62,162 bases of DNA from Eubacteriales bacterium (GCA_045531485.1 JAZSEC010000010.1:1-62162), one strand, 5' to 3'. Shown: positions 1 through 62,162, counted from the stretch's first letter. Translations and numbers: made by a program. Notes: generated by a model not told the origin, from the letters alone.

Positions 1-2535
1 GGTGATCTCCTGCGCACCAAGCTTGGTGTCACGAGCTTCCTTGGTGAACTTTTCAATATGGATAGAGGTATACATATCCTCGCGAACGAGCTTCTCATTA
101 AGGAGAACCGCGTCCTCGTAGTTGTAACCCTCCCAGGTCATAAAGCCGATAAGAGCATTCTTACCGAGAGAGATCTCACCGCCCTGGGTTGCGGGACCGT
201 CTGCAATAACCTGGCCTGCCTCTACTCTGTCGCCCTCGTTTACGATGGGACGCTGGTTTACGCAGGTGCCCTGGTTAGAACGCTTGAACTTGATTAAGTG
301 ATAGGTATCTCTGGAGCCTGTGTCGGAGAGAATAACGATTTCTGCACCGCTGGCACGCTCAACGATACCACCCTCCTTAGCAACGACTACTGCACCGGAG
401 TCAACCGCTGCCTTATACTCCATACCGGTAGCAACGATGGGAGAATCGGTAACCATGAGAGGCACAGCCTGCTTCTGCATGTTAGATCCCATGAGTGCAC
501 GGGTATTGTCGTCGTTCTCAAGGAAAGGAATACAGCCTGCCGCAACAGATACTGCCATCTGGGGGCATGCGTCCATAAGGTCAACCTCTGTAGGCTCAAC
601 CTCGATATACTCGGTGTTAAGTCGGCAGATAACCTTCTTGTTTACAAAGTAACCGTTCTCGTCAAGCTTCTCGTTAGCCTGAGCAACAACGTTGTTGTCC
701 TCTTCGTCTGCGGTGAGGTAAACAACCTCGTCAGTAACACGGCCGGTCTTCTTATCAACGATTCTGTAGGGTGCCTTAAGGAAGCCGTAATCGCTGATCT
801 TAGCGTAAGACGCAAGGTAGGAAATAAGACCGATGTTGGGACCCTCGGGCGTTTCTACAGGGCAGATACGACCGTAGTGGGTATAGTGAACGTCACGAAC
901 CTCGAAGGATGCTCTGTCTCTGGAAAGACCGCCGGGACCGAGTGCGGAAAGACGACGCTTGTGGGTCAGCTCGGCAAGAGGGTTGTTCTGGTCCATGAAC
1001 TGGGAAAGAGGCGAAGAGCCGAAGAACTCACGGATAGCGGTAGCTACGGGACGAGTGTTAATAAGAGCTTCGGGACGAAGATCGTCTGCGTCGTGAGTAG
1101 CCATACGCTCCTTGATATTCTTGTCCATTCTGGACATACCGATTCTCAGCTGGTTCTGAAGAAGCTCGCCTACGCAGCGAAGTCTTCTGTTGCCGAGATG
1201 GTCAATGTCATCGGTAGAGCCGATGCCATGAGTAAGACAAAGAAGATAGTTGATCGAAGCAAAAATATCTTCCTTGGTAATGTGCTTAGGACAAAGCTCG
1301 GTGAATCTGTCACCAACAAGCTTCTTGATATATCTCACCTTAGCCTCGCCCTCAAAGCCCTCGGACTCAGCCTCAGCGATAATTTCCTTAAGTATACCGA
1401 ATCTAACCTTTTCGCCTGCCTTTACGCCGCAGTCGGTAAGGTCGTAGCCGAGAACAAGCTCGGGACGAACGGTATTGTTGCCGAACACCTTAACCTCACG
1501 CTCGGTCTCGGTCTTGACAATAACCTCGTTTACAAGGCTGTCCTCAATAGCGATAGCAAGCTCGCGGGTGATCTCAACGCCTGCCTCGGCAACGATCTCA
1601 CCGGTAAGGGGGTTAACTACGGTTTCGGCGAGGGTCTTACCCTCAATTCTTCTGGCAAGAGCAACCTTGCTGTTGTACTTATAGCGGCCAACAGGAGCAA
1701 GATCGTATCTCTTGGGATCGAAGAACATATTGTTTATGAGGATCTCGGCGGACTCAACGTGGGGAGGCTCACCGGGACGGAGCTTCTTGTAGATCTCCTT
1801 AAGTGCCTCGTCGCGATAGGAGGTGCCGTTTTCCTCTGCAAGAGCAGCACACTCATCCTTGCTCATAGTAATCTTAAGGGCTTCCTCGTTACCGAACATC
1901 TCAAGGATAGCATCGTCGTTGTCCTCACCGGTAGCACTGAGTGCACGGATAAGAACGCTGATGGGAAGCTTGCGGTTCTTATCGATCTTAACGTAGAACA
2001 CGCCTACGGAGTCGCTCTCGTATTCAAGCCATGCTCCTCTATAGGGGATGACGGTAGCGGTGAAATTATGCTTACCCTGCTTGTCAACCTCGTCCGCATA
2101 GTACATTCCGGGAGAACGCACCAGCTGAGAAACGATAACTCTCTCTGCACCGTTTATAACAAAGGTACCGTTGTCGGTCATAAGGGGGAAGTCACCAAGG
2201 AAGATCTGAGCAGTCTTAAGCTCACCGGTTGCCTTGTTAACAAGACGAACGCCAACCTTCATGTGGGCGTCGTAGGTAACCGATCTGTCCTTGCACTCCT
2301 CAACGGGATACCTGGGAGTAGGATCAATTGTGTAGTCGGTAAACTCAATGGACAGATTTCCGGTGTAATCCACTATCGGAGAAACGTCACGGAGAACCTC
2401 GTTAAGTCCCTCTCTGAGGAACCACTCGTACGAGTCCTTCTGCACCTCGATAAGATTAGGCATTTCCGTAGCCGCTTCGATCTTGGAAAAGCTCATTCTT
2501 ACATTGGTGCCAAGTTTACGGGGTTTAAGCATCAT
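1..2535 (-). CDS. rpoB: DNA-directed RNA polymerase subunit beta (5' part, runs off the left edge)
   Basis: Not in the ORF track; I translated the - strand. Start [32 protein letters not shown] after a GGAGTG RBS; near the edge it reads [51 protein letters not shown]...[11 protein letters not shown]. Confidence 0.98.
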
Positions 2536-2733
2536 AAAAAGAATCACTCCATTCTTCAAAATTTTACTAATTCGGGTCGCTTAAAGCGATTTTTTGCCAT
2601 TACACTCCGTTTTTCAGGGGTATTTGGACAGTTTGTGCATTTTCTTTGGCGTTTTTTGGCTAAAATGACGAATTCTTCCTTAAAAAAGGGCAGAAATCCC
2701 CCAAAGAAAAATACAATTATTACGCATTTTAAT

Positions 2734-2761
2734 ATTATAGCATATTTTTTTCAATTGTCAA
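2734..2761 (-). promoter_or_regulatory. sigma-A promoter of rpoB
   Basis: TTGACA-16 nt-TATAAT with an extended TG, ~200 nt upstream of the rpoB ATG. Confidence 0.75.
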
Positions 2762-2850
2762 GCGTTTTTGGAAAATTTTTTCATGTTTTTTATTTGAGCC
2801 GAAGAATGAAAAAGAAAAAATGCAGATTTTGAATCAACATGAGACTAAAA

Positions 2851-2886
2851 AAACAAAAAGGCAACCCCGAATAATTCGGGGCTGCC
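2851..2886 (-). terminator. intrinsic terminator after the DUF554 gene
   Basis: On the - strand, GGCAGCCCCGAA-TTA-TTCGGGGTTGCC hairpin followed by a T tract. Confidence 0.75.
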
Positions 2887-2967
2887 GATTATAATAGTAA
2901 TGTAGTCATTTGTTGGTTTTTTCGATTAAAAATGCTCAAAAAACTCTTATTCTGCCCTATTTTTTCG

Positions 2968-3717
2968 TTAAGAAAACGCCGAGATCAAGAGAGAAAAAAG
3001 CGGCCATATCAGAGCAGGAAGGAAGATAGCAGGAGTCATATTTGCCGTTTTTACCTTAGTAACACCAAGCATATTGGTAGCGATAAGGAGGATGACCAAC
3101 GATCCGGTCGCAGACATATATGTGATGCTTTCCGTAGGAAGAATATTAGCAATAAAAAGACCTGCAAGGGTTAAAAGTCCCTGATAAACAAGCACAAATA
3201 CCGAGGATACGGCACAGCCTATTCCGAGAGTTGACGCCATGACAAAGCACATAATACCGTCAATTACGGATTTGGCAATTAAGAGATCAGGTTTACCGAG
3301 TGCATCCTGAAAAGCACCGTTGACCGTCATCGCACCAACGCAGAAGAGCATGCTGCAGGATACAAATCCCTCGGCAAATTTCCCCTTCTCTCCCTTGGCT
3401 GCGAATTTGCTTTCCAGTCTTTCGCCAAGGCGATTCACCCACTTGTCAATATCGATCAGCTCGCCGATCAAGGTACCCAGCCCCATAGAGATAACCATGA
3501 TAAGCACCTTGATAAGACCGTCAGAGAGAATAAAGCCCTCACTCACAGAAGGTGCGGCCTCAAGGATGCCGTCTATTCCTATGTAAATCACGCAGACCGC
3601 CATAGCCTGCTTTAATGCATTGCTGATTCTTTCGGGCACGCCTTTTTTAACCAGCATACCCAGTATTCCGCATATCAAAACCGCGAAAAAGTTAACTATA
3701 GTTCCCAAAAATGGCAT
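2968..3717 (-). CDS. DUF554 (YdfK-like) membrane protein
   Basis: GTIVN start, GTLIGELIDID and FCVGAMTVNGAFQD...AKSVIDG motifs; very hydrophobic. Confidence 0.9.
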   Translation of the reverse strand: MPFLGTIVNFFAVLICGILGMLVKKGVPERISNALKQAMAVCVIYIGIDGILEAAPSVSEGFILSDGLIKVLIMVISMGLGTLIGELIDIDKWVNRLGERLESKFAAKGEKGKFAEGFVSCSMLFCVGAMTVNGAFQDALGKPDLLIAKSVIDGIMCFVMASTLGIGCAVSSVFVLVYQGLLTLAGLFIANILPTESITYMSATGSLVILLIATNMLGVTKVKTANMTPAIFLPALIWPLFSLLISAFS

Positions 3718-3757
3718 ATTTCCTCCCTAAAGCGGGCAAAAGTCCGTTTTGAAAAAA

Positions 3758-5164
3758 TTACAAATCTACAGTATCACAAAGCTGCCCTGCAATGATATAA
3801 TGGTCAAGCAGCTTAATGTCACAATTGTTGAAGATCATCTCAAAAAGCTTAGTTACGCTGACGTCATCCGAGGATGCACGGGTAGTGCCGAAGGGATGGT
3901 TATGAGCAATGGAAACCGTTCTTGCAGACATACCGAGAGCCACGTCGATCGCCTTTCTCGGCAGAACCTCAGAGGAGGTTACCGTTCCCTCACCAAGCAG
4001 CTCGCAGCCGATAAATCTACCTCTGCCGTCGAAGCCGATAAGATAGGTCTTTTCCACGGATTCGCCCACGTAAAGTGCCTTTAAATAATCGGCAATTTCC
4101 GCCCTCGTATACACCCCGCCGTTCTTTAAAAGATCGGTACGGCGTCTTGAACAAATATAGGCGAGTGTTTTAACATAAAAGGCACATCTCTCGTCGGTCA
4201 GAGAGGCCAGCTCCCTCGGAGATGCACAAAGAATGTTTTCGATGGTGTGATATTTGTTTATGAGCATATCTGCCCTGCTCTGTGCATCATCTCCCGACTG
4301 ATAGGAGAGAAGCCTTGCGAGATAGGGCGAGTCCTTACGGTTGTAGCCGTTGTCCGCGGCAACAACCCCTGTCCTTGACCCAGATGAAACAGAGCTAAGT
4401 CGTGCGTTGCCCGACGAGTCCCTGCTCTCAAAAAATCTGCCTACTGCGGGCATCTGGGAAAGCTTAACGTTGAAGTTCTGAAGCGAGCCGATACCTGCGT
4501 AATGCTCACCGCATATTATATAATGCTCGGCGTGTAGAATACCCGACATCTGCATTGCATCTGTAATTGCAAGATTGGTCGCCCTGTCACCCTGGGTGGG
4601 ATAGAAGGGGCCGAAGGGATGGTTATGTGCAGTAATAACCACTGCCGCAGAGCATTCGATTGCTCCGTCAATAAACGGCTTTGCTTTCACTCCGCCCGAC
4701 TCGTATTCAAGATCATAGAGCTTCTTGAAGGAGAGAAGCCTCATTCCACTGTCGAGATAAAGTGCAACCACCTGCTTGGTGCTGACACCCGAAAAATAGT
4801 CGGTAAGATACCTACCTACTGCATCATAGCTTGATAGATCGGGGCCTTGATCAGTAAGGATTTCTGCCCCTAAAATGTCAGAAAGTAGGCCTACGTCCAC
4901 GAGAAAATCCGACGTACGCTGTCCAATTCCACTCTGTTCCTTCAGCTCCTCGCCATCTGCACTCAGCACTCCGTCAAGGCCGCCAAATGCCATAAGGAGT
5001 CGCTTTGAAATAGGGTTGGTGTCCTTATAGGGAATGGTATGATACAGCAGCATTTCAAGTAGCTCATAGGTATCGAAGATACGCTGACCGTGGGCAAGAA
5101 GCTTTGCCCTCATTCTGCCGCGATGGCCCTCATGGATGCGGCTATCATCTATAAACTTTTCCAC
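3758..5164 (-). CDS. RadC/UPF0758-family protein with two tandem JAB (MPN+) modules
   Basis: HEGHRGRMR...YELLEMLL N-terminus, helix-hairpin-helix-like segment and two AHNHPFG-x7-D motifs. GTG at 5164 preferred because AGGAGG sits at the right spacing (the ORF track starts at 5173). Confidence 0.88.
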   Translation of the reverse strand: MEKFIDDSRIHEGHRGRMRAKLLAHGQRIFDTYELLEMLLYHTIPYKDTNPISKRLLMAFGGLDGVLSADGEELKEQSGIGQRTSDFLVDVGLLSDILGAEILTDQGPDLSSYDAVGRYLTDYFSGVSTKQVVALYLDSGMRLLSFKKLYDLEYESGGVKAKPFIDGAIECSAAVVITAHNHPFGPFYPTQGDRATNLAITDAMQMSGILHAEHYIICGEHYAGIGSLQNFNVKLSQMPAVGRFFESRDSSGNARLSSVSSGSRTGVVAADNGYNRKDSPYLARLLSYQSGDDAQSRADMLINKYHTIENILCASPRELASLTDERCAFYVKTLAYICSRRRTDLLKNGGVYTRAEIADYLKALYVGESVEKTYLIGFDGRGRFIGCELLGEGTVTSSEVLPRKAIDVALGMSARTVSIAHNHPFGTTRASSDDVSVTKLFEMIFNNCDIKLLDHYIIAGQLCDTVDL

Positions 5165-5197
5165 AAAGGTCACCTCCTAAAAAAATTCTACTGAAAA

Positions 5198-5905
5198 TCA
5201 GCCTCTGAACTGTCCCTTGGTGAGAAACTCCGGAGCTATCTCAGGATTAAATCCATCCGGCTTTGTAATTTCAAGCATATTTATTTTCATGCCCTGCTCC
5301 GAGAAATTTTTCTCGTATTCGGTCATGATATTACCCTCGTTCCACTCGGAATTATGAAGATCACGTGTAAGCTTGGACAATGAAAGACCCATAGCCTCGA
5401 TCTCCTCAAGAGAGAAGTCAAAAAGACCTGCGTTGTCGGTTTTAAAGCGTAACGTACCCCCGTTTTTGAGTAAATTCATATACATCGCAAGATATCTGCG
5501 GTGGGTAAGACGACGCTTTGCGTATCCCTTTTTAGACCAGGGATCAGAGAAATTAAGGAATATCGCATCCACGCTACCGGGTGCGAAAATATGCATAAGA
5601 TTGTCCGCGGTGTCAATAAGGAAGCGAAGATTTTTCAGCTCGCCATACTCCCCGGATTTAGCCTTCTCCACGCAGAGAACAACACAATCGGTTACTCTTT
5701 CCATAGCAAAATACGCCGCGTCAGCGTGACGCGCTGCCATAGCACAGGCAAATCCACCCTTACCCGCACCTATCTCAAGGTAAACCTTGCCACCCGCAAC
5801 GCCCATAGCGGACGCAGGATCGCTCATAACCTCATCGGTTGTAAAAAGGTATTCTCCACAGGCAGCAAGACGCTCCTCGGTGTGCTTCTTTTTTCTCATT
5901 CTCAT
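5198..5905 (-). CDS. trmB: tRNA (guanine-N7)-methyltransferase
   Basis: MRMRKK start, LEIGAGKG SAM motif, LNFSDPWSKKGYAKRRLT, FKTDN, MTEYE. Confidence 0.96.
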   Translation of the reverse strand: MRMRKKKHTEERLAACGEYLFTTDEVMSDPASAMGVAGGKVYLEIGAGKGGFACAMAARHADAAYFAMERVTDCVVLCVEKAKSGEYGELKNLRFLIDTADNLMHIFAPGSVDAIFLNFSDPWSKKGYAKRRLTHRRYLAMYMNLLKNGGTLRFKTDNAGLFDFSLEEIEAMGLSLSKLTRDLHNSEWNEGNIMTEYEKNFSEQGMKINMLEITKPDGFNPEIAPEFLTKGQFRG

Positions 5906-5983
5906 ATCTTTATAAACTCGCTTCTAAGTCAAAATATGTGATTTTTGCAAACTTTATTTTGCATTTTATATCTAATTTCAAGA

Positions 5984-7582
5984 TTAATCGTCGTTTTTGC
6001 TGAACTCAGCAAGGCGAAGATTCGGGTTATCCTCAAGCACCCAACGAATAGCCCACTCGCTGGTGAAGATAAGCAGATTTTTACCTCTGAAATCCTGCAC
6101 CCACTTGGTGTCGTGAGATAATCTTAAGGTCTTTGGGTCCAGATCCTCATTCTCGATCCAACGGATCTGGCTATATCCCATATTGGTACGACGAAGATCA
6201 CAGCCGTACTCGCTCTTAAGACGGTATTCAAGAACCTCGAACTGAAGCACGCCTACAACGCCAACGATAACCCTTTCAAGACCGGAGTTGGGCTCGAAGA
6301 ATATCTGAATAGCACCCTCCTGAGCGATCTGATTCATACCCTTGGCAAACTGCTTACGCTTCATGGAATCCACCTGCTCGACCATAGCAAAATGCTCGGG
6401 AGCGAAGGTGGGAATACCCTCGAACTTTATTTTCTTTCCTTTCTCACAAACGGTATCGCCGATGGAGAAAATACCGGGATCAAACACGCCGATAATATCA
6501 CCTGCATAGGCCTCGTCGATAACCTCTCTCTCGGATGCCATCATCTGCTGAGGCTGAGAAAGACGGAAGGCCTTGTTGCCCTGAACGTGATAGTAATCCT
6601 TGCCACGCTCAAACTTACCCGAGCAGATACGCATGAAGGCAATACGGTCACGGTGTGCCTTATTCATATTCGCCTGAATTTTGAAAACGAAGGCGGAAAA
6701 GTCGGGATCGAAGGGATCTATAACTTCCCCCTCCGCCACTCTGGGAAGGGGCGAAGTGGTCATTTTAAGGAAATGCTCGAGGAAGGGCTCAATGCCGAAA
6801 TTGTTAAGAGCAGAGCCGAAGAAAACGGGAGAAAGCTTGCCGTGGCGAACCGCCTCAAGATCAAAATCGCCTCCTGCACCCTCAAGCAGCTCTATCTGCT
6901 CGCAGAACTCCATACGCTGATTCTCGCCAACCAGCTCGTCGAGAAGAGCCGTATCCGTAATATCAACGTCGATGCCACGGATCCTGTCACGACCTCTGTG
7001 CGAATCGCCGAAGGAAAGAAGGGTACGCTTATCTCTGTCGTAAACGCCCTTAAATTTCTGGCCGCAGCCGATAGGCCAGTTCATAGGATAGGTGCCGATG
7101 CCGAACTCTCTTTCCAGCTCGTCGAGAAGATCAAAGGGATCTCTCGCCTCACGGTCCATCTTGTTAATGAAGGTGAAGATGGGAATATCACGCATAGCAC
7201 AAACCTTAAAGAGCTTTCTGGTCTGAGGCTCGATACCCTTAGCGGCGTCGATAACCATTACCGCCGAGTCTGCCGCCATAAGCGTACGGTAGGTGTCCTC
7301 GGAGAAATCCTGGTGTCCGGGGGTATCAAGAATATTGATGCAGTAGCCATCGTATTCAAACTGAAGAACCGAGGAGGTGATAGAAATACCTCTCTGCTTC
7401 TCAAGCTCCATCCAGTCGGAAACTGCGTGCTTGTCGTTCTGCTTGCCCTTTACAGAGCCTGCAGACTGAATAGCACCGCCGTAAAGCAGAAACTTCTCGG
7501 TAAGGGTGGTCTTACCCGCGTCGGGGTGTGAAATTATCGCAAAGGTGCGACGTCTTTTAATTTCAGATACAAAATCAGCCAT
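5984..7582 (-). CDS. prfC: peptide chain release factor 3
   Basis: RRTFAIISHPDAGKTTLTEK, DTPGHQDFSEDTYR and NKMD motifs; ATG at 7582 with a GAAAGGA RBS. Confidence 0.98.
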   Translation of the reverse strand: MADFVSEIKRRRTFAIISHPDAGKTTLTEKFLLYGGAIQSAGSVKGKQNDKHAVSDWMELEKQRGISITSSVLQFEYDGYCINILDTPGHQDFSEDTYRTLMAADSAVMVIDAAKGIEPQTRKLFKVCAMRDIPIFTFINKMDREARDPFDLLDELEREFGIGTYPMNWPIGCGQKFKGVYDRDKRTLLSFGDSHRGRDRIRGIDVDITDTALLDELVGENQRMEFCEQIELLEGAGGDFDLEAVRHGKLSPVFFGSALNNFGIEPFLEHFLKMTTSPLPRVAEGEVIDPFDPDFSAFVFKIQANMNKAHRDRIAFMRICSGKFERGKDYYHVQGNKAFRLSQPQQMMASEREVIDEAYAGDIIGVFDPGIFSIGDTVCEKGKKIKFEGIPTFAPEHFAMVEQVDSMKRKQFAKGMNQIAQEGAIQIFFEPNSGLERVIVGVVGVLQFEVLEYRLKSEYGCDLRRTNMGYSQIRWIENEDLDPKTLRLSHDTKWVQDFRGKNLLIFTSEWAIRWVLEDNPNLRLAEFSKNDD

Positions 7583-7833
7583 TTTATTCCTTTCATAGCA
7601 TATTTTGAGTATATTTCCCCTCAAAATAGCATACTTCCCATTTTAATTATAACTAAAATATAATAACACATAAAAATATTTTTGTCAATAGTGATAGCAG
7701 AAAATGGAAGGCGAGAGGACTTTTTTCGCCTTCAAGTACTTATATCTGCAGAATTTACAAATCAAACGTTGACATCGCGGTAAGAAAACTTTATAATTAT
7801 ATTAAGATAACTAATGATTTGGAGCATACTATA

Positions 7834-8547
7834 ATGGTTAAGGCGATATTTTTTGATCTTGACGGCACTCTTTTGCCTATGGATCAGGACGTCTTTATAA
7901 AGGCATATCTCGGAGGTCTGGTAAAAAGACTTGCACCCAAGGGATACGATCCCGGGGCAATTGCAGGTGCTTTATGGACCAGCACCGGTGCTATGATGAA
8001 GAACGACGGTAAGCTCAGCAACGAGGAGGTCTTCTGGAACAGCTTTGCCGCTATTTTAGGCGAGGGTGTGCGTGATGAAGATGAAAGCCTTGATGAGTTT
8101 TACTCAGGCGAGTTCCAGAGCATCAAGGATGTGTGCGGATATACTCTGCTCGCAAAGGAGCTTATCGATCGGCTGAAGCAGACCGATCTACGAGTTATTC
8201 TTGCCACAAGCCCACTGTTTCCTACCGTAGCGACCGAAAGCCGTATACGCTGGGCAGGACTTGAGCCCTCGGACTTTGAATATGTGACCACGTACGAAAA
8301 CAGCCGCTACTGTAAGCCTAATCCCACGTATTACACCAATCTGTGCGAAAAGCTCGGCCTTAAGCCTGACGAGGTGGTTATGATCGGAAACGACGTTGGC
8401 GACGATATGGTTGCAGAAACGGTGGATATGCGTGTATTTCTGTTGACCGATTGCCTTATCAACAAGTCCGGAAGAAATATCAACGACTTCAGACACGGTG
8501 GATTTTCCGAGCTGATGAATTATATCGAGGAGATTATCAATGAGTAA
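7834..8547 (+). CDS. HAD-superfamily hydrolase
   Basis: FFDLDGTLL motif I, KP motif III, MIGNDVGDD motif IV; ATG at 7834 after GGAG. Confidence 0.9.
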   Translation: MVKAIFFDLDGTLLPMDQDVFIKAYLGGLVKRLAPKGYDPGAIAGALWTSTGAMMKNDGKLSNEEVFWNSFAAILGEGVRDEDESLDEFYSGEFQSIKDVCGYTLLAKELIDRLKQTDLRVILATSPLFPTVATESRIRWAGLEPSDFEYVTTYENSRYCKPNPTYYTNLCEKLGLKPDEVVMIGNDVGDDMVAETVDMRVFLLTDCLINKSGRNINDFRHGGFSELMNYIEEIINE

Positions 8548-8956
8548 GAGATTTTTTGCTATCATACTGATATTTGCAATGCTGCTTTTGGTTGGATGTA
8601 ACGGCGATTCCGGTGTCGGCGGAAACAACGAAGGCAATAGCAACGAAAACGGAGGAAACAATATGAACAACGGCAGCACCGAGAATGGCGGAAGCAAATC
8701 AGACGGCTTTGTGCTAAAGGCTATCGTAAAGTCAGTAAATGACGATATGATAGAGGTTGAGGTTATAGAAAGCGACTATGCCTTCGGCATTTATTGGGTG
8801 CGTACCGGCCTGTTGACTTCGTACAGATCAGCAGACGGTGGCATCGCTGCCAGAAGCGATATCAAGGCGGGCGACACCGTAAGGATCACCTACAACGGCC
8901 AGACCATGATGAGCCTGCCTCCCCAGATCGTAGCGATCGTTATTACAATAGAGTAA
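8540..8956 (+). CDS. lipoprotein, YobA/DUF3221-like OB-fold
   Basis: Lipobox LVGC, Gly/Asn linker, C-terminal DIKAGDTVRITYNGQTMMSLPPQIVA pattern. Confidence 0.65.
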   Translation: MSKRFFAIILIFAMLLLVGCNGDSGVGGNNEGNSNENGGNNMNNGSTENGGSKSDGFVLKAIVKSVNDDMIEVEVIESDYAFGIYWVRTGLLTSYRSADGGIAARSDIKAGDTVRITYNGQTMMSLPPQIVAIVITIE

Positions 8957-8981
8957 AAGCTGACTCGGATAGGAGAAAACA

Positions 8982-11900
8982 ATGAAAAAATTACTTGCTT
9001 TTTTATTAATTTTTGTTTGCTTAAGCTTAGTTCTTTCAAGCTGTGGAATCATTGGCGGTAGCGGCAATGGTGGAAACGGTGACAACGGCAGTGGCAGCGG
9101 TGATGGAGCCAAAAAGCGTGTGCCTATCTACCAGGGAATGAGCATCAGCTCTGATAAGCTTATGGCAAGTGCCGAAATCCCTATGACATGGGCGGGTACA
9201 AACAACGGAAACGGCAACAACGGCGATAACGGCAACCACTACGGTCAGTTCAAGGGCGACCACGAGGGCAAGGGCGAGGAGATCGACAAGGATAATCCCT
9301 TCCCCGAAAATGGAGCAGGCGAAAGCATAGAGAACGAAGCCGAGTCCTCTATCAAGGTTGAGGGTGCTGTGCATGAGATTTACTATGCAGAGCCTAATCA
9401 GGATATCTATATTTACATACATATTGACAATCCCGATAGCTTTGAGATCATGTCCTTTACCCTGAACGACAAAAAGTACTCAAGCTATATGTTCGAGGAT
9501 GGCTCGGATATGGAAACCATTATCTTAAAGTACAACGTTGGAAATGCCAGCGGTATCGTTGAATACACCATCGATGCCATCAAATACGTTGACGGTACAG
9601 AGATCAAGGACGTGCTTATTGACGGTGACAAGACCGTCAGAGCAGGTGTCAAAACCGAAAACCAGGTTTCCTCCGCGATTTCTGGCGTAAATATCGGAAC
9701 TAACTCTATTTCCTTTAATGCGAATATTACGGACAACGACGGACTTGTAGCCTTCTTTGGCGGCAAGCTTTGTGCTGTTATCTACGATGGCTTTGAGATC
9801 GTTGCAGAGCAGGAGCTTTCTCTCGGTGAAAATTCCGTTTCCTTTGACGGACTTAAGACCAACACGATCTATCAGTATGCTGTTGTAGGCTATTATGACG
9901 ACCTCGCGGGCGGCGGTTTTGGAATGAACGTTCTACTTAAGGATGCTTTCTGTACAGAGTCGGTTGTTCTCTTCAGCGACATAAGCGTTTGGAAGGATGG
10001 AATCGACTTTGGCCTTCTCTGGCACGAGAGCTGCGAAGCAAAGCAGCTGATCTCTCTTAAGCTCTACCAGAACGATAGGCTAGTAAAAGAGCTGTCCCCC
10101 GATGCGACAAGCGTCAAAGAGCTGCTCTCTGCAAGCACCTACACCCTTATCGCAGAGTACTCCAACGGTGGCGAAGCCGAGAGCATCTATCTTGAGTTTA
10201 CAACTTGCGAAAAGGTCACGCCTGTAATCAATTTGAACAAGAACAGCATTACCCAAAGCTCTATCAGCTTTATCATCACAGAAGAAGATGAGGAGAGTGT
10301 TGGTAGCATTACAAAAATCGAGCTTATACACAAAAACGGCACTACGGTTGCGGAAAATGTCGACGTAAGAGAGTTCACTGAGCTTCTCTCGGGCAACGAA
10401 TACACCGTTAAGGTGACCTATACATACGACCTGAACGACGGCAACGGCGAGCAGACGATAGTTAGTGAAGTAACGACCGCTACTCTCGCAAAGGCTAAAC
10501 CTGTCATCGAAATCGACAAAGCGACACTCACTCAGAATGACGTCAAGGCCAGCCACACTATAACAGACGTTGACGGCACGCTTATTGACTATCGCTTTGA
10601 CCTCTATAAAGGTGCAATGCTTGTAAAGGGCGAGGCAAAGGAGATCAATTTCAACTCTCTCACCTATTACACCGAGTACACCGTAAAGCTGACATATACA
10701 TATAACCTGAATGACGGCAAGGGTATTCAGACCGTAAGCGAAGAGTATAAATACACCACCCTGCCCTACATTGACGTTACCGGATGCAATATTGCTAACA
10801 CCTCCGCCGTGTCCGAGGGTGACACAATCTTCATGCAGGTAACACTCGACAATCCATTAAATATGACGGTTGAGTCGGTTGTGATTAATGGCGAAACCTA
10901 TAACGTAACCGGTGCATCTACCGCAAAGAAGATATTTGTTGAAATAGTTTATAACGGTCAGTTTGCAGGCGGTGACACCCACCTTAAAATTGACAAGGTT
11001 AATGCCAAGATTGATAACACAATAGTTTCTGTAGAGCCAAAATCGGAACTTGCAGACAACGTGTTTATCAACGGCAAGCTTGAGGTTATCAGCCTTGAAT
11101 TTGTTAATGAGAATTTCGAGACAATTACCTATTCATTAGGAAGCGACCGCATCTTCGTGCTTTTAACCCTTGATAATCCTACCGGCTATGATATTGATGA
11201 TATGAAAGAAAGTAACGTGATGACCGGTCCCAAAAAAGACTTTATTAAGATTGATAATAACCATTGGTATTACGAGTATTTCTGGAACTGGGAAGGCGGA
11301 ATGGATGAAACTGTTAGAATAGATATGGAGAATATCTCCTATTCTAACGAGTATATTAATAAAACTGTTGAAACCGATACCAGTACATCCGCTCTGATGC
11401 TTATTTCCAACAGAGAGCCTATTTATATTTCTACTGCAGACGATCTGCTGAGAATGTCCGCTGGTCGCTATTACGTATTAACAAATGATATAGACCTTTC
11501 CGGCAGAGAGTGGATTGGCGGTAAGCTCTCCGGCGTGTTTGACGGAAATGGTTATTCTATCAAGAATATGTCCTTTGTGGGTACGGTTACCAACTCTTCT
11601 ATTTATCCTGGCCTATTCAGTTACGCAGATGGCTCAATCGAAAACCTGCATATCAAAAATGCAACTATAATTGCAGACACCCCCTTTGATGGTTCTACAT
11701 ATGCAGGATTCTTTGTAGGTTGCGGATATAATGTTTCGTTTACTAATTGTTCAATAGATGAAAATTCTATAATTAGCATGAATAAAGCACAAGCCGTAGG
11801 CGGTTTTGCTGGATGTATAGACAAATCCATATCAATATTTACGAATTGCACAAACAGCGGTGCTGTGAGCGGGAATAATAATGTAGGCGGATTCGTTGGA

Positions 11901-12494
11901 GATCAATGCTACTCTCTCGCAATCTTTACTAATTGCACAAACAGCGGTACTGTGAGCGGAAACGCTAACGTCGGTGGTTTTGTTGGAGATCAATATGTCC
12001 GCAAAACAACCTTTACCAATTGCACAAATAATGGTGCCGTTAGTGGACAGGAATTTGTCGGTGGTTTTATTGGATACAATTATGACTCAAAATTGACCGA
12101 TTGCACAAATATAGGCAATGTTAGTGGACGATATTCCGTCGGTGGTTTGGTTGGGAAGACATTTGGCACTATCTCCTTTACCGATTGCACGAATATCGGT
12201 AATATTAGTGGAAATAGGTACATCGGTGGAATCGTCGGAAGCTGTGACAAGTGCATTGCAACTTTTACAGGCTGCACAAACAGCGGTACTATCAGCGGAG
12301 ATTACAGTGTCAGTGGTTTTGTCGGAGATCAATTCTCAACTTCAGCGACCTTTACCGATTGCACAAACAACGGTGACATCAGCGGACAGGAATATGTCGG
12401 CGGATTTGTTGGAGAGCATGATTTCTCCTCCTCCTCAACTTATACAGGCTGCACAGACAACGGAAAACCTATCGAGGACACATCTACCCAATAA
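8982..12494 (+). CDS. large surface lipoprotein with Fn3-like domains and a C-terminal GLUG-type beta-helix repeat region
   Basis: Lipobox LSSC; repeated VKxTYTYxLNDGxG motif; YYVLTNDIDL...GVFDGNGYSIKN followed by ~8 FTxCTNxGxVSG-x-VGGxVG repeats. Confidence 0.8.
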   Translation: MKKLLAFLLIFVCLSLVLSSCGIIGGSGNGGNGDNGSGSGDGAKKRVPIYQGMSISSDKLMASAEIPMTWAGTNNGNGNNGDNGNHYGQFKGDHEGKGEEIDKDNPFPENGAGESIENEAESSIKVEGAVHEIYYAEPNQDIYIYIHIDNPDSFEIMSFTLNDKKYSSYMFEDGSDMETIILKYNVGNASGIVEYTIDAIKYVDGTEIKDVLIDGDKTVRAGVKTENQVSSAISGVNIGTNSISFNANITDNDGLVAFFGGKLCAVIYDGFEIVAEQELSLGENSVSFDGLKTNTIYQYAVVGYYDDLAGGGFGMNVLLKDAFCTESVVLFSDISVWKDGIDFGLLWHESCEAKQLISLKLYQNDRLVKELSPDATSVKELLSASTYTLIAEYSNGGEAESIYLEFTTCEKVTPVINLNKNSITQSSISFIITEEDEESVGSITKIELIHKNGTTVAENVDVREFTELLSGNEYTVKVTYTYDLNDGNGEQTIVSEVTTATLAKAKPVIEIDKATLTQNDVKASHTITDVDGTLIDYRFDLYKGAMLVKGEAKEINFNSLTYYTEYTVKLTYTYNLNDGKGIQTVSEEYKYTTLPYIDVTGCNIANTSAVSEGDTIFMQVTLDNPLNMTVESVVINGETYNVTGASTAKKIFVEIVYNGQFAGGDTHLKIDKVNAKIDNTIVSVEPKSELADNVFINGKLEVISLEFVNENFETITYSLGSDRIFVLLTLDNPTGYDIDDMKESNVMTGPKKDFIKIDNNHWYYEYFWNWEGGMDETVRIDMENISYSNEYINKTVETDTSTSALMLISNREPIYISTADDLLRMSAGRYYVLTNDIDLSGREWIGGKLSGVFDGNGYSIKNMSFVGTVTNSSIYPGLFSYADGSIENLHIKNATIIADTPFDGSTYAGFFVGCGYNVSFTNCSIDENSIISMNKAQAVGGFAGCIDKSISIFTNCTNSGAVSGNNNVGGFVGDQCYSLAIFTNCTNSGTVSGNANVGGFVGDQYVRKTTFTNCTNNGAVSGQEFVGGFIGYNYDSKLTDCTNIGNVSGRYSVGGLVGKTFGTISFTDCTNIGNISGNRYIGGIVGSCDKCIATFTGCTNSGTISGDYSVSGFVGDQFSTSATFTDCTNNGDISGQEYVGGFVGEHDFSSSSTYTGCTDNGKPIEDTSTQ
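11838..12463 (+). repeat. intragenic tandem GLUG-like repeats (~27-30 aa, ~8 copies)
   Basis: TGCACAAACAGCGGT-like sequence recurs at ~81-90 bp spacing. Confidence 0.85.
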
Positions 12495-12563
12495 GTTTTT
12501 TGAGCGGCTGCCAATGGCAGTCGCTCATTTATTAACCTATTATTTCAAGGCGAAGAAGAATTT

Positions 12564-12594
12564 AAAAAAGAGCAGGGTTTCCCTGCTCTTTTTT
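12564..12594. terminator. bidirectional intrinsic terminator
   Basis: AAAAAAGAGCAGGG-TTT-CCCTGCTCTTTTTT between convergent genes. Confidence 0.85.
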
Positions 12595-12597
12595 CTT

Positions 12598-13473
12598 TTA
12601 TAAATTTTCGTTTAGCTTACTGTAAATCTCTTCGGCTATTTGGGCGATCCTTTTAGCCTCGGACTTGTCGGCTGTATTCAGCGGCTTCTTTCTGGGGGTG
12701 CCCCAGATGTCGAAGAGCCAGGGGCCGATCCACTGGCCCGCACGGCAGTCGGTGAAGATGCCGTCAAGAATGGAAAGGCATGCCTTATCGGGATTCATGA
12801 AGATGATCTTCATCGGATACTTTATAAGGGCAAAGAGTGCGGGGGGATAGTGATTCGTAATACCGGTAAAGCTGATGCCGGGATGAGTTACAGAAATAGA
12901 CTCGCCATCCAGGGCGAAAAGCGAGTAGGTAAGATAACGCTTTGCGTTGCCGTAAACCAGGCTTGCCTTGGTTCTTGTCGCAAAATCGACGTCACGTATG
13001 TCTATTTTTGAGTAATTATGTGCTATGCTGCTGACAGCAACTATTCTGCCACCCCTCTCCTTTATGTCGGGAAGCAGCCTTCTCGCAAGGTAGTATGGCG
13101 AGATGAAATTGATCTGAAACACGTTATCATATCCCGTATCGCAGGTGTGTCTTGGAATGCTGTAAGCACCGGCGTTAAGAATGAGATAATCTATCTCCAT
13201 ATCGGATAGCTCATCTGCGGCTGCCTTAACCGACGCCATATCCGACATATCCGCCGTCACGAGAGTCACGTCAATATCATCAAAAATCGCCTCAAGATCG
13301 GCGGCAAGGTCGGCAGATTTTTCTCTGTTTCGATCCACCAATACCAGATCTGCCCCCAGGGTTGCCAGATGGTAGCACAGCTCTCTGCCGAGCCCACCCG
13401 TAGAGCCACTGATTGCAACCGTCCTGCCCTCAAGGGATGCGGTATTATTATCTATCCACTTTTCAACGCTCAT
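12598..13473 (-). CDS. SDR-family NAD(P)-dependent oxidoreductase
   Basis: SGSTGGLG, LILNAG, YGNAK (YxxxK) and HPG motifs; ATG at 13473 with a GAGGTG RBS. Confidence 0.9.
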   Translation of the reverse strand: MSVEKWIDNNTASLEGRTVAISGSTGGLGRELCYHLATLGADLVLVDRNREKSADLAADLEAIFDDIDVTLVTADMSDMASVKAAADELSDMEIDYLILNAGAYSIPRHTCDTGYDNVFQINFISPYYLARRLLPDIKERGGRIVAVSSIAHNYSKIDIRDVDFATRTKASLVYGNAKRYLTYSLFALDGESISVTHPGISFTGITNHYPPALFALIKYPMKIIFMNPDKACLSILDGIFTDCRAGQWIGPWLFDIWGTPRKKPLNTADKSEAKRIAQIAEEIYSKLNENL

Positions 13474-13629
13474 TTTTTTGCACCTCAATTTGTTATATCG
13501 ACAGTATATCACAAAGTTGTTAATAAATCAAGTATTTAAAAATATATAGATTTTTTTGACAAATGGTTGAAAAACACTGTCTGATTATGTTAAAATAACA
13601 ATACAAAAGCTTTATTAAGGAGAAATACT

Positions 13630-16404
13630 ATGAAAAGAATTTTTCTGCTTCTGTTAGTTTTAATTCTGTCCCTTTCACTCATCACCTCCTGCGGCGTTAT
13701 TGAAAACATCGTTGGATCGCTGGGCGGAGATGGCTTCGGTGACGGATCAAACGGCAACGAGGATGACAATAACCCCGGCAGCGACCCCGACGATAAACCC
13801 GGTAACGAGGAAAATCCTGACGATAACCCCGACGGCAGCAAGCCCGAGGACAACCCCGGTAACAGCAAGCCTGAGGACAACCCCGGCGACACCGAGGATG
13901 CGGTAAAGTATACATACAACAATTTCACCTTCTCCGAGAAGGCATTGCTTGAGCGTGTGGTAGGAGCGGTAATTCCCTTCGCCCCCAACAACGAATACTA
14001 CGTAGAGGAGGCCTACGACGACGTATATGAAAAGGATTACGTAAGCTTCTATACCTTCGGCAATACCCAGAGCGACTTTGATGCATATCTCAGCTCCTTT
14101 ACCGATTATGAGCTGGTAGACAGCTTTGAGGACGATTACGGCGATACCTGGTACTGCCTTGAGGGTCCTGCGTACGTTGAGCTCAGCTTCTATTATTACG
14201 AGGGCGAGTACGTTATCGACGTATACGCATACTCTCTTTCCGACGACGGTGAGGGCGGTGACGTTGGCGGCGGTGACGTTGGCGGCGACGATCCCGACGG
14301 CTACACCTACACAGAGTTCACAAGCTCTGATAAGGCACTCTTCAACCAGATAGTAGGCGTTGTTATTCCCTTTATTCCTACAAATGACTATTACGTTGAG
14401 GAATACTACGACGAGTATTACGAGGAGACCTGCATAAGCTATTACACCTTTGGCAATACCCAGAGCGACTTTGATGCATACCGTAAGCTTTTCACAGCCT
14501 ATGAGCTGGTCGAAACATACGAGGATGATTACGGCGATACCTGGTACTGCTACGACGGTCCTGCCTACGTAGAAATGTGCTTCTATTACTACGAGGGCAA
14601 CTACGTGGTTGATATTTACGTTTATACCGCACTCGGTGAGGGCGGTGACGTTGGCGGCGGTGACGTTGGTGGCGGTGAAATCGGCAGCGATTATCTCTAC
14701 ACCTCCTTTACAAGTGCTGACGAGTTCATCTTCAACCAGATAGTAGGCGTTGTAGTTCCCTTCATTCCCACAAACGAGTATTACGTTGAAGAATACTACG
14801 ACGAATATTACGAGGAGACCTGCGTAAATTATTATACCTATGGAAACACCCAGAGCGACTTTAATGCATATCTCGATCGACTCGCTGGATATGAACTGGT
14901 CGATACGTACGAGGACAGCTACGGTGATACATGGTATTGCTATGACGGTCCTGCATACATAGAGATCTGCTTCTACTACTACGAGAGCAACTACGTTATC
15001 GATGCTTATGTTTATACCGCTGACGGATCCGGTGGTGATATCGGTGGCGGCGACATTGGCGGCGGTGACGTTGGTGATGACGGCAAGGAAATAATCTCCA
15101 ACGAGGGTGCAGGTTTGCCCGAGGGAACCGACGGCGTATACGACGTTGATTTCACCGACGCGGAGATAGTTAAGGACGTAACCGATCAGGGCTATTATAT
15201 TGACGGATGTCCCACGGTTGGAAGCCCTGCGGTGCTGGTTATTCCCATTGAGTTCAGCGATTCTACCGCTATAAGCAAGGGCTGTAGCATTGACAAGATC
15301 GTCAAGGCATTCTGCGGTGAGAACGGCAGCACCGACTACTACTCGGTGGATGAGTATTATTATATCTCAAGCTACGGCAGAGTTGATCTTGACATAACCG
15401 TAATCGACGAGTGGTTCCGCCCCCAATACTCCAGCAGCTATTACAAGAATATGTCCGGCAGCAACAGTGATATGGGCGACCAGATAATTCTCGACGAGGC
15501 TCTGGCATATCTTTCCACCTTTATGGATCTCTCCAAGTTCGACTCCGACGGCAACGGTGTTATCGACGCGGTAGTGCTTATTAACACTCTCGAGATCGGT
15601 GACGACGACTTTAATTGGGCGTACAGATACTGGAACACCTACACCGACGAGGACGGATATTACTACGAATACGACGGTGTTAGTGCCAATGACTATCTCT
15701 GGGCATCCTATTTCTTCCTCCAGGAAAGCTATGACGCAGACGGTGACACTATTTACACCGACACAAGCGTAATCAACCCATACACCTTCATCCACGAATT
15801 CGGTCACGTTCTCGGTGCGGACGACTACTATGATACCTCCTATTCGAGCAATCATCCCCTTGACGGCTGCGATATCATGGACGGTATGACCGGCGACCAT
15901 AATCCCTATTCCAAGTTCAATTACGGATGGATAACCGAATCCAGACTGGTTACCACCGACGGCAGCATTACCCTGACTCTTGACAGCTTTACCAAGACAG
16001 GCGATACCATTATTATTGCAAACAACTGGGATCCCACCCTTGGTGCTTATCAGGAATATTACGTGATCATGTACTACACTCAGGACGGACTTAACGGCGG
16101 CGACTACGGCTACTTTATACGTGAGGGAATCGTAGTTTACCACGTAAACTCCACTCTCTACCGCGAGGTATACAGTGGTGAGGTATATTATGACGTATAC
16201 AACACCAACACCGACTCCTCCGACCAATACGGAACCGAGGATAATCTCCTTGAATTCGTAAGATCGGGCGAGGGCAACATAACCTACGTGGCAGGTGACA
16301 GCATGCCTACAGTCGTAGACGATCAGGATAACCTGCTCTGCTACACCTTCACCGTTGACTCTCTCGACGGCGACACAGCAACTATTACCTTCAACAAAAG
16401 ATAA
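13630..16404 (+). CDS. lipoprotein, M6-like (immune inhibitor A-type) zinc metalloprotease with three N-terminal Tyr/acidic repeat domains
   Basis: Lipobox ITSC; LVIPIEFSD, SVDEYYYISSYG, FDSDGNGVIDAV, HEFGHVLGADDYY, DIMD and KFNYGWI motifs. Confidence 0.85.
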   Translation: MKRIFLLLLVLILSLSLITSCGVIENIVGSLGGDGFGDGSNGNEDDNNPGSDPDDKPGNEENPDDNPDGSKPEDNPGNSKPEDNPGDTEDAVKYTYNNFTFSEKALLERVVGAVIPFAPNNEYYVEEAYDDVYEKDYVSFYTFGNTQSDFDAYLSSFTDYELVDSFEDDYGDTWYCLEGPAYVELSFYYYEGEYVIDVYAYSLSDDGEGGDVGGGDVGGDDPDGYTYTEFTSSDKALFNQIVGVVIPFIPTNDYYVEEYYDEYYEETCISYYTFGNTQSDFDAYRKLFTAYELVETYEDDYGDTWYCYDGPAYVEMCFYYYEGNYVVDIYVYTALGEGGDVGGGDVGGGEIGSDYLYTSFTSADEFIFNQIVGVVVPFIPTNEYYVEEYYDEYYEETCVNYYTYGNTQSDFNAYLDRLAGYELVDTYEDSYGDTWYCYDGPAYIEICFYYYESNYVIDAYVYTADGSGGDIGGGDIGGGDVGDDGKEIISNEGAGLPEGTDGVYDVDFTDAEIVKDVTDQGYYIDGCPTVGSPAVLVIPIEFSDSTAISKGCSIDKIVKAFCGENGSTDYYSVDEYYYISSYGRVDLDITVIDEWFRPQYSSSYYKNMSGSNSDMGDQIILDEALAYLSTFMDLSKFDSDGNGVIDAVVLINTLEIGDDDFNWAYRYWNTYTDEDGYYYEYDGVSANDYLWASYFFLQESYDADGDTIYTDTSVINPYTFIHEFGHVLGADDYYDTSYSSNHPLDGCDIMDGMTGDHNPYSKFNYGWITESRLVTTDGSITLTLDSFTKTGDTIIIANNWDPTLGAYQEYYVIMYYTQDGLNGGDYGYFIREGIVVYHVNSTLYREVYSGEVYYDVYNTNTDSSDQYGTEDNLLEFVRSGEGNITYVAGDSMPTVVDDQDNLLCYTFTVDSLDGDTATITFNKR
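13906..15015 (+). repeat. three ~110-aa domain repeats (period 393/390 bp) joined by (GGDVG)n linkers
   Basis: Copies start at 13906, 14299 and 14689 and share VIPFxPxNxYYVEE...YTxGNTQSDF...EDxYGDTWYCxxGPAY. Confidence 0.92.
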
Positions 16405-16444
16405 ATCCGTATTACAATAAAAAATAAAGAAAGGGAGCATAAAT

Positions 16445-18253
16445 ATGAAAAGATTAATTGCTTTGGCATTGGTGCTTATGCTGACGGTAGGAAGCCTTAC
16501 CTCCTGCCTGTTCTTTGGTGCAGGCGATCTTATCGACCTTCTTCTCGATCCTACGCCCGGCTATTATACATATCAGGACTTTACCGATGGTGAAAAGGCT
16601 CTCTTTCAAACCCACGTAGGCCTTGTGATACCCTTTGCACCCACTGATGAATATGACGTCAGCGGCTATTACGGTGAGGATAATTACGAGGACGGAATGC
16701 GTTTTTGTGCCTACGGTAATACCGAGGAGGATTTTGAGGAATACAAGGCCCTATACTCCGATTATGAGCTTGTTCACACCCAGCCTGATGATGACGGAGA
16801 TCTGTGGTACACCTACATTATTGACGGTGTTATCGTGGATATGTCCTTCTACTTCTATGGCGGAAGCAGCGTTATCGACGTGCTGGTATACCTTGATACC
16901 TACCAGATCACCGATATGGGAGTTCTTACCAACGAGGGCAAAGGACTCCCGGATGGTGAAAACGGGATATATCCCATTGATTTTTCCAAGGCGGAGCATG
17001 CAGATAACGTAGGCGACCTATATAATTACGATGGCGGATGTCCCACCGTAGGTAATCCTAAGGTGCTGGTTATTCCCGTGGAATTTAAGGATGCCACCGC
17101 AAAATCGAAGGGATATAAGCTGAGCAACATCCGACGTGCATTTACGGGCGGTGCAGGTGAAACCGATTATTACTCTGTTGACGAGTACTACAAGCTGTCA
17201 AGCTACGGCCAGCTCGATCTTGATATAACTATTCTTGACGAGTGGTTTATGCCACAGAACCGCAGCTCCTATTACAAGGATGCCACGATGGATTACTACG
17301 GCGAGGAGATAAATATAGGAGATCAGCTTATTTTAAACGAGGCACTTGACTACCTTGATGAAAGGATGGATCTGTCAGAATTTGACTCGGATGGAAACGG
17401 AATCATAGACGCGGTGGTTATGATAAACACCCTTAACGTAGATGACGATCAGGACTTCCACTGGGCGTACAGATACTGGAACCTTTACACCGACGAAAAC
17501 GAAGAATTCTACGAATATGACGGCGTAAGAGCTAACGATTATCTCTGGATAGCATACGGCTTTATGCACGAAAAGGTCAGCCTTGGAAACCGTCACACCT
17601 ATTACGACACCTCGGTTATGAATCCCTTCACCTTTATTCACGAGTTCGGACATATTCTCGGTGCTAACGATTATTACAATATGGACAGCACCGTTCTGAG
17701 CCCTATGCAGGGTCTTGATATTATGGATGAAACGCTAGGCGATCACAATCCCTTTACCAAGTTCCATTACGGCTGGATAAAGACCTCAAGACTGGTGACA
17801 ACCGACGGCAGTATAACGCTTACGCTGAAGCCCTTTACAACCAGCGGTGACACGGTTATTCTTGCCACCAACTGGGACGACACTCTCGGTGCATATCAGG
17901 AGTATTACGTAATCGCATATTACACGAAAACGGGGCTGAATAACGTGAAGGACGGTTATTTTGATGAAAGCTGTATAGTCGTCTATCACGTCAACGCCTC
18001 TCTATACTACGAGGCGAGCACTACCAGAACCTTCTATTATCTGAACAACGACAACAGTGCCCTTGGCAGTGAGTACTATTCTGCCAGACATCTTATAGAG
18101 CTTCAGTGTACCAATAATCCCCTCGACTATTCCTTTGGTGTAGGTGCTACAATGCCTCAGGTGAAGGACGACCTTGGAAACAGACTGGAATACAATATCA
18201 GGGTTGTTTCCTTGAGTGATGGAGAGGCGAAAATTACTATTACTAAAAACTAA
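16445..18253 (+). CDS. lipoprotein, M6-like zinc metalloprotease (paralog with a single repeat domain)
   Basis: Lipobox LTSC; HEFGHILGANDYY; colinear with the preceding protein. Confidence 0.85.
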   Translation: MKRLIALALVLMLTVGSLTSCLFFGAGDLIDLLLDPTPGYYTYQDFTDGEKALFQTHVGLVIPFAPTDEYDVSGYYGEDNYEDGMRFCAYGNTEEDFEEYKALYSDYELVHTQPDDDGDLWYTYIIDGVIVDMSFYFYGGSSVIDVLVYLDTYQITDMGVLTNEGKGLPDGENGIYPIDFSKAEHADNVGDLYNYDGGCPTVGNPKVLVIPVEFKDATAKSKGYKLSNIRRAFTGGAGETDYYSVDEYYKLSSYGQLDLDITILDEWFMPQNRSSYYKDATMDYYGEEINIGDQLILNEALDYLDERMDLSEFDSDGNGIIDAVVMINTLNVDDDQDFHWAYRYWNLYTDENEEFYEYDGVRANDYLWIAYGFMHEKVSLGNRHTYYDTSVMNPFTFIHEFGHILGANDYYNMDSTVLSPMQGLDIMDETLGDHNPFTKFHYGWIKTSRLVTTDGSITLTLKPFTTSGDTVILATNWDDTLGAYQEYYVIAYYTKTGLNNVKDGYFDESCIVVYHVNASLYYEASTTRTFYYLNNDNSALGSEYYSARHLIELQCTNNPLDYSFGVGATMPQVKDDLGNRLEYNIRVVSLSDGEAKITITKN

Positions 18254-18254
18254 T

Positions 18255-18292
18255 AAAAAAACAGACGCAATTTTCTTTTGCGTCTGTTTTTT
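18255..18292. terminator. bidirectional intrinsic terminator
   Basis: AAAAAAACAGACGCAA...TTGCGTCTGTTTTTT between convergent genes. Confidence 0.85.
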
Positions 18293-18320
18293 GTGTAAAT
18301 ATGCAAATTTTAGTTTACAT

Positions 18321-19817
18321 TTATTCGGAAATTTTCGAGATGAAGCGATGAAAGGCCGCTTTGCCCTCGGGCGTTCTCTTAAACACTCCGGCATCAAGAA
18401 GCACCTTCTTAAACACCTTACCTATCTCGTCCTTGATAATGTCCTGTGCATTTTCCGCAGAGAATTCGGGATGATCGCAAAGCAGCTGCTCTGCCCAATC
18501 GGCGTGCGAAGCGAGCTTAGGATCGGAGCGGATATCCTCTCCACACAGCAGTGCCTTCTCAAGAAGAAGGATCTCGTCAGCCAATCTTGCAGGAAGGATG
18601 GCAAGACCCATAACCTCAATAAGTCCGATATTTTCCTTCTTAATATGATGAAGCTCGGGTGCAGGATGATATAGACCTATAGGACGGTCGGGAGTAGTAA
18701 TATTGTTGCGAAGAACAAGGTCGCAAACGTAAGAGTCGCCGCTCTTTCTCGCTATTGGAGTAATGGTATTATGAGGAGTTCCGTCGGTCTCAGCAAAAAT
18801 ATACGCCTCGGGATCGGTATATCCACGCCATGCGGTAAGAACCGTATTACAACACTCGGAAAGAGCTTTCTTATCGCCGGAGATAAGTCTGATGACCGAC
18901 ATAGGCCACTTAACTATACCCGCCTTAACGTCGGGATATCCCTTAACGGTAAATTCCTCCTCTATGGGAGAAAGCTCCATGGCGAAGGTATATCTGCCAC
19001 CCTGGAAATGCTCGTGAGAGAGAATAGAGCCGCCTACGATGGGAAGGTCGGCGTTGGAGCCAATGAAATAATGAGGAAGATACTCGATAATATCAAAGAG
19101 CTTGCCAAACACCTTATCATCTATTTTCATAGGAATATGTGCGTTATTAAAGGCGATACAATGCTCGTTATAATAGCCGTAGGGAGAATATTGAAGCGAC
19201 CATCTCTCACCTGCCACAGTGATAAGCACGGGAATAAGATTCTGTCTTGCGGGGTGGGTCGTATGACCTGCAAAGCCTGTGTTTTCAAGGCAAAGCTGAC
19301 ACTTAGGATAGCCTGATGCCTTGGCAGTCTTTGCCGCGGCGATATCGCGAGGATCCTTCTCCGGCTTGGAACGGTTTATGCTGATATCAAGCGTTCCGTA
19401 CTCGCAGTCGTGAGTCCACTTGATATCCCTCTCGATCCTTGCCGCCCTTACGTAATTCACGTCACGGCTGAACATATAGTACCAGTCGGTAGCGTCCTCG
19501 GGAGAAAGCTCGTAGCGTTCCTCAAATTTTGCGATGACCTCTCTGGGCATAGGCATAAGCATACCCATAATTCGAGTATCAAAAAGATCGCGGGAATTCT
19601 GAGTGTCAGTGATAATTCCCTGCTCTATGGCATAATCAAGAATGGGTGAGAGTATCTCATCAACCGTCATGCTTCCCGCATCGACATTTCTCTCCTGCCA
19701 ATCGGAAATATTCAGCAGGTCGAGAAGCCTGTTGCGAACGTAGAGGGTGTCCTCCACGGTGATTATATTTTTTCTTACTCCGTAGTCCAGTAGTCGTTCT
19801 ATTGCTTCGTAAATCAT
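18321..19817 (-). CDS. galT: UDP-glucose--hexose-1-phosphate uridylyltransferase (Gram-positive type II GalT)
   Basis: SKPEKDPRDIAAA, YPKCQLCLEN, QYSPYGYYNEHCI, GSNADLPIVGGSILSHEHFQGG, HHIKKENIGLIEVMG. Confidence 0.96.
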   Translation of the reverse strand: MIYEAIERLLDYGVRKNIITVEDTLYVRNRLLDLLNISDWQERNVDAGSMTVDEILSPILDYAIEQGIITDTQNSRDLFDTRIMGMLMPMPREVIAKFEERYELSPEDATDWYYMFSRDVNYVRAARIERDIKWTHDCEYGTLDISINRSKPEKDPRDIAAAKTAKASGYPKCQLCLENTGFAGHTTHPARQNLIPVLITVAGERWSLQYSPYGYYNEHCIAFNNAHIPMKIDDKVFGKLFDIIEYLPHYFIGSNADLPIVGGSILSHEHFQGGRYTFAMELSPIEEEFTVKGYPDVKAGIVKWPMSVIRLISGDKKALSECCNTVLTAWRGYTDPEAYIFAETDGTPHNTITPIARKSGDSYVCDLVLRNNITTPDRPIGLYHPAPELHHIKKENIGLIEVMGLAILPARLADEILLLEKALLCGEDIRSDPKLASHADWAEQLLCDHPEFSAENAQDIIKDEIGKVFKKVLLDAGVFKRTPEGKAAFHRFISKISE

Positions 19818-19832
19818 AATGTCCTCGTGTTA

Positions 19833-21131
19833 TTAATTAGGTCTAAAGGATACTTCCTTTTTAAATGAGCCGGATTCACCCTCAATGTTGTAGGGCTTAA
19901 GCTCCAGGGTGGTTTTATCAAAATCAAGGAATATAGCCTCGGCACAGTAATCAAATACCAGCTGCTTGCCTCCCTCGGCGGTCAGAACAAGATAATCCTT
20001 ACCGTCAATCATCTGAAATTCCCATCTGCCGTTAAGGGCAACCTTTGCCTCGCCGACAGGGGTGGGTCTGTTATCATAATAACGGAAGGGTTCCAGCGAA
20101 AAGCTACCGTCCTCATTTATATAAAGGGAGCTTCCACCGATGCTGTAAATGGGGTAATAATACTTGCCATAGAATATTTTCTGATCTAAGGCAGCGGTTG
20201 TAAAGGCATATTCTACGTAATCGCCGTTGTCAAAGTATAGCGTAACAACGTATATACGGTTTGGCTCATAAGTAATTTCAAGGCTATCAAACCAGCCGCT
20301 GCGGGCTATTTCACGTCCGTCAGACATCTGCTGATCCATAGCATAGCTCATAACCACGCACTCATTAAACTTAGAAAAGCCGTAGTTCATATTATCGTAA
20401 TTTGCGGTGTAGAGTGAAAGCGTGTAGCTCTCGCCAAGGAGAAAACATTTATCTCCCCGTGAGGTAGCCTGAGTGTAGATATCGACGTTATTCTTCTCAT
20501 GACCGTTCCACAGATAATTTCCACGTGTCATGCCTCCGACATGGTTTGAGGAGTAGGAATGGTTATTATACTCATATCCCACGGAAATGTCTACAGAAGG
20601 AGGAGTATAATATGCATAGGGAACGTGCCCCAGAACGTCCACGCCACAAAGATCGTAGAAGGGTATGGAGCAGTTGCGAAATACCGTTCTTGGCCCTGCA
20701 TTATCACCGTCAGAGATCTTGGAGGTGCCGTCGGAAAAATCTATTTTGAGCGTCCAGCCACCACCGTCCATAACCGTTCCGACGGGCTCGTAATGATCCT
20801 TAATATTAAAAAGACCGTAGGAGTATATCTGATTTATAAATTCTCTCTCAGCCTCATCGGTAAACTGATAAAGGAGCTCTGTTTCGGTTATCAGCTTAAA
20901 TTCATCCGAGGAGTAGTCGGGATGTGTTTTAATACGGGTGGCGGTATTCTCCTCAAAGTCAAAGACGTACTCTACAGTAGCACCGCCCATATAGTCTACA
21001 GTCTTATAGCTTAAGGTAGTAAGAGGCGTACCATTGTATTCTCTGATAGGAAGAATTCCCCGTATGGCATCACAGCCCACAAGACAGGTCAAGATTGCAA
21101 GAGCAAGAAAAATTGACAGTATTCTTTTCAT
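19833..21131 (-). CDS. hypothetical lipoprotein
   Basis: 432-aa ORF with GAGAGGA RBS and lipobox LVGC; no family recognised. Confidence 0.75.
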   Translation of the reverse strand: MKRILSIFLALAILTCLVGCDAIRGILPIREYNGTPLTTLSYKTVDYMGGATVEYVFDFEENTATRIKTHPDYSSDEFKLITETELLYQFTDEAEREFINQIYSYGLFNIKDHYEPVGTVMDGGGWTLKIDFSDGTSKISDGDNAGPRTVFRNCSIPFYDLCGVDVLGHVPYAYYTPPSVDISVGYEYNNHSYSSNHVGGMTRGNYLWNGHEKNNVDIYTQATSRGDKCFLLGESYTLSLYTANYDNMNYGFSKFNECVVMSYAMDQQMSDGREIARSGWFDSLEITYEPNRIYVVTLYFDNGDYVEYAFTTAALDQKIFYGKYYYPIYSIGGSSLYINEDGSFSLEPFRYYDNRPTPVGEAKVALNGRWEFQMIDGKDYLVLTAEGGKQLVFDYCAEAIFLDFDKTTLELKPYNIEGESGSFKKEVSFRPN

Positions 21132-21168
21132 AATGATATCCTCTCTTTCTTTATTATGTTATCTAAAC

Positions 21169-21202
21169 ATCCCGAAGGCCTTAAAATATTAGCCTTCGGG
21201 AT
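21169..21202 (-). terminator. stem-loop / terminator after the GT2 gene
   Basis: ATCCCGAAGGC...GCCTTCGGGAT, an 11-bp stem just past the stop codon. Confidence 0.6.
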
Positions 21203-21207
21203 ACTTT

Positions 21208-22218
21208 CTAGTTAAATCTTACTACGTGGTTTGCAAGCCAGTTGATAAAGGAGCAGAAATGCTGACCAAATTTACCGGGTATGCAGATAAAGGTAAGAGG
21301 CGTCCGGTAGCGGAAATGCTTGCCCCACCTTTCATCATGCTCAAAGCACTTTTTCCACATTTCACGAAGGTCGATATCAACCTGCTTCGTCTTGTTCATT
21401 CTGGTATAGAGAATAGCAATACCGAAGAGCATAAACATCTCGTGCTTTAAGTATTTCTTAAGCTTCTTATGGCTCAGCTTATCAAAGTGACAGGCTGCAA
21501 AGCACCTCTCAACCACGAGAAGATGATGGGTATAACGCTTCATCATAGTCTTGGCCTGCACGGACTGATCGGGACGGCCTATCCAATAGCGATAAAGGTC
21601 GACATCCATATAATAAAGCCTTTCTACGTGAGGGAGGGTTCTGAATACCATCAGATTATCCTCATAGAACACGTGCTTTGGCAGGGGCTCGGCTGCACGT
21701 CTCATAAGCTCGGTGCGGAAGGTACAGGAGTGAATGGTAAGAAGCTGATGCATTCTGAATGCCTTCGTTTCACCCCAGCCAATGATACGTCCTGCAGGCA
21801 GAGCGTTTCTGTAGCTGATGGATCTGTCGCCCACACCGTCGGTATGAACGTAGTAATAGTTGGTTACCGCAAGATCGGTACCACCGTTTCTTTCGCACTC
21901 CTCAAGTCTGTCGAGAAATGCCGGGAAATCCTCGCTCATCACGTCGTCCGAGTCAACGACCTTAAAGTATATGCCACCGGCGTGGGCAAGGCCCTGGTTA
22001 ATGCCCTCACCGTGACCGCCGTTTTCCTGATGGATAACACGGACAATGGATGGGTGTGCCGCCGCATAACGGTCAGCAATCTCGCCGGTAGAATCCTTGG
22101 AGCCATCATCAATAATAATGATCTCCACACGCTCGCCGCCAACCAGAAGGCTATCTATACATTTTTCCATGTACTCTGCCGAATTATAGCAGGGTACGGT
22201 TACCGTTAACAGTTTCAT
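21208..22218 (-). CDS. family 2 glycosyltransferase
   Basis: VPCYN, IIDDGSKD, NGGHG and VVDSDD motifs; ATG at 22218 immediately after the glf stop. Confidence 0.93.
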   Translation of the reverse strand: MKLLTVTVPCYNSAEYMEKCIDSLLVGGERVEIIIIDDGSKDSTGEIADRYAAAHPSIVRVIHQENGGHGEGINQGLAHAGGIYFKVVDSDDVMSEDFPAFLDRLEECERNGGTDLAVTNYYYVHTDGVGDRSISYRNALPAGRIIGWGETKAFRMHQLLTIHSCTFRTELMRRAAEPLPKHVFYEDNLMVFRTLPHVERLYYMDVDLYRYWIGRPDQSVQAKTMMKRYTHHLLVVERCFAACHFDKLSHKKLKKYLKHEMFMLFGIAILYTRMNKTKQVDIDLREMWKKCFEHDERWGKHFRYRTPLTFICIPGKFGQHFCSFINWLANHVVRFN

Positions 22219-22219
22219 C

Positions 22220-23332
22220 TTATTTAATCTCTCCTTCTGCCACGTCAAGTGCGGAAGCGATTACCGCATCCATATCAAAATAACGGTACTGTGCAAGTCT
22301 GCCGCCGAATACCGTTTTTTCTTCTCTGTCGGCAAGCTCCTTGTATTTTAAGTAAAGTGCACCGTTCTCATCATCATTTATGGGATAATAGGGCTCGATT
22401 CCCGGCTGCCACTCCTGACTGTATTCCTTAGAAATAACGGTTTTCGGCTGAGAGCCAAACTCAAAGTGCTTATGCTCAATAATGCGGGTGTAAGGGGTCT
22501 CTCTGTCGGTGTAATTTATCACGGCGTTGCCCTGATAATTGTCGATATCAAGAAGCTCTGTTTCAAACCTTACGCTGCGATATCCGAGATATCCATAGCA
22601 ATAGTTAAAGTAGCTGTCGATAGGACCGGTGTATACCACCCTATCGGCAAGTGCATCAAGCTCTGCCCTGTTCTCAAGATAATCAATACCGAGTCTTACC
22701 TCAGCACCCTCAAGCATTCTCTCCACCATAGCAGTATATCCGCCGATGGGAATACCCTGATAAAGAGCATTGAAATAGTTATTATCAAAGGTGAAGCGAA
22801 CGGGAAGGCGGCGAATGATAAAGGAAGGAAGAGCACTACAGGGTCTGCCCCACTGCTTCTCCGTATATCCCTTAACAAGTCGCTCGTAGATATCTGTACC
22901 TACGAGAGAGATCGCCTGCTCCTCCAGATTCTTAGGCTCGGTAATGCCTGCGGCAGCACGCTGCTCCTCAATTTTCGCCCTCGCCTCGTCGGGAGTGATA
23001 ACACCCCACATACGGTTGAAGGTATACATATTAAAGGGCAAGGAGTACAGCTCGCCATGATAGTTTGCCACGGGAGAGTTGGTATAGCGATTGAACTCAG
23101 CAAAGCGAGTTATATAATCCCACACACGCTTATCATTAGTATGGAAGATATGAGCACCGTATTTATGTACGTTAATGCCCTCAACCTGCTCTGTATAGAT
23201 ATTGCCACCGACGTGGTCACGCTTGTCAATTACCAGCACGGATTTGCCCGCTGCCATCGCCCTCTCGGCAAAGACCGCACCGAACAGACCCGCACCAACT
23301 ATAAGAAAGTCATATTTCATATTATTTTTCAT
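22220..23332 (-). CDS. glf: UDP-galactopyranose mutase
   Basis: VGAGLFG, HKYGAHIFHT, GYTEKQWG, YTRIIEHKHF, EPYYP, GRLAQYRYFDMD. Confidence 0.97.
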   Translation of the reverse strand: MKNNMKYDFLIVGAGLFGAVFAERAMAAGKSVLVIDKRDHVGGNIYTEQVEGINVHKYGAHIFHTNDKRVWDYITRFAEFNRYTNSPVANYHGELYSLPFNMYTFNRMWGVITPDEARAKIEEQRAAAGITEPKNLEEQAISLVGTDIYERLVKGYTEKQWGRPCSALPSFIIRRLPVRFTFDNNYFNALYQGIPIGGYTAMVERMLEGAEVRLGIDYLENRAELDALADRVVYTGPIDSYFNYCYGYLGYRSVRFETELLDIDNYQGNAVINYTDRETPYTRIIEHKHFEFGSQPKTVISKEYSQEWQPGIEPYYPINDDENGALYLKYKELADREEKTVFGGRLAQYRYFDMDAVIASALDVAEGEIK

Positions 23333-23392
23333 TTTTTTGCTAAGTTAACGTTGGCAAAATGCCAATAAAAGATATTCAAATAATGTATCAAT

Positions 23393-24940
23393 TTAAACCT
23401 TTTCGGTTATAACGGTATCGTCGTTGATGGTTGCCATAGCATCCTCCATTGACATACCGTTTGCAACAGCCTCCTTACGAGCTGCGTTAACTGCCTGAAT
23501 AACCTTAACCCTCTTGCCGTCGAGAGAATAGCCCTTCATGGCTATGAGAGTAAGTGCCCACGCAATCATAGGAATGACGCAGAACAGGACAATTACCACC
23601 CAGTTCATACCATCAGCATAGGGAGTTTCCTTGGTAGGAAGATCCTTGATGCCGATAAAGAGGAGTGCGATGGAAACTACCGCAGATGCAAGAGAGGAAA
23701 CGAGCTTATCAACCAGGCTGAAGAGAGTACCCATAATACCGGGGATAAACTTACCCGAGCGGTAGGTCTCATAGTCAGCACAGTCAGCAACCATGGGAAT
23801 AGGCATATCAGCGGTAGAATAGTACGCACCGTAGCCCACACCGAAGAAGAGAATGAAGACAATGGTGTAAAGGTTGATGGTAATGCCGCTCTCATCCACA
23901 AGGCTGAGATTGAAGGCGGGATTGCCGGGCTGCCACATTGCAAGAAGAGCGAATACTCCGATATAGCAGATAAGAGCAACCGCAACGTACTTCATAAGCG
24001 ATGCCTTCTGTCCGTGCTTCTGAGAGGTTCTTACAGTAAGGAGGAAGAAGGGTGCGGAGAATACGTAGCCAAGAGCCATAAATACCATGTTAAAGGTATC
24101 GTAGTTGCCCATCATACATCCGTAAAGCATAATAAGAACGGTGATGTTCTGTGCAATAGCAAGAGCGAGCTTACATCCGCCACCAGCTACCATAAGACGC
24201 TGCAAAGGCTTGTTTGCCTTGATTATCTTAACGTACTCAGAAATCTTAACAGCCTCCTGATGACCGCCGATACCGAAGTACTTCTCATTATCCTTCTCCG
24301 CTATACCGATAACGGCAAGCACGGTAAGAATAGCAGAAATCGCGATACCGATAAAGGTCATAATGGTGTACCACTTATAGTTATAGTCACCGGCGAAGGA
24401 ATCCCACGCCATAACCATACCTACAACCTGCATAATACCCATACCTGCAAGCGAGCCAATGGTATTGAATACAGTGAAGAGAGGACGCTGCTTAGGATCG
24501 TTGGTAAGAACAGGCTGAGCAGATCTGGTAACAGAGGTCTGGAAGGTGTAGCCGATAACCCATACTGCATAGAGAAGAATGAAGAGGGTGTATCTGAGCC
24601 ACATCATAGTATCGGGAACAAGGGGAGTTACAACGTACAGAAGAAGCACGCTGATCGCCATAATGGCATTACCAAGCACCATAAAGGGACGGAACTTACC
24701 GAACTTGGTGTTGGTCTTATCCATCAAAGCACCGATAATAGGGTCGGTGATCGCGTCGAATACACGCATACCTGTAACCATAAAGGATGCAAAGAGCATC
24801 GCAAGGCCGAGCACGGCGTTACCGAACTGAGCTATGTAAGAAAGAATAAGTACGAAGTAAACGTTTGTCGCACCGTTGTTCATAGGGAACAGAGCGAGCT
24901 GATAAAACTTGGCACGGTTAAGACCGTTGTTTTCGTTCAT
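23393..24940 (-). CDS. MFS transporter, glycoside-pentoside-hexuronide (GPH) family
   Basis: RVFDAITDPIIGALMDKTNTKFGKFRPF and MVADCADYE motifs; ~12 hydrophobic segments. Confidence 0.92.
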   Translation of the reverse strand: MNENNGLNRAKFYQLALFPMNNGATNVYFVLILSYIAQFGNAVLGLAMLFASFMVTGMRVFDAITDPIIGALMDKTNTKFGKFRPFMVLGNAIMAISVLLLYVVTPLVPDTMMWLRYTLFILLYAVWVIGYTFQTSVTRSAQPVLTNDPKQRPLFTVFNTIGSLAGMGIMQVVGMVMAWDSFAGDYNYKWYTIMTFIGIAISAILTVLAVIGIAEKDNEKYFGIGGHQEAVKISEYVKIIKANKPLQRLMVAGGGCKLALAIAQNITVLIMLYGCMMGNYDTFNMVFMALGYVFSAPFFLLTVRTSQKHGQKASLMKYVAVALICYIGVFALLAMWQPGNPAFNLSLVDESGITINLYTIVFILFFGVGYGAYYSTADMPIPMVADCADYETYRSGKFIPGIMGTLFSLVDKLVSSLASAVVSIALLFIGIKDLPTKETPYADGMNWVVIVLFCVIPMIAWALTLIAMKGYSLDGKRVKVIQAVNAARKEAVANGMSMEDAMATINDDTVITEKV

Positions 24941-25026
24941 TTTGCAGAACTCCTTTCAATCTACGGCATTTTAAAGGTAATGCCGAAACCTTAAAATTAC
25001 ATCAAAAATAAACAAAGGTTGATAAT

Positions 25027-25268
25027 GGATGTTTTTTCAAAAGCACGAAGCTGTAGTTACCTACTGCGAACGAGAGCGGTAGGAAAAATGTCCACTTTCA
25101 AATAAATTGAGATAGTTTTCGTGTTTGGAACCCGAAGCTGTAGTTACCTACTGCGAGTGGGAGCAGTCGGGAAAATGTCCACTTTCAAATAAACTGAGAT
25201 AGTTTTCATGTTTGGAACCCGAAGCTGTAGAATCCTACTGCGAGCGGTGACAAACGCGAAAAATATCC
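25027..25268. repeat. 87-bp-period palindromic tandem repeat (~3 copies), REP/BIME-like
   Basis: CGAAGCTGTAG-N4-CTACTGCGA core at 25046, 25133 and 25220. Confidence 0.9.
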
Positions 25269-25271
25269 AAT

Positions 25272-27191
25272 TTATGTCCAGTTACCGCCGTTGGCAAGCT
25301 TCTTGCTAAGCTTATACAACGCGTTGGGCTTTTCAACGTAACGGATGTTAATCTCATCTCGATGCTTACCGCTTACGGCTACAAGCTTTACTTTACCCTT
25401 AAGGGGGATGCGGAAGGTGAAGATCTTATCACCCTGCTGAGTAGCTACCTTCTCGCCGTTAGCGTAAAGGGTTACCTCGGGACAGTTAGAATATATCTTT
25501 ACGGTAGTTCTCTTCTCTGCACGGTCTACGTAACGTCTGCCGCAGATGTGAACGAAGGGATCCTTCGACCACCATGCTTTATAGAGGAAGAAGCTGTCCT
25601 TCTTAGTCTGTCTGTCAAAGGTAACGAGGCCCTTATGGTTCATGCCGGGCTCGCCACCCTGGTTTCTGGCATCGGCGGCAAAGTCAAACATATTCCACAG
25701 ATGAGTCGCCCACATAAAGGGACGCTTATCAAAGAACTTAAGCATATACTCGTTATACTTACACTGGTATTCCTCGGTCTGATCACCACGTCTGGGATGA
25801 GAAGAATGGAGATTAGGCATACACTCACAGCCGTACTCCGAATATCCAAGACAACGGTTGGGATAACGGTGGTGGAAGTAATCAACCCAAATGTTGTTAA
25901 GCCACATAAAAGGTGTGTACCAGCCAAGATAAAGGTTCCAGCTTACTACATCGGAGAGATGGCCTACTCGATCGAAGGGTGCACACATAGCGTAGCATGC
26001 AAGGGTGGTAGGACGGCTGGGATCCATCTCATGAATAAGGTCATTTAATACCTTATGGTTATCCATCATATCGGCACGCTTGGTGGTGGAGATGGTGATC
26101 TCATTGGAGATGCCCCATACGCAGATAGAAGGATGGTTATAGCACTGAACCAGCAGCTCCTTCATCTGACTTATGGTATTCTCTCTACCGTTTGGCATAT
26201 GCTCGGAGATGTAGGGTATCTCTGCCCACACTATCATACCGTACTTATCGCAAAGATCGTAGAAATACTGATCGTGCTGATAGTGAGCAAGACGAATGGT
26301 ATTGGCACCGATCTCACGGATCATCGCCATATCTGTATCGTGATGCTCCTTGGTAATAGCGTTACCAATTCCCTTCCAGTCCTGGTGACGACAAACGCCG
26401 CGAAGAGGATAGGACTTGCCGTTCAGGAAGAAGCCCGCCTGGGAATCGATACGGAAGGAGCGACAGCCGAAGCTGGTGGAAACTCTGTCCACCGGAAGAC
26501 CGTCAACGTAAAGAGTCGCCTCACAGGTATAGAGATAGGGATCCTCGATTCCGTGCCAGAGGTGAACCTTCTTGATAACTATGGTTTCGTCATCATCATC
26601 TCCGCTGCCGACTATTTTGCCCTCGGCGTCACGAAGGATGATTTTAACCTCACCGTCCTTTACGTTGTGCCAGGTTCTTACCCAGATGGCAGCATCCTCG
26701 CCTGCAACCTCAGGACGAACGGCAAGGCCCTTGCCTCCGAAATGATCAAGGTCGAAGTGATGCTTATTTACCACAAGAAGCTTTACGTCTCGGTAAATAC
26801 CGCCATAGAAGGTGAAATCCGCCTTCTGAGGATATACTCTGTCGTTAACCGAGTTATCTACCTCAACGATAAGATGATTGGTTCTTTTTATATGATCGGT
26901 GATATCCGCACGAAAGGTGGAGTAGCCACCGTCGTGGGACATGATCTGCTTGCCGTTAAGGACGACTCTTGCAGATGCGTTAACACCGTTAAATTCAAGA
27001 TAAAGTCGCTCCTGCTCTGTAATCTGAGGAGCAGTAAAGGTTTTTTCATAAACACAGGTGCCGCGATAATAGTCGTCGCCGCCATCCTGTCCGTCAAGAT
27101 TATTCCACGTATGAGGAATATTTACCTTGCTCTCCGTACCGTCGTGGTAGCGGAAAAGCCAGTCGTTATTAATAAGTTGCTCTTTTCTCAT
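25272..27191 (-). CDS. glycoside hydrolase family 2, probable beta-glucuronidase
   Basis: GH2 motifs FYGGIYRDV, RLAHYQH, WGISNE (acid/base), SEYG (nucleophile), plus WNMFDF...MNHKGLV (the N-x-K-G glucuronide-recognition motif). Confidence 0.85.
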   Translation of the reverse strand: MRKEQLINNDWLFRYHDGTESKVNIPHTWNNLDGQDGGDDYYRGTCVYEKTFTAPQITEQERLYLEFNGVNASARVVLNGKQIMSHDGGYSTFRADITDHIKRTNHLIVEVDNSVNDRVYPQKADFTFYGGIYRDVKLLVVNKHHFDLDHFGGKGLAVRPEVAGEDAAIWVRTWHNVKDGEVKIILRDAEGKIVGSGDDDDETIVIKKVHLWHGIEDPYLYTCEATLYVDGLPVDRVSTSFGCRSFRIDSQAGFFLNGKSYPLRGVCRHQDWKGIGNAITKEHHDTDMAMIREIGANTIRLAHYQHDQYFYDLCDKYGMIVWAEIPYISEHMPNGRENTISQMKELLVQCYNHPSICVWGISNEITISTTKRADMMDNHKVLNDLIHEMDPSRPTTLACYAMCAPFDRVGHLSDVVSWNLYLGWYTPFMWLNNIWVDYFHHRYPNRCLGYSEYGCECMPNLHSSHPRRGDQTEEYQCKYNEYMLKFFDKRPFMWATHLWNMFDFAADARNQGGEPGMNHKGLVTFDRQTKKDSFFLYKAWWSKDPFVHICGRRYVDRAEKRTTVKIYSNCPEVTLYANGEKVATQQGDKIFTFRIPLKGKVKLVAVSGKHRDEINIRYVEKPNALYKLSKKLANGGNWT

Positions 27192-27268
27192 AGCAATCTC
27201 CTATAAAAGGTTTTCTCATTCCCTGCCCGATTCAGGGCATTCCCTGAGAAGTGGTAAAATCATTGTTG

Positions 27269-27296
27269 GCCCTCCGGAGACAAGGCTCCGGAGGGC
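27269..27296. other. intergenic stem-loop between the GH3 and GH2 genes
   Basis: GCCCTCCGGAG-ACAAGG-CTCCGGAGGGC; no clear U tract on the - strand. Confidence 0.6.
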
Positions 27297-27325
27297 ATTT
27301 GGTTAATGCTTAAGCAGCATAAATA

Positions 27326-30271
27326 TTAGTGTCTTTTGCGGAAGATGATGCAACCGAATACACCGATAACGCCAAGAACGATGGTGAGCTTGGTAACGAG
27401 ATCGATAATACCGGGAGTTACTGCAACAACAACGGTGTCGGGACCAACGCCATTCATAGCTGCAGAGTTGATGATGGTGTAAAGGTTATGGTGCATAGCC
27501 TCTACCATTGCGTTGATAGCAACGGGATCCTTAGCGTCTACGCCTGCCTGAAGGGAGTTAACAGCGTAAGGAAGCATTGCGTCGAAGCAAGTAACGCCAC
27601 CTGCGATAACAGCGTCAACGCCGTCACAGTAGGAAACGAGAATGTTGTCGGTGATAAGCATGGACTTGTTGCCCCACTCGCCACGAAGGATGCCGGTCAT
27701 AAGACCCTGGTGCATACCGGACCAAGTGGTACCCCAACGGGTGTAAGCGGTCATGATACCGCCGCGACCGCCGTTCTCCTCAAGTGCCTTCTGGAATGCC
27801 TTAAGGTAGATCTCACGTGCAGCCTGCTCGGGAAGCCATGCAGCCTGACCAAGACGATCCTGCTCACAGTCGTTAAGAGCGAAGTGCTTCATAACAACGT
27901 CAACGCCCTTGGAAAGGATACCTGCAACCTCAACGCCACCCATCTCGCCAGCAAGGAAGCCGTCCTCGGAGTAGTACTCGAAGTTACGTCCGCCGTAAGG
28001 AGTACGGTGAGTGTTAGCACCGGGGCCGTAAAGACAGGATACACCTGCGTCAAGACAGTCGTTACCAATCATGGTACCAACTCTGTACATAAGCTCGGTG
28101 TTGAAGGTAGCAGCCATAACGTCCTCGGAGGTGAAGGCTGTAGCCTCTGCATTAAGGCCGGAGCCAAAGAGTGCAACGGTAAGGCCCTGAGGACCGTTCT
28201 CGTCACGGGAGCCGGGAGCGTTTACGGAAACGACGGGCATTCTCCAGTGGAAGGAGTCACCCATAGATACAAGCTCGTCATAGGTTACGTTCTTAAGAAG
28301 CTCATTCCATGCGGGGTCATCATAGTCGTGAGCAGCCTTTTCGCCATCCTCGTCATAGTCGAGGTTGAACATATCGTAAAGAGTAAGGCCGTTCTTAGCA
28401 TCGAGAATAGGAAGGTTGTGCCATTCCTCAGGAATCTCGAAGTAATCCTCGCCCATGGTGTTCCAACGACCCTCGGTAAGCTCGGTAACCATTCTCTCGA
28501 TAAGGTTAAGCTTAACGGGCTCATCAGGCCAAGTGCCCTCCCAGTCATTTCTGGAAAGGAAGGTAACGGTACCCTCGCCGAAGTAGAGGTTAGGATCTGC
28601 ATCGGAGAGCTGGTTCTCAATCTTAGTACCGTTAATGGAGGTGGAGAAGCTGGTGTAATCAAGTGTCTTCTCGGTCCACTTATAGGTAAGAGCTGCATTA
28701 CCGTCATAATCCATACCGTCAGCTACAGTGTAGCCCTTAGCAGCAAGGATGTTGTTAACAGCGTTATGAGAGTCGGTAGCAGCGGTGAAGTAGTAATCAC
28801 CTGCGTCGATAATGTAAGTGCCGTGGCCGTATGCATCGTAGGAAGCGATGTCACGCTTGTCAACGGTGATGGAGAGTACCTGAGACTCACCGGGTTCAAG
28901 AACCTTGGTCTTACCGAAGCCGCAAAGTGCAACGGAGGACTTCTCTATCTTGTTATCGATATCATACTGAGTGTAAGGAGACTGAACGTAGATCTGAACG
29001 GTTTCCTTACCTGCAACGCTACCGGTGTTACGAACGGTAACGCTGATCTTATATTCCTTATCAAGCACGTCGTAAACAACCGCCATACCCTCATACTCGA
29101 AGGTGGTGTAGGAGAGACCGTAGCCGAAGGGGAATGCAACGTCCTTACCGTAGTTGTAATCACCTGCGTTGCCCTTACCCATTACAGCGTCCTCGTAACG
29201 AGTCTCGTAGTACTTATAACCTACGTAGATACCCTCCTGGTATACCATATAGGTGCTTGCGTTCTCGGGAATGGTGGGGTTAGCCGCATCAAAGCCTACA
29301 TAGGTCTGAGCGATGAAGTTCTGCATTGCGGGGGAGGAGAAGTTGTCATAGCAGTAGGTATCTACAAGGCTACCCGAGGGGTTAACAGTACCTACGATGA
29401 TGTCAGCAACTGCCTCGGTACCGCTGATACCAAGACCACCAACCCAAAGGCATGCGTCTACGTCATATTCGTTAAGGAAGTCAACCTCAAGAGCGTTGGA
29501 GGTGTTGATAAGAACGATGATCTTCGCACCGTTCTGCTCCTTAATTTCTTCTGCGAAGGCAAGAACCTTCTTCTCGTTGTCGTTGAGCTCAAGATAGTTA
29601 ATAGCATTTGCCTGACCCTCATATCCGGGGAAGGAGCAATCGTAGCCCTCACCGCCTACACGGGAGAAGGTGACGATGATTGCAGAGGAGTCGGAAAGAG
29701 AAGCCTTAACGTCTGCGGGATAGTTAGCGGGGTCGATCTCTACGATGGGAGCCTGACCTGCGAGAACAGCACTCTCACCCTCGCCCTCACCGTTGGAAAC
29801 CTCAGCCTTAAGATCCTCAGCCTCAGGGCTAAGATACCAGTTCCAAAGAGTTTCGTTTACGGTAAGACCGGACTTCTCAAGGGACTGCTTAAGGTTAAGA
29901 GCCTTGGAAGCGTCAACGTTACCCGAGCCGGTACCGCCGTATGTAAGATCTACGGAGTTAACGGAAAGAGTACTTACCTTAGTGCCTTTTGCAAGAGGAA
30001 GTGCATTACCGTTATTGAGAAGGAGGGCCGCACCCTCGGACTCAACCTCATAGCAGAGAGCATTACCTGCCTCGAGTCTCTCCTGCTCGGATTTGAAATC
30101 ACCGCTGAAATAAACGGCGTTAGGATCTGCATTTTCAAGCTTCCAGAATGTATTGCCGGCAACAAGAAGCGAGAGTGTGTTGTCAAACATTCTAACAACA
30201 ACATTCACGGGAATCATGATGATGAACAATACCAGACAGATAACTGAAATTGCTTTACAGAATTTTCTCAT
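27326..30271 (-). CDS. membrane-anchored GH3 beta-glycosidase (C-domain / Fn3 / N-domain order)
   Basis: RVGGEG, YQEGIYVGYKYYE, PFGYGLSYTTF, GKETVQIY, GGRNFEYYSED, MKHFALND and LITD motifs; hydrophobic N- and C-termini. Confidence 0.93.
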   Translation of the reverse strand: MRKFCKAISVICLVLFIIMIPVNVVVRMFDNTLSLLVAGNTFWKLENADPNAVYFSGDFKSEQERLEAGNALCYEVESEGAALLLNNGNALPLAKGTKVSTLSVNSVDLTYGGTGSGNVDASKALNLKQSLEKSGLTVNETLWNWYLSPEAEDLKAEVSNGEGEGESAVLAGQAPIVEIDPANYPADVKASLSDSSAIIVTFSRVGGEGYDCSFPGYEGQANAINYLELNDNEKKVLAFAEEIKEQNGAKIIVLINTSNALEVDFLNEYDVDACLWVGGLGISGTEAVADIIVGTVNPSGSLVDTYCYDNFSSPAMQNFIAQTYVGFDAANPTIPENASTYMVYQEGIYVGYKYYETRYEDAVMGKGNAGDYNYGKDVAFPFGYGLSYTTFEYEGMAVVYDVLDKEYKISVTVRNTGSVAGKETVQIYVQSPYTQYDIDNKIEKSSVALCGFGKTKVLEPGESQVLSITVDKRDIASYDAYGHGTYIIDAGDYYFTAATDSHNAVNNILAAKGYTVADGMDYDGNAALTYKWTEKTLDYTSFSTSINGTKIENQLSDADPNLYFGEGTVTFLSRNDWEGTWPDEPVKLNLIERMVTELTEGRWNTMGEDYFEIPEEWHNLPILDAKNGLTLYDMFNLDYDEDGEKAAHDYDDPAWNELLKNVTYDELVSMGDSFHWRMPVVSVNAPGSRDENGPQGLTVALFGSGLNAEATAFTSEDVMAATFNTELMYRVGTMIGNDCLDAGVSCLYGPGANTHRTPYGGRNFEYYSEDGFLAGEMGGVEVAGILSKGVDVVMKHFALNDCEQDRLGQAAWLPEQAAREIYLKAFQKALEENGGRGGIMTAYTRWGTTWSGMHQGLMTGILRGEWGNKSMLITDNILVSYCDGVDAVIAGGVTCFDAMLPYAVNSLQAGVDAKDPVAINAMVEAMHHNLYTIINSAAMNGVGPDTVVVAVTPGIIDLVTKLTIVLGVIGVFGCIIFRKRH

Positions 30272-30359
30272 GTTTTTCTCCTTTTTTTATCAGGCAAAGC
30301 CTGTTATTAATGTAAATTTGACAGCGACGCATTATTAAGACACATCTCTGCCAATAAGA

Positions 30360-30388
30360 ATTATATCATATAAATATTTTATTGTCAA
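30360..30388 (-). promoter_or_regulatory. sigma-A promoter of the GH3-GH2-MFS-glf-GT2 cluster
   Basis: TTGACA-17 nt-TATAAT with an extended TG. Confidence 0.8.
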
Positions 30389-30679
30389 TAATATATCAAT
30401 TAATAAATCTTATCCAAAATATTTTTGTAACTAATGCACAAGTGAAAATATAAGTTTTTGTAAAACCAGTGTCACAAACACGCAAAAATGTGACACAAGC
30501 TTCTGTTGAATGAATGTAAAGTAATTATTTCATTGTTCATATTTTCGCAAAAAAACAAACGAATAAATGAGACGGAAAACAGCAAATTTGCTTAGTTTTG
30601 ACAACTATAATTGTCATTTGCGTGCTTTTATGATAAAAAATCAACATTATCGATCGACAAGCTGAACAAAAAATGTAAC

Positions 30680-30707
30680 AAAAACCCCGTTCTTTCGAAC
30701 GGGGTTT
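30680..30707 (-). terminator. terminator of the opp operon
   Basis: On the - strand, AAACCCCGTTC-GAAA-GAACGGGGTTTTT directly after the DUF3899 stop. Confidence 0.85.
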
Positions 30708-30710
30708 AGT

Positions 30711-31115
30711 TTATATACAGTAGTACAAAATATTAAAGACTATAGCAGGAATGAAATAAATTCCACCGCTGATGAAGAGGAAGGAATAGCCCTTAAGCCT
30801 CTTCTTGTCCTTACGGCTCTTATAGTCGTAGAAGGTCTCATCAGTCACCTGACGGGGAATGATAGAAGCAATTCCACGGCTAATACCGTAGTTGATCATA
30901 TCGAAGAATCCCTGAGTGGATATCCACACCAGAATGCCTACCATAACCATAATCACGGCAGGAATGGTAAAGGAGTCTGCCAGATTAAGATATCTGACGG
31001 ATGCCTCGTCAGCTGCCGAATAGCCGCGGATAGCTAAAATAATACCGGTAGAAACGCCGAGAATCACAAAGGACGTCAGGTATTTCTTAAGGTATGAAAG
31101 AAGCTTTTCGTTCAT
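30711..31115 (-). CDS. DUF3899-like membrane protein
   Basis: Three hydrophobic segments, QGFFDMINYG and FYDYK motifs; last gene of an opp operon. Confidence 0.75.
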   Translation of the reverse strand: MNEKLLSYLKKYLTSFVILGVSTGIILAIRGYSAADEASVRYLNLADSFTIPAVIMVMVGILVWISTQGFFDMINYGISRGIASIIPRQVTDETFYDYKSRKDKKRLKGYSFLFISGGIYFIPAIVFNILYYCI

Positions 31116-31116
31116 C

Positions 31117-32241
31117 TTACTCTGCCTCTGCTACGCCAAATTCATCCTTGTAAGCCTGCTCCTCGGCATCGTTACACATAACGAAATGACCGGGAAGAAC
31201 CTCACGGAAGGAGGGCTTATTTACGGTGTAATCATGGCTCTCAAGAGGATTATACTTGATTCTCTGTCTGGTCTTCTCGGTTCTGGGATCGGGAAGAGGA
31301 ATAGCGGAGAGAAGCGATCTGGTGTAGGGATGCATAGGATGAGCAAACAGCTCGTCTGCATCAGCAAGCTCTACCATCTTACCAAAGTACATAACGCCGA
31401 TACGGTCGGAGAAATACTTTACTACCGATAGGTCGTGAGCGATGAAGAGGATGGTAAGACCGAGAGAGTCCTTAAGCTCGTTAAGAAGGTTAATAACCTG
31501 AGCCTGAACCGATACGTCGAGTGCAGATACGGGCTCGTCGGCGATGATCATCTCGGGATGCATTACAACGCTTCTAGCAATACCGATACGCTGACGCTGA
31601 CCGCCGGAGAACTCATGAGGATATCTGGAAGCATGCTCGGGAACAAGACCAACCTTGTCGAGAATCTCGTAAACCTGGCTGTCGATATATTCCTTATCCT
31701 TGATACCTCTGATAACCATACCCTCGGAGATGATCTCACGAACGGTCATACGGGGATTAAGCGAGGCGATAGGATCCTGGAATATCATCTGTATCTGGGT
31801 AACAAGATCACGCTCTGCATGCTTGTTATCATACTTTGCAGCCTTGATCTTTGCACGGTTGTCGGCGATCTCGGCTGCGAGATTTGCCTTTATGGCAGCT
31901 ATCTCGTTTTCGTTACCACCGTTCTCCTTAAGAGCTGCGATATCTGCCTTTGCCTTAGCACGTGCATTCTTAATAGCCTCCTTGTAGGAGAGAGTACCGG
32001 CACCGATACGCTGACCCTTGAAGTAAACGTTACCGCCGGTGGGATTGTAAAGCTTAATAATGGTACGGCCGGTGGTGGTCTTTCCGCATCCGGACTCACC
32101 AACAAGACCGAATACCTCACCCTTCTTTACCTCGAAGGAAACCTTGTCAACTGCCTTGAGGGGACCGAAGTGTTGGGAAAGCTCCTCAACCTTAAGGAGG
32201 ACCTCGCCTGCCTGAACTTCAGGATATTTGTTTTCAGACAT
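31117..32241 (-). CDS. oppF: oligopeptide ABC transporter ATPase (OppF) with a ~60-aa helical insert
   Basis: GESGCGKT, IFQDP, YPHEFSGGQRQR, IIADEP, HPYT; start chosen by GGAGG spacing. Confidence 0.92.
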   Translation of the reverse strand: MSENKYPEVQAGEVLLKVEELSQHFGPLKAVDKVSFEVKKGEVFGLVGESGCGKTTTGRTIIKLYNPTGGNVYFKGQRIGAGTLSYKEAIKNARAKAKADIAALKENGGNENEIAAIKANLAAEIADNRAKIKAAKYDNKHAERDLVTQIQMIFQDPIASLNPRMTVREIISEGMVIRGIKDKEYIDSQVYEILDKVGLVPEHASRYPHEFSGGQRQRIGIARSVVMHPEMIIADEPVSALDVSVQAQVINLLNELKDSLGLTILFIAHDLSVVKYFSDRIGVMYFGKMVELADADELFAHPMHPYTRSLLSAIPLPDPRTEKTRQRIKYNPLESHDYTVNKPSFREVLPGHFVMCNDAEEQAYKDEFGVAEAE

Positions 32242-34432
32242 TCTCATTACCTCCCTGTTCATTCATTCTAGCAATACGCTCTCTGATAATCTTAGGCAAC
32301 TCAACCTTAGGTGCATCGGGATGAAGCAGCCAGGTTGCAGCCGAATGTGTGTCAGAAACCTTGAACATCGGGGGCTCCTGCTCGAAATCTATCTTAAGTG
32401 CATACTTATTTCTCTCCGCAAAGGCGTCGCCTACGGGAGGATAGATCATATTGGGAGGAGTACCGGGAATAGCGTCAAGCTTTTCATTAGTATCAAGGTC
32501 GGGCATAGAGGACAGCAGTGCCCATGTATAAGGATGTCTGGGATCATAGAATACGTCCTCGCTGGTGCCCTGCTCTACGATCTTACCTGCGTACATAACC
32601 GCAACTCTGTCAGCCATGTTAGCAACTACGCCAAGGTCGTGAGTAATGAAGATAACCGACAGCTTTCTCTCCTTCTTGAGATCGTTGATGAGCTCAAGGA
32701 TCTGAGACTGGATGGTTACGTCAAGAGCAGTGGTAGGCTCATCACAGATAAGAATATCGGGGTTAGCAACGAGAGCGATAGCAATAACTATTCTCTGTCT
32801 CATACCGCCGGAGAACTCGAAGGGATACTGGTTGTAACGAACGCGAGGCTCGGGAATACCAACCTCCTCCATAAGCTTGATAGCCTTCTCCTTCGCCATA
32901 TTCTTGGTGATGGTGTAAACTACCTCGGAGGCACGCTCCTTAAGATAATCGATAAGGCCTACCGAGATCTTATCGAAATCACGCTCCTCAAAGGTTTCGA
33001 TATCGCGAATATACTTCTTCTCAAGACGGTTAATAACCGATACGCAAGCCTGGCGAAGCTCCTCAAGGTCGTAAACGTTCTTGGGAACTACCTTCCAGTC
33101 GATCTTCTTACCCTTGGCAATGAGAGCCTCACGCTTTGCACTCTGGCGAGCGAAACGCTTCTCCTCCTTGGGATTAAGCTTCTCATATACGAAATACTTG
33201 TTAGAAGCATACTTAATGCCAGACTCAAAGGTATATGCGATATTATCCTTGTTATATTCAAGTCTGTCAATGGTGCCCTTTACCTGATCGCAAAGAGCTG
33301 CAACAAGCTCCTCCGTGGGCTTCTTCTCAAGCACCTCTGTGTTAAGGAAATATTCCTTAGCAGATGCAAGAGCAGGAAGAATAGCCTTCTTAGCCTCGAG
33401 GGACTTTCTTGCAGAGTAAGCAACCGCAGTCTTCTCATGCTCGATAAACTCGGTCATATAGTCTTCCATAAGGTACTTTATAGCCATTTCGTTAAGTGCG
33501 TCTATATCGCTCTTATCAAGCTGAGCCTCTGGATTCTTATACATATAGTAGCCTATACGGAAGAAGTTGGGCTTCGGACGGGCAAGAATGCCCTCAAGCA
33601 CAAGGAGAGTATCCTCAAGTGCGACTACAAGATCCTGGGAAAGAAGGTAGCTGTGAGGCTTACCGTCCTCGCCGATACCGGGAGTATAGTTCTTTCTGCA
33701 CTCCTCAAGGATAGTGATGAGGTTAGCAATCGTTTCATCATCACCGAAGGTAAGGAAGTCATCCTTTACTCTCTTATACTGAGCGATATACTCAGCGAGA
33801 TCCTTCTTAACGTCCAGCTTCTGCTTCTTATCCGCCTTGAAGAGGAAGTCCTTGATCTCCTCATAGGTTTCCTCGGCGTTGGCACGTGCCGCATTATACT
33901 TATTCTCAAGACCGATAGCGAGAATGTTGAAATCATCGAAGGTCTTGATCATTTCGGGAATCTTATCGATAGGCTTACCCTCGCTCTGATGTGCCTCGAT
34001 CATAGCGTCCTTAAGATATCTGAGAGTTGTATTGAACTCCGCTCTCGCTCTCTTACGGTTTGTCTTGTTCTTGAGGAGCATAGCCTCGGTAATCTGCTTA
34101 CCGATCTTAACAATGGGGTCGAGGGAGGAAAGAGGATCCTGGAAGATCATAGAGATCTTGTCACCACGGATCTTACACATCTCCTCCTCGGTAATCTTGA
34201 GAAGGTCACGGCCGTCATAGAGGATCTCACCGTTCTCAACGATGGAGTTACCCGCGAGAATACCCATAATAGCCTTAGAGGTAACCGACTTACCGGAGCC
34301 CGACTCACCAACGATGGCAAGGGTCTCACCCTTTTCAAGATTAAAGGAAATGTTTCTTACCGCCTTAACGGTACCGTTGTTGGTACGAAAGGATATTTTT
34401 AAATTTTTAACTTCAAGAATATTGTTAGCCAT
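32234..34432 (-). CDS. oppD: oligopeptide ABC transporter ATPase (OppD) with a ~390-aa insertion
   Basis: GESGSGKS, MIFQDP ... YPFEFSGGMRQR, ICDEPTTALD, HPYTWALL. Confidence 0.92.
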   Translation of the reverse strand: MANNILEVKNLKISFRTNNGTVKAVRNISFNLEKGETLAIVGESGSGKSVTSKAIMGILAGNSIVENGEILYDGRDLLKITEEEMCKIRGDKISMIFQDPLSSLDPIVKIGKQITEAMLLKNKTNRKRARAEFNTTLRYLKDAMIEAHQSEGKPIDKIPEMIKTFDDFNILAIGLENKYNAARANAEETYEEIKDFLFKADKKQKLDVKKDLAEYIAQYKRVKDDFLTFGDDETIANLITILEECRKNYTPGIGEDGKPHSYLLSQDLVVALEDTLLVLEGILARPKPNFFRIGYYMYKNPEAQLDKSDIDALNEMAIKYLMEDYMTEFIEHEKTAVAYSARKSLEAKKAILPALASAKEYFLNTEVLEKKPTEELVAALCDQVKGTIDRLEYNKDNIAYTFESGIKYASNKYFVYEKLNPKEEKRFARQSAKREALIAKGKKIDWKVVPKNVYDLEELRQACVSVINRLEKKYIRDIETFEERDFDKISVGLIDYLKERASEVVYTITKNMAKEKAIKLMEEVGIPEPRVRYNQYPFEFSGGMRQRIVIAIALVANPDILICDEPTTALDVTIQSQILELINDLKKERKLSVIFITHDLGVVANMADRVAVMYAGKIVEQGTSEDVFYDPRHPYTWALLSSMPDLDTNEKLDAIPGTPPNMIYPPVGDAFAERNKYALKIDFEQEPPMFKVSDTHSAATWLLHPDAPKVELPKIIRERIARMNEQGGNENV

Positions 34433-34435
34433 CTA

Positions 34436-36007
34436 TTAATCCTCCGTTCCTCTGAGTGAGGGGTTGAATGCGTCACGAAGACCGTTACCAAACAGGTTGA
34501 AGCAAATCATAAGAAGAGATAAGAACAACGCGGGGAACAGCATAACGTGAGGCTTGGATGTCCATATACCCTCAGCCTGAGCAAGTACAGTACCAAGCGA
34601 GGTGCTGGTAGCAGAGTTAAGGTTTACGATACCAAGGTAGGTGAGCATAGACTCGGAGAAGATAACTCCGGGAATAGAAAGCACCGACGAGGTGATAATG
34701 GTACCGAGAGTGTTGGGGAATATATGCTTCCAGATGATACGTCCGTCCTTGGCACCAAGCGTTCTTGCAGCCATAACGTATTCCTGATTCTTAAATCTGT
34801 AGAACTGAGTTCTTACAAGGCTCGCGGTACCGATCCATCCGGTAAGCACGAAGGCGAACAGAAGGCTTGGTATAGGTCCTGCCTTAGCAGCCAGGTGAAT
34901 CTGGAACAGAGAGGATACAACGATGAAGGGAATACCTGACAGAACGTAGGCAATAAACTCAAGCACAAGGTCACAGGTGCCGCCGTAGTAACCCTCAACC
35001 GCACCGTACATAGCACCGAGAATAAAGTTAATAACGAAAATACATACCGAGAAGAGAAGGCTAAGACGAAGACCCATAGCAATACGCTGTGCAAGGTCAT
35101 AGCCCGAAACGTCGGTACCGAAGATAAACTCAGGCTCTGCTCCGTCGTGCATGTACTGATAGTAGCTATAGTAAAGAAGTCTTACCTGATACTCAGCGGT
35201 CTCAGCGGTAGTACCGCCGCCCTGAGGAGTGTAGAACTTATAGCTTCCGTCGCTGTTGCGAAGGTAGTTGTCCTGAAGAACGATGTCGGTTACGTTATCA
35301 AACTTCTTTGCATTAATGGGATTGCCCTTTCTGTCGGTCTTATACCACCAGTTAGCATCCTTTGCATCGAAGCAATATCCGTTTTTAGTATTGATAAGGG
35401 GATAAAGGAGCTGAGGATTACCCTCCTCCTCCTGCCAAGCAAGCATTCTCTTATATTCTTCCTGAGAAACCTGCTTATAAATAAATCCAACCGAAAGATA
35501 CTCGTCAACGGTAGCATAGTAGATGTTATTCTTATTCTTACCCTGCTCTATCTGCTGAATATCGTTAAGCTTGGTAATAGGCTGAAGCTTATATCCCTGA
35601 CTTACCGCTGCACTGAGCGAGGGAATGTTATCGAAATCGGGGTTAGCACCGATGCCCTTAGCAACCTCGAGAATATAAGCACGCTCGTTAAAGTCCTTAT
35701 CAACGTCACCGGTAACAATGCCGAAGTTGGAAAGGAAATTGTTTCTGGGACCCATCTGCTTGTAATAGGTATCAAAGTTTGTTCCTGTACCTGTGTCAAA
35801 GAAAGGAAGCAGAATTGCGAACAGGATTATTACAATAATAATGATCGCTGCAACGATAGACGCCTTATTCTTACAGAAGCGACGCCATGCATCCTTAAAA
35901 TAGCCTATGGGCTTATCATCAAATTTCTGATCCTTAATGTGGTCGCCAAGGTTAGCCAGGGCGAGCTTTTCCTTAGGGATCGAGTTAATATTAAGTTCTT
36001 TTGCCAT
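34436..36007 (-). CDS. oppC: oligopeptide ABC transporter permease (OppC) with a large extracellular loop
   Basis: DAWRRF, FGTDVSGYD, EYVMAARTLGA, FNLFGNGLRDAFNP. Confidence 0.92.
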   Translation of the reverse strand: MAKELNINSIPKEKLALANLGDHIKDQKFDDKPIGYFKDAWRRFCKNKASIVAAIIIIVIILFAILLPFFDTGTGTNFDTYYKQMGPRNNFLSNFGIVTGDVDKDFNERAYILEVAKGIGANPDFDNIPSLSAAVSQGYKLQPITKLNDIQQIEQGKNKNNIYYATVDEYLSVGFIYKQVSQEEYKRMLAWQEEEGNPQLLYPLINTKNGYCFDAKDANWWYKTDRKGNPINAKKFDNVTDIVLQDNYLRNSDGSYKFYTPQGGGTTAETAEYQVRLLYYSYYQYMHDGAEPEFIFGTDVSGYDLAQRIAMGLRLSLLFSVCIFVINFILGAMYGAVEGYYGGTCDLVLEFIAYVLSGIPFIVVSSLFQIHLAAKAGPIPSLLFAFVLTGWIGTASLVRTQFYRFKNQEYVMAARTLGAKDGRIIWKHIFPNTLGTIITSSVLSIPGVIFSESMLTYLGIVNLNSATSTSLGTVLAQAEGIWTSKPHVMLFPALFLSLLMICFNLFGNGLRDAFNPSLRGTED

Positions 36008-36008
36008 A

Positions 36009-36974
36009 TTATCTTTCTCCCATTCTGATTCTAGGATCAATGAAGCCGTAGCTGATGTCTGTTATAATACCGCCCGCGAGGCTTAAGAAGGTATAGAAAA
36101 TACTATCCATCATAAACACGTCATAGTCACGGGTAAATACCGACTGGGTATAGAGTGCACCTACGCCAGGGATGGCGAAGATCTGCTCAATGATAAGCGA
36201 ACCGCCGAGGATACCGATAAAGCTTCCGAGAATTGAAGGAAGGATGGGAACCATGGCGTTCTTAAGTGCGTGACGTGTGGTAGCCTGTGCTCTGGTAAGA
36301 CCCTTGGTACGTGCAAGAAGCATGTAGTCGGATGTAAGAGTCTCGGTAAGCTCCGCTCTGGTGAAACGGCACAGACCTGCAATCTGACCAAAGGAAAGTG
36401 CAAGCACAGGGGGAATCATAGAGTGGAACATAATCCAGGAGAACCAGCTGCCACCTGCATCATTAAGCGATGAGATGGTGGGGGGAAACCAGTCGAGCTT
36501 GAAATAAAGGAAATACTGTACAAGGAATGCGTATACGTAGCTGGGTACGGATACGAAGAGTATTACCAATACGCTGATAAGGTGGTCCTGCCACTTATTC
36601 TTTTTAATTGCGGCATAAATGCCAAGAGCAATACCAACAGGTACGGAGAACAGAAGTGAATAGAGATTTACAAGCACGGTGGGAAGAAGCTTGCTGGAGA
36701 GGAGCTCCCAAGCAGGAATAGTCTTCTTAATAACCCAGGACGTACCAAAATCAAACTCGGTGAAAATACCCTTAAGGTAGATACCGTACTGTTCCAATAG
36801 GGGCTTGTCATAGCCACGAGCAGCCCAAATGGTTTCAATAACCTTCTGCTGTGCCTTGTTGGTGCCCTCAGGGGGTGTCATGGGAAGCGATCTGATGAGC
36901 ATAAAGCAGATGGTGGTAATACAAAACAGAGCCACCAGCATCAGAAGCACTCGTTTAAATACATACTTAATCAT
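36009..36974 (-). CDS. oppB: oligopeptide ABC transporter permease (OppB)
   Basis: DFGTSW, SDYMLLARTKG, HALKNA, IEQIFAIPG, YGFIDPRIR. Confidence 0.95.
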   Translation of the reverse strand: MIKYVFKRVLLMLVALFCITTICFMLIRSLPMTPPEGTNKAQQKVIETIWAARGYDKPLLEQYGIYLKGIFTEFDFGTSWVIKKTIPAWELLSSKLLPTVLVNLYSLLFSVPVGIALGIYAAIKKNKWQDHLISVLVILFVSVPSYVYAFLVQYFLYFKLDWFPPTISSLNDAGGSWFSWIMFHSMIPPVLALSFGQIAGLCRFTRAELTETLTSDYMLLARTKGLTRAQATTRHALKNAMVPILPSILGSFIGILGGSLIIEQIFAIPGVGALYTQSVFTRDYDVFMMDSIFYTFLSLAGGIITDISYGFIDPRIRMGER

Positions 36975-37260
36975 TTTTTCTATAACCTTTCAAATTAGGT
37001 TTCCCGATTGCATAGGCAATCTAACCTTGGGAAAGTGAGGCCAAAGCTTGCTAAATCTGATGATTGATGCAAAGAAAAATTTGGCATCATTTCCCCAAGG
37101 TTATTCAATGAATACTGCCATAAAATGGCATTCATGGTCATTGTTACCTTTAAATAACGCGAAAACAATATTCTTTTATTCGCAAAGTAATGGGAGAATA
37201 AAATTCCCCCATTACCTGCTAGTTTTATTATTTAGGATAAAAATTATTTATCCCTGAGTC

Positions 37261-39906
37261 TTACTTGTAGTTAAGCTCGCCGCCCTGTTCTGCAACGTAA
37301 GCTGCCCACTCGGAGTCGCTGTAGTTGTAATCCATGATACGGAAGCCGCCGAAGCCGTACATGATGTTGTAGGAATCGGTGTAATCCTCGATCTTGTAGG
37401 AGTTAAGCGAACATACGGTGGTAACCGCAAGAGGAATTCTGTAGTAGAACTTAAGGTATCTCTCCTCCATCTGTGCGGTGATGTAAAGCTTAGTCTTGTT
37501 GTCAGCGTTAGCAAACTTACCGGTACCGACCATGGACTTAGACCACTGCTGCCATGTCATGGTAACTTCCTCGCCGTTAACCTCAAGGGTAAGCATCGTG
37601 GTCTTGGGATCCCAGCAACCAAGCTCGTTTACGTTGTTCTCATCGGGATCGCAGTAAACGCCGAAGTTACGGAAGGGATAGAACGCAGCACCGCCCCACG
37701 CACCGTAACCGATAGCGTAAAGACCAGCAGCGGTATCGCCGTATCTGTCGTTGATGTTGCCAAGGGGCTCAAGAGTGATGGTGCCGAAGCCGGTACCCTC
37801 AAGAGCAGCGTTAAGATGCTTCTGGATAATAGAGCACTGGGCGTCATCATCCTGAGTAAGAGCACCCTTTGCCCAACCGATCTGGATCGTGATGGGCTGA
37901 CCAGCAGTGTAGAGACCATCTGCTACAAGCTCCTGACAAGCCTTAGTGAAGAGTGCCTTAGCCTCGGTCTGGTTGTAACCGGTAATGGAATCGTGAGCTT
38001 CCTCAAGAGTAGCATAAAGCTTGCCGGGACCGTACTCTACGCCGTAGAGGTTAACGATAGCCTGCATAGCCTCATCAGACTTTCTGTAAGAAGAAGCGGG
38101 ATCATTGTAAATGTCGTAGTGGTAGAGGTGGTTCATAAGGGAGAACGCAGGAGTCCATGCCTGAGTTGTAGTTACGAAGTCAGCTCTATCAATTGCAAGA
38201 GACATAGCCTTACGGAAGGTGTCGTTGCTAAGTACTACGGAGTTCTGGTTCTTACCGGCAGCATCAAGACCCTTAAGGGTTTCAACGTTGGTGTGGAAGA
38301 AGAAGGACATGGTGTAGGTCTCATCAACAACCTGAAGTCTGTCAGAAAGCTTATAGTCGTTAAGCTCGGATGCGGGGGGAGACCAAGACATGATTTCACC
38401 CTTCATGAACTTCTGCTTAGCAGTGTTCTCATCCATAACGTCGATAACTACCCTGGTAGTCATGTACTGCTGGAGGTAATTGCCGTCAACAGCGAACTCG
38501 GTGTAGGATACGAGGTTACCGTCAGCGGTCTTCTCGAAGCCGTACCAGTTCTCGTTCTGCTCGTATACAACCTGCTTACCATCCTCGAATACGGTCATCT
38601 TATAAGTACCGTAAGACATGGTGGTATCAAGAGAAGTACCGTAGTTAGTAACGATAAGGCCACCGGACTCCTTCTTACCAGCCTCATAGAGACCCTGGTG
38701 AACGAGCCAAGTGTCGGTACAAGAGGTCATGAAGTAGTTGAAGTCGATAGCGGAAGCACAAACGTAAAGGAAGCTGTACTCACCGGTCTTAACAAGACCA
38801 ACGCAATCCCAGCCTGCACCAACGTTCTCGTTTACAGAGTAGATGGATACCCAGCCTGCATAGTCAGCACCTACCTCAATGTAGGGACCGTAGCCGTATA
38901 CTTCCATAAGGAGGTACCAGAGATCTGCACCGGAGATGTAGTCAACAAGCTCGCCGTTCTCATCAACGATAGGATTACCGTCCTTATCAGAGTAGTAGTA
39001 AACGGTCTCATCAGTGATAGCAAGCCACTGAGGACACTCCTCACCAGCCTCGGAGAGGTAGCCCTTGGAACCCCAAGAGGTCCAAGCGTCAACGTAGAGA
39101 GTCTCACCAGCGTCGATAGCTTCCTGGTTGGAATTGTAGCCCTTAGAACCTACGCCGTTGTAGTAACCCTCATCAAGAGAGTAGTAGTAATCGAAACCAC
39201 CAGCAATTGCAGACTCACCGGAGATGTAGAGGTTAGCTCTGTAATTCTTCATCTGGGGATTAAGAAGCTGCTGCATGGAGTAAACGTAAGAATCAGCATT
39301 GATAGGAGTACCGTCTTCCCACTTAGCGTCGGGATTGAGGGTGAACTCGAATACGTAACCCTTGGTAACGTCAGAAGCGGTCTGACCCTCGGGAAGATTT
39401 ACCTTATACTGAGTAAGGAGGTCCTGCTTCTGAGCAGTAACGTCCTTAATACCGGTAGCCATTTCGCCAACCCACTGATAAAGGCCTTCAACAGTGTCAA
39501 GAGCCTCGATAGTTACGAAGGGAGAGGTGATATAGCCGAGCATAGAGGACTCAGCGCTGGTCTCCCAGGTGTGGGGGTTCCAGTTGGAGCCAAGAGCGGT
39601 TGCGTAGCTATTGTAGGTGTAGCTACCAAGCTTAGCCTCGGGAAGAACTGCGTCATCAGGACGAACAGGAGTAACGAATTCACCACCGAGATCGGGGGTA
39701 ACGGGATCTTCCTTGTCGTCATCATCACCGCCGCCAGCGGGGGGAGTTACGTCATCGCCGTCGCCACCTGCGGGGGGTGTATTTCCCTGATTGTTGTCGC
39801 CGTTATCGCCATTATCGCCGTTGTTGCCGAAGAGGCCACAAGAAACGAGCATGGAGAAGCACATAACAACTACAAGGAGGAGTGCAAGAATTTTTGTACT
39901 TTTCAT
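37261..39906 (-). CDS. oppA: oligopeptide ABC transporter substrate-binding lipoprotein (OppA, family 5)
   Basis: Lipobox LVSC; WNPH, AKWEDGTPINADSYVYS, SYGTY and FRKAMSLAIDR motifs; first gene of the operon. Confidence 0.9.
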   Translation of the reverse strand: MKSTKILALLLVVVMCFSMLVSCGLFGNNGDNGDNGDNNQGNTPPAGGDGDDVTPPAGGGDDDDKEDPVTPDLGGEFVTPVRPDDAVLPEAKLGSYTYNSYATALGSNWNPHTWETSAESSMLGYITSPFVTIEALDTVEGLYQWVGEMATGIKDVTAQKQDLLTQYKVNLPEGQTASDVTKGYVFEFTLNPDAKWEDGTPINADSYVYSMQQLLNPQMKNYRANLYISGESAIAGGFDYYYSLDEGYYNGVGSKGYNSNQEAIDAGETLYVDAWTSWGSKGYLSEAGEECPQWLAITDETVYYYSDKDGNPIVDENGELVDYISGADLWYLLMEVYGYGPYIEVGADYAGWVSIYSVNENVGAGWDCVGLVKTGEYSFLYVCASAIDFNYFMTSCTDTWLVHQGLYEAGKKESGGLIVTNYGTSLDTTMSYGTYKMTVFEDGKQVVYEQNENWYGFEKTADGNLVSYTEFAVDGNYLQQYMTTRVVIDVMDENTAKQKFMKGEIMSWSPPASELNDYKLSDRLQVVDETYTMSFFFHTNVETLKGLDAAGKNQNSVVLSNDTFRKAMSLAIDRADFVTTTQAWTPAFSLMNHLYHYDIYNDPASSYRKSDEAMQAIVNLYGVEYGPGKLYATLEEAHDSITGYNQTEAKALFTKACQELVADGLYTAGQPITIQIGWAKGALTQDDDAQCSIIQKHLNAALEGTGFGTITLEPLGNINDRYGDTAAGLYAIGYGAWGGAAFYPFRNFGVYCDPDENNVNELGCWDPKTTMLTLEVNGEEVTMTWQQWSKSMVGTGKFANADNKTKLYITAQMEERYLKFYYRIPLAVTTVCSLNSYKIEDYTDSYNIMYGFGGFRIMDYNYSDSEWAAYVAEQGGELNYK

Positions 39907-40124
39907 GGTAAAAAAGTCCTTTCTTAGAGTATTGTTTATATTTAGCCTATGTTAAATATTCTTGATTTAACGGATAGTAAATATACAAATATGAAATCCA
40001 TTTAACTATAAAATAAATAAATATTTTATAAAATGCTTTTTGCACCGAGCAGAAGTGCTGTGCCTCCTAGCCGGGTGCAACGTAATTGGTCTTCTGAACT
40101 TGCGAAAATGAAATAGATGTGCCT

Positions 40125-40153
40125 ATTATACAACATATCCTTTGATTTGTCAA
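40125..40153 (-). promoter_or_regulatory. sigma-A promoter of the opp operon
   Basis: Perfect TTGACA-17 nt-TATAAT, ~220 nt upstream of oppA. Confidence 0.8.
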
Positions 40154-40642
40154 CCCTTTTTTGAATATTTTTTTCACTTTTTTGACGATATTTTTTTGCT
40201 TCGCTTCATTTTCTGTCATTTTAATGCCATTTTTTGCAAGAATTTGACAGTTCCTTGCATTTTTGACAGTTTTTGATGTATATTTATACATTGAATATGC
40301 ACTGTTTATGCATTGAATTTTTATTCGTTATTTTGTGCAAAATAACGATTTTCAACTTTTAACACCCCTCAATCAAAGGTCGAATAAAGCTTTGTTTTAT
40401 GCATTTTTAACAAAATATGGCTGTTTTAGTGTTTCATTGTCAAATCAAAAGCCATCCGTACGTATACCGCATACCTGTTATTTTATTAACTTTTTGAAGG
40501 TTTTTCCTTCAATGGTAAAATTTTTCCGTTTTCTACATTTATATTTATATAAGAAAAGGTTTTTTGATAATCATCTTGCAAAAAACACAATAATATAGTA
40601 TAATTGATATGTATTTTACGATAATTGGTGAGGAGATCCGGT

Positions 40643-41488
40643 ATGAAATCATTTTCCAACTTCAATAAACGCAAGGAATTCCTTGTATGCGTAGACAGCG
40701 ACGGTTGTGCTATGGATACTATGGATATAAAGCATTTCAACTGCTTTGGTCCATGTATGGTTGACGAGTGGGAGCTTTCACAGTGGAGAGAAGAGATACT
40801 GGATCGCTGGAACGCAATCAACCTTTATACGATCACACGCGGAATCAACAGATTTAAGGGTCTGGCGATGGCTCTTAACGAGATCAACGCGAAATACTGC
40901 ACTATTGAGGGCATTGAATCTTTCGTTGAATGGGCAGATGAGGCTCCCGAGCTTTCAAATGCAGCACTCTCCGTCATCATAGACGAAAGACCTGAAGAGA
41001 TCATATTCAAAAAGGCTCTTTCCTGGAGCAAGGCAGTAAACCTGGCCATAACAAAATTGCCCGACGAATACAAGCTTCCCTTCCCTATGGCGAAGGAAGC
41101 ACTGGAGTTTGCACACAGATACGCCGACGTGGCTATCGTTTCCAGTGCAAATCTGGATGCGGTGCTTGAGGAATGGGAGCAGCACAGGCTGCTCGATCAC
41201 GTAGACGTGGTTATGTCGCAGAATGACGGCAGCAAGGCCTATTGCATCTCTGCACTTCTGAAGCTCGGCTACGATAAGGACAAGGTGCTTATGTGCGGTG
41301 ACGCTCCGGGCGATCTTTCCGCAGCTGAGAAAAACGGCGTTGCCTTCTATCCTATCCTTGTAAAAAAGGAAAAGGAAAGCTGGGTCGAGTTTATTGATAC
41401 CGGTCTTACAAGACTTGTCAATGGCAAATATGCCGGAGAGTATCAGAACAAAAAAACAAGCGAGTTTTATAAAAATTTAGGTGAATAA
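40643..41488 (+). CDS. HAD-superfamily hydrolase
   Basis: CVDSDGCAMDTM, IVSSAN, GSK and MCGDAPGD motifs; ATG at 40643 after AGGAG. Confidence 0.88.
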   Translation: MKSFSNFNKRKEFLVCVDSDGCAMDTMDIKHFNCFGPCMVDEWELSQWREEILDRWNAINLYTITRGINRFKGLAMALNEINAKYCTIEGIESFVEWADEAPELSNAALSVIIDERPEEIIFKKALSWSKAVNLAITKLPDEYKLPFPMAKEALEFAHRYADVAIVSSANLDAVLEEWEQHRLLDHVDVVMSQNDGSKAYCISALLKLGYDKDKVLMCGDAPGDLSAAEKNGVAFYPILVKKEKESWVEFIDTGLTRLVNGKYAGEYQNKKTSEFYKNLGE

Positions 41489-41518
41489 ATATAAAAATGT
41501 AAAAAGGAGTTTACAAAA

Positions 41519-43288
41519 ATGGTAAATCTTAAAGCTAAACCCTATTGTCTGTCGGACAGCGACATAGCATGGGTACAGCAGACCATTGCTGACATGACCC
41601 CCGAAGAAAAGGTTGGTCAGCTCTTCTTCCAGCTTACCGCAAGTCAGGAGGAGAATTATCTTAAGGAGCTTATGGAAAAGTATCATCTTGGCGGCTGCAG
41701 ATACAACAGTATGCCCGGTGAGAAGGTTCTCGCACAGAACAAGATACTTCAGAAGTATGCAAAGATCCCCGTATTTATCGCATGCAACCCTGAGAAGGGC
41801 GGCGACGGTGTTTGCCCCGACGGTACCACCGTTGGTGCAGGTATCAAGGTGGGTGCTACCGGTAAGACCGAGTACGCCGAGGCGATGGGCCTTGTTTCCG
41901 GTGCACAGATCGCTGCAACCGGCTGTAACATGGCATTTGCTCCCGTCGTAGACATTCTTTATAACCATGAGTGCGAGGAGGTTCTCTCCCGTTCCTTCGG
42001 CAACGATCCCGAGAGAGTTGCCGCTATGGGTAAGGCATACATGGACGGCCTTCACAAGACAGAGGGCGTTGCCGCTACTGCAAAGCACTTCCCCGGAAAC
42101 GGTCAGGACTACCGTGATGCACACATCTCTAACAATATCAATAATTTCGGCCACGATAAGTGGATGGAAACCTACGGGCATGTATACAAGACCCTTATTG
42201 ACGGCGGTCTTGATGCTATCATGGGCGGACATATTCTTATGCCCGAGCTTATGAAGGACGTAAAGCCCGGCATTACCTACGAGGAGATGCTGCCCGCTAC
42301 TCTTTGTTATGAGATTATGACTACTCTTCTCCGTGACGAGCTTGGCTTCAACGGTATGGTAGTTACCGACGCCTCTCACATGGTTGGTATGACCAATCAG
42401 ATGACCCGTCGCGAGATGCTTCCCCTCTCTATCAACGCAGGCTGTGATATGTTCCTCTTCTTCAACGATCCCGACGAGGACTACGGAACCATGCTTGACG
42501 CATATAAGAACGGCATCATTTCCGAGGAGCGTATGGTAGAGGCTCTTACCAGAATTCTCGGCCTTAAGGCTAAGATGGGTCTTAACAAGAAGGCTAAGGA
42601 GGAGCTTTGTCCCGACGGATCCGAGCTTCAATCCATCCTTCACAAGCCCGAGTTCGCTGAGTATGCTCCCAAGATCAGCCGCGACGCGGTTACCCTTGTA
42701 AAGAATCTTGATAAGGACGTCCTTCCCCTCTCTCCCGATAAGACCAAGAGAATTATGATAGTTCCCATCAAGGGCGTGGATAATCCTCTTATGGCTCTGG
42801 CAGCTATGGCTATGGGCGGCGGAATGGCAAGAAAGACCCCTGCCGAGAAGCTTAAGGAAAGACTTGAGGCAAAGGGCTTTGAGGTTCGCATTTACGAAAG
42901 CCCCATCGACAAGATGAAGGCTATGATGGCTAGAGGCGAAAAACCCAGCCTCAACCTCTACTTTGCAGGCAAGCACTCTATCGCAGACTTCGTATCCGAG
43001 CAGGATCTTGTTATCTCGCTCTTCGACGTTATGAACGGACATCCCTCCTTCGGTCTCTCCAAGGGCGGCGGTGAAATTCCCTGGTATGTTCACGAGCTTC
43101 CCGTTGTGGGCATCAGCGTAAACAAGCCCACTATGCTCGCCGACTGTCCTATGCTTCGCACCTACATCAACGCATACGACTCCGCAGATCACACTATGGA
43201 TGCTATCGTTGACGCTCTTGTAACCGGCGACTTCCGCGGCGTGGATCCCATCGACTCTTTCTGCGGCATGTGGGACACCAGAATATAA
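41519..43288 (+). CDS. cytoplasmic GH3 glycoside hydrolase (NagZ-like branch)
   Basis: EEKVGQLF, FAPVVD, RSFGNDP, AKHFPGNG and LRDELGFNGMVVTDA motifs; no signal peptide. Confidence 0.92.
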   Translation: MVNLKAKPYCLSDSDIAWVQQTIADMTPEEKVGQLFFQLTASQEENYLKELMEKYHLGGCRYNSMPGEKVLAQNKILQKYAKIPVFIACNPEKGGDGVCPDGTTVGAGIKVGATGKTEYAEAMGLVSGAQIAATGCNMAFAPVVDILYNHECEEVLSRSFGNDPERVAAMGKAYMDGLHKTEGVAATAKHFPGNGQDYRDAHISNNINNFGHDKWMETYGHVYKTLIDGGLDAIMGGHILMPELMKDVKPGITYEEMLPATLCYEIMTTLLRDELGFNGMVVTDASHMVGMTNQMTRREMLPLSINAGCDMFLFFNDPDEDYGTMLDAYKNGIISEERMVEALTRILGLKAKMGLNKKAKEELCPDGSELQSILHKPEFAEYAPKISRDAVTLVKNLDKDVLPLSPDKTKRIMIVPIKGVDNPLMALAAMAMGGGMARKTPAEKLKERLEAKGFEVRIYESPIDKMKAMMARGEKPSLNLYFAGKHSIADFVSEQDLVISLFDVMNGHPSFGLSKGGGEIPWYVHELPVVGISVNKPTMLADCPMLRTYINAYDSADHTMDAIVDALVTGDFRGVDPIDSFCGMWDTRI

Positions 43289-43314
43289 TAAAACAAACAA
43301 AAAATATAAAATAC

Positions 43315-43345
43315 AAAAAAGGCAGGAGAAATCCTGTCTTTTTTT
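43315..43345 (+). terminator. terminator after the GH3 gene
   Basis: GGCAGGA-GAAA-TCCTGTC followed by T7. Confidence 0.85.
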
Positions 43346-43400
43346 GCTTTATAAAAACCATCATTCCCTCCCCTTCAAGCCCCGTTGCCCATAACAAATC

Positions 43401-43430
43401 AAAAAGCAGACCCCCGAAGGGCCTGCTTTT
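43401..43430. terminator. bidirectional terminator at the islet boundary
   Basis: AAAAAGCAGACCCCCGAAGGGCCTGCTTTT. Confidence 0.75.
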
Positions 43431-43545
43431 CGTTTTGTGAGTAATCTAAAATTTTGATACGATTTTATAATGGGTTCAAATTTTAGAATGATGGGGGCTT
43501 TTGGGGTAAAGATTTGCACCTATTTTTAGTTTGATAAGTTGAAAT

Positions 43546-44430
43546 TCAAATGGTTTCTATTTTTGATAATTTGATAGCCTGCTGTTCTGCTATAGGTAAG
43601 TATTTTTGATAGTATGTGCTATCTGTTACGTTATACTTATTACCCACAAAAACCCATTCGCAGTATTCGTAAAATAAAAAGTATTCAAGTGTATTTAACC
43701 AGTTAGTATACGAAATTCCCTTTTCCTTGAGTAGATTATCATAATAATAATCAATAGCAAAGCTCTTATCTGCGTTTGTCATATAGAAAAGAGCATCTTC
43801 AACCTCTTCGGCATGGGCTATCAATCGTGCAAATGCTGTGGGATACGGCAAAATACCCCCACATTCCCAATCTATCAATACAGCCTTTTCATTACTGCAA
43901 ATAACATTAAACGGCAGCAAATCATCATGACATAGAGTTCGAGGTATAGATTTATACACTCTCAGGAATTTATCATACGCTATTTTTAACTGCGTGTTAT
44001 TTAAGAACTTCCCGCGGTTTTTACGTTGAATTAAACTTTTATTAAAAGAACATTCCAGATAGTCCGTTGCTTCCATTTCCCAGGTTTGTTTCTGTAAAGA
44101 AATCAAAGCATCCAAAACGCACATTAATTTAGTGCGATTGCATCTGCACAAATCTTCACCCTCTATATATTCTAGTAGAAGATATGTTTTTTCGTTAATT
44201 GTTATAACTTGATATAAAGCGGGAACACTCGTTTTTGCAGTAGCAAGGACAGTAGAATAGAGTTCTTGTTCGTTCTCTTTTGCTTCTTTAAGAATGTATT
44301 TGGCGTTATCGGTATCAATTATCCACACTTGATAAGGCTCATTATCTTCTTCATGTTTTAACTGTGTTATGGATGCTTCTTTGGGTATAGAGACAACATC
44401 AATGCGGTCTATAATTTCCTTCAATTCCAC
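43546..44430 (-). CDS. aminoglycoside phosphotransferase / choline kinase-like family protein
   Basis: YILK, LLLEYIEG, TLCHDDLLPFNV (Brenner-type motif) and LIDWE. Confidence 0.85.
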   Translation of the reverse strand: MELKEIIDRIDVVSIPKEASITQLKHEEDNEPYQVWIIDTDNAKYILKEAKENEQELYSTVLATAKTSVPALYQVITINEKTYLLLEYIEGEDLCRCNRTKLMCVLDALISLQKQTWEMEATDYLECSFNKSLIQRKNRGKFLNNTQLKIAYDKFLRVYKSIPRTLCHDDLLPFNVICSNEKAVLIDWECGGILPYPTAFARLIAHAEEVEDALFYMTNADKSFAIDYYYDNLLKEKGISYTNWLNTLEYFLFYEYCEWVFVGNKYNVTDSTYYQKYLPIAEQQAIKLSKIETI

Positions 44431-44470
44431 TTTTTATAACTCCGTCAAATTCTTATTTATCGATAAGTTG

Positions 44471-44499
44471 ATTATACCACAAAATCTAACGATAATCAA
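44471..44499 (-). promoter_or_regulatory. promoter of the phosphotransferase module
   Basis: TTGATT-17 nt-TATAAT with an extended TG. Confidence 0.75.
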
Positions 44500-44520
44500 G
44501 GCGTTTCTTCAGTAAATCAC

Positions 44521-44843
44521 AAATTGAACGATACCCCATAAAGTGAACGAAAGGTGTATAAAGTGAACGATTTATATTTTACGGTAAAAAACAAAAAAGG
44601 CTTGCAAGGACAAAAATTATCCCTGCTAGCCTCAATTTTTACTATAAAATCTATAAAAAAGGGAAAAATACCCCCCATTTTGGCAATAAAAAAGCCATAA
44701 TACCGATATTCTTCATATCAATATTATGGTTTCTTTATGTGAGTAATTGGTGAATAGGATACAAAAATCCTAATGGGTTCATTTTGCAAAATGGGTTCAA
44801 TTTTTATAGAAAATGGGTTCACTTTTTGCAAAAAATGGGTTCA
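44521..44843. repeat. two opposed arrays of short direct repeats (3x TGAACGA on +; 4x TGAACCCAT on -)
   Basis: TGAACGA at 44525/44544/44564; ATGGGTTCA at 44773/44791/44813/44835. Confidence 0.85.
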
Positions 44844-44861
44844 ATTTTAACGATAGGTAGA

Positions 44862-45353
44862 TTAATGATTCGTTATATATTGTTCGATGATTACCGACCA
44901 TTCAGTTTCTCCTGAATAATCGGAATGACCATACTTATAGTGTTCCTTCCCCTTCGGATCTAAAGAATAATAAAACTGACCGTTGGGAGCAATTATATCA
45001 TATCCATTTGGATATACAACACATATAACATATCCTTCATAAGTATAAATCCAATCGACCGGTGCAGGAAAATAAACGACTTCCTGAATAAATGTTAGTG
45101 AAGATATTTCATTCATTAATTCAGATATTTTCTCGCCGTCTTCGGTTAAATTATTTAAAACACACAATGGTGTGTTTTCATCGCGGAGATTTTGTATATC
45201 ACTTTCGGAATATGATTTTTCCAAATAATAGATTTCTGCCTCTAAGGTTTGCCAAGATTCTCCTGAAAAAGCTATATTCTTATCAACTCTACCACAAGAA
45301 CATAAAGACAATGCTATCGCAAATAATAGTATTGAAGTTATCAGTTTTTTCAT
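44862..45353 (-). CDS. hypothetical lipoprotein
   Basis: Lipobox LCSC; ATGA overlap with the upstream four-helix-bundle gene. Confidence 0.8.
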   Translation of the reverse strand: MKKLITSILLFAIALSLCSCGRVDKNIAFSGESWQTLEAEIYYLEKSYSESDIQNLRDENTPLCVLNNLTEDGEKISELMNEISSLTFIQEVVYFPAPVDWIYTYEGYVICVVYPNGYDIIAPNGQFYYSLDPKGKEHYKYGHSDYSGETEWSVIIEQYITNH

Positions 45354-45697
45354 TTTCCATTCTCCTTTAGAGTTTTACAACTTGAAATAAGCATACGTCT
45401 GATTCTACCGCACAGATTTCGATGGTTTTTGTATGTTTCTTCATCAATGCCATTTGTATTAAACAGTAGCTGTAACCAGCCTTCCGTTTCACTACATTCT
45501 TTGAGTGCAATTTCAAATTTTGAAAGCATATCTGCTTTACTTTGACCGTAATTTGCCTCACGGATATTGGCATAAACACTACTTGAACTTTTTCGAATTT
45601 GAAAAAGTGTGTTTGACGGCGCTTTAATGCTTTGGCACATCAATTCAATATCAGTCGCAAGCTGTTCGGAATATATCAACAAATAATTCTTTGACAT
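45350..45697 (-). CDS. four-helix-bundle protein (23S rRNA intervening-sequence protein / bAvd-like family)
   Basis: QIRKSSSSVYANIREA...SKADMLSKFEIALKECSETEGWLQLL signature; 115 aa. Confidence 0.9.
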   Translation of the reverse strand: MSKNYLLIYSEQLATDIELMCQSIKAPSNTLFQIRKSSSSVYANIREANYGQSKADMLSKFEIALKECSETEGWLQLLFNTNGIDEETYKNHRNLCGRIRRMLISSCKTLKENGK

Positions 45698-45717
45698 AAT
45701 ATCACCTCTTTAAGTGT

Positions 45718-45746
45718 ATTATACCACATTCTAACATTAAAATCAA
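45718..45746 (-). promoter_or_regulatory. promoter of the four-helix-bundle / lipoprotein module
   Basis: TTGATT-17 nt-TATAAT with an extended TG; homologous to 44471-44499. Confidence 0.75.
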
Positions 45747-45932
45747 GGCGTGAGCCTTGTATATCATCAATTTCGCAGAAATTGCATATCATCCGTCCAA
45801 AAACGAGTATATCTCGCTTTTGGACGAGTATATCATCAAGTCGCAGAGGAATACACCTTCGGTGATGATATACTCGCCTGAGGCGAGATGATATACGCCT
45901 TGCGGCGATGATATACCAAGTCTGCGACTTGG
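45744..45932. repeat. symmetric multi-hairpin element with six GYATATCATC/GATGATATAC motifs
   Basis: Forward motifs at 45759, 45784 and 45828; inverted motifs at 45864, 45887 and 45907; short hairpins in between. Confidence 0.9.
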
Positions 45933-45934
45933 AT

Positions 45935-45970
45935 AAAAAAATAGTGCAGAAAAGTGTATCCTTTTCTGCA
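45935..45970 (-). terminator. tRNA-Leu terminator
   Basis: On the - strand, TGCAGAAAAG-GATACA-CTTTTCTGCA followed by CTATTTTTTT. Confidence 0.8.
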
Positions 45971-45978
45971 GTATTTTT

Positions 45979-46063
45979 TGGTGCGGATGACGGGACTTGA
46001 ACCCACATGAATTGCTTCACTGGAACCTGAAACCAGCGCGTCTGCCAATTCCGCCACATCCGC
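45979..46063 (-). tRNA. tRNA-Leu(CAG)
   Basis: GCGGATGTGGCGGAATTGGCAGACGCGCTGGTTTCAGGTTCCAGTGAAGCAATTCATGTGGGTTCAAGTCCCGTCATCCGCACCA: 85 nt, long variable arm, anticodon loop TT-CAG-GT, encoded CCA. Confidence 0.96.
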
Positions 46064-46097
46064 TTATTTCGAGGCTTCATTTTCTGAAGCCTCGATT

Positions 46098-46126
46098 ATT
46101 ATATCATATCGCCTTTAAATTGTCAA
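46098..46126 (-). promoter_or_regulatory. sigma-A promoter of tRNA-Leu
   Basis: TTGACA-17 nt-TATAAT with an extended TG. Confidence 0.8.
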
Positions 46127-46136
46127 GCGAATTTTG

Positions 46137-47939
46137 TTATTTTGCCTGAGAGTTGTAAATTTCTCTGAACTTAGCGATACAAGCCGCAAAGTCCTCGATA
46201 GCTCCGTCTACTACTTTGGGATCACTCATATCGATGCCCGCAACGAGAAGGGACTCGAGAGGCGACTTAGAGCCACCGCACTTAAGGAAGTCAATATACT
46301 GACCAACGTAGGATGCTCCCTCGGTTTCAATACGCTTTACGATCGCACTGGCAGCCGAGATACAGGTAGCATACTTATAAACGTAGAAGTTGGAGAAGAA
46401 GTGAGGAATACGCATCCACTCGTAAGCGATCTGCTTATCCTTCCAAACCTTAGGACCGAAGTAATCCTTAATAAGCTTCATATACACCTTATTAAGCACC
46501 TCGGCGGTAAGGGGCTCGCCCTTCTCACAGAGAGCATGTGCCTTCTTCTCAAACTCGGCAAACATGGTCTGGCGATAAAGAGTACCCTTATAGGTTTCCA
46601 TAAGGCCGTCGAGAATGGAAAGCTTCTCAGCGTCGCTCTTACACTCCTCAAGCTTTCTATGAGCGAGAAGAAGCTCGTTTACAGTAGAGGCAACCTCTGC
46701 TACGAAGATGGTATAATCGGAGTTATGAGGCTCGTTATACTTTCTGGAGAAGTAGGAATGCATAGAGTGTCCAGCCTCGTGAGCGAGGGTGGAAACGTCA
46801 TCGAAGGTGTCGGTGTAGTTAAGGAGAATATAAGGCTCGGTTGCGGGACAGCCTGCACTGAAGGCACCGCCACGCTTACCCTTAGAGGGATATACGTCTA
46901 CCCAGCCCTTTTCCTTAAGGCCCGCGGTAAGAGTGCTGTGATACTCCTCGCCGAATATCTTAACCGTTTCAAGAACCTCCTCAACAGCCTGGTCGTAGGT
47001 GTACTTGCTCTCGCATTCGCCGATAAGGGGAGCGTAAACGTCATACATGTGAAGTCTGTCAAGACCGAGAACCTCTCTCTTAAGCTCGTAGTAATCGTGA
47101 ATTACAGGCAGAGATGCACGAACGGACTTGATAAGGTTGTTATAAATTACGGGAGTAACCTCGTCACGGAAGGTAGAGGCTTCAAGAGAACTCTTGAAAT
47201 TGTGAAGCTTAGAGAGTGTACGTCTTTCCTTAACGTATCCCTCGTACATATTGGCAAAGGTGTTGCCGAACTGACCGTAGGTCTTATATAAGCAGTTGAA
47301 GGCGGCACGTCTTACGTTACGCTCAGGCTTCATAAGCATGGGAACGTAGTTGGTGTCGGTGAGCTGCATGTACTTACCGTTTTCGTCACGGATCTTGCCA
47401 AATTGTAAATCCGCGTTTGCAAAAATGCCACGGATTCCACCGTGAGAGCCAAGGGCGTCACCCATATTAGCAATAAGCCTTTCACACTCGTCGCTGAGTG
47501 TATGAGGCTTCTGACGCATAACCATGTGAAGAGTACGGCGGAAGGTCTCAAGACCGGGCTCCTCCTTGATCCACTCCTCAACGGTAGCCTCGTCAAGACG
47601 AAGGATATAGGGACTTACAAACCAGCCTGCAGCAGACGCGGAGATAGCAAGCGAACGAACCTTACCTGCTCTCGCCTGATACATATTATTGGCGTTGTCG
47701 GTTTCAAAATGAAGCTCGGCGTATGTCCAGAGCTTGCTGATGATGTAATCAAGCTTCGCCTCGTCCTTAAGAACTGCAAGCAGTCCCTGAGCACTCTCGG
47801 TCATAGTTTTCTGATGAGCGGGAAAGGCCTTAACAATAGCCTCAACCTCCTCAAAATCCGCCTTAAAAGCCTCCTCAGTGGGATATATTTTAGTCAGATC
47901 CCATTTATACTTGGGATCTATATCTTTTCTTTCAAGCAT
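46137..47939 (-). CDS. pepF: oligoendopeptidase F (M3B)
   Basis: YKWDL, WVDVYPSKGKRGGAFS, TLAHEAGHSMHS, FVAEVAST, WMRIPHFF; ATG at 47939. Confidence 0.96.
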   Translation of the reverse strand: MLERKDIDPKYKWDLTKIYPTEEAFKADFEEVEAIVKAFPAHQKTMTESAQGLLAVLKDEAKLDYIISKLWTYAELHFETDNANNMYQARAGKVRSLAISASAAGWFVSPYILRLDEATVEEWIKEEPGLETFRRTLHMVMRQKPHTLSDECERLIANMGDALGSHGGIRGIFANADLQFGKIRDENGKYMQLTDTNYVPMLMKPERNVRRAAFNCLYKTYGQFGNTFANMYEGYVKERRTLSKLHNFKSSLEASTFRDEVTPVIYNNLIKSVRASLPVIHDYYELKREVLGLDRLHMYDVYAPLIGECESKYTYDQAVEEVLETVKIFGEEYHSTLTAGLKEKGWVDVYPSKGKRGGAFSAGCPATEPYILLNYTDTFDDVSTLAHEAGHSMHSYFSRKYNEPHNSDYTIFVAEVASTVNELLLAHRKLEECKSDAEKLSILDGLMETYKGTLYRQTMFAEFEKKAHALCEKGEPLTAEVLNKVYMKLIKDYFGPKVWKDKQIAYEWMRIPHFFSNFYVYKYATCISAASAIVKRIETEGASYVGQYIDFLKCGGSKSPLESLLVAGIDMSDPKVVDGAIEDFAACIAKFREIYNSQAK

Positions 47940-48047
47940 ATTATTGTTTCCTTTCTGAAAATAATTACCTTTATATAGTATCATAAAATATGGAAAAAAT
48001 CAATAGAAAAGAGAGGTTTTTAGGCCTCTCTTTACAATTTATTAAAT

Positions 48048-50768
48048 TCATTTTCTCTTAAAGATAAGATCAACTGCATCACCTACCGACTTGATAGATT
48101 TATTACGCTCGGTAATGACCTCGTCGCATATCTCCTCAATGTCGGGATCGGAATCTCTCAGATGCTTCTTAAGCACCCCTCCTGCTCCAAGGCCGTAGAG
48201 GTTCACGAACTCGGTAACAGCCTCCCTAAGTCCTGAATCGTCATGGCGTACAAGCGTCGCAAGAGTCTGGGATGCGTTGCAGATATCCGTGGCACAGCCG
48301 AGGATCAACGAGATAGCAGAGGCAGCACCCTTACGGTCTGCCATAAATCCCTTGGCAAAGCCGCTCTCGTCCTCGAAGGAATCCTCAAACTCCCTCTGAT
48401 AATAGTCATAAAGCAGATCAAAATCAAAGCTTCCGTCGGTAAGGTAGCTCGCGATAAGCTGATAGGTACAGGAGGTCTCCTCATCCTGATTCTCAAGATC
48501 AAGATTATAGCTCTTGATATATCTGCCGATATTTCCTCTTACGTCACCAAAATCGGGCATACGTGAGGCGATTTTAAACGCACCCTCAGTCTCGCCAAGC
48601 TCACACTTACGCACAAGCTCAAGGTAGTCAACAATTAGCATATACTGAGGATGTCCCTTGATAAGAGGATTCTTCTCAGCGTAATCAAGCAGCTCGGAAA
48701 GTCCGTCCTTGCCATAATCAGCCTTAAATACGTCGGCAAATACATAGGCAATAACGGGGTATATTATTCTCTCACGGAATGCCTTGGCAACATCTGCAGG
48801 AAGTGCGGCAGACGCCATCTTATCGAGGCGAAGAAGGTCGCGAAGTCCGGAGGGAGCAACCACAACGGGTGCCGCCGTAAAGCGTAAAAGAAAATCAAGA
48901 TAGCCTACGGGTGAGAGATGCGAGGTCGCCTTATATGCCTTAAGAAGCTTGTCACCGCGTATATGGGCAGGCATACCTGCAAGAATACTAACCAGTATCT
49001 CAATACCTACACCGCTCTCAAGAGCATAGCGGAAGGTGATGTCCTCGCAGAAGCCACTGTGCTGGGTAAAAATAGCAGCAAGTCTTCCGTCACCGCGTGC
49101 AAGGTGCTGGGCAAGAATCAAGGTGAGATTATTTGCCATAAGCTCGGTAATATCACCCTTCTCCCTACCAATACGTCTGTTAATAAGACTGACAAGAAGA
49201 GTCGAAAGCATATCGCATTCAGGCACCATCTCAAGACAAGTGGTACATACCTTCATTTTCTGTGTCGAATTAAAGGCGGGATAGTGACGGTCAAGGAAGG
49301 TCACTATATGTGCCTGGATCTCAGGCGTACGAATGGAGAGCAGAAGCTTTTCAAGAACGATATCACGTGTAGCAACCGGCTCTGCTCTGAAATGTGCATC
49401 AAAGAAGGCGATGATCTGTGGCTGAAGGAATCCGCCGTAAAATACACGGCTGAGATCCTCGTTGATTACAGCCTTGACAGCATCGGTTTCACCGTCGTAG
49501 TATCTGGTGATGAAGCAGAAAAGACTGTCCCTCATCAGATCCACGTGTATCAGCCTGAGCAATACGTCGAGAGCAACCGCCTTAGCCTCCACACGCTCCT
49601 CGGGATACAGACGTGACAATCTTGAGAACACGCTGTCGGGAATGGCGGTGTGGGTGTCCGTGTATTTATTGAGAGGTCTGTAAACTCTTACTCTATGCTC
49701 CACAAGGAGTCCCTCACGGAAGCGTGCATACACGTCCATAAGGTTACAAAGCGAGTCGTCATCTGGCACGACGGTCTGTTCAACGTAAAATCCGCTGCAC
49801 TGCCAGAAAAGGAATACGATATCCCTCAGTGTATCAATATCGATGGTACGTATACCGTATTTTTCGGTAATTCTCGAAACAAAGGGCAGGAACTGCTCTC
49901 TGATCTTCGGATATTCGAAGAGCGAATAGAGGAAGGATACGAGCGATGCATTATTCTCATATCCGTCAGGTGCCCCACTTACTGTATTATTGGCAAAATC
50001 ATAGAATGCACCCGCCTCGGAGGGAACCGACTGAACCGACGAATCAAGACACTTGATCTTGAAGTAGGGATAATCGTTTACCCTGCTGACATAGCTGACG
50101 AAGGAAAATTCCTCACGAAGAGTGTAAGGCAAAACGCTCATGATCGCATTGAGAAGCGACAGAGCCTCTGCCGATGCATCCTTATCACTGCAGGGCAGAC
50201 GGAAGAACACACTTCTGTTTCCGCCACAGATGCTGCAAAGAATTGCATAGATCAGGCCCTTAACCATCTCACCGTCGTATTTACCAACCGTTGCCCTATG
50301 ATCCGAAAGCGACTTAATAATATAGTCCATCTTAGGAAAGGCGGGGTTGGGTGCGGCAAGTCTGGAGGTAATGTTGAACCTGGATATATCCTTATAGAAG
50401 CTGCCGGGATTAAAGCAGTCTGCCAGAGGATTGCCAAGCACCGAGGTCATCTCCTCCTCGGTAAGAACGAGCGTGTGTGCAAAATAAGCACTGCGTTCGC
50501 CTGTAAAGTCGACGGGAGCATAGCTTACCGCGGTCTGTGCCATCATGCCCGAGGGCAGACGGATCTGGCTATATACGGGAGAAAGCTCGCCGCGTCTGAT
50601 CCTCAGGGGATCGTATATATCCAATCTGTTCAGATAAACCAAGGAAAGCTCGCCGAGAATAAGGCTCGGCGAAAGCTCCGATGAATGAGCAAAGGTGTCG
50701 AAGCCATCTCGCTTATTAAAAAGACTTACACGTGCGGGCACGCGGGAATATAAATGCTGGTATGACAT
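48048..50768 (-). CDS. 906-aa protein with probable GAP1-N2 / GAP1-M-like N-terminal domains and a helical C-terminus
   Basis: QHLYSR...DGFDTFAHS, SYAPVDFTGERSAYFAHTLVL and LLNAIMSVLPYTLREEFSFVSY resemble my recollection of GTPase-associated protein 1 domains; the family call is unverified. Confidence 0.55.
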   Translation of the reverse strand: MSYQHLYSRVPARVSLFNKRDGFDTFAHSSELSPSLILGELSLVYLNRLDIYDPLRIRRGELSPVYSQIRLPSGMMAQTAVSYAPVDFTGERSAYFAHTLVLTEEEMTSVLGNPLADCFNPGSFYKDISRFNITSRLAAPNPAFPKMDYIIKSLSDHRATVGKYDGEMVKGLIYAILCSICGGNRSVFFRLPCSDKDASAEALSLLNAIMSVLPYTLREEFSFVSYVSRVNDYPYFKIKCLDSSVQSVPSEAGAFYDFANNTVSGAPDGYENNASLVSFLYSLFEYPKIREQFLPFVSRITEKYGIRTIDIDTLRDIVFLFWQCSGFYVEQTVVPDDDSLCNLMDVYARFREGLLVEHRVRVYRPLNKYTDTHTAIPDSVFSRLSRLYPEERVEAKAVALDVLLRLIHVDLMRDSLFCFITRYYDGETDAVKAVINEDLSRVFYGGFLQPQIIAFFDAHFRAEPVATRDIVLEKLLLSIRTPEIQAHIVTFLDRHYPAFNSTQKMKVCTTCLEMVPECDMLSTLLVSLINRRIGREKGDITELMANNLTLILAQHLARGDGRLAAIFTQHSGFCEDITFRYALESGVGIEILVSILAGMPAHIRGDKLLKAYKATSHLSPVGYLDFLLRFTAAPVVVAPSGLRDLLRLDKMASAALPADVAKAFRERIIYPVIAYVFADVFKADYGKDGLSELLDYAEKNPLIKGHPQYMLIVDYLELVRKCELGETEGAFKIASRMPDFGDVRGNIGRYIKSYNLDLENQDEETSCTYQLIASYLTDGSFDFDLLYDYYQREFEDSFEDESGFAKGFMADRKGAASAISLILGCATDICNASQTLATLVRHDDSGLREAVTEFVNLYGLGAGGVLKKHLRDSDPDIEEICDEVITERNKSIKSVGDAVDLIFKRK

Positions 50769-50801
50769 AGCGACTCCTTTTTTCAGAACTTCAAAAATAA
50801 A

Positions 50802-52487
50802 TTATTCAACGTTAAGGCTCATAAGCTCGTGAATACTGGTAACGCCCTTATAAACAAGCTCACGACAGCTGGTCCAAAGAGGTGTCATGCCGTTCTCGGC
50901 AGCAACCTTACGAAGACTTTCGATATTCTTCTCGGTGAGAATTGCATTTCTCATTCTATCGTTAACGTACATCAGCTCATGAACGGCAATTCTTCCCTTA
51001 TAGCCGGTGTTGTTACAGAACTGACAGCCCTGAGGTCTGGAAATAACGATTGGCTCTTCAATTCCGAGAAGCTCCATCTCACGAGCGTTTGTCTTACCAC
51101 GCTTACGGCAGGCAGGACAAATTCTCTTAACAAGACGCTGGGCAATAACGCCTACTACCGCATCGGCAACCAGATAGTCCTTTACGTTCATATCCTCAAG
51201 ACGGGTGATAGCACCGGGAGCGTCGTTGGTATGGAGGGTACTGAACACAAGGTGGCCCGTGATAGCCGAACGAACGGCGATCTCGGCAGTTTCCTCATCT
51301 CGAATCTCACCGATCATGATAATATCAGGGTCCTGACGGAGAATGGAACGAAGAGCTGCAGCGAAGGTCATGTTCGCCTTCGCGTTAACCTGGGTCTGGT
51401 TAATGCCTGCCATAGAATACTCTACGGGGTCCTCAACCGTTACGATATTAACGTCGGGATGGTTTACCTCCTTAAGGAAGGAGTAAAGTGTGGTGGACTT
51501 ACCACATCCTGTAGGACCGGTAAGAAGGATAATTCCATGGGGACGTGCAAGCATCTTATCAACCAGCTTATTCTCCTCGGGGGTAAATCCAAGGTCTGCA
51601 CGGGTAAACTGGAAGGAGGTCTTGTCGAGAATTCTTATAACGAACTTCTCGCCGAAAACGGTAGGAAGTGTAGATACACGGAAGTCATATTCCTTACCGC
51701 CTATGTTCATATTAATACGGCCGTCCTGAGGTACACGACGCTCAGCAATATTAAGGCCGGACATAATTTTAAGTCTTGCACAGATGGCAGAATACGCCTC
51801 TATGGGGAACTCTGCACGCTCCTGAAGGTCACCGTCTACACGGTATCTTACCTTAACCTTGTGCTCGAAGGGCTCGATATGAATATCCGACGCACGGAAA
51901 GGAATAGCCTCCTTAATGATCGAGTCAACAAGACGAACGGCAGGGTTATTGATAACCTCGTTGTCGCTGGAGATGGTGGTCTCACCACCGAGGGACTGGA
52001 TAACCTTATCGGTCTTTTCAGCGTTAAGGTCGTAGATCGCACTCTTGGTATTCTCAACAGCGGAGATAGAGTCAATATATCTGTCGATCTGTACGGGAGG
52101 AACGAGAATAAAGTCATACTTAGCCGCGAACTGTGTGGAAAGTGCGGAAAGCGAATGACAGTTAAGCGGCTTGCCCGTAGCGACAAGAATAACACCGTTC
52201 TTGTCCTCGCACACCGGGATGATCTTATGCTTCTTCATAAAATCATAGGTGAACTTCTCGAAGAGGTTATCGTCAATATCAAGCATATCGATCTCGACGC
52301 AGGGCATGCAATAGTATGCTGCACGTGCCTCAAGCTCGTTTGTTTCGGTTATCATTTCCTTAGCGAGAAGGTAGTCACGAACGTTGCTCTTTCTCACCTT
52401 GCACTCAGAGAGGATCTCGGGTGCTTTTTTTCTTTTGATCAGCTTCTTGTAGCTGTAAAACTGCAATAGCTCCTTATTAATATTCAT
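50802..52487 (-). CDS. pilB: type IV pilus assembly ATPase (PilB/GspE family)
   Basis: ASDIHIEP, AERRVPQDGR, GPTGCGKSTT, TVEDPVEY, LRQDPDIIMIGEIRD, AITGHLVFSTLHTN, two CxxC pairs. Confidence 0.95.
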   Translation of the reverse strand: MNINKELLQFYSYKKLIKRKKAPEILSECKVRKSNVRDYLLAKEMITETNELEARAAYYCMPCVEIDMLDIDDNLFEKFTYDFMKKHKIIPVCEDKNGVILVATGKPLNCHSLSALSTQFAAKYDFILVPPVQIDRYIDSISAVENTKSAIYDLNAEKTDKVIQSLGGETTISSDNEVINNPAVRLVDSIIKEAIPFRASDIHIEPFEHKVKVRYRVDGDLQERAEFPIEAYSAICARLKIMSGLNIAERRVPQDGRINMNIGGKEYDFRVSTLPTVFGEKFVIRILDKTSFQFTRADLGFTPEENKLVDKMLARPHGIILLTGPTGCGKSTTLYSFLKEVNHPDVNIVTVEDPVEYSMAGINQTQVNAKANMTFAAALRSILRQDPDIIMIGEIRDEETAEIAVRSAITGHLVFSTLHTNDAPGAITRLEDMNVKDYLVADAVVGVIAQRLVKRICPACRKRGKTNAREMELLGIEEPIVISRPQGCQFCNNTGYKGRIAVHELMYVNDRMRNAILTEKNIESLRKVAAENGMTPLWTSCRELVYKGVTSIHELMSLNVE

Positions 52488-52526
52488 CTATTGTTCCCTT
52501 TCTTTAGGGTGTGATTTTATAATTGA

Positions 52527-53735
52527 TTACAGAGTGGTCATGATGGACAGCATGGGCGAGTAAACGCCAATGAACATCGTACCGACAACGCCAGCCATAA
52601 GCACAAGCATAATAGGCTGAATCTTCGAGGAGAAGGAATTGAACGAGGCGTCCAGCTGCATATCAAAGTAAGAGCAGGAACGGGTGAGAACGTCGTTTAG
52701 TGAGTTCGTTCTCTCACCTATTGCCACCATCTTCGTAAGCATGGTGGGGAAAATACCGATGCTGTCGAAGGCGTTGGTCAGGGACATACCGTGACGAACG
52801 TAGTCGGTAGCGATCTGGAAATGCTTTCTCATATATCTGTTTGTAAGCACCACGGATACCGCATCCATAGCCTCGGTAAGATCCATACCACTGGTAAGCA
52901 GAAGAGCAAATGCTCTTGCAAATCTGGTAGTCTGGGAGGGGATCTGAATGGTTTTGAGAAGAGGCATCTTAACCTTGATAACGTCAAGGGTGTACTTGCC
53001 GTTCTCCGTACGGAGATACATATAGAGGACAAACGCCACGAGTATCAGACCAAGCACGATAACTCTCCACCACTGAAGAACGAAGTCGGACATATCGTAG
53101 ATAACCTTAGTAATACCAACGATCGGAACGTCAAGGTCGGCAAGAGCGTCCTTGAAGATAGGAATGATGAACACCAGCATAACGATGGCGATAGCCACGG
53201 TCATACCGAGAAGCATCATGGGATAGGACAATGCACTCTTAAGCTTCTGCTTGTTAGCCTGATCCTTTTCATAGAAATCTGCCAGTGCGTTGCACACGAG
53301 GTCAAGCTTACCACTCATCTCACCGACGTAGATCATGCTGCGGAAGAAATCAGGGAAAACCTTTTTGTGCTTCTGGAGTGCCTCGCTCATCAGCATACCG
53401 CCCTTAACGTCATCATAGATTACGTCAAGAATGCTCTTGAAGTAATTGGAGAAGGGCTGGTTTCTGAGTACGTCAAGGCTCTCAAGAAGAGGAACGTTTG
53501 TAGTAAGCATTATAGCGAACTGACGGCAGAAGTTAGAAAGCTCGTCAAGAGTTACCTTACCCGTACCGAGAGTCCAGAATGCAGAGGGAGTTTCACCCGA
53601 ATAAAGCTGGCAGGACGTGAGATAGAGGCTCTGCTTAGCGAGCTGCTCCGCAAGATCTCTCTCATCCTTAGCAATGAATGTTCCCTTAATTTTTTTATTT
53701 TCAATATTTACGGCTGTATATTTAAATTTTTGCAA
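52527..53735 (-). CDS. pilC: type IV pilus platform protein (PilC/GspF family)
   Basis: FCRQFAIML, GEMSGKL, KLKSALSYP, MVAIGE, IQPIM. Confidence 0.93.
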   Translation of the reverse strand: MQKFKYTAVNIENKKIKGTFIAKDERDLAEQLAKQSLYLTSCQLYSGETPSAFWTLGTGKVTLDELSNFCRQFAIMLTTNVPLLESLDVLRNQPFSNYFKSILDVIYDDVKGGMLMSEALQKHKKVFPDFFRSMIYVGEMSGKLDLVCNALADFYEKDQANKQKLKSALSYPMMLLGMTVAIAIVMLVFIIPIFKDALADLDVPIVGITKVIYDMSDFVLQWWRVIVLGLILVAFVLYMYLRTENGKYTLDVIKVKMPLLKTIQIPSQTTRFARAFALLLTSGMDLTEAMDAVSVVLTNRYMRKHFQIATDYVRHGMSLTNAFDSIGIFPTMLTKMVAIGERTNSLNDVLTRSCSYFDMQLDASFNSFSSKIQPIMLVLMAGVVGTMFIGVYSPMLSIMTTL

Positions 53736-53779
53736 GGAACGTTTTGCCCCCTTTCGAAGAATTCAAAGTAAATGATAAA

Positions 53780-54577
53780 TTAAAGTCCAAGAAGAGATAA
53801 ATACCAGGTGATGATAGGCTGACCAAAGAGTAACGCAGCAGCAACACCAACCGAGATGAAGGGGCCGAAGGGATACTCACGGTCGTGCTCGTCACCTCTC
53901 ACTCTTCTCACGATAAGAAGAATTACGCTGGCACTGATGGATGCGATAAGCATCGCAAACAGCATTCTCTGCCAACCGAGGAGAAGTCCCGCGGCAAAGG
54001 CGAACTTTACGTCGCCAAAGCCAAGGCCCTCACGCTTCAGAATCAGAATCGCACCGTAGTAAATAAGCAGGAAGAAGCCACCGAAAACGGCAGCACCGAT
54101 AAGATGGTCATACCATCTCGTGAACCTATCAAAGAACAGGATCACGGCTCCAGCCACTGCGATAATAATAACGAAGCGGTTATATATGAGCATGTGCTCA
54201 AGATCAATAAAGAAGATGCAGATCAGAGCAGACAGCGAAATAGCGGCTGCTATCGCGTATGCCGGGCTTCTGTCCCAGAAAAGAAGAACCGAGAGAAGCC
54301 AGAAAACTGCATTAAGTATCTCAACGATAACGTATCTCGGAGAGATAGGCTCGCGGCATTTTCTACACCTGCCGCCAAGAATAAGGTAGGATAAAACGGG
54401 AATATTATCATACCACTTAAGAGTGTAATCGCATTTAGGACAATGGGAAGCAGGCTTTGACATGCTCATCTCATTGGGCAGGCGGTAGATAACTACGTTA
54501 AGGAAGCTACCCACACAAAGACCGACCAGACCCGCGAGAATATACACGCACAGCATCATAAACTGTTCACTGGACAT
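53780..54577 (-). CDS. pilD: prepilin peptidase (A24A)
   Basis: GSFLNVVIYRLP, SHCPKC, GRCRKC, IDLEH, GFGDVK, PFGPFI. Confidence 0.95.
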   Translation of the reverse strand: MSSEQFMMLCVYILAGLVGLCVGSFLNVVIYRLPNEMSMSKPASHCPKCDYTLKWYDNIPVLSYLILGGRCRKCREPISPRYVIVEILNAVFWLLSVLLFWDRSPAYAIAAAISLSALICIFFIDLEHMLIYNRFVIIIAVAGAVILFFDRFTRWYDHLIGAAVFGGFFLLIYYGAILILKREGLGFGDVKFAFAAGLLLGWQRMLFAMLIASISASVILLIVRRVRGDEHDREYPFGPFISVGVAAALLFGQPIITWYLSLLGL

Positions 54578-54590
54578 AGGCTACCTCCGA

Positions 54591-56030
54591 TTACTTCTTG
54601 CCGCCGATCTCGGTGGTGGCGATTTTCTTAATAACCTCGAGGATCTTCTTAAGCTTATCCTCGCCCTGAGGCTTTCCGTTCTGCTCGCTGTTTTCCTCGC
54701 CTTCCTTCTTCTCACCCGGCTTATCATTATTAACCTTAGGTGCGTGAACTATTGCGGGGAAATTATTAAATCCGTTATAGAGCTTTGTAAACAGACCGCC
54801 GTAAAGCTCAAGATTCTTCTTAACCACCTCAGGCTCCTCTGCAGTAAGGAGAGGAAGGAACTGAACGCCGTTTTCCTCTTCCTCAAGGTTTACGAGATCG
54901 TAGAGGAAGTTATACTCCTCGGGCATATTAACGTAAACCGCCTCGGGAGCACCGAGAGATGCGATTGCAGGATTGGATGCGATAAACTCGAGAGTCCACT
55001 TCATAAACAGACGGAAGTTCTCGAACATATAACCCTCACGGTTGGTGGGAGTGGGACGAAGCATAAACTTAGGAAGCTTTCTGGCGGTTTTCTTCGCCTT
55101 TTTGGCAAGGGGATCGGCTTCGGCCTCCTCGCCCTCGGACTCAACCTCAGCAAGCTCACGCTCAAGCTCAACGTCCTCCTCGTCATCCTCGTCCTCGACC
55201 TTACGTCTTGCGGGATACTCAAGCTCGTCATCCTCTTCCTCAGCAGGAGCCTCCTCAACCACGGTGGTTTCCTCCTCGTCATGAAGAGCAAGGTGCTTTG
55301 CCTTAGCCTTTGCCTTAGCATTAATAATAAGCAGCTCGGCAGAGCTATGATCGAAGATAAGATCCTCAGGCATTACACGCGTCTTATAAAGCATCTTGTA
55401 GCCGAAGGGGAGAGGATAGAAGCCAAAGGTCTTACCCTTGACAACGAAGATGATCCTGGCATACTCCTCCTTGATATCGAGGAGAACGAAGGATGTGTTT
55501 CTGAGCTTCTGATTAAGTGCCATAGCCGCATTCGTCGCAGAGGAGGAAGCGTATGTGATAGCACCTATTCCGATCTGATGATCGGCACAAGCCTTAGAAA
55601 GATTAAGTAAAATATCCTTTCTGACCGCGGAGATAGCGTAGGTAGCCATCTGCTTAGACTGGTTAGCGAGAACGCGGTTGAACTTAAGCTCTGCACTGTT
55701 GCCGTACACGTTAGAGAGAGATGCGGCGAGAGAGGAGTCAAGAGCCTTCTTGCTAATGGGAGGCAGGTTTACCATATCGGTAAGCACAGCCGAGTCGGGC
55801 AGAACGATAGTAACCTTCTGCATAGGCTGGTTAGGATGATCCTCACGGAACTGACCGAGGATAGCACCTACCTTTTCATAAAACTCGGGGCTGAAGGGTC
55901 TTGCCTTGTAGCCGCTTATCAAGTAATTGATAGTGCTCTTGTCGTTTCCGTCTATGGAATAGAGCGAGATTATTTCTCTGTCGGTATCGATGCCGATAAT
56001 CGACTCTATGTTGCTTTTTTTCTTTGCCAC
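54591..56030 (-). CDS. divergent PilM-like protein with an acidic insert
   Basis: IIGID start, KVTIVLPDSAVLTDMVNLPP and VLLDI motifs; located in the pilus operon; GTG at 56030 after GAAAGGA. Confidence 0.55.
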   Translation of the reverse strand: MAKKKSNIESIIGIDTDREIISLYSIDGNDKSTINYLISGYKARPFSPEFYEKVGAILGQFREDHPNQPMQKVTIVLPDSAVLTDMVNLPPISKKALDSSLAASLSNVYGNSAELKFNRVLANQSKQMATYAISAVRKDILLNLSKACADHQIGIGAITYASSSATNAAMALNQKLRNTSFVLLDIKEEYARIIFVVKGKTFGFYPLPFGYKMLYKTRVMPEDLIFDHSSAELLIINAKAKAKAKHLALHDEEETTVVEEAPAEEEDDELEYPARRKVEDEDDEEDVELERELAEVESEGEEAEADPLAKKAKKTARKLPKFMLRPTPTNREGYMFENFRLFMKWTLEFIASNPAIASLGAPEAVYVNMPEEYNFLYDLVNLEEEENGVQFLPLLTAEEPEVVKKNLELYGGLFTKLYNGFNNFPAIVHAPKVNNDKPGEKKEGEENSEQNGKPQGEDKLKKILEVIKKIATTEIGGKK

Positions 56031-56047
56031 TTTGTTTGTCCTTTCCG

Positions 56048-56458
56048 TTATTTCCAAGAGGTGATTTCGCCGTTAGTAACCACAATTGTAAGAATTGGAG
56101 TCGCTGTTTGGGTATCGGTAACTTCACCGCTATAAATTTCATAAGTTTGTGTAACCGTTTCAGGATCTGCAACGGTCATCATTGTATATTTAACAATATA
56201 TTTTTTGTTATTTTCGCCATTTTGGGGATATGTGATTTCGTTGTTTTCTCCGTTAATAAGATTAGTACGAGAAATCACAAACTCACCCACATCATTCACC
56301 TCAATCATTTCATTGAAGCTCTGGTAGTCCTGAACTCGAAGGGAATTCTGCAGACCGGCGGCGGACATAAGCATAATGGTGAAGGCTATCATAAGAAACA
56401 TAACGCCGACAGCCAATTCAATTGCTACGCCCTTGCGTGATTTTATTAACTTTTTCAA
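56048..56458 (-). CDS. minor pilin-like protein
   Basis: Basic leader KSRKG|VAIELAVGVMFLM followed by a hydrophobic helix; Glu is at +4 rather than +5. Confidence 0.75.
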   Translation of the reverse strand: MKKLIKSRKGVAIELAVGVMFLMIAFTIMLMSAAGLQNSLRVQDYQSFNEMIEVNDVGEFVISRTNLINGENNEITYPQNGENNKKYIVKYTMMTVADPETVTQTYEIYSGEVTDTQTATPILTIVVTNGEITSWK

Positions 56459-56522
56459 ATTGTTCCCTCCTTTGTATTGCTTTAGCCTACCCCAAGGGGA
56501 AGGCTTGTTGTTAGAGTAGGTG

Positions 56523-57161
56523 TTATCTCACCGTGTAGGATTTGGTTTCGAGGAGCTCCTCGCCCTCGGAATTGGTGGCGGTGATGGTAATGGTGTTGTA
56601 ACTAAACTTAACGTCATCTTCAATACCGTCGCTGAATACAAGTGTAACGGTTACGCCGCCTTTGGTTACGGTGCAAATTATAGTAGTGCTATCATTCTCG
56701 TTAGGCTTCATTTCAAATCCAACGTTATTTGGATAGTGGGTGATGGTTGGATCTGTTTCATCTTTTTTACAGCCAAGCGATATTTTGAAAGCATGCTCGA
56801 ACATATCAAGACAGTGGCTGCTGCCTTGGGGGACATCCACACCATCAGTCGCATTCCTTGCAACGCGGAAGCATTCGACGGCGTTTTCGGCTATGTTGGT
56901 GGCTTCGATCATCTGGATGGTTTCGGCGTGGGTCTTGTTATCAACGGCAACGACGCCGATAGCAACAGAGCTGACAAGAACTATGATAAACAGTGCCATA
57001 ACCAGCTCTACGATGGTAAAGCCGCGTCGATTGCCTTCCCCTCGAGGGGAAGGTGTCAGGCTTGCCTGACGGATGAGGTGGTTTTTGCTCGGAGTGTTTT
57101 TTGCACGCTTGTTTTTCGGACGACCAATGGTCGCTCCTACGGAATCAAAAATCTTTTTCAT
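56523..57161 (-). CDS. minor prepilin with an abnormally long (47-aa) leader
   Basis: RRG|FTIVELVMAL class III signal; ATG directly follows the upstream stop, with a GAGGAGG RBS. Confidence 0.88.
   Translation of the reverse strand: MKKIFDSVGATIGRPKNKRAKNTPSKNHLIRQASLTPSPRGEGNRRGFTIVELVMALFIIVLVSSVAIGVVAVDNKTHAETIQMIEATNIAENAVECFRVARNATDGVDVPQGSSHCLDMFEHAFKISLGCKKDETDPTITHYPNNVGFEMKPNENDSTTIICTVTKGGVTVTLVFSDGIEDDVKFSYNTITITATNSEGEELLETKSYTVR
57033..57080. repeat. REP-like double-hairpin element inside the prepilin leader
   Basis: GCCTTCCCCTCGAGGGGAAGGT-GTCAGGCTTGCCTGAC-GGATGAGGTG; degenerate relatives at 56485, 57739 and 59140. Confidence 0.8.
57117..57140 (-). repeat. GTAG-type REP-like palindrome inside the prepilin leader
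   Basis: GTAGGAGCGACCATTGGTCGTCCG; relative GTAGGGGCCGCCATTGGCAGTCCG at 59729-59752. Confidence 0.8.
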
Positions 57162-57162
57162 A

Positions 57163-57708
57163 TCAATTTACCTCCTCGCCCACATAGGGATTTACACAGA
57201 AGGTGTAGGTATATAACGTGTCACCGACACTATAAGTGATAGTGCAATAGTAAAGCACGTCGGAGCTTGTAAAGCCGTTACTTGGAGTAATGCCTCCAAC
57301 GACAACAGAGCTGTTAGAGGACAGAATGTTGTTATTAATTACAGCATAACGAGCGGTATCAAATTTAATCGACTCGATGGATTCAAGGAACATAACGTCG
57401 TTGCCGTAAACGTAAAGAACCTTTCCTGTGGAGAAGAAAACAGAAGCATTATCTTCACCCATTAAATACAGCTTATCGCCATCTTTGATCTCAATTGCCT
57501 TCTCGGAGTTTTCTATAAACCCTTCGATAAGGGATTCTGCCAGGTGGACTTCCTGGAGGGCTTCGAGACGGGCGTTGCTGATGCCCTGGGCACCGTGCAT
57601 CATGGAGCTGAAGGAAACGACCATCGTTGCCGCGATAACGAGAACGGCGAGAACGACCAAAAGCTCGGCAAGGGTTGCACCCTTTCGTGATTTAATTGTA
57701 TTTTTCAT
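57163..57708 (-). CDS. minor prepilin
   Basis: KSRKG|ATLAELLVVLAVL class III signal. Confidence 0.88.
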   Translation of the reverse strand: MKNTIKSRKGATLAELLVVLAVLVIAATMVVSFSSMMHGAQGISNARLEALQEVHLAESLIEGFIENSEKAIEIKDGDKLYLMGEDNASVFFSTGKVLYVYGNDVMFLESIESIKFDTARYAVINNNILSSNSSVVVGGITPSNGFTSSDVLYYCTITYSVGDTLYTYTFCVNPYVGEEVN

Positions 57709-58045
57709 AGGATACCTCCCTTTTAAAGTGAAAGTTCAGCCTTCCCTGTTGGTTACGAAGGCTTGTTGTAATAATGGATATGTGACGAAGGCTATATAAA
57801 AGCTTTAAAATATTTTAACAAAAAAATTTTTCGCACATGTAAAATAAGGAAAAGGATTCGTGTTGGCGAAGGTTAGTCGTCGTTTTTTTAATCATTCTCT
57901 TTGTTTTACATTTGCGTTTTTGATCTGTTTTTTGGTTATTTTTTGTCAGAAATGTAAATTATAGTGTGCATTTCTACACAAAAGGCCCGACAGACGCCTG
58001 GTTTTTCGGATAGCGGTCGGCATCATTTTCGGGTCAATAATTGGC

Positions 58046-58083
58046 AAACACCACAGCATCCAAAAGTATGAATGCTGTGGTGT
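58046..58083 (-). terminator. stem-loop / terminator after the major pilin pair
   Basis: On the - strand, ACACCACAGCATTC...GGATGCTGTGGTGT-TT. Confidence 0.7.
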
Positions 58084-58122
58084 CAAAAACCTTTCCGAGT
58101 GGTTTTTTAGGATATCTTTAGA

Positions 58123-58512
58123 TTAGGGGTTGGGATTAGCAGGAGGATTGCAAGTTGTGCAAGTTCCTGCAGTGTGATCTGCAGCGTGAGACCAAACTCC
58201 GCTATCATTTTCGCTAAGTACAACCGCACAAGCATCGAGTTCTTCAACAGCTTCATACTCGTTATCGATTTCATAATACTTATCGTTTACAAGCACATAA
58301 TCAATTTCAGGAACGCCATTGGTCTTGATATCAACAGTAGTAAGATACTCGGTATAAGCATTTCTAGCCTTCTGAAGATCAGCTGCAGCATTAGCCTGAT
58401 CAATAACACCACCAAAGGTGGGGATAAGAACTGCGGAAAGAATTGCAATAACTGCGATTACGATTACAAGCTCTACAATAGTAAAGCCCTTCTTGTTATT
58501 TCTTTTCATCAT
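58123..58512 (-). CDS. type IV pilin (candidate major pilin 2)
   Basis: KKG|FTIVELVIVIAVIAILSAVLIPTF. Confidence 0.93.
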   Translation of the reverse strand: MMKRNNKKGFTIVELVIVIAVIAILSAVLIPTFGGVIDQANAAADLQKARNAYTEYLTTVDIKTNGVPEIDYVLVNDKYYEIDNEYEAVEELDACAVVLSENDSGVWSHAADHTAGTCTTCNPPANPNP

Positions 58513-58534
58513 TAATTACCTCTAAAAAATAATT

Positions 58535-58879
58535 TTAATTGTTAGAAACCTTGGAAAGGCCATTAGCATCATACTTGTATACGAAATCACCCTTAGTAGC
58601 CTGGTAGTAAGGGTTGCCATCATTTACATAATAACCGTCACCGGAAGTAACGGGAACGAGCTTTCCATCCTTGGAAACACCGTCAACCTTACCGTCAGTA
58701 AGATCTGCTGCATAGCTCTCAGTGTAACCGTTACGAGCTGCCTGCTGAGCAGATGTTTCGTTAGCCTGATCGATAACAGAACCAAAGGTGGGAATAAGAA
58801 CTGCGGAAAGAATTGCAATAACTGCGATAACGATTACGAGCTCAACGATAGTAAAGCCCTTCTTGTTGTTTCTCTTCAT
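58535..58879 (-). CDS. type IV pilin (candidate major pilin 1)
   Basis: KKG|FTIVELVIVIAVIAILSAVLIPTF; AGGAG RBS. Confidence 0.93.
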   Translation of the reverse strand: MKRNNKKGFTIVELVIVIAVIAILSAVLIPTFGSVIDQANETSAQQAARNGYTESYAADLTDGKVDGVSKDGKLVPVTSGDGYYVNDGNPYYQATKGDFVYKYDANGLSKVSNN

Positions 58880-59049
58880 TGTGAAATTCTCCTAAATTTT
58901 GTTTTTTTATTTTTGGTACGCCGCCGGGCAAAAAATATGTAGGCGACATCGCATCCACTCGGAAGATGCGGTGCCGTCGGTTTTTTCGCCTTTTGGCATT
59001 ATCAAAATCTGTCGAATACGAACGAGATTTATTCCCCATTCGCCCTTTT

Positions 59050-59078
59050 AGTATACATTTTTTTAAATCTTTTGTCAA
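59050..59078 (-). promoter_or_regulatory. sigma-A promoter of the pilin genes
   Basis: TTGACA-17 nt-TATACT, giving a ~165-nt leader. Confidence 0.7.
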
Positions 59079-59199
59079 TATATATCGGGGATTTTAAATC
59101 TTAAAAAATATTAACTCTATTTTAATTTACATTTGTTTAGCCTTCCCTGCCCAGGAAGGCAAATTTTAAACTCTGAACAAGGACAACCTGCAGTTGTCC

Positions 59200-59703
59200 T
59201 TAAAACCCACTTATGGGCAGATCCTCATTATCCTCGCCCTTTGTTACAGAGCGGATCTGGACGTAGTAGGACATATTCTCGTTTACGGTGACGAGGACGC
59301 GGTCGCCCGCCTTCTTACCCATCAGGGCAGAGCCGAGGGGTGATTCCTTACTGACGAAGCCCTTAAGGGCGTTCTGGCGGAGGGTGGTTACTATCTGTAT
59401 CTCCTTCTCTGCCCCTGCCCTCTCGTTATAGATAAGCACCCTGTCAAACAGAGCTATGGCGTCGGGAGTTTCGGCAATCTCGATAACCTTAGCGGTACGT
59501 ACCATCGCCTCCAGGTAGCGAATACGGCTTTCGTTTTTACGCTTCAGGTATTTAGCCTCCTTATACTCGGCATTTTCCGACAGGTCACCGTACTCACGGG
59601 TACGCTTCAGCTCGGCACCGAGCTGTGGTGCGAGGATAACCTTTCGATAGTGGATCTCCTCCTCCATCTTTTTTATATCTATTTCTGTAAGCTCGTCGTA
59701 CAT
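59200..59703 (-). CDS. greA: GreA/GreB-family transcription elongation factor
   Basis: REYGDLSENAEYKEAK and VSKESPLGSALMGK motifs; ATG at 59703. Confidence 0.88.
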   Translation of the reverse strand: MYDELTEIDIKKMEEEIHYRKVILAPQLGAELKRTREYGDLSENAEYKEAKYLKRKNESRIRYLEAMVRTAKVIEIAETPDAIALFDRVLIYNERAGAEKEIQIVTTLRQNALKGFVSKESPLGSALMGKKAGDRVLVTVNENMSYYVQIRSVTKGEDNEDLPISGF

Positions 59704-59825
59704 AGTTTTACCTCGTAGAATAAAAATCGTAGGGGCCGCCATTGGCAGTCCGTATTCAAAAGGGCTGTCAAGCCGACAGCCCTCTCGTTTATTATATTAA
59801 ATAAGGAAGTTTTCGTTATTTTGAT

Positions 59826-61022
59826 TTATGCTCTGCTTACGATCTCAAGAGTATCTCTTGCAATAACAAGCTCCTCGTTGGTGGGAATAACGAATACCTT
59901 GATGGGAGAGTCGGGAGTAGAGATCTCAACCTCTTCACCGCGGATCTTGTTCTTCTCTGCGTCGATCTTAACACCGAGGAAGGCAAGCTGCTCACCGAGC
60001 TTTGCTCTATAGTGGCCGGCGTTCTCACCGATACCGCCGGTGAATACGATAGCATCAGCACCGCCCATAGCTACTATGTAGGAGCCAACGTTCTTAGCGA
60101 TCTGGTGGGAGTACATTTCCTCACAGAGAATAGCTCTCTTGTCGCCTGCCTCTGCGAGATGGCCGATCTCCTGGTTGTCGCTGGTCTTGCCGGAGATACC
60201 GAGCATACCGGACTTCTTGTTCATCATCTTATCAATGTCGTCAGCGGTGGTAAGCTCGCCCTTACGCATAAGGTAAGGAATGATAGCGGGGTCGATGTTA
60301 CCGGAACGGGTACCCATCATAATGCCCTCAAGGGGAGTAACGCCCATAGAGGTATCAAAGCACTTGCCGCCCTTAACTGCTGCGAAGGATGCACCGTTAC
60401 CAAGGTGACAGGTAACAACGTTGCACTCTGCTGCAGGCTTGCCAAGGTGAGCAATAGCTCTCTCGCTTACGTAACGGTGGCTGGTACCGTGGAAGCCGTA
60501 ACGACGGATCTTGTACTTCTCATAATACTCATAGGGAAGAGCGTACATATAGGATGCCTCAGGCATGGTCTGGTGGAAGGAGGTGTCGAATACTGCAACC
60601 TGGGGAACGCCCATAAGCTTTTCACATACAACGATGCCATTAAGGTTTGCGGGGTTGTGGAGAGGTGCAAGGTCAGCACACTCAGCGATGATCTCCTTAA
60701 CCTCGTCGGTTACGAGAACGGAAGAAGCGAACTTCTCGCCGCCGTGAACAACTCTATGTCCAACCGCACCGATCTCAGAGATGGACTTAATAACGCCCAT
60801 ATTCTCGTCTACGAGGGTGTCAAGCACAAGCTGAAGAGCCTCTGCGTGGGTAGGCATTGCGATCGCTGCCTTATAATCTTCTCTGCCGGGAACCTTGAAC
60901 TTGAAGCCGGACTTGCCGCCGATCTCCTCACAGATACCCTTAGCAATTACCTGCTCGTTTTCCATATCGATAAGCTGGAACTTGAGCGAGGAAGAGCCTG
61001 CATTGATAACTAAAATCTTCAT
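59826..61022 (-). CDS. ackA: acetate kinase
   Basis: LVINAGSSSLKFQ, VGHRVVHGG, LAPLHNP, RYGFHGTSH, HLGNGAS, FTGGIGEN, IPTNEEL. Confidence 0.98.
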   Translation of the reverse strand: MKILVINAGSSSLKFQLIDMENEQVIAKGICEEIGGKSGFKFKVPGREDYKAAIAMPTHAEALQLVLDTLVDENMGVIKSISEIGAVGHRVVHGGEKFASSVLVTDEVKEIIAECADLAPLHNPANLNGIVVCEKLMGVPQVAVFDTSFHQTMPEASYMYALPYEYYEKYKIRRYGFHGTSHRYVSERAIAHLGKPAAECNVVTCHLGNGASFAAVKGGKCFDTSMGVTPLEGIMMGTRSGNIDPAIIPYLMRKGELTTADDIDKMMNKKSGMLGISGKTSDNQEIGHLAEAGDKRAILCEEMYSHQIAKNVGSYIVAMGGADAIVFTGGIGENAGHYRAKLGEQLAFLGVKIDAEKNKIRGEEVEISTPDSPIKVFVIPTNEELVIARDTLEIVSRA

Positions 61023-61050
61023 TTTTTTCCTCCAAGATGTATAATTTATT

Positions 61051-61521
61051 TTATCTAAAAATAAGCTGATAAATAATGGCTATCGCCGCACCGAGAAGCG
61101 ATCCGCATACAACCTGCCATGGTGTATGACCAACAAGAACCTTAAGCTTGTCTGTCTTGATCTTCTCGTCCTTCTCTGCAAAGTAATCGTTAAGCACCTC
61201 TGCCATTTTGATGATAGAAACAGCCTGCTTACCTGTTTCGCGACGGACACCAAGTGCGTCATGCATAACTACGATAGCAAAAATGGTAGCAAGACCAAAC
61301 GCCACACTGTCAAATCCGGCGTTAAAGCCACACATAATCGCAAGAGAGGTTACCGTAGCAGAGTGTCCGCTTGGCATTCCACCATCTCCGACAAGGCGGT
61401 CAAAGGCCATTTTTTTATTAACAATAGCGTTGATGATAGTTTTAAGTATCTGTGCGATGATCCAGGACAGTGCGGGAATAAACAGAGTCGAGTTGGTTAT
61501 TATTTGCATAAACACGTTCAT
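61051..61521 (-). CDS. divergent PAP2 (DUF212) family membrane protein
   Basis: AQILK, GGMPSGHSA, VMHDALGVRRETGKQA, VGHTPWQV; ATG at 61521 after AAGGAG. Confidence 0.93.
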   Translation of the reverse strand: MNVFMQIITNSTLFIPALSWIIAQILKTIINAIVNKKMAFDRLVGDGGMPSGHSATVTSLAIMCGFNAGFDSVAFGLATIFAIVVMHDALGVRRETGKQAVSIIKMAEVLNDYFAEKDEKIKTDKLKVLVGHTPWQVVCGSLLGAAIAIIYQLIFR

Positions 61522-61625
61522 ATCGTCGTCGCTCCTTTTTATTTCATACATAATTATTTTAACACTTTTTAAATAATAATGCAAGTGCTTTTTGCGTTTT
61601 TATTAAAATAAGACATAAGTTAAAC

Positions 61626-61650
61626 AAAAAAGCAGACCGAGTGGGTCTGC
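61626..61650 (-). terminator. intrinsic terminator downstream of the 171-bp array
   Basis: On the - strand, GCAGACC-CACTC-GGTCTGC-TTTTTT. Confidence 0.75.
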
Positions 61651-61681
61651 AGGCTCGTTCATAGCGGCTTGAACCCTAGAG

Positions 61682-62162
61682 GGAGCGGATTACGCTGTGT
61701 TGCTTCACTTTGGTGTGAAGCAACACGTTAAGTTTGCGATGCAAACTTAGGGCTAATCGTCGCTTTGGTGTGACGAAAGCCCCGTCCGTCCAAAAGAAAA
61801 ACCGTACCACTTTGGGTACGCAAGTGCTTTCATTGCTTCTCTTACCAATGAAGGAGCGGATTACGCTGCGTTGCTTCACTTTGGTGTGAAGCAACACGTT
61901 AAGTTTGCGATGCAAACTTAGGGCTAATCGTCGCTTTGGTGCGACGAAAGCCCCGTCCGTCCAAAAGAAAAACCGTACCACTTTGGGTACGCAAGTGCTT
62001 TCATTGCTTCTCTTACCAATGAAGGAGCGGATTACGCTGTGTTGCTTCACTTTGGTGTGAAGCAACACGTTAAGTTTGCGATGCAAACTTAGGGCTAATC
62101 GTCGCTTTGGTGCGACGAAAGCCCCGTCCGTCCAAAAGAAAAACCGTACCACTTTGGGTACG
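61682..62162. repeat. 171-bp multi-hairpin tandem repeat, >=2.8 near-identical copies, truncated by the window edge
   Basis: Units start at 61682, 61853 and 62024; I see only two variable positions among the copies. Confidence 0.97.

Follow-up and report, generated by a model that had tools for sequence, protein, structure and literature searches.

The ORF-bearing intervening sequences of 23S rRNA genes encode PF05635 proteins, and DGR Avd belongs to the same small four-helix-bundle family. Tycheposons, unlike the cassettes treated here, carry or require tyrosine recombinases, are flanked by partial tRNA copies and extend over kilobases to tens of kilobases. CIMEs, as set out in PMC5704250, are decayed ICEs or IMEs lying between att repeats in which the end of a single target gene is included. 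In the architecture published for large serine recombinases (LSRs), half-sites are 25 bp long, the attP is pseudo-palindromic and contacted across 50 bp, and a dinucleotide lies at its center, with the attB motif placed 5 bp closer in than that of attP (PMC3783163). The Gut-1 motif was presented by Weinberg et al. 2010 as a free-standing non-coding RNA from human gut sequence, and its description there assigns it no function (PMC2864571). Here we analyze a locus in a 62,162-nucleotide stretch of DNA from a Eubacteriales bacterium (the window, on contig C12 of a 1.85-Mb genome that is 91% complete), in which two cassettes of a large family stand in tandem between the CCA of a tRNA gene and its native terminator; they probably move as circles, recombined at a CA dinucleotide by an enzyme acting in trans. 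An earlier note on this DNA had proposed a cassette family, and sequence comparison supports that reading. The family, found in gut Clostridia, is large and apparently undescribed: no publication on it was found in the literature, nor any ICE, IME or IS family with matching ends, which would have spoken against that note's reading.

The island at 43436-45978 has a GC content of ~32% versus ~50% in the flanks and 46% genome-wide; taken interval by interval, the values are 0.31-0.39 over 43400-45999 and ~0.48-0.53 in the flanks. It consists of two self-contained tandem units, each of ~1.2-1.3 kb, set between the 3′ CCA end of tRNA-Leu(CAG), which is the proximal insertion junction (45979), and a displaced terminator at 43400-43432 (Table 1). 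Read in the direction of the tRNA, each unit brings an upstream terminator hairpin (the head), a regulatory array that is either a Gut-1-like hairpin ladder or a set of TCGTTCA repeats, a near-consensus TTGATT-17-TGnTATAAT promoter, its cargo and a 3′ tail ending in ...CTCACA. The AT-rich tandem modules of the earlier note are thereby recovered, as is their differing cargo: its phosphotransferase corresponds to a kinase gene (PF01636) in one unit, and its four-helix bundle and lipoprotein to a PF05635 gene and a lipoprotein-like ORF without a Pfam match in the other. It had also reported the absence of an integrase and of a tRNA 3′ duplication; Pfam searches with PF07508, PF00589 and PF01797 indeed gave no match on the window's contig, and the island contains no copy of the tRNA-Leu 3′ end.

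Table 1. Features of the tandem cassettes and their surroundings, ordered by window coordinate
Feature	Position	Strand	Particulars
GC-rich terminator	43400..43432	-	terminator scan
Tail, cassette 1 (A type)	43436..43545	-	...TGAACCCATT, then GTATCAA, end ...GATTACTCACA at 43436
Cargo, cassette 1: 294-aa APH-fold kinase	43546..44430	-	PF01636, 34.3 bits vs cut-off 23.2
Promoter, cassette 1	44471..44499	-	TTGATT-17-TATAAT with TG; promoter scan
Upstream region, cassette 1	44505..44685	-	two terminator-like hairpins, 44659-44676 and 44604-44626
Head, cassette 1 (B type)	44686..44737	-	begins TAAAGAAACC...; terminator hairpin 44695-44729
Tail, cassette 2 (C type)	44738..44861	-	TGAACCCATT x4, then GTATCCT, end ...ATTACTCACA at 44738
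Cargo, cassette 2: 163-aa lipoprotein-like ORF	44862..45353	-	start overlaps upstream stop by 4 bp
Four-helix-bundle gene, cassette 2, 115 aa	45350..45697	-	PF05635, 68 bits vs cut-off 33.8
Promoter, cassette 2	45718..45746	-	TTGATT-17-TATAAT with TG; promoter scan
Hairpin ladder (E array), cassette 2	45745..45935	-	3 TATATCATC linkers, then 3 inverted GATGATATA linkers, small hairpins between
Head, cassette 2 (E type)	45936..45978	-	A-run, terminator hairpin 45945-45970, T-run; terminator scan
tRNA-Leu(CAG)	45979..46063	-	ARAGORN; Rfam tRNA, 48.7 bits

We read the terminator at the far edge of the island as the native one of tRNA-Leu(CAG), apparently pushed away by 2.5 kb. It is of the same kind as those directly 3′ of the other tRNA genes of this genome, and, by analogy, the terminator found directly 3′ of tRNA-Leu in two of the genome's own contigs (C52 and C19) comes after an A tail (...CTCACA) at locus L014, so that an empty and a filled site can be compared. 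Comparison places the insertion between the CCA and the native terminator, and the cassette's transcript uses the terminator that was displaced. The earlier note had each module begin just after a terminator-like hairpin; the two hairpins differ in nature, the one at 44695-44729 serving the distal cassette as its head terminator and the one at 43400-43432 belonging, by the above reading, to the tRNA. The boundary motif that it described, TGTGAGTAAT-N10-GATAC-N7/8-TAATGGGTTCA, is present at 43436-43478 and 44738-44781, and these are its only two matches in the genome (the reversed control pattern has none). Its polarity, however, was taken the wrong way round: read in the tRNA direction the cassettes end in this tail, and therefore the motif is the 3′ tail of a cassette and not the start of a module. 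The shared promoter block holds up, as 41 nt that are 73% identical between 44464-44504 and 45711-45751; its - strand sequence is TTGATT-17-TATAAT, extended by TG, and the two promoters are the best - strand promoter-like sites within 43250-46100 (10/12 each).

The distal cassette combines a B-type head with an A-type tail. Its head hairpin holds TTGATAT (+ strand ATATCAA, 44715-44721) and its tail GTATCAA (+ strand TTGATAC, 43454-43460). The eight copies of the B head lie directly 3′ of tRNA-Pro, tRNA-Leu(GAG), a tRNA fragment or other tails, and the region upstream of the promoter, with three TCGTTCA repeats on the - strand (+ strand TGAACGA, 44519-44570), is kept in L013-L016, L022 and L033. 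The kinase scores under every NCBIfam cut-off, e.g., 20.4 vs 205 for APH(3′), and passes only for the general fold family PF01636; its identification as an aminoglycoside-resistance APH failed, as no NCBIfam APH equivalog cut-off was reached.

In the proximal cassette an E-type head is joined to a C-type tail. The head hairpin, which is also seen 3′ of tmRNA, tRNA-Thr, tRNA-Glu and tRNA-Leu genes in other genomes, displays AGGATAC in its loop (+ strand GTATCCT, 45956-45962), and the tail carries GTATCCT (+ strand AGGATAC, 44756-44762) along with AATGGGTTCA, which occurs five times in all, four of these in a run at 44772-44843 with a spacing of 18-22 bp. A Tn7-like end, suggested by these repeats and a TGT tip, was rejected: Tn7-like transposons have a pair of inverted ends, each bearing TGT and several 22-bp transposase sites, whereas only the tail has such features here, and there is no second inverted end. 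The four-helix-bundle protein (TIGR02436, 75.8 bits vs a cut-off of 24; PDB 2RLD, E 9.5e-17) is encoded by the conserved first gene of E-type cassettes, and of 599 candidate stretches drawn from species genomes at least 460 hold its relatives with the same head. The lipoprotein-like ORF behind it found no match in Pfam or NCBIfam profile searches. Cargo at this position is diverse, with 63 ORFs directly behind the four-helix-bundle gene forming 38 unrelated clusters; Pfam matches among cargo include GNAT, nucleotidyltransferase, YbjQ and a WapI-like immunity protein, and one B-head cassette carries an LlaJI-type restriction-modification operon.

The motifs are found elsewhere, as the earlier note's reading requires: parts of the island match 38 of the 61 genomes searched (its own included) and 29 of 36 within the genus, and in Oscillospirales MAGs, the relatives' loci included, the same heads and tails are met again behind tmRNA and 15 tRNA species. 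Among loci with >500 bp upstream of the four-helix-bundle gene, 37 of 57 have a same-strand tRNA or tmRNA 3′ end at most 450 bp away, and these 37 cover 11 tRNA species and tmRNA. Each B and E head examined is immediately preceded either by a CCA, whether from a tRNA gene, from tmRNA or from a tRNA fragment, or by the CA of a different tail. Genome differences break at the cassette borders, as that reading likewise requires, with pairwise identity rising across the B-head junction and dropping across the A-tail and C-tail junctions. Over 20 nt on each side, B heads have a mean pairwise identity of 41% before the junction and 94% after it (all 10 pattern rows, two of which are the hairpin read backwards), A tails (n=9) of 86% before and 35% after, and C tails (n=16) of 73% and 39%. 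A precise gain or loss in the interval between the GH3 gene and the tRNA did not come out, there being no clean empty site for the locus across the genus, because GH3 synteny is lost (the gene was matched in 18 of 120 other genomes) and the 19 GH3 loci fetched have no tRNA in their 1.5-kb flanks; cassette parts were found only in two of these (L116 and L119).

One and the same cassette can be found behind different tRNA genes. The lipoprotein-like cassette of the window (Leu-CAG) recurs behind tRNA-Ser(GCT) in L034 with 91.6% identity over 1097 bp, the middle 1.1 kb being common and the head hairpin and tail tip different; a second cassette is shared by L096 (Ala) and L110 (Val), where homology stops at the tail end, and a third by L101 (Leu) and L048 (Tyr). 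Heads, the four-helix-bundle gene, cargo plus tail, and tail tips thus form mosaics, and therefore part of the diversity may stem from ordinary recombination.

Beyond the chromosomal loci, no match to the island was found in a collection of 72,556 plasmids, and a phage collection gave a single one, to an unverified 8.9-kb gut contig with an A/B cassette that has no tRNA and no annotation and is bacterial in appearance. A scan of viral contigs with the B-head pattern returned two contigs, one being the cassette with the restriction-modification operon and the other adjoining tRNA-Pro beside phage-like genes. The ladder pattern proved too loose for such a scan, since 0 of the 80 listed of 116 stretches had a real ladder. 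The summed contig depth of heads and tails was 10-100x that of the cargo in four metagenomes (gut or faecal, each from its own study). The contigs of these four runs, of which the best hold 23-30% of the sampled words, contain no joint at 43435/43436, 44737/44738 or 45978/45979, from which, as from any part left uncovered, nothing follows; neither an excision product nor the junction of a circle nor a read across an empty site was seen. One metagenomic contig, which is non-circular, has a tail joined to a B head.

A new finding here is a dyad between tail and head that is centered on CA. At 17-25 bp from the junction, inverted repeats are present in the tail and head of the same unit, with the terminal CA as the center of symmetry; when each cassette's tail is paired with its own head, the strongest inverted repeat is centered exactly on the CA in 13 of the 18 cassettes of the window's class, and in both window cassettes the center falls there. 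The dyad sequence comes in two versions, GTATCAA/TTGATAC and GTATCCTTTTC/GAAAAGGATAC, and in the proximal cassette the AGGATAC of the head loop is its head arm. Read row by row, GATAC/GATAT heads go with 6 of 9 GTATC tails, vs 0 of the 21 remaining ones. Tail classes G, D, K and H show no such dyad, and a general head-tail dyad across all classes was not supported (inverted-repeat score over 30 pairs, own 9.3 vs mixed 8.7, sd 1.9). In the window's class, a circularized unit would thus carry a ~50-bp pseudo-palindromic site with a central dinucleotide, i.e., the joined site would have the geometry of an LSR attP. Both cassettes and every copy aligned are bounded by a 2-bp direct repeat (CCA|head ... 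tail CA|).

We propose, as the likely course, that each cassette moves in circular form and that the CA dinucleotide is where it recombines, conservatively and site-specifically, with own tail and head in the window's class joining into the site just described. As the tail appears to imitate a tRNA 3′ end, with TG(G)TG at its end and TTGA(T)AC 19-25 bp in, a resident cassette could offer the next landing site and arrays could grow. The window has no recombinase, so we infer that one is supplied in trans. The best candidate for the enzyme, if a rather doubtful one, is an LSR. The tRNA arm has TTGAAC at an attP-like distance and not 5 bp closer, and the right half of the target, i.e., the native terminator, is not conserved, which is unusual for a serine integrase. 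The genome encodes three LSR genes, all on other contigs, one of which abuts tRNA-Pro(GGG), and LSR elements lie at the same tRNA 3′ ends in five of 79 loci (L038, L089, L090, L093 and L103). This adjacency to cassettes may be coincidence: those examined have a longer core (CTCCCACCAAA), and the only one resolved turned out to be a conventional insertion, 24.5 kb in length, within tRNA-Tyr, its core being 11 bp, whereupon the LSR genes beside heads were dropped as proof of the mover.

The head region of the proximal cassette appears related to the Rfam Gut-1 RNA as a covarying ladder of hairpins. Over ~190 bp (45745-45940) five copies of GATGATATAC or its complement are spaced by small hairpins of free sequence, the last of which overlaps the -35 box; as a single strand the ladder folds at -51 kcal/mol (z -9.8), and across 32 copies 17 of the 37 predicted pairs have compensatory double changes. 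Against Gut-1 (RF01706) it scores 25.9 bits (45844-45919, + strand), below the gathering score of 50, which sibling heads with GTGAAAT or GTGATAT linkers exceed (77.8, 64.6 and 55.7 bits in L066, L037 and L111). The ladder and the four-helix-bundle protein go together with the E-type head, and could serve in expression control or assist recombination. In attC sites and IS608 ends, too, pairing is kept in evolution while the sequence shifts; a hairpin stands 5-9 nt from the junction in every head, and insertion 3′ of a short target with no duplication fits HUH transposition. One could hence picture the cassettes moving as single-stranded DNA, with the head hairpins or the ladder acting as attC or transposon-end hairpins for an HUH enzyme (IS200/IS605-like, with PATE-type passengers) or an integron-like tyrosine recombinase. 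We hold this to be unlikely, given that B-type cassettes use the same junction without a ladder, no conserved hairpin is seen in the tails, and the head hairpins are of >10 sequence types. The Y1 transposase PF01797 has no match in the 91% complete genome, and the tyrosine recombinase PF00589 has three there but none on contig C12, with no intI beside the array. The structured element of the island is a ladder and apparently not an attC, and the tails consist of direct repeats plus ...CA, not the imperfect palindrome that an attC would be. An IS200/IS605 or PATE identity for the cassettes was rejected, the hairpin being confined to the head and no Y1 transposase being present.

Two further accounts were weighed. 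The conserved ends might be old att arms, and the units decayed, integrase-driven tRNA islands of the CIME kind: tRNA 3′ ends are classic island sites at which decay and accretion yield tandem integrase-less islets, as laid out in PMC5704250, and true examples stand beside cassettes in the form of tRNA 3′ fragments (L026, L039 and L085) and the LSR element in tRNA-Tyr. This is very improbable, in that no duplicated tRNA 3′ end flanks the cassettes, whose junctions share only CA, a single head is placed behind the 15 tRNA species and tmRNA, which is impossible for a tRNA-derived att core, and each unit is whole and built to one plan, with a terminator, a promoter, cargo and a tail in 0.6-2 kb, which random leftovers would not be. 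Least likely of all is a vertically inherited, immobile post-tRNA layout (insulating terminator, operator array and strong promoter) specific to the lineage, its cargo swapped by homologous recombination: the mosaic structure and contigs of two metagenomes that join an E head to a B-type leader at the shared promoter block (44481 to 45740) agree with it, but cassette heads occupy only 1 of 35 tRNA/tmRNA genes in this genome, occupancy varies among species of the genus, the four-helix-bundle protein is 89-98% identical among its best 80 relatives, from MAGs variously labelled Oscillospiraceae, Acutalibacteraceae, Lachnospiraceae and others, island GC lies 14 points under that of the genome, and homologous recombination cannot account for the arrival, accurate to one base, of a first cassette at a naive tRNA.

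Returning to circles recombined at CA, the tandem cassettes behind the tRNA gene point to a new way of collecting and swapping accessory genes. It is well conceivable, though we lean slightly against it, that they represent a new gene-capture system of Firmicutes, in which recombinase-less, self-insulated cassettes take the universal tRNA/tmRNA 3′ end as a generic landing pad and build self-extending arrays on it, each one ending in a mimic of it, and the Gut-1 ladder and Avd-like protein control or move them. If the cassettes are mobile as proposed, gut and rumen Clostridia would own an undescribed, integron-like means of gathering and exchanging accessory genes, with drug-modifying-type enzymes, immunity proteins, surface lipoproteins and restriction systems at stake. 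The design is economical and could be put to other uses: the insertion falls between a gene and its terminator, and the tRNA goes unharmed because the cassette provides a fresh terminator on its upstream side while making use of the old one. For the Gut-1 motif, an orphan since 2010, and for the widespread PF05635 four-helix-bundle proteins, the finding would mean a place in the genome and a role open to testing, and the CA-centered dyad of tail and head makes the identity of the mover directly testable by experiment.

Compared with known systems, the cassettes share with those of integrons and CALIN the small size of one or a few genes, the head-to-tail stacking on a fixed platform, a conserved 3′ element and a diverse accessory cargo of acetyltransferases, nucleotidyltransferases, kinases, immunity proteins and lipoproteins. 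They differ in lacking IntI and, it seems, attI and attC, in having as a platform the 3′ end of any tRNA/tmRNA gene, in their Firmicutes hosts and, unlike integron cassettes, which are mostly promoterless and depend on a common Pc, in that each unit has a TTGATT-17-TATAAT promoter and a terminator of its own. As with the 23S rRNA intervening sequences, a protein of this four-helix-bundle family is carried by an insertion that goes with a stable-RNA gene and has long inverted repeats on its flanks; unlike in these and DGR Avd, the element lies behind the RNA gene and not inside it, and there is no sign of RNA excision and no nearby reverse transcriptase. Like the tycheposons of Prochlorococcus as described in bioRxiv 10.1101/2020.12.28.424599, these are cargo elements that accumulate at tRNA genes in small genomes. 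With the CIMEs of PMC5704250 they have in common the absence of an integrase, the tandem placement at a tRNA 3′ end and a mover presumed to be encoded elsewhere, whereas here only CA is common, the targets are many different tRNA species, and the units, tiny and complete, are all of one build.

The flanking two-base identity recalls the att sites of Tn4451 and other LSR elements as given in PMC5704250 and PMC3783163, although, unlike in the Tn4451 type, the recombinase lies outside the unit and the cargo is a kinase, a lipoprotein and a four-helix-bundle protein. The joined tail-head site would match the LSR sites of PMC3783163 in being pseudo-palindromic over ~50 bp, made of 25-bp half-sites whose conserved motifs are distal, and in having a dinucleotide at its center, and departs from the attB described there in that the tRNA arm lacks the 5-bp inward shift and the right half of the target is not conserved. 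Finally, like Gut-1 as depicted in PMC2864571, the ladder has small hairpins, three in number and free in sequence, with a fixed linker between them; unlike it, the array of the window has GATGATATAC linkers and a sub-threshold score, and here the Gut-1-like array is one half of an inverted pair, placed between the terminator of a tRNA and a promoter.

The AT-rich island of the window (GC 0.31-0.39 versus ~0.5 in the flanks) is bounded by a GH3 glycosidase gene and tRNA-Leu(CAG), and every gene in it lies on the - strand, which is that of the tRNA; terminator-like hairpins number 13 in the region, compared with 1.8 +/- 1.5 in shuffled sequence. Comparison with related loci allowed us to recognize two complete cassettes, or units, in the island, described here in the tRNA direction. 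The proximal unit 2 opens with an A-run, a terminator hairpin and a T-run, followed by a 190-bp hairpin ladder, a promoter, the genes for a four-helix-bundle protein and a lipoprotein, and a tail that repeats TGAACCCATT four times at a spacing of 18-22 bp and ends in ...ATTACTCACA. The distal unit 1 has a head beginning TAAAGAAACC... with a terminator hairpin, then two more hairpins and three TCGTTCA repeats, a promoter, a kinase gene and a tail ending in ...GATTACTCACA. The GC-rich terminator behind it is read as the native terminator of tRNA-Leu(CAG), displaced by 2.5 kb. An earlier note had proposed that two tandem modules each start at a shared boundary motif after a terminator-like hairpin and carry the same promoter block. 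The motif is real (two matches in the 1.85-Mb source genome, no others, and none for the reversed control), as are the promoter blocks, which are the region's two best - strand promoter-like sites (TTGATT-17-TATAAT plus a TG extension). However, the anatomy of the units and the displaced terminator indicate that each unit carries the motif at its 3′ end rather than at its start; both hairpins are likewise present, but one is the displaced native terminator and the other the head of unit 1.

Features of the window around tRNA-Leu(CAG)
Feature	Position	Strand	Remarks
Second AT-rich stretch	39900-40620		0.7 kb, intergenic
GH3 glycosidase gene	41519-43288	+	island neighbor
GC-rich terminator	43400-43432		immediately 3′ of unit 1; same kind as after other tRNA genes of the source genome
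Unit 1 (distal)	44737 down to 43436	-	begins on the base adjoining unit 2
Kinase of APH fold	43546-44430	-	294 aa
Unit 2 (proximal)	45978 down to 44738	-	first base is the next after CCA of the tRNA
Lipoprotein-like ORF	44862-45353	-	163 aa; 4-bp overlap with stop of four-helix-bundle gene
PF05635 four-helix-bundle gene	45350-45697	-
tRNA-Leu(CAG)	45979-46063	-	island neighbor
GAP1-N2 + GAP1-M protein gene	48048-50768	-	906 aa; two genes past tRNA-Leu(CAG)

The second AT-rich stretch (GC 0.27-0.34) separates a - strand secreted-protein gene from a HAD hydrolase gene, and no cassette heads or tails were recognized in it. The GAP1 protein (GTPase-associated protein 1) is a component of predicted conflict systems.

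As judged from aligned copies, the cassette borders are exact. Mean pairwise identity in the 20-nt flanks of the junction is 41% before and 94% after it for heads of the unit 1 type (B; 10 rows, two being the hairpin read backwards), 86% and 35% for tails of the unit 1 type (A; nine copies), and 73% and 39% for tails of the unit 2 type (C; 16 copies). Immediately ahead of a head there is always CCA or CA, while a tail is followed by another head or a native-looking terminator. Upstream sequence was sufficient at 57 four-helix-bundle loci; at 37 of these, a tRNA or tmRNA on the same strand ends at most 450 bp from the gene, and at the remaining 20 the head mostly lies behind another cassette's tail or a tRNA 3′ fragment left by another island. 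Together with the relatives' loci, heads were found behind 15 tRNA species and tmRNA; in the source genome, tRNA-Leu(CAG) is the only one of 35 tRNA/tmRNA genes to be occupied. In one comparison of filled and empty sites, the terminator found right after tRNA-Leu(GAG) and tRNA-Leu(TAG) in the source genome stands after an A tail in a relative. Related cassettes also sit behind different tRNAs: the window (Leu-CAG) and locus L034 (Ser-GCT) match at 91.6% over 1097 bp, the homology of L096 (Ala) and L110 (Val) stops at the tail end, and three more such pairs were found. In a further locus, L026 (3730-4230), the tRNA-Leu(GAG) 3′ end occurs three times ahead of a cassette head, with inserts of ~170 and ~240 bp; these repeats are remnants of conventional integrations at this tRNA.

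The boundary and promoter parts are not confined to the window: of the 61 genomes searched, the source included, 38 contain matches to parts of the island. These include 29 of the 36 further genomes of the genus and eight of 24 single genomes from other families of the order; matches often lie at several places per genome, many of them at contig ends, and similarity breaks at the junctions of B heads, A tails and C tails. When one genome per species was searched with the four-helix-bundle protein, at least 460 of 599 candidate stretches proved to be relatives. Identity is 89-98% for the best 80, whose source MAGs carry the labels Oscillospiraceae, Acutalibacteraceae, Eubacteriales, Clostridia and others and derive from the gut of ruminants, other animals and humans. 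B-type promoter-region-like fragments at the starts of two other contigs of the source genome (C73:289-409 and C57:400-432) suggest that additional cassette copies interrupted the assembly. GenBank MT836745.1, whose title is "UNVERIFIED: Bacteriophage sp.", also has an A/B cassette (7720-8569), preceded by a tRNA-like ...CCCACCA end; this entry, with no tRNA gene and no annotation, looks like bacterial DNA.

The cargo is diverse. A 4-bp overlap between the four-helix-bundle stop and the following ORF was seen in 38 of 79 loci, and 63 such following ORFs fall into 38 unrelated clusters, few of whose representatives contain Pfam families: GNAT (2), YbjQ, nucleotidyltransferase, Exo_endo_phos, YcxB, a WapI-like immunity protein and DUF6678. 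On the IMG/VR contig L113 (1-6000), a cassette with a B head carries a four-gene LlaJI-type restriction-modification operon coding for two C5 methylases, an AAA_5 protein and a LlaJI-type endonuclease; the genes 3′ of it, DUF2800/PD-(D/E)XK, are characteristic of phage-like elements. Cargo correlates with tail type and tail type with head type; otherwise close cassettes also differ by reshuffled heads, middles and tail tips. In contigs of two metagenomes, the ladder-bearing E-type head (the type of unit 2) is fused to the B-type leader at the promoter block that both share (window 44481 / 45740), with 11 other letters between; thus, heads and cargo are also reshuffled at the promoter.

CA is all that the two sides of any junction have in common, and in both window units the own tail and own head bear inverted repeats equidistant from the junction, 19-25 nt before the tail end and 17-23 nt into the head: GTATCCT and AGGATAC in unit 2, GTATCAA and TTGATAT in unit 1. 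In 13 of 18 cassettes of the window's class, the best such repeat (9-12 nt, at most one mismatch) has its center precisely between the two bases of the terminal CA. The dyad comes in two different sequence versions, and junction and symmetry center, located independently, coincide; across all cassettes, own head-tail pairs did no better than mixed pairs in the inverted-repeat test. Circularization of a cassette whose dyad is centered on CA would create a pseudo-palindromic site, 48-50 bp long, around a central dinucleotide. Such a joined site matches the attP architecture of large serine recombinases (LSRs) as given in PMC3783163, namely 25-bp half-sites, 50 bp contacted, a distal zinc-ribbon motif and a central dinucleotide, and its CA agrees with the 2-bp identity used by the Tn4451 serine recombinase (PMC5704250). 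Moreover, on the + strand the tail (TGTG...TTGATAC at 19-25) resembles the tRNA end (TGGTG...TTGAAC at 19-24), and a tRNA-like tail could serve as the next landing site.

The source genome codes for three LSRs, one gene abutting tRNA-Pro(GGG): on its contig C80 (~140-1992), a 589-aa LSR gene convergent with this tRNA reaches ~13 nt from its 3′ end, and the hairpin after the tRNA comes from the LSR element. LSR genes also lie at tRNA ends beside heads in five loci (L038, L089, L090, L093 and L103). On the contig shared by L103 (~5700) and L135, ~24.5 kb apart, a 24.5-kb LSR element with core CTCCCACCAAA is inserted in the tRNA-Tyr 3′ end; it has its own dyad site, its reconstructed attP showing a perfect 10-bp dyad, GGTTCGGATA...TATCCGAACC, with GGTTCG 5 nt farther from CCA than in the tRNA, as reported for attP versus attB in PMC3783163. 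As to the mobilization proposed in the earlier note, circle or border junctions were sought in assembled contigs of public runs, which displayed no joint at any cassette border, and the single match of a metagenome scan was not circular. Hence, a serine recombinase is the best-fitting candidate for the mover, but only a candidate, because no movement was directly seen, the dyad was not found in other tail classes, the right half of the cassette target is not conserved and its tRNA arm is without the 5-bp shift described for attB (PMC3783163).

A single-strand mechanism via the hairpins is a possible alternative. The ladder, between head terminator and promoter of unit 2, consists of small free-sequence hairpins linked by TATATCATC three times and then its complement three times; its single-strand fold has -51 kcal/mol (z -9.8 versus shuffles). 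In 32 copies the linkers are invariant and the stems vary with pairing kept, with double compensatory changes in 17 of 37 predicted pairs. The ladder is not the insertion site itself, since B-type cassettes, which are without it, insert at the same junction. In loci L036 (~5700-5790) and L091 (~2470-2520), an extra insertion lies within the loop of the first ladder hairpin. The same design with different linkers recurs in other cassettes: sibling ladders with GTGAAAT or GTGATAT linkers score 77.8, 64.6 and 55.7 bits, above the Rfam threshold for Gut-1, whereas the window ladder, at 25.9 bits, does not reach it. The 2010 publication of Gut-1 (PMC2864571) presented it as an orphan non-coding RNA candidate, known from human gut sequence alone; here it is half of an inverted pair with a fixed place in the cassette head.

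A full-text literature search found no description of this cassette family, nor of the motif as the end of another, and the Gut-1 motif is the sole published piece of the system. In its working the system resembles integron cassettes or accreted CIMEs, in keeping with the integron-like logic without attC sites proposed in the earlier note, but it fails the tests that define either: its cassettes differ from CIMEs in having no att repeats made of tRNA sequence, and from integrons in having no intI, apparently no attC, and promoters of their own.
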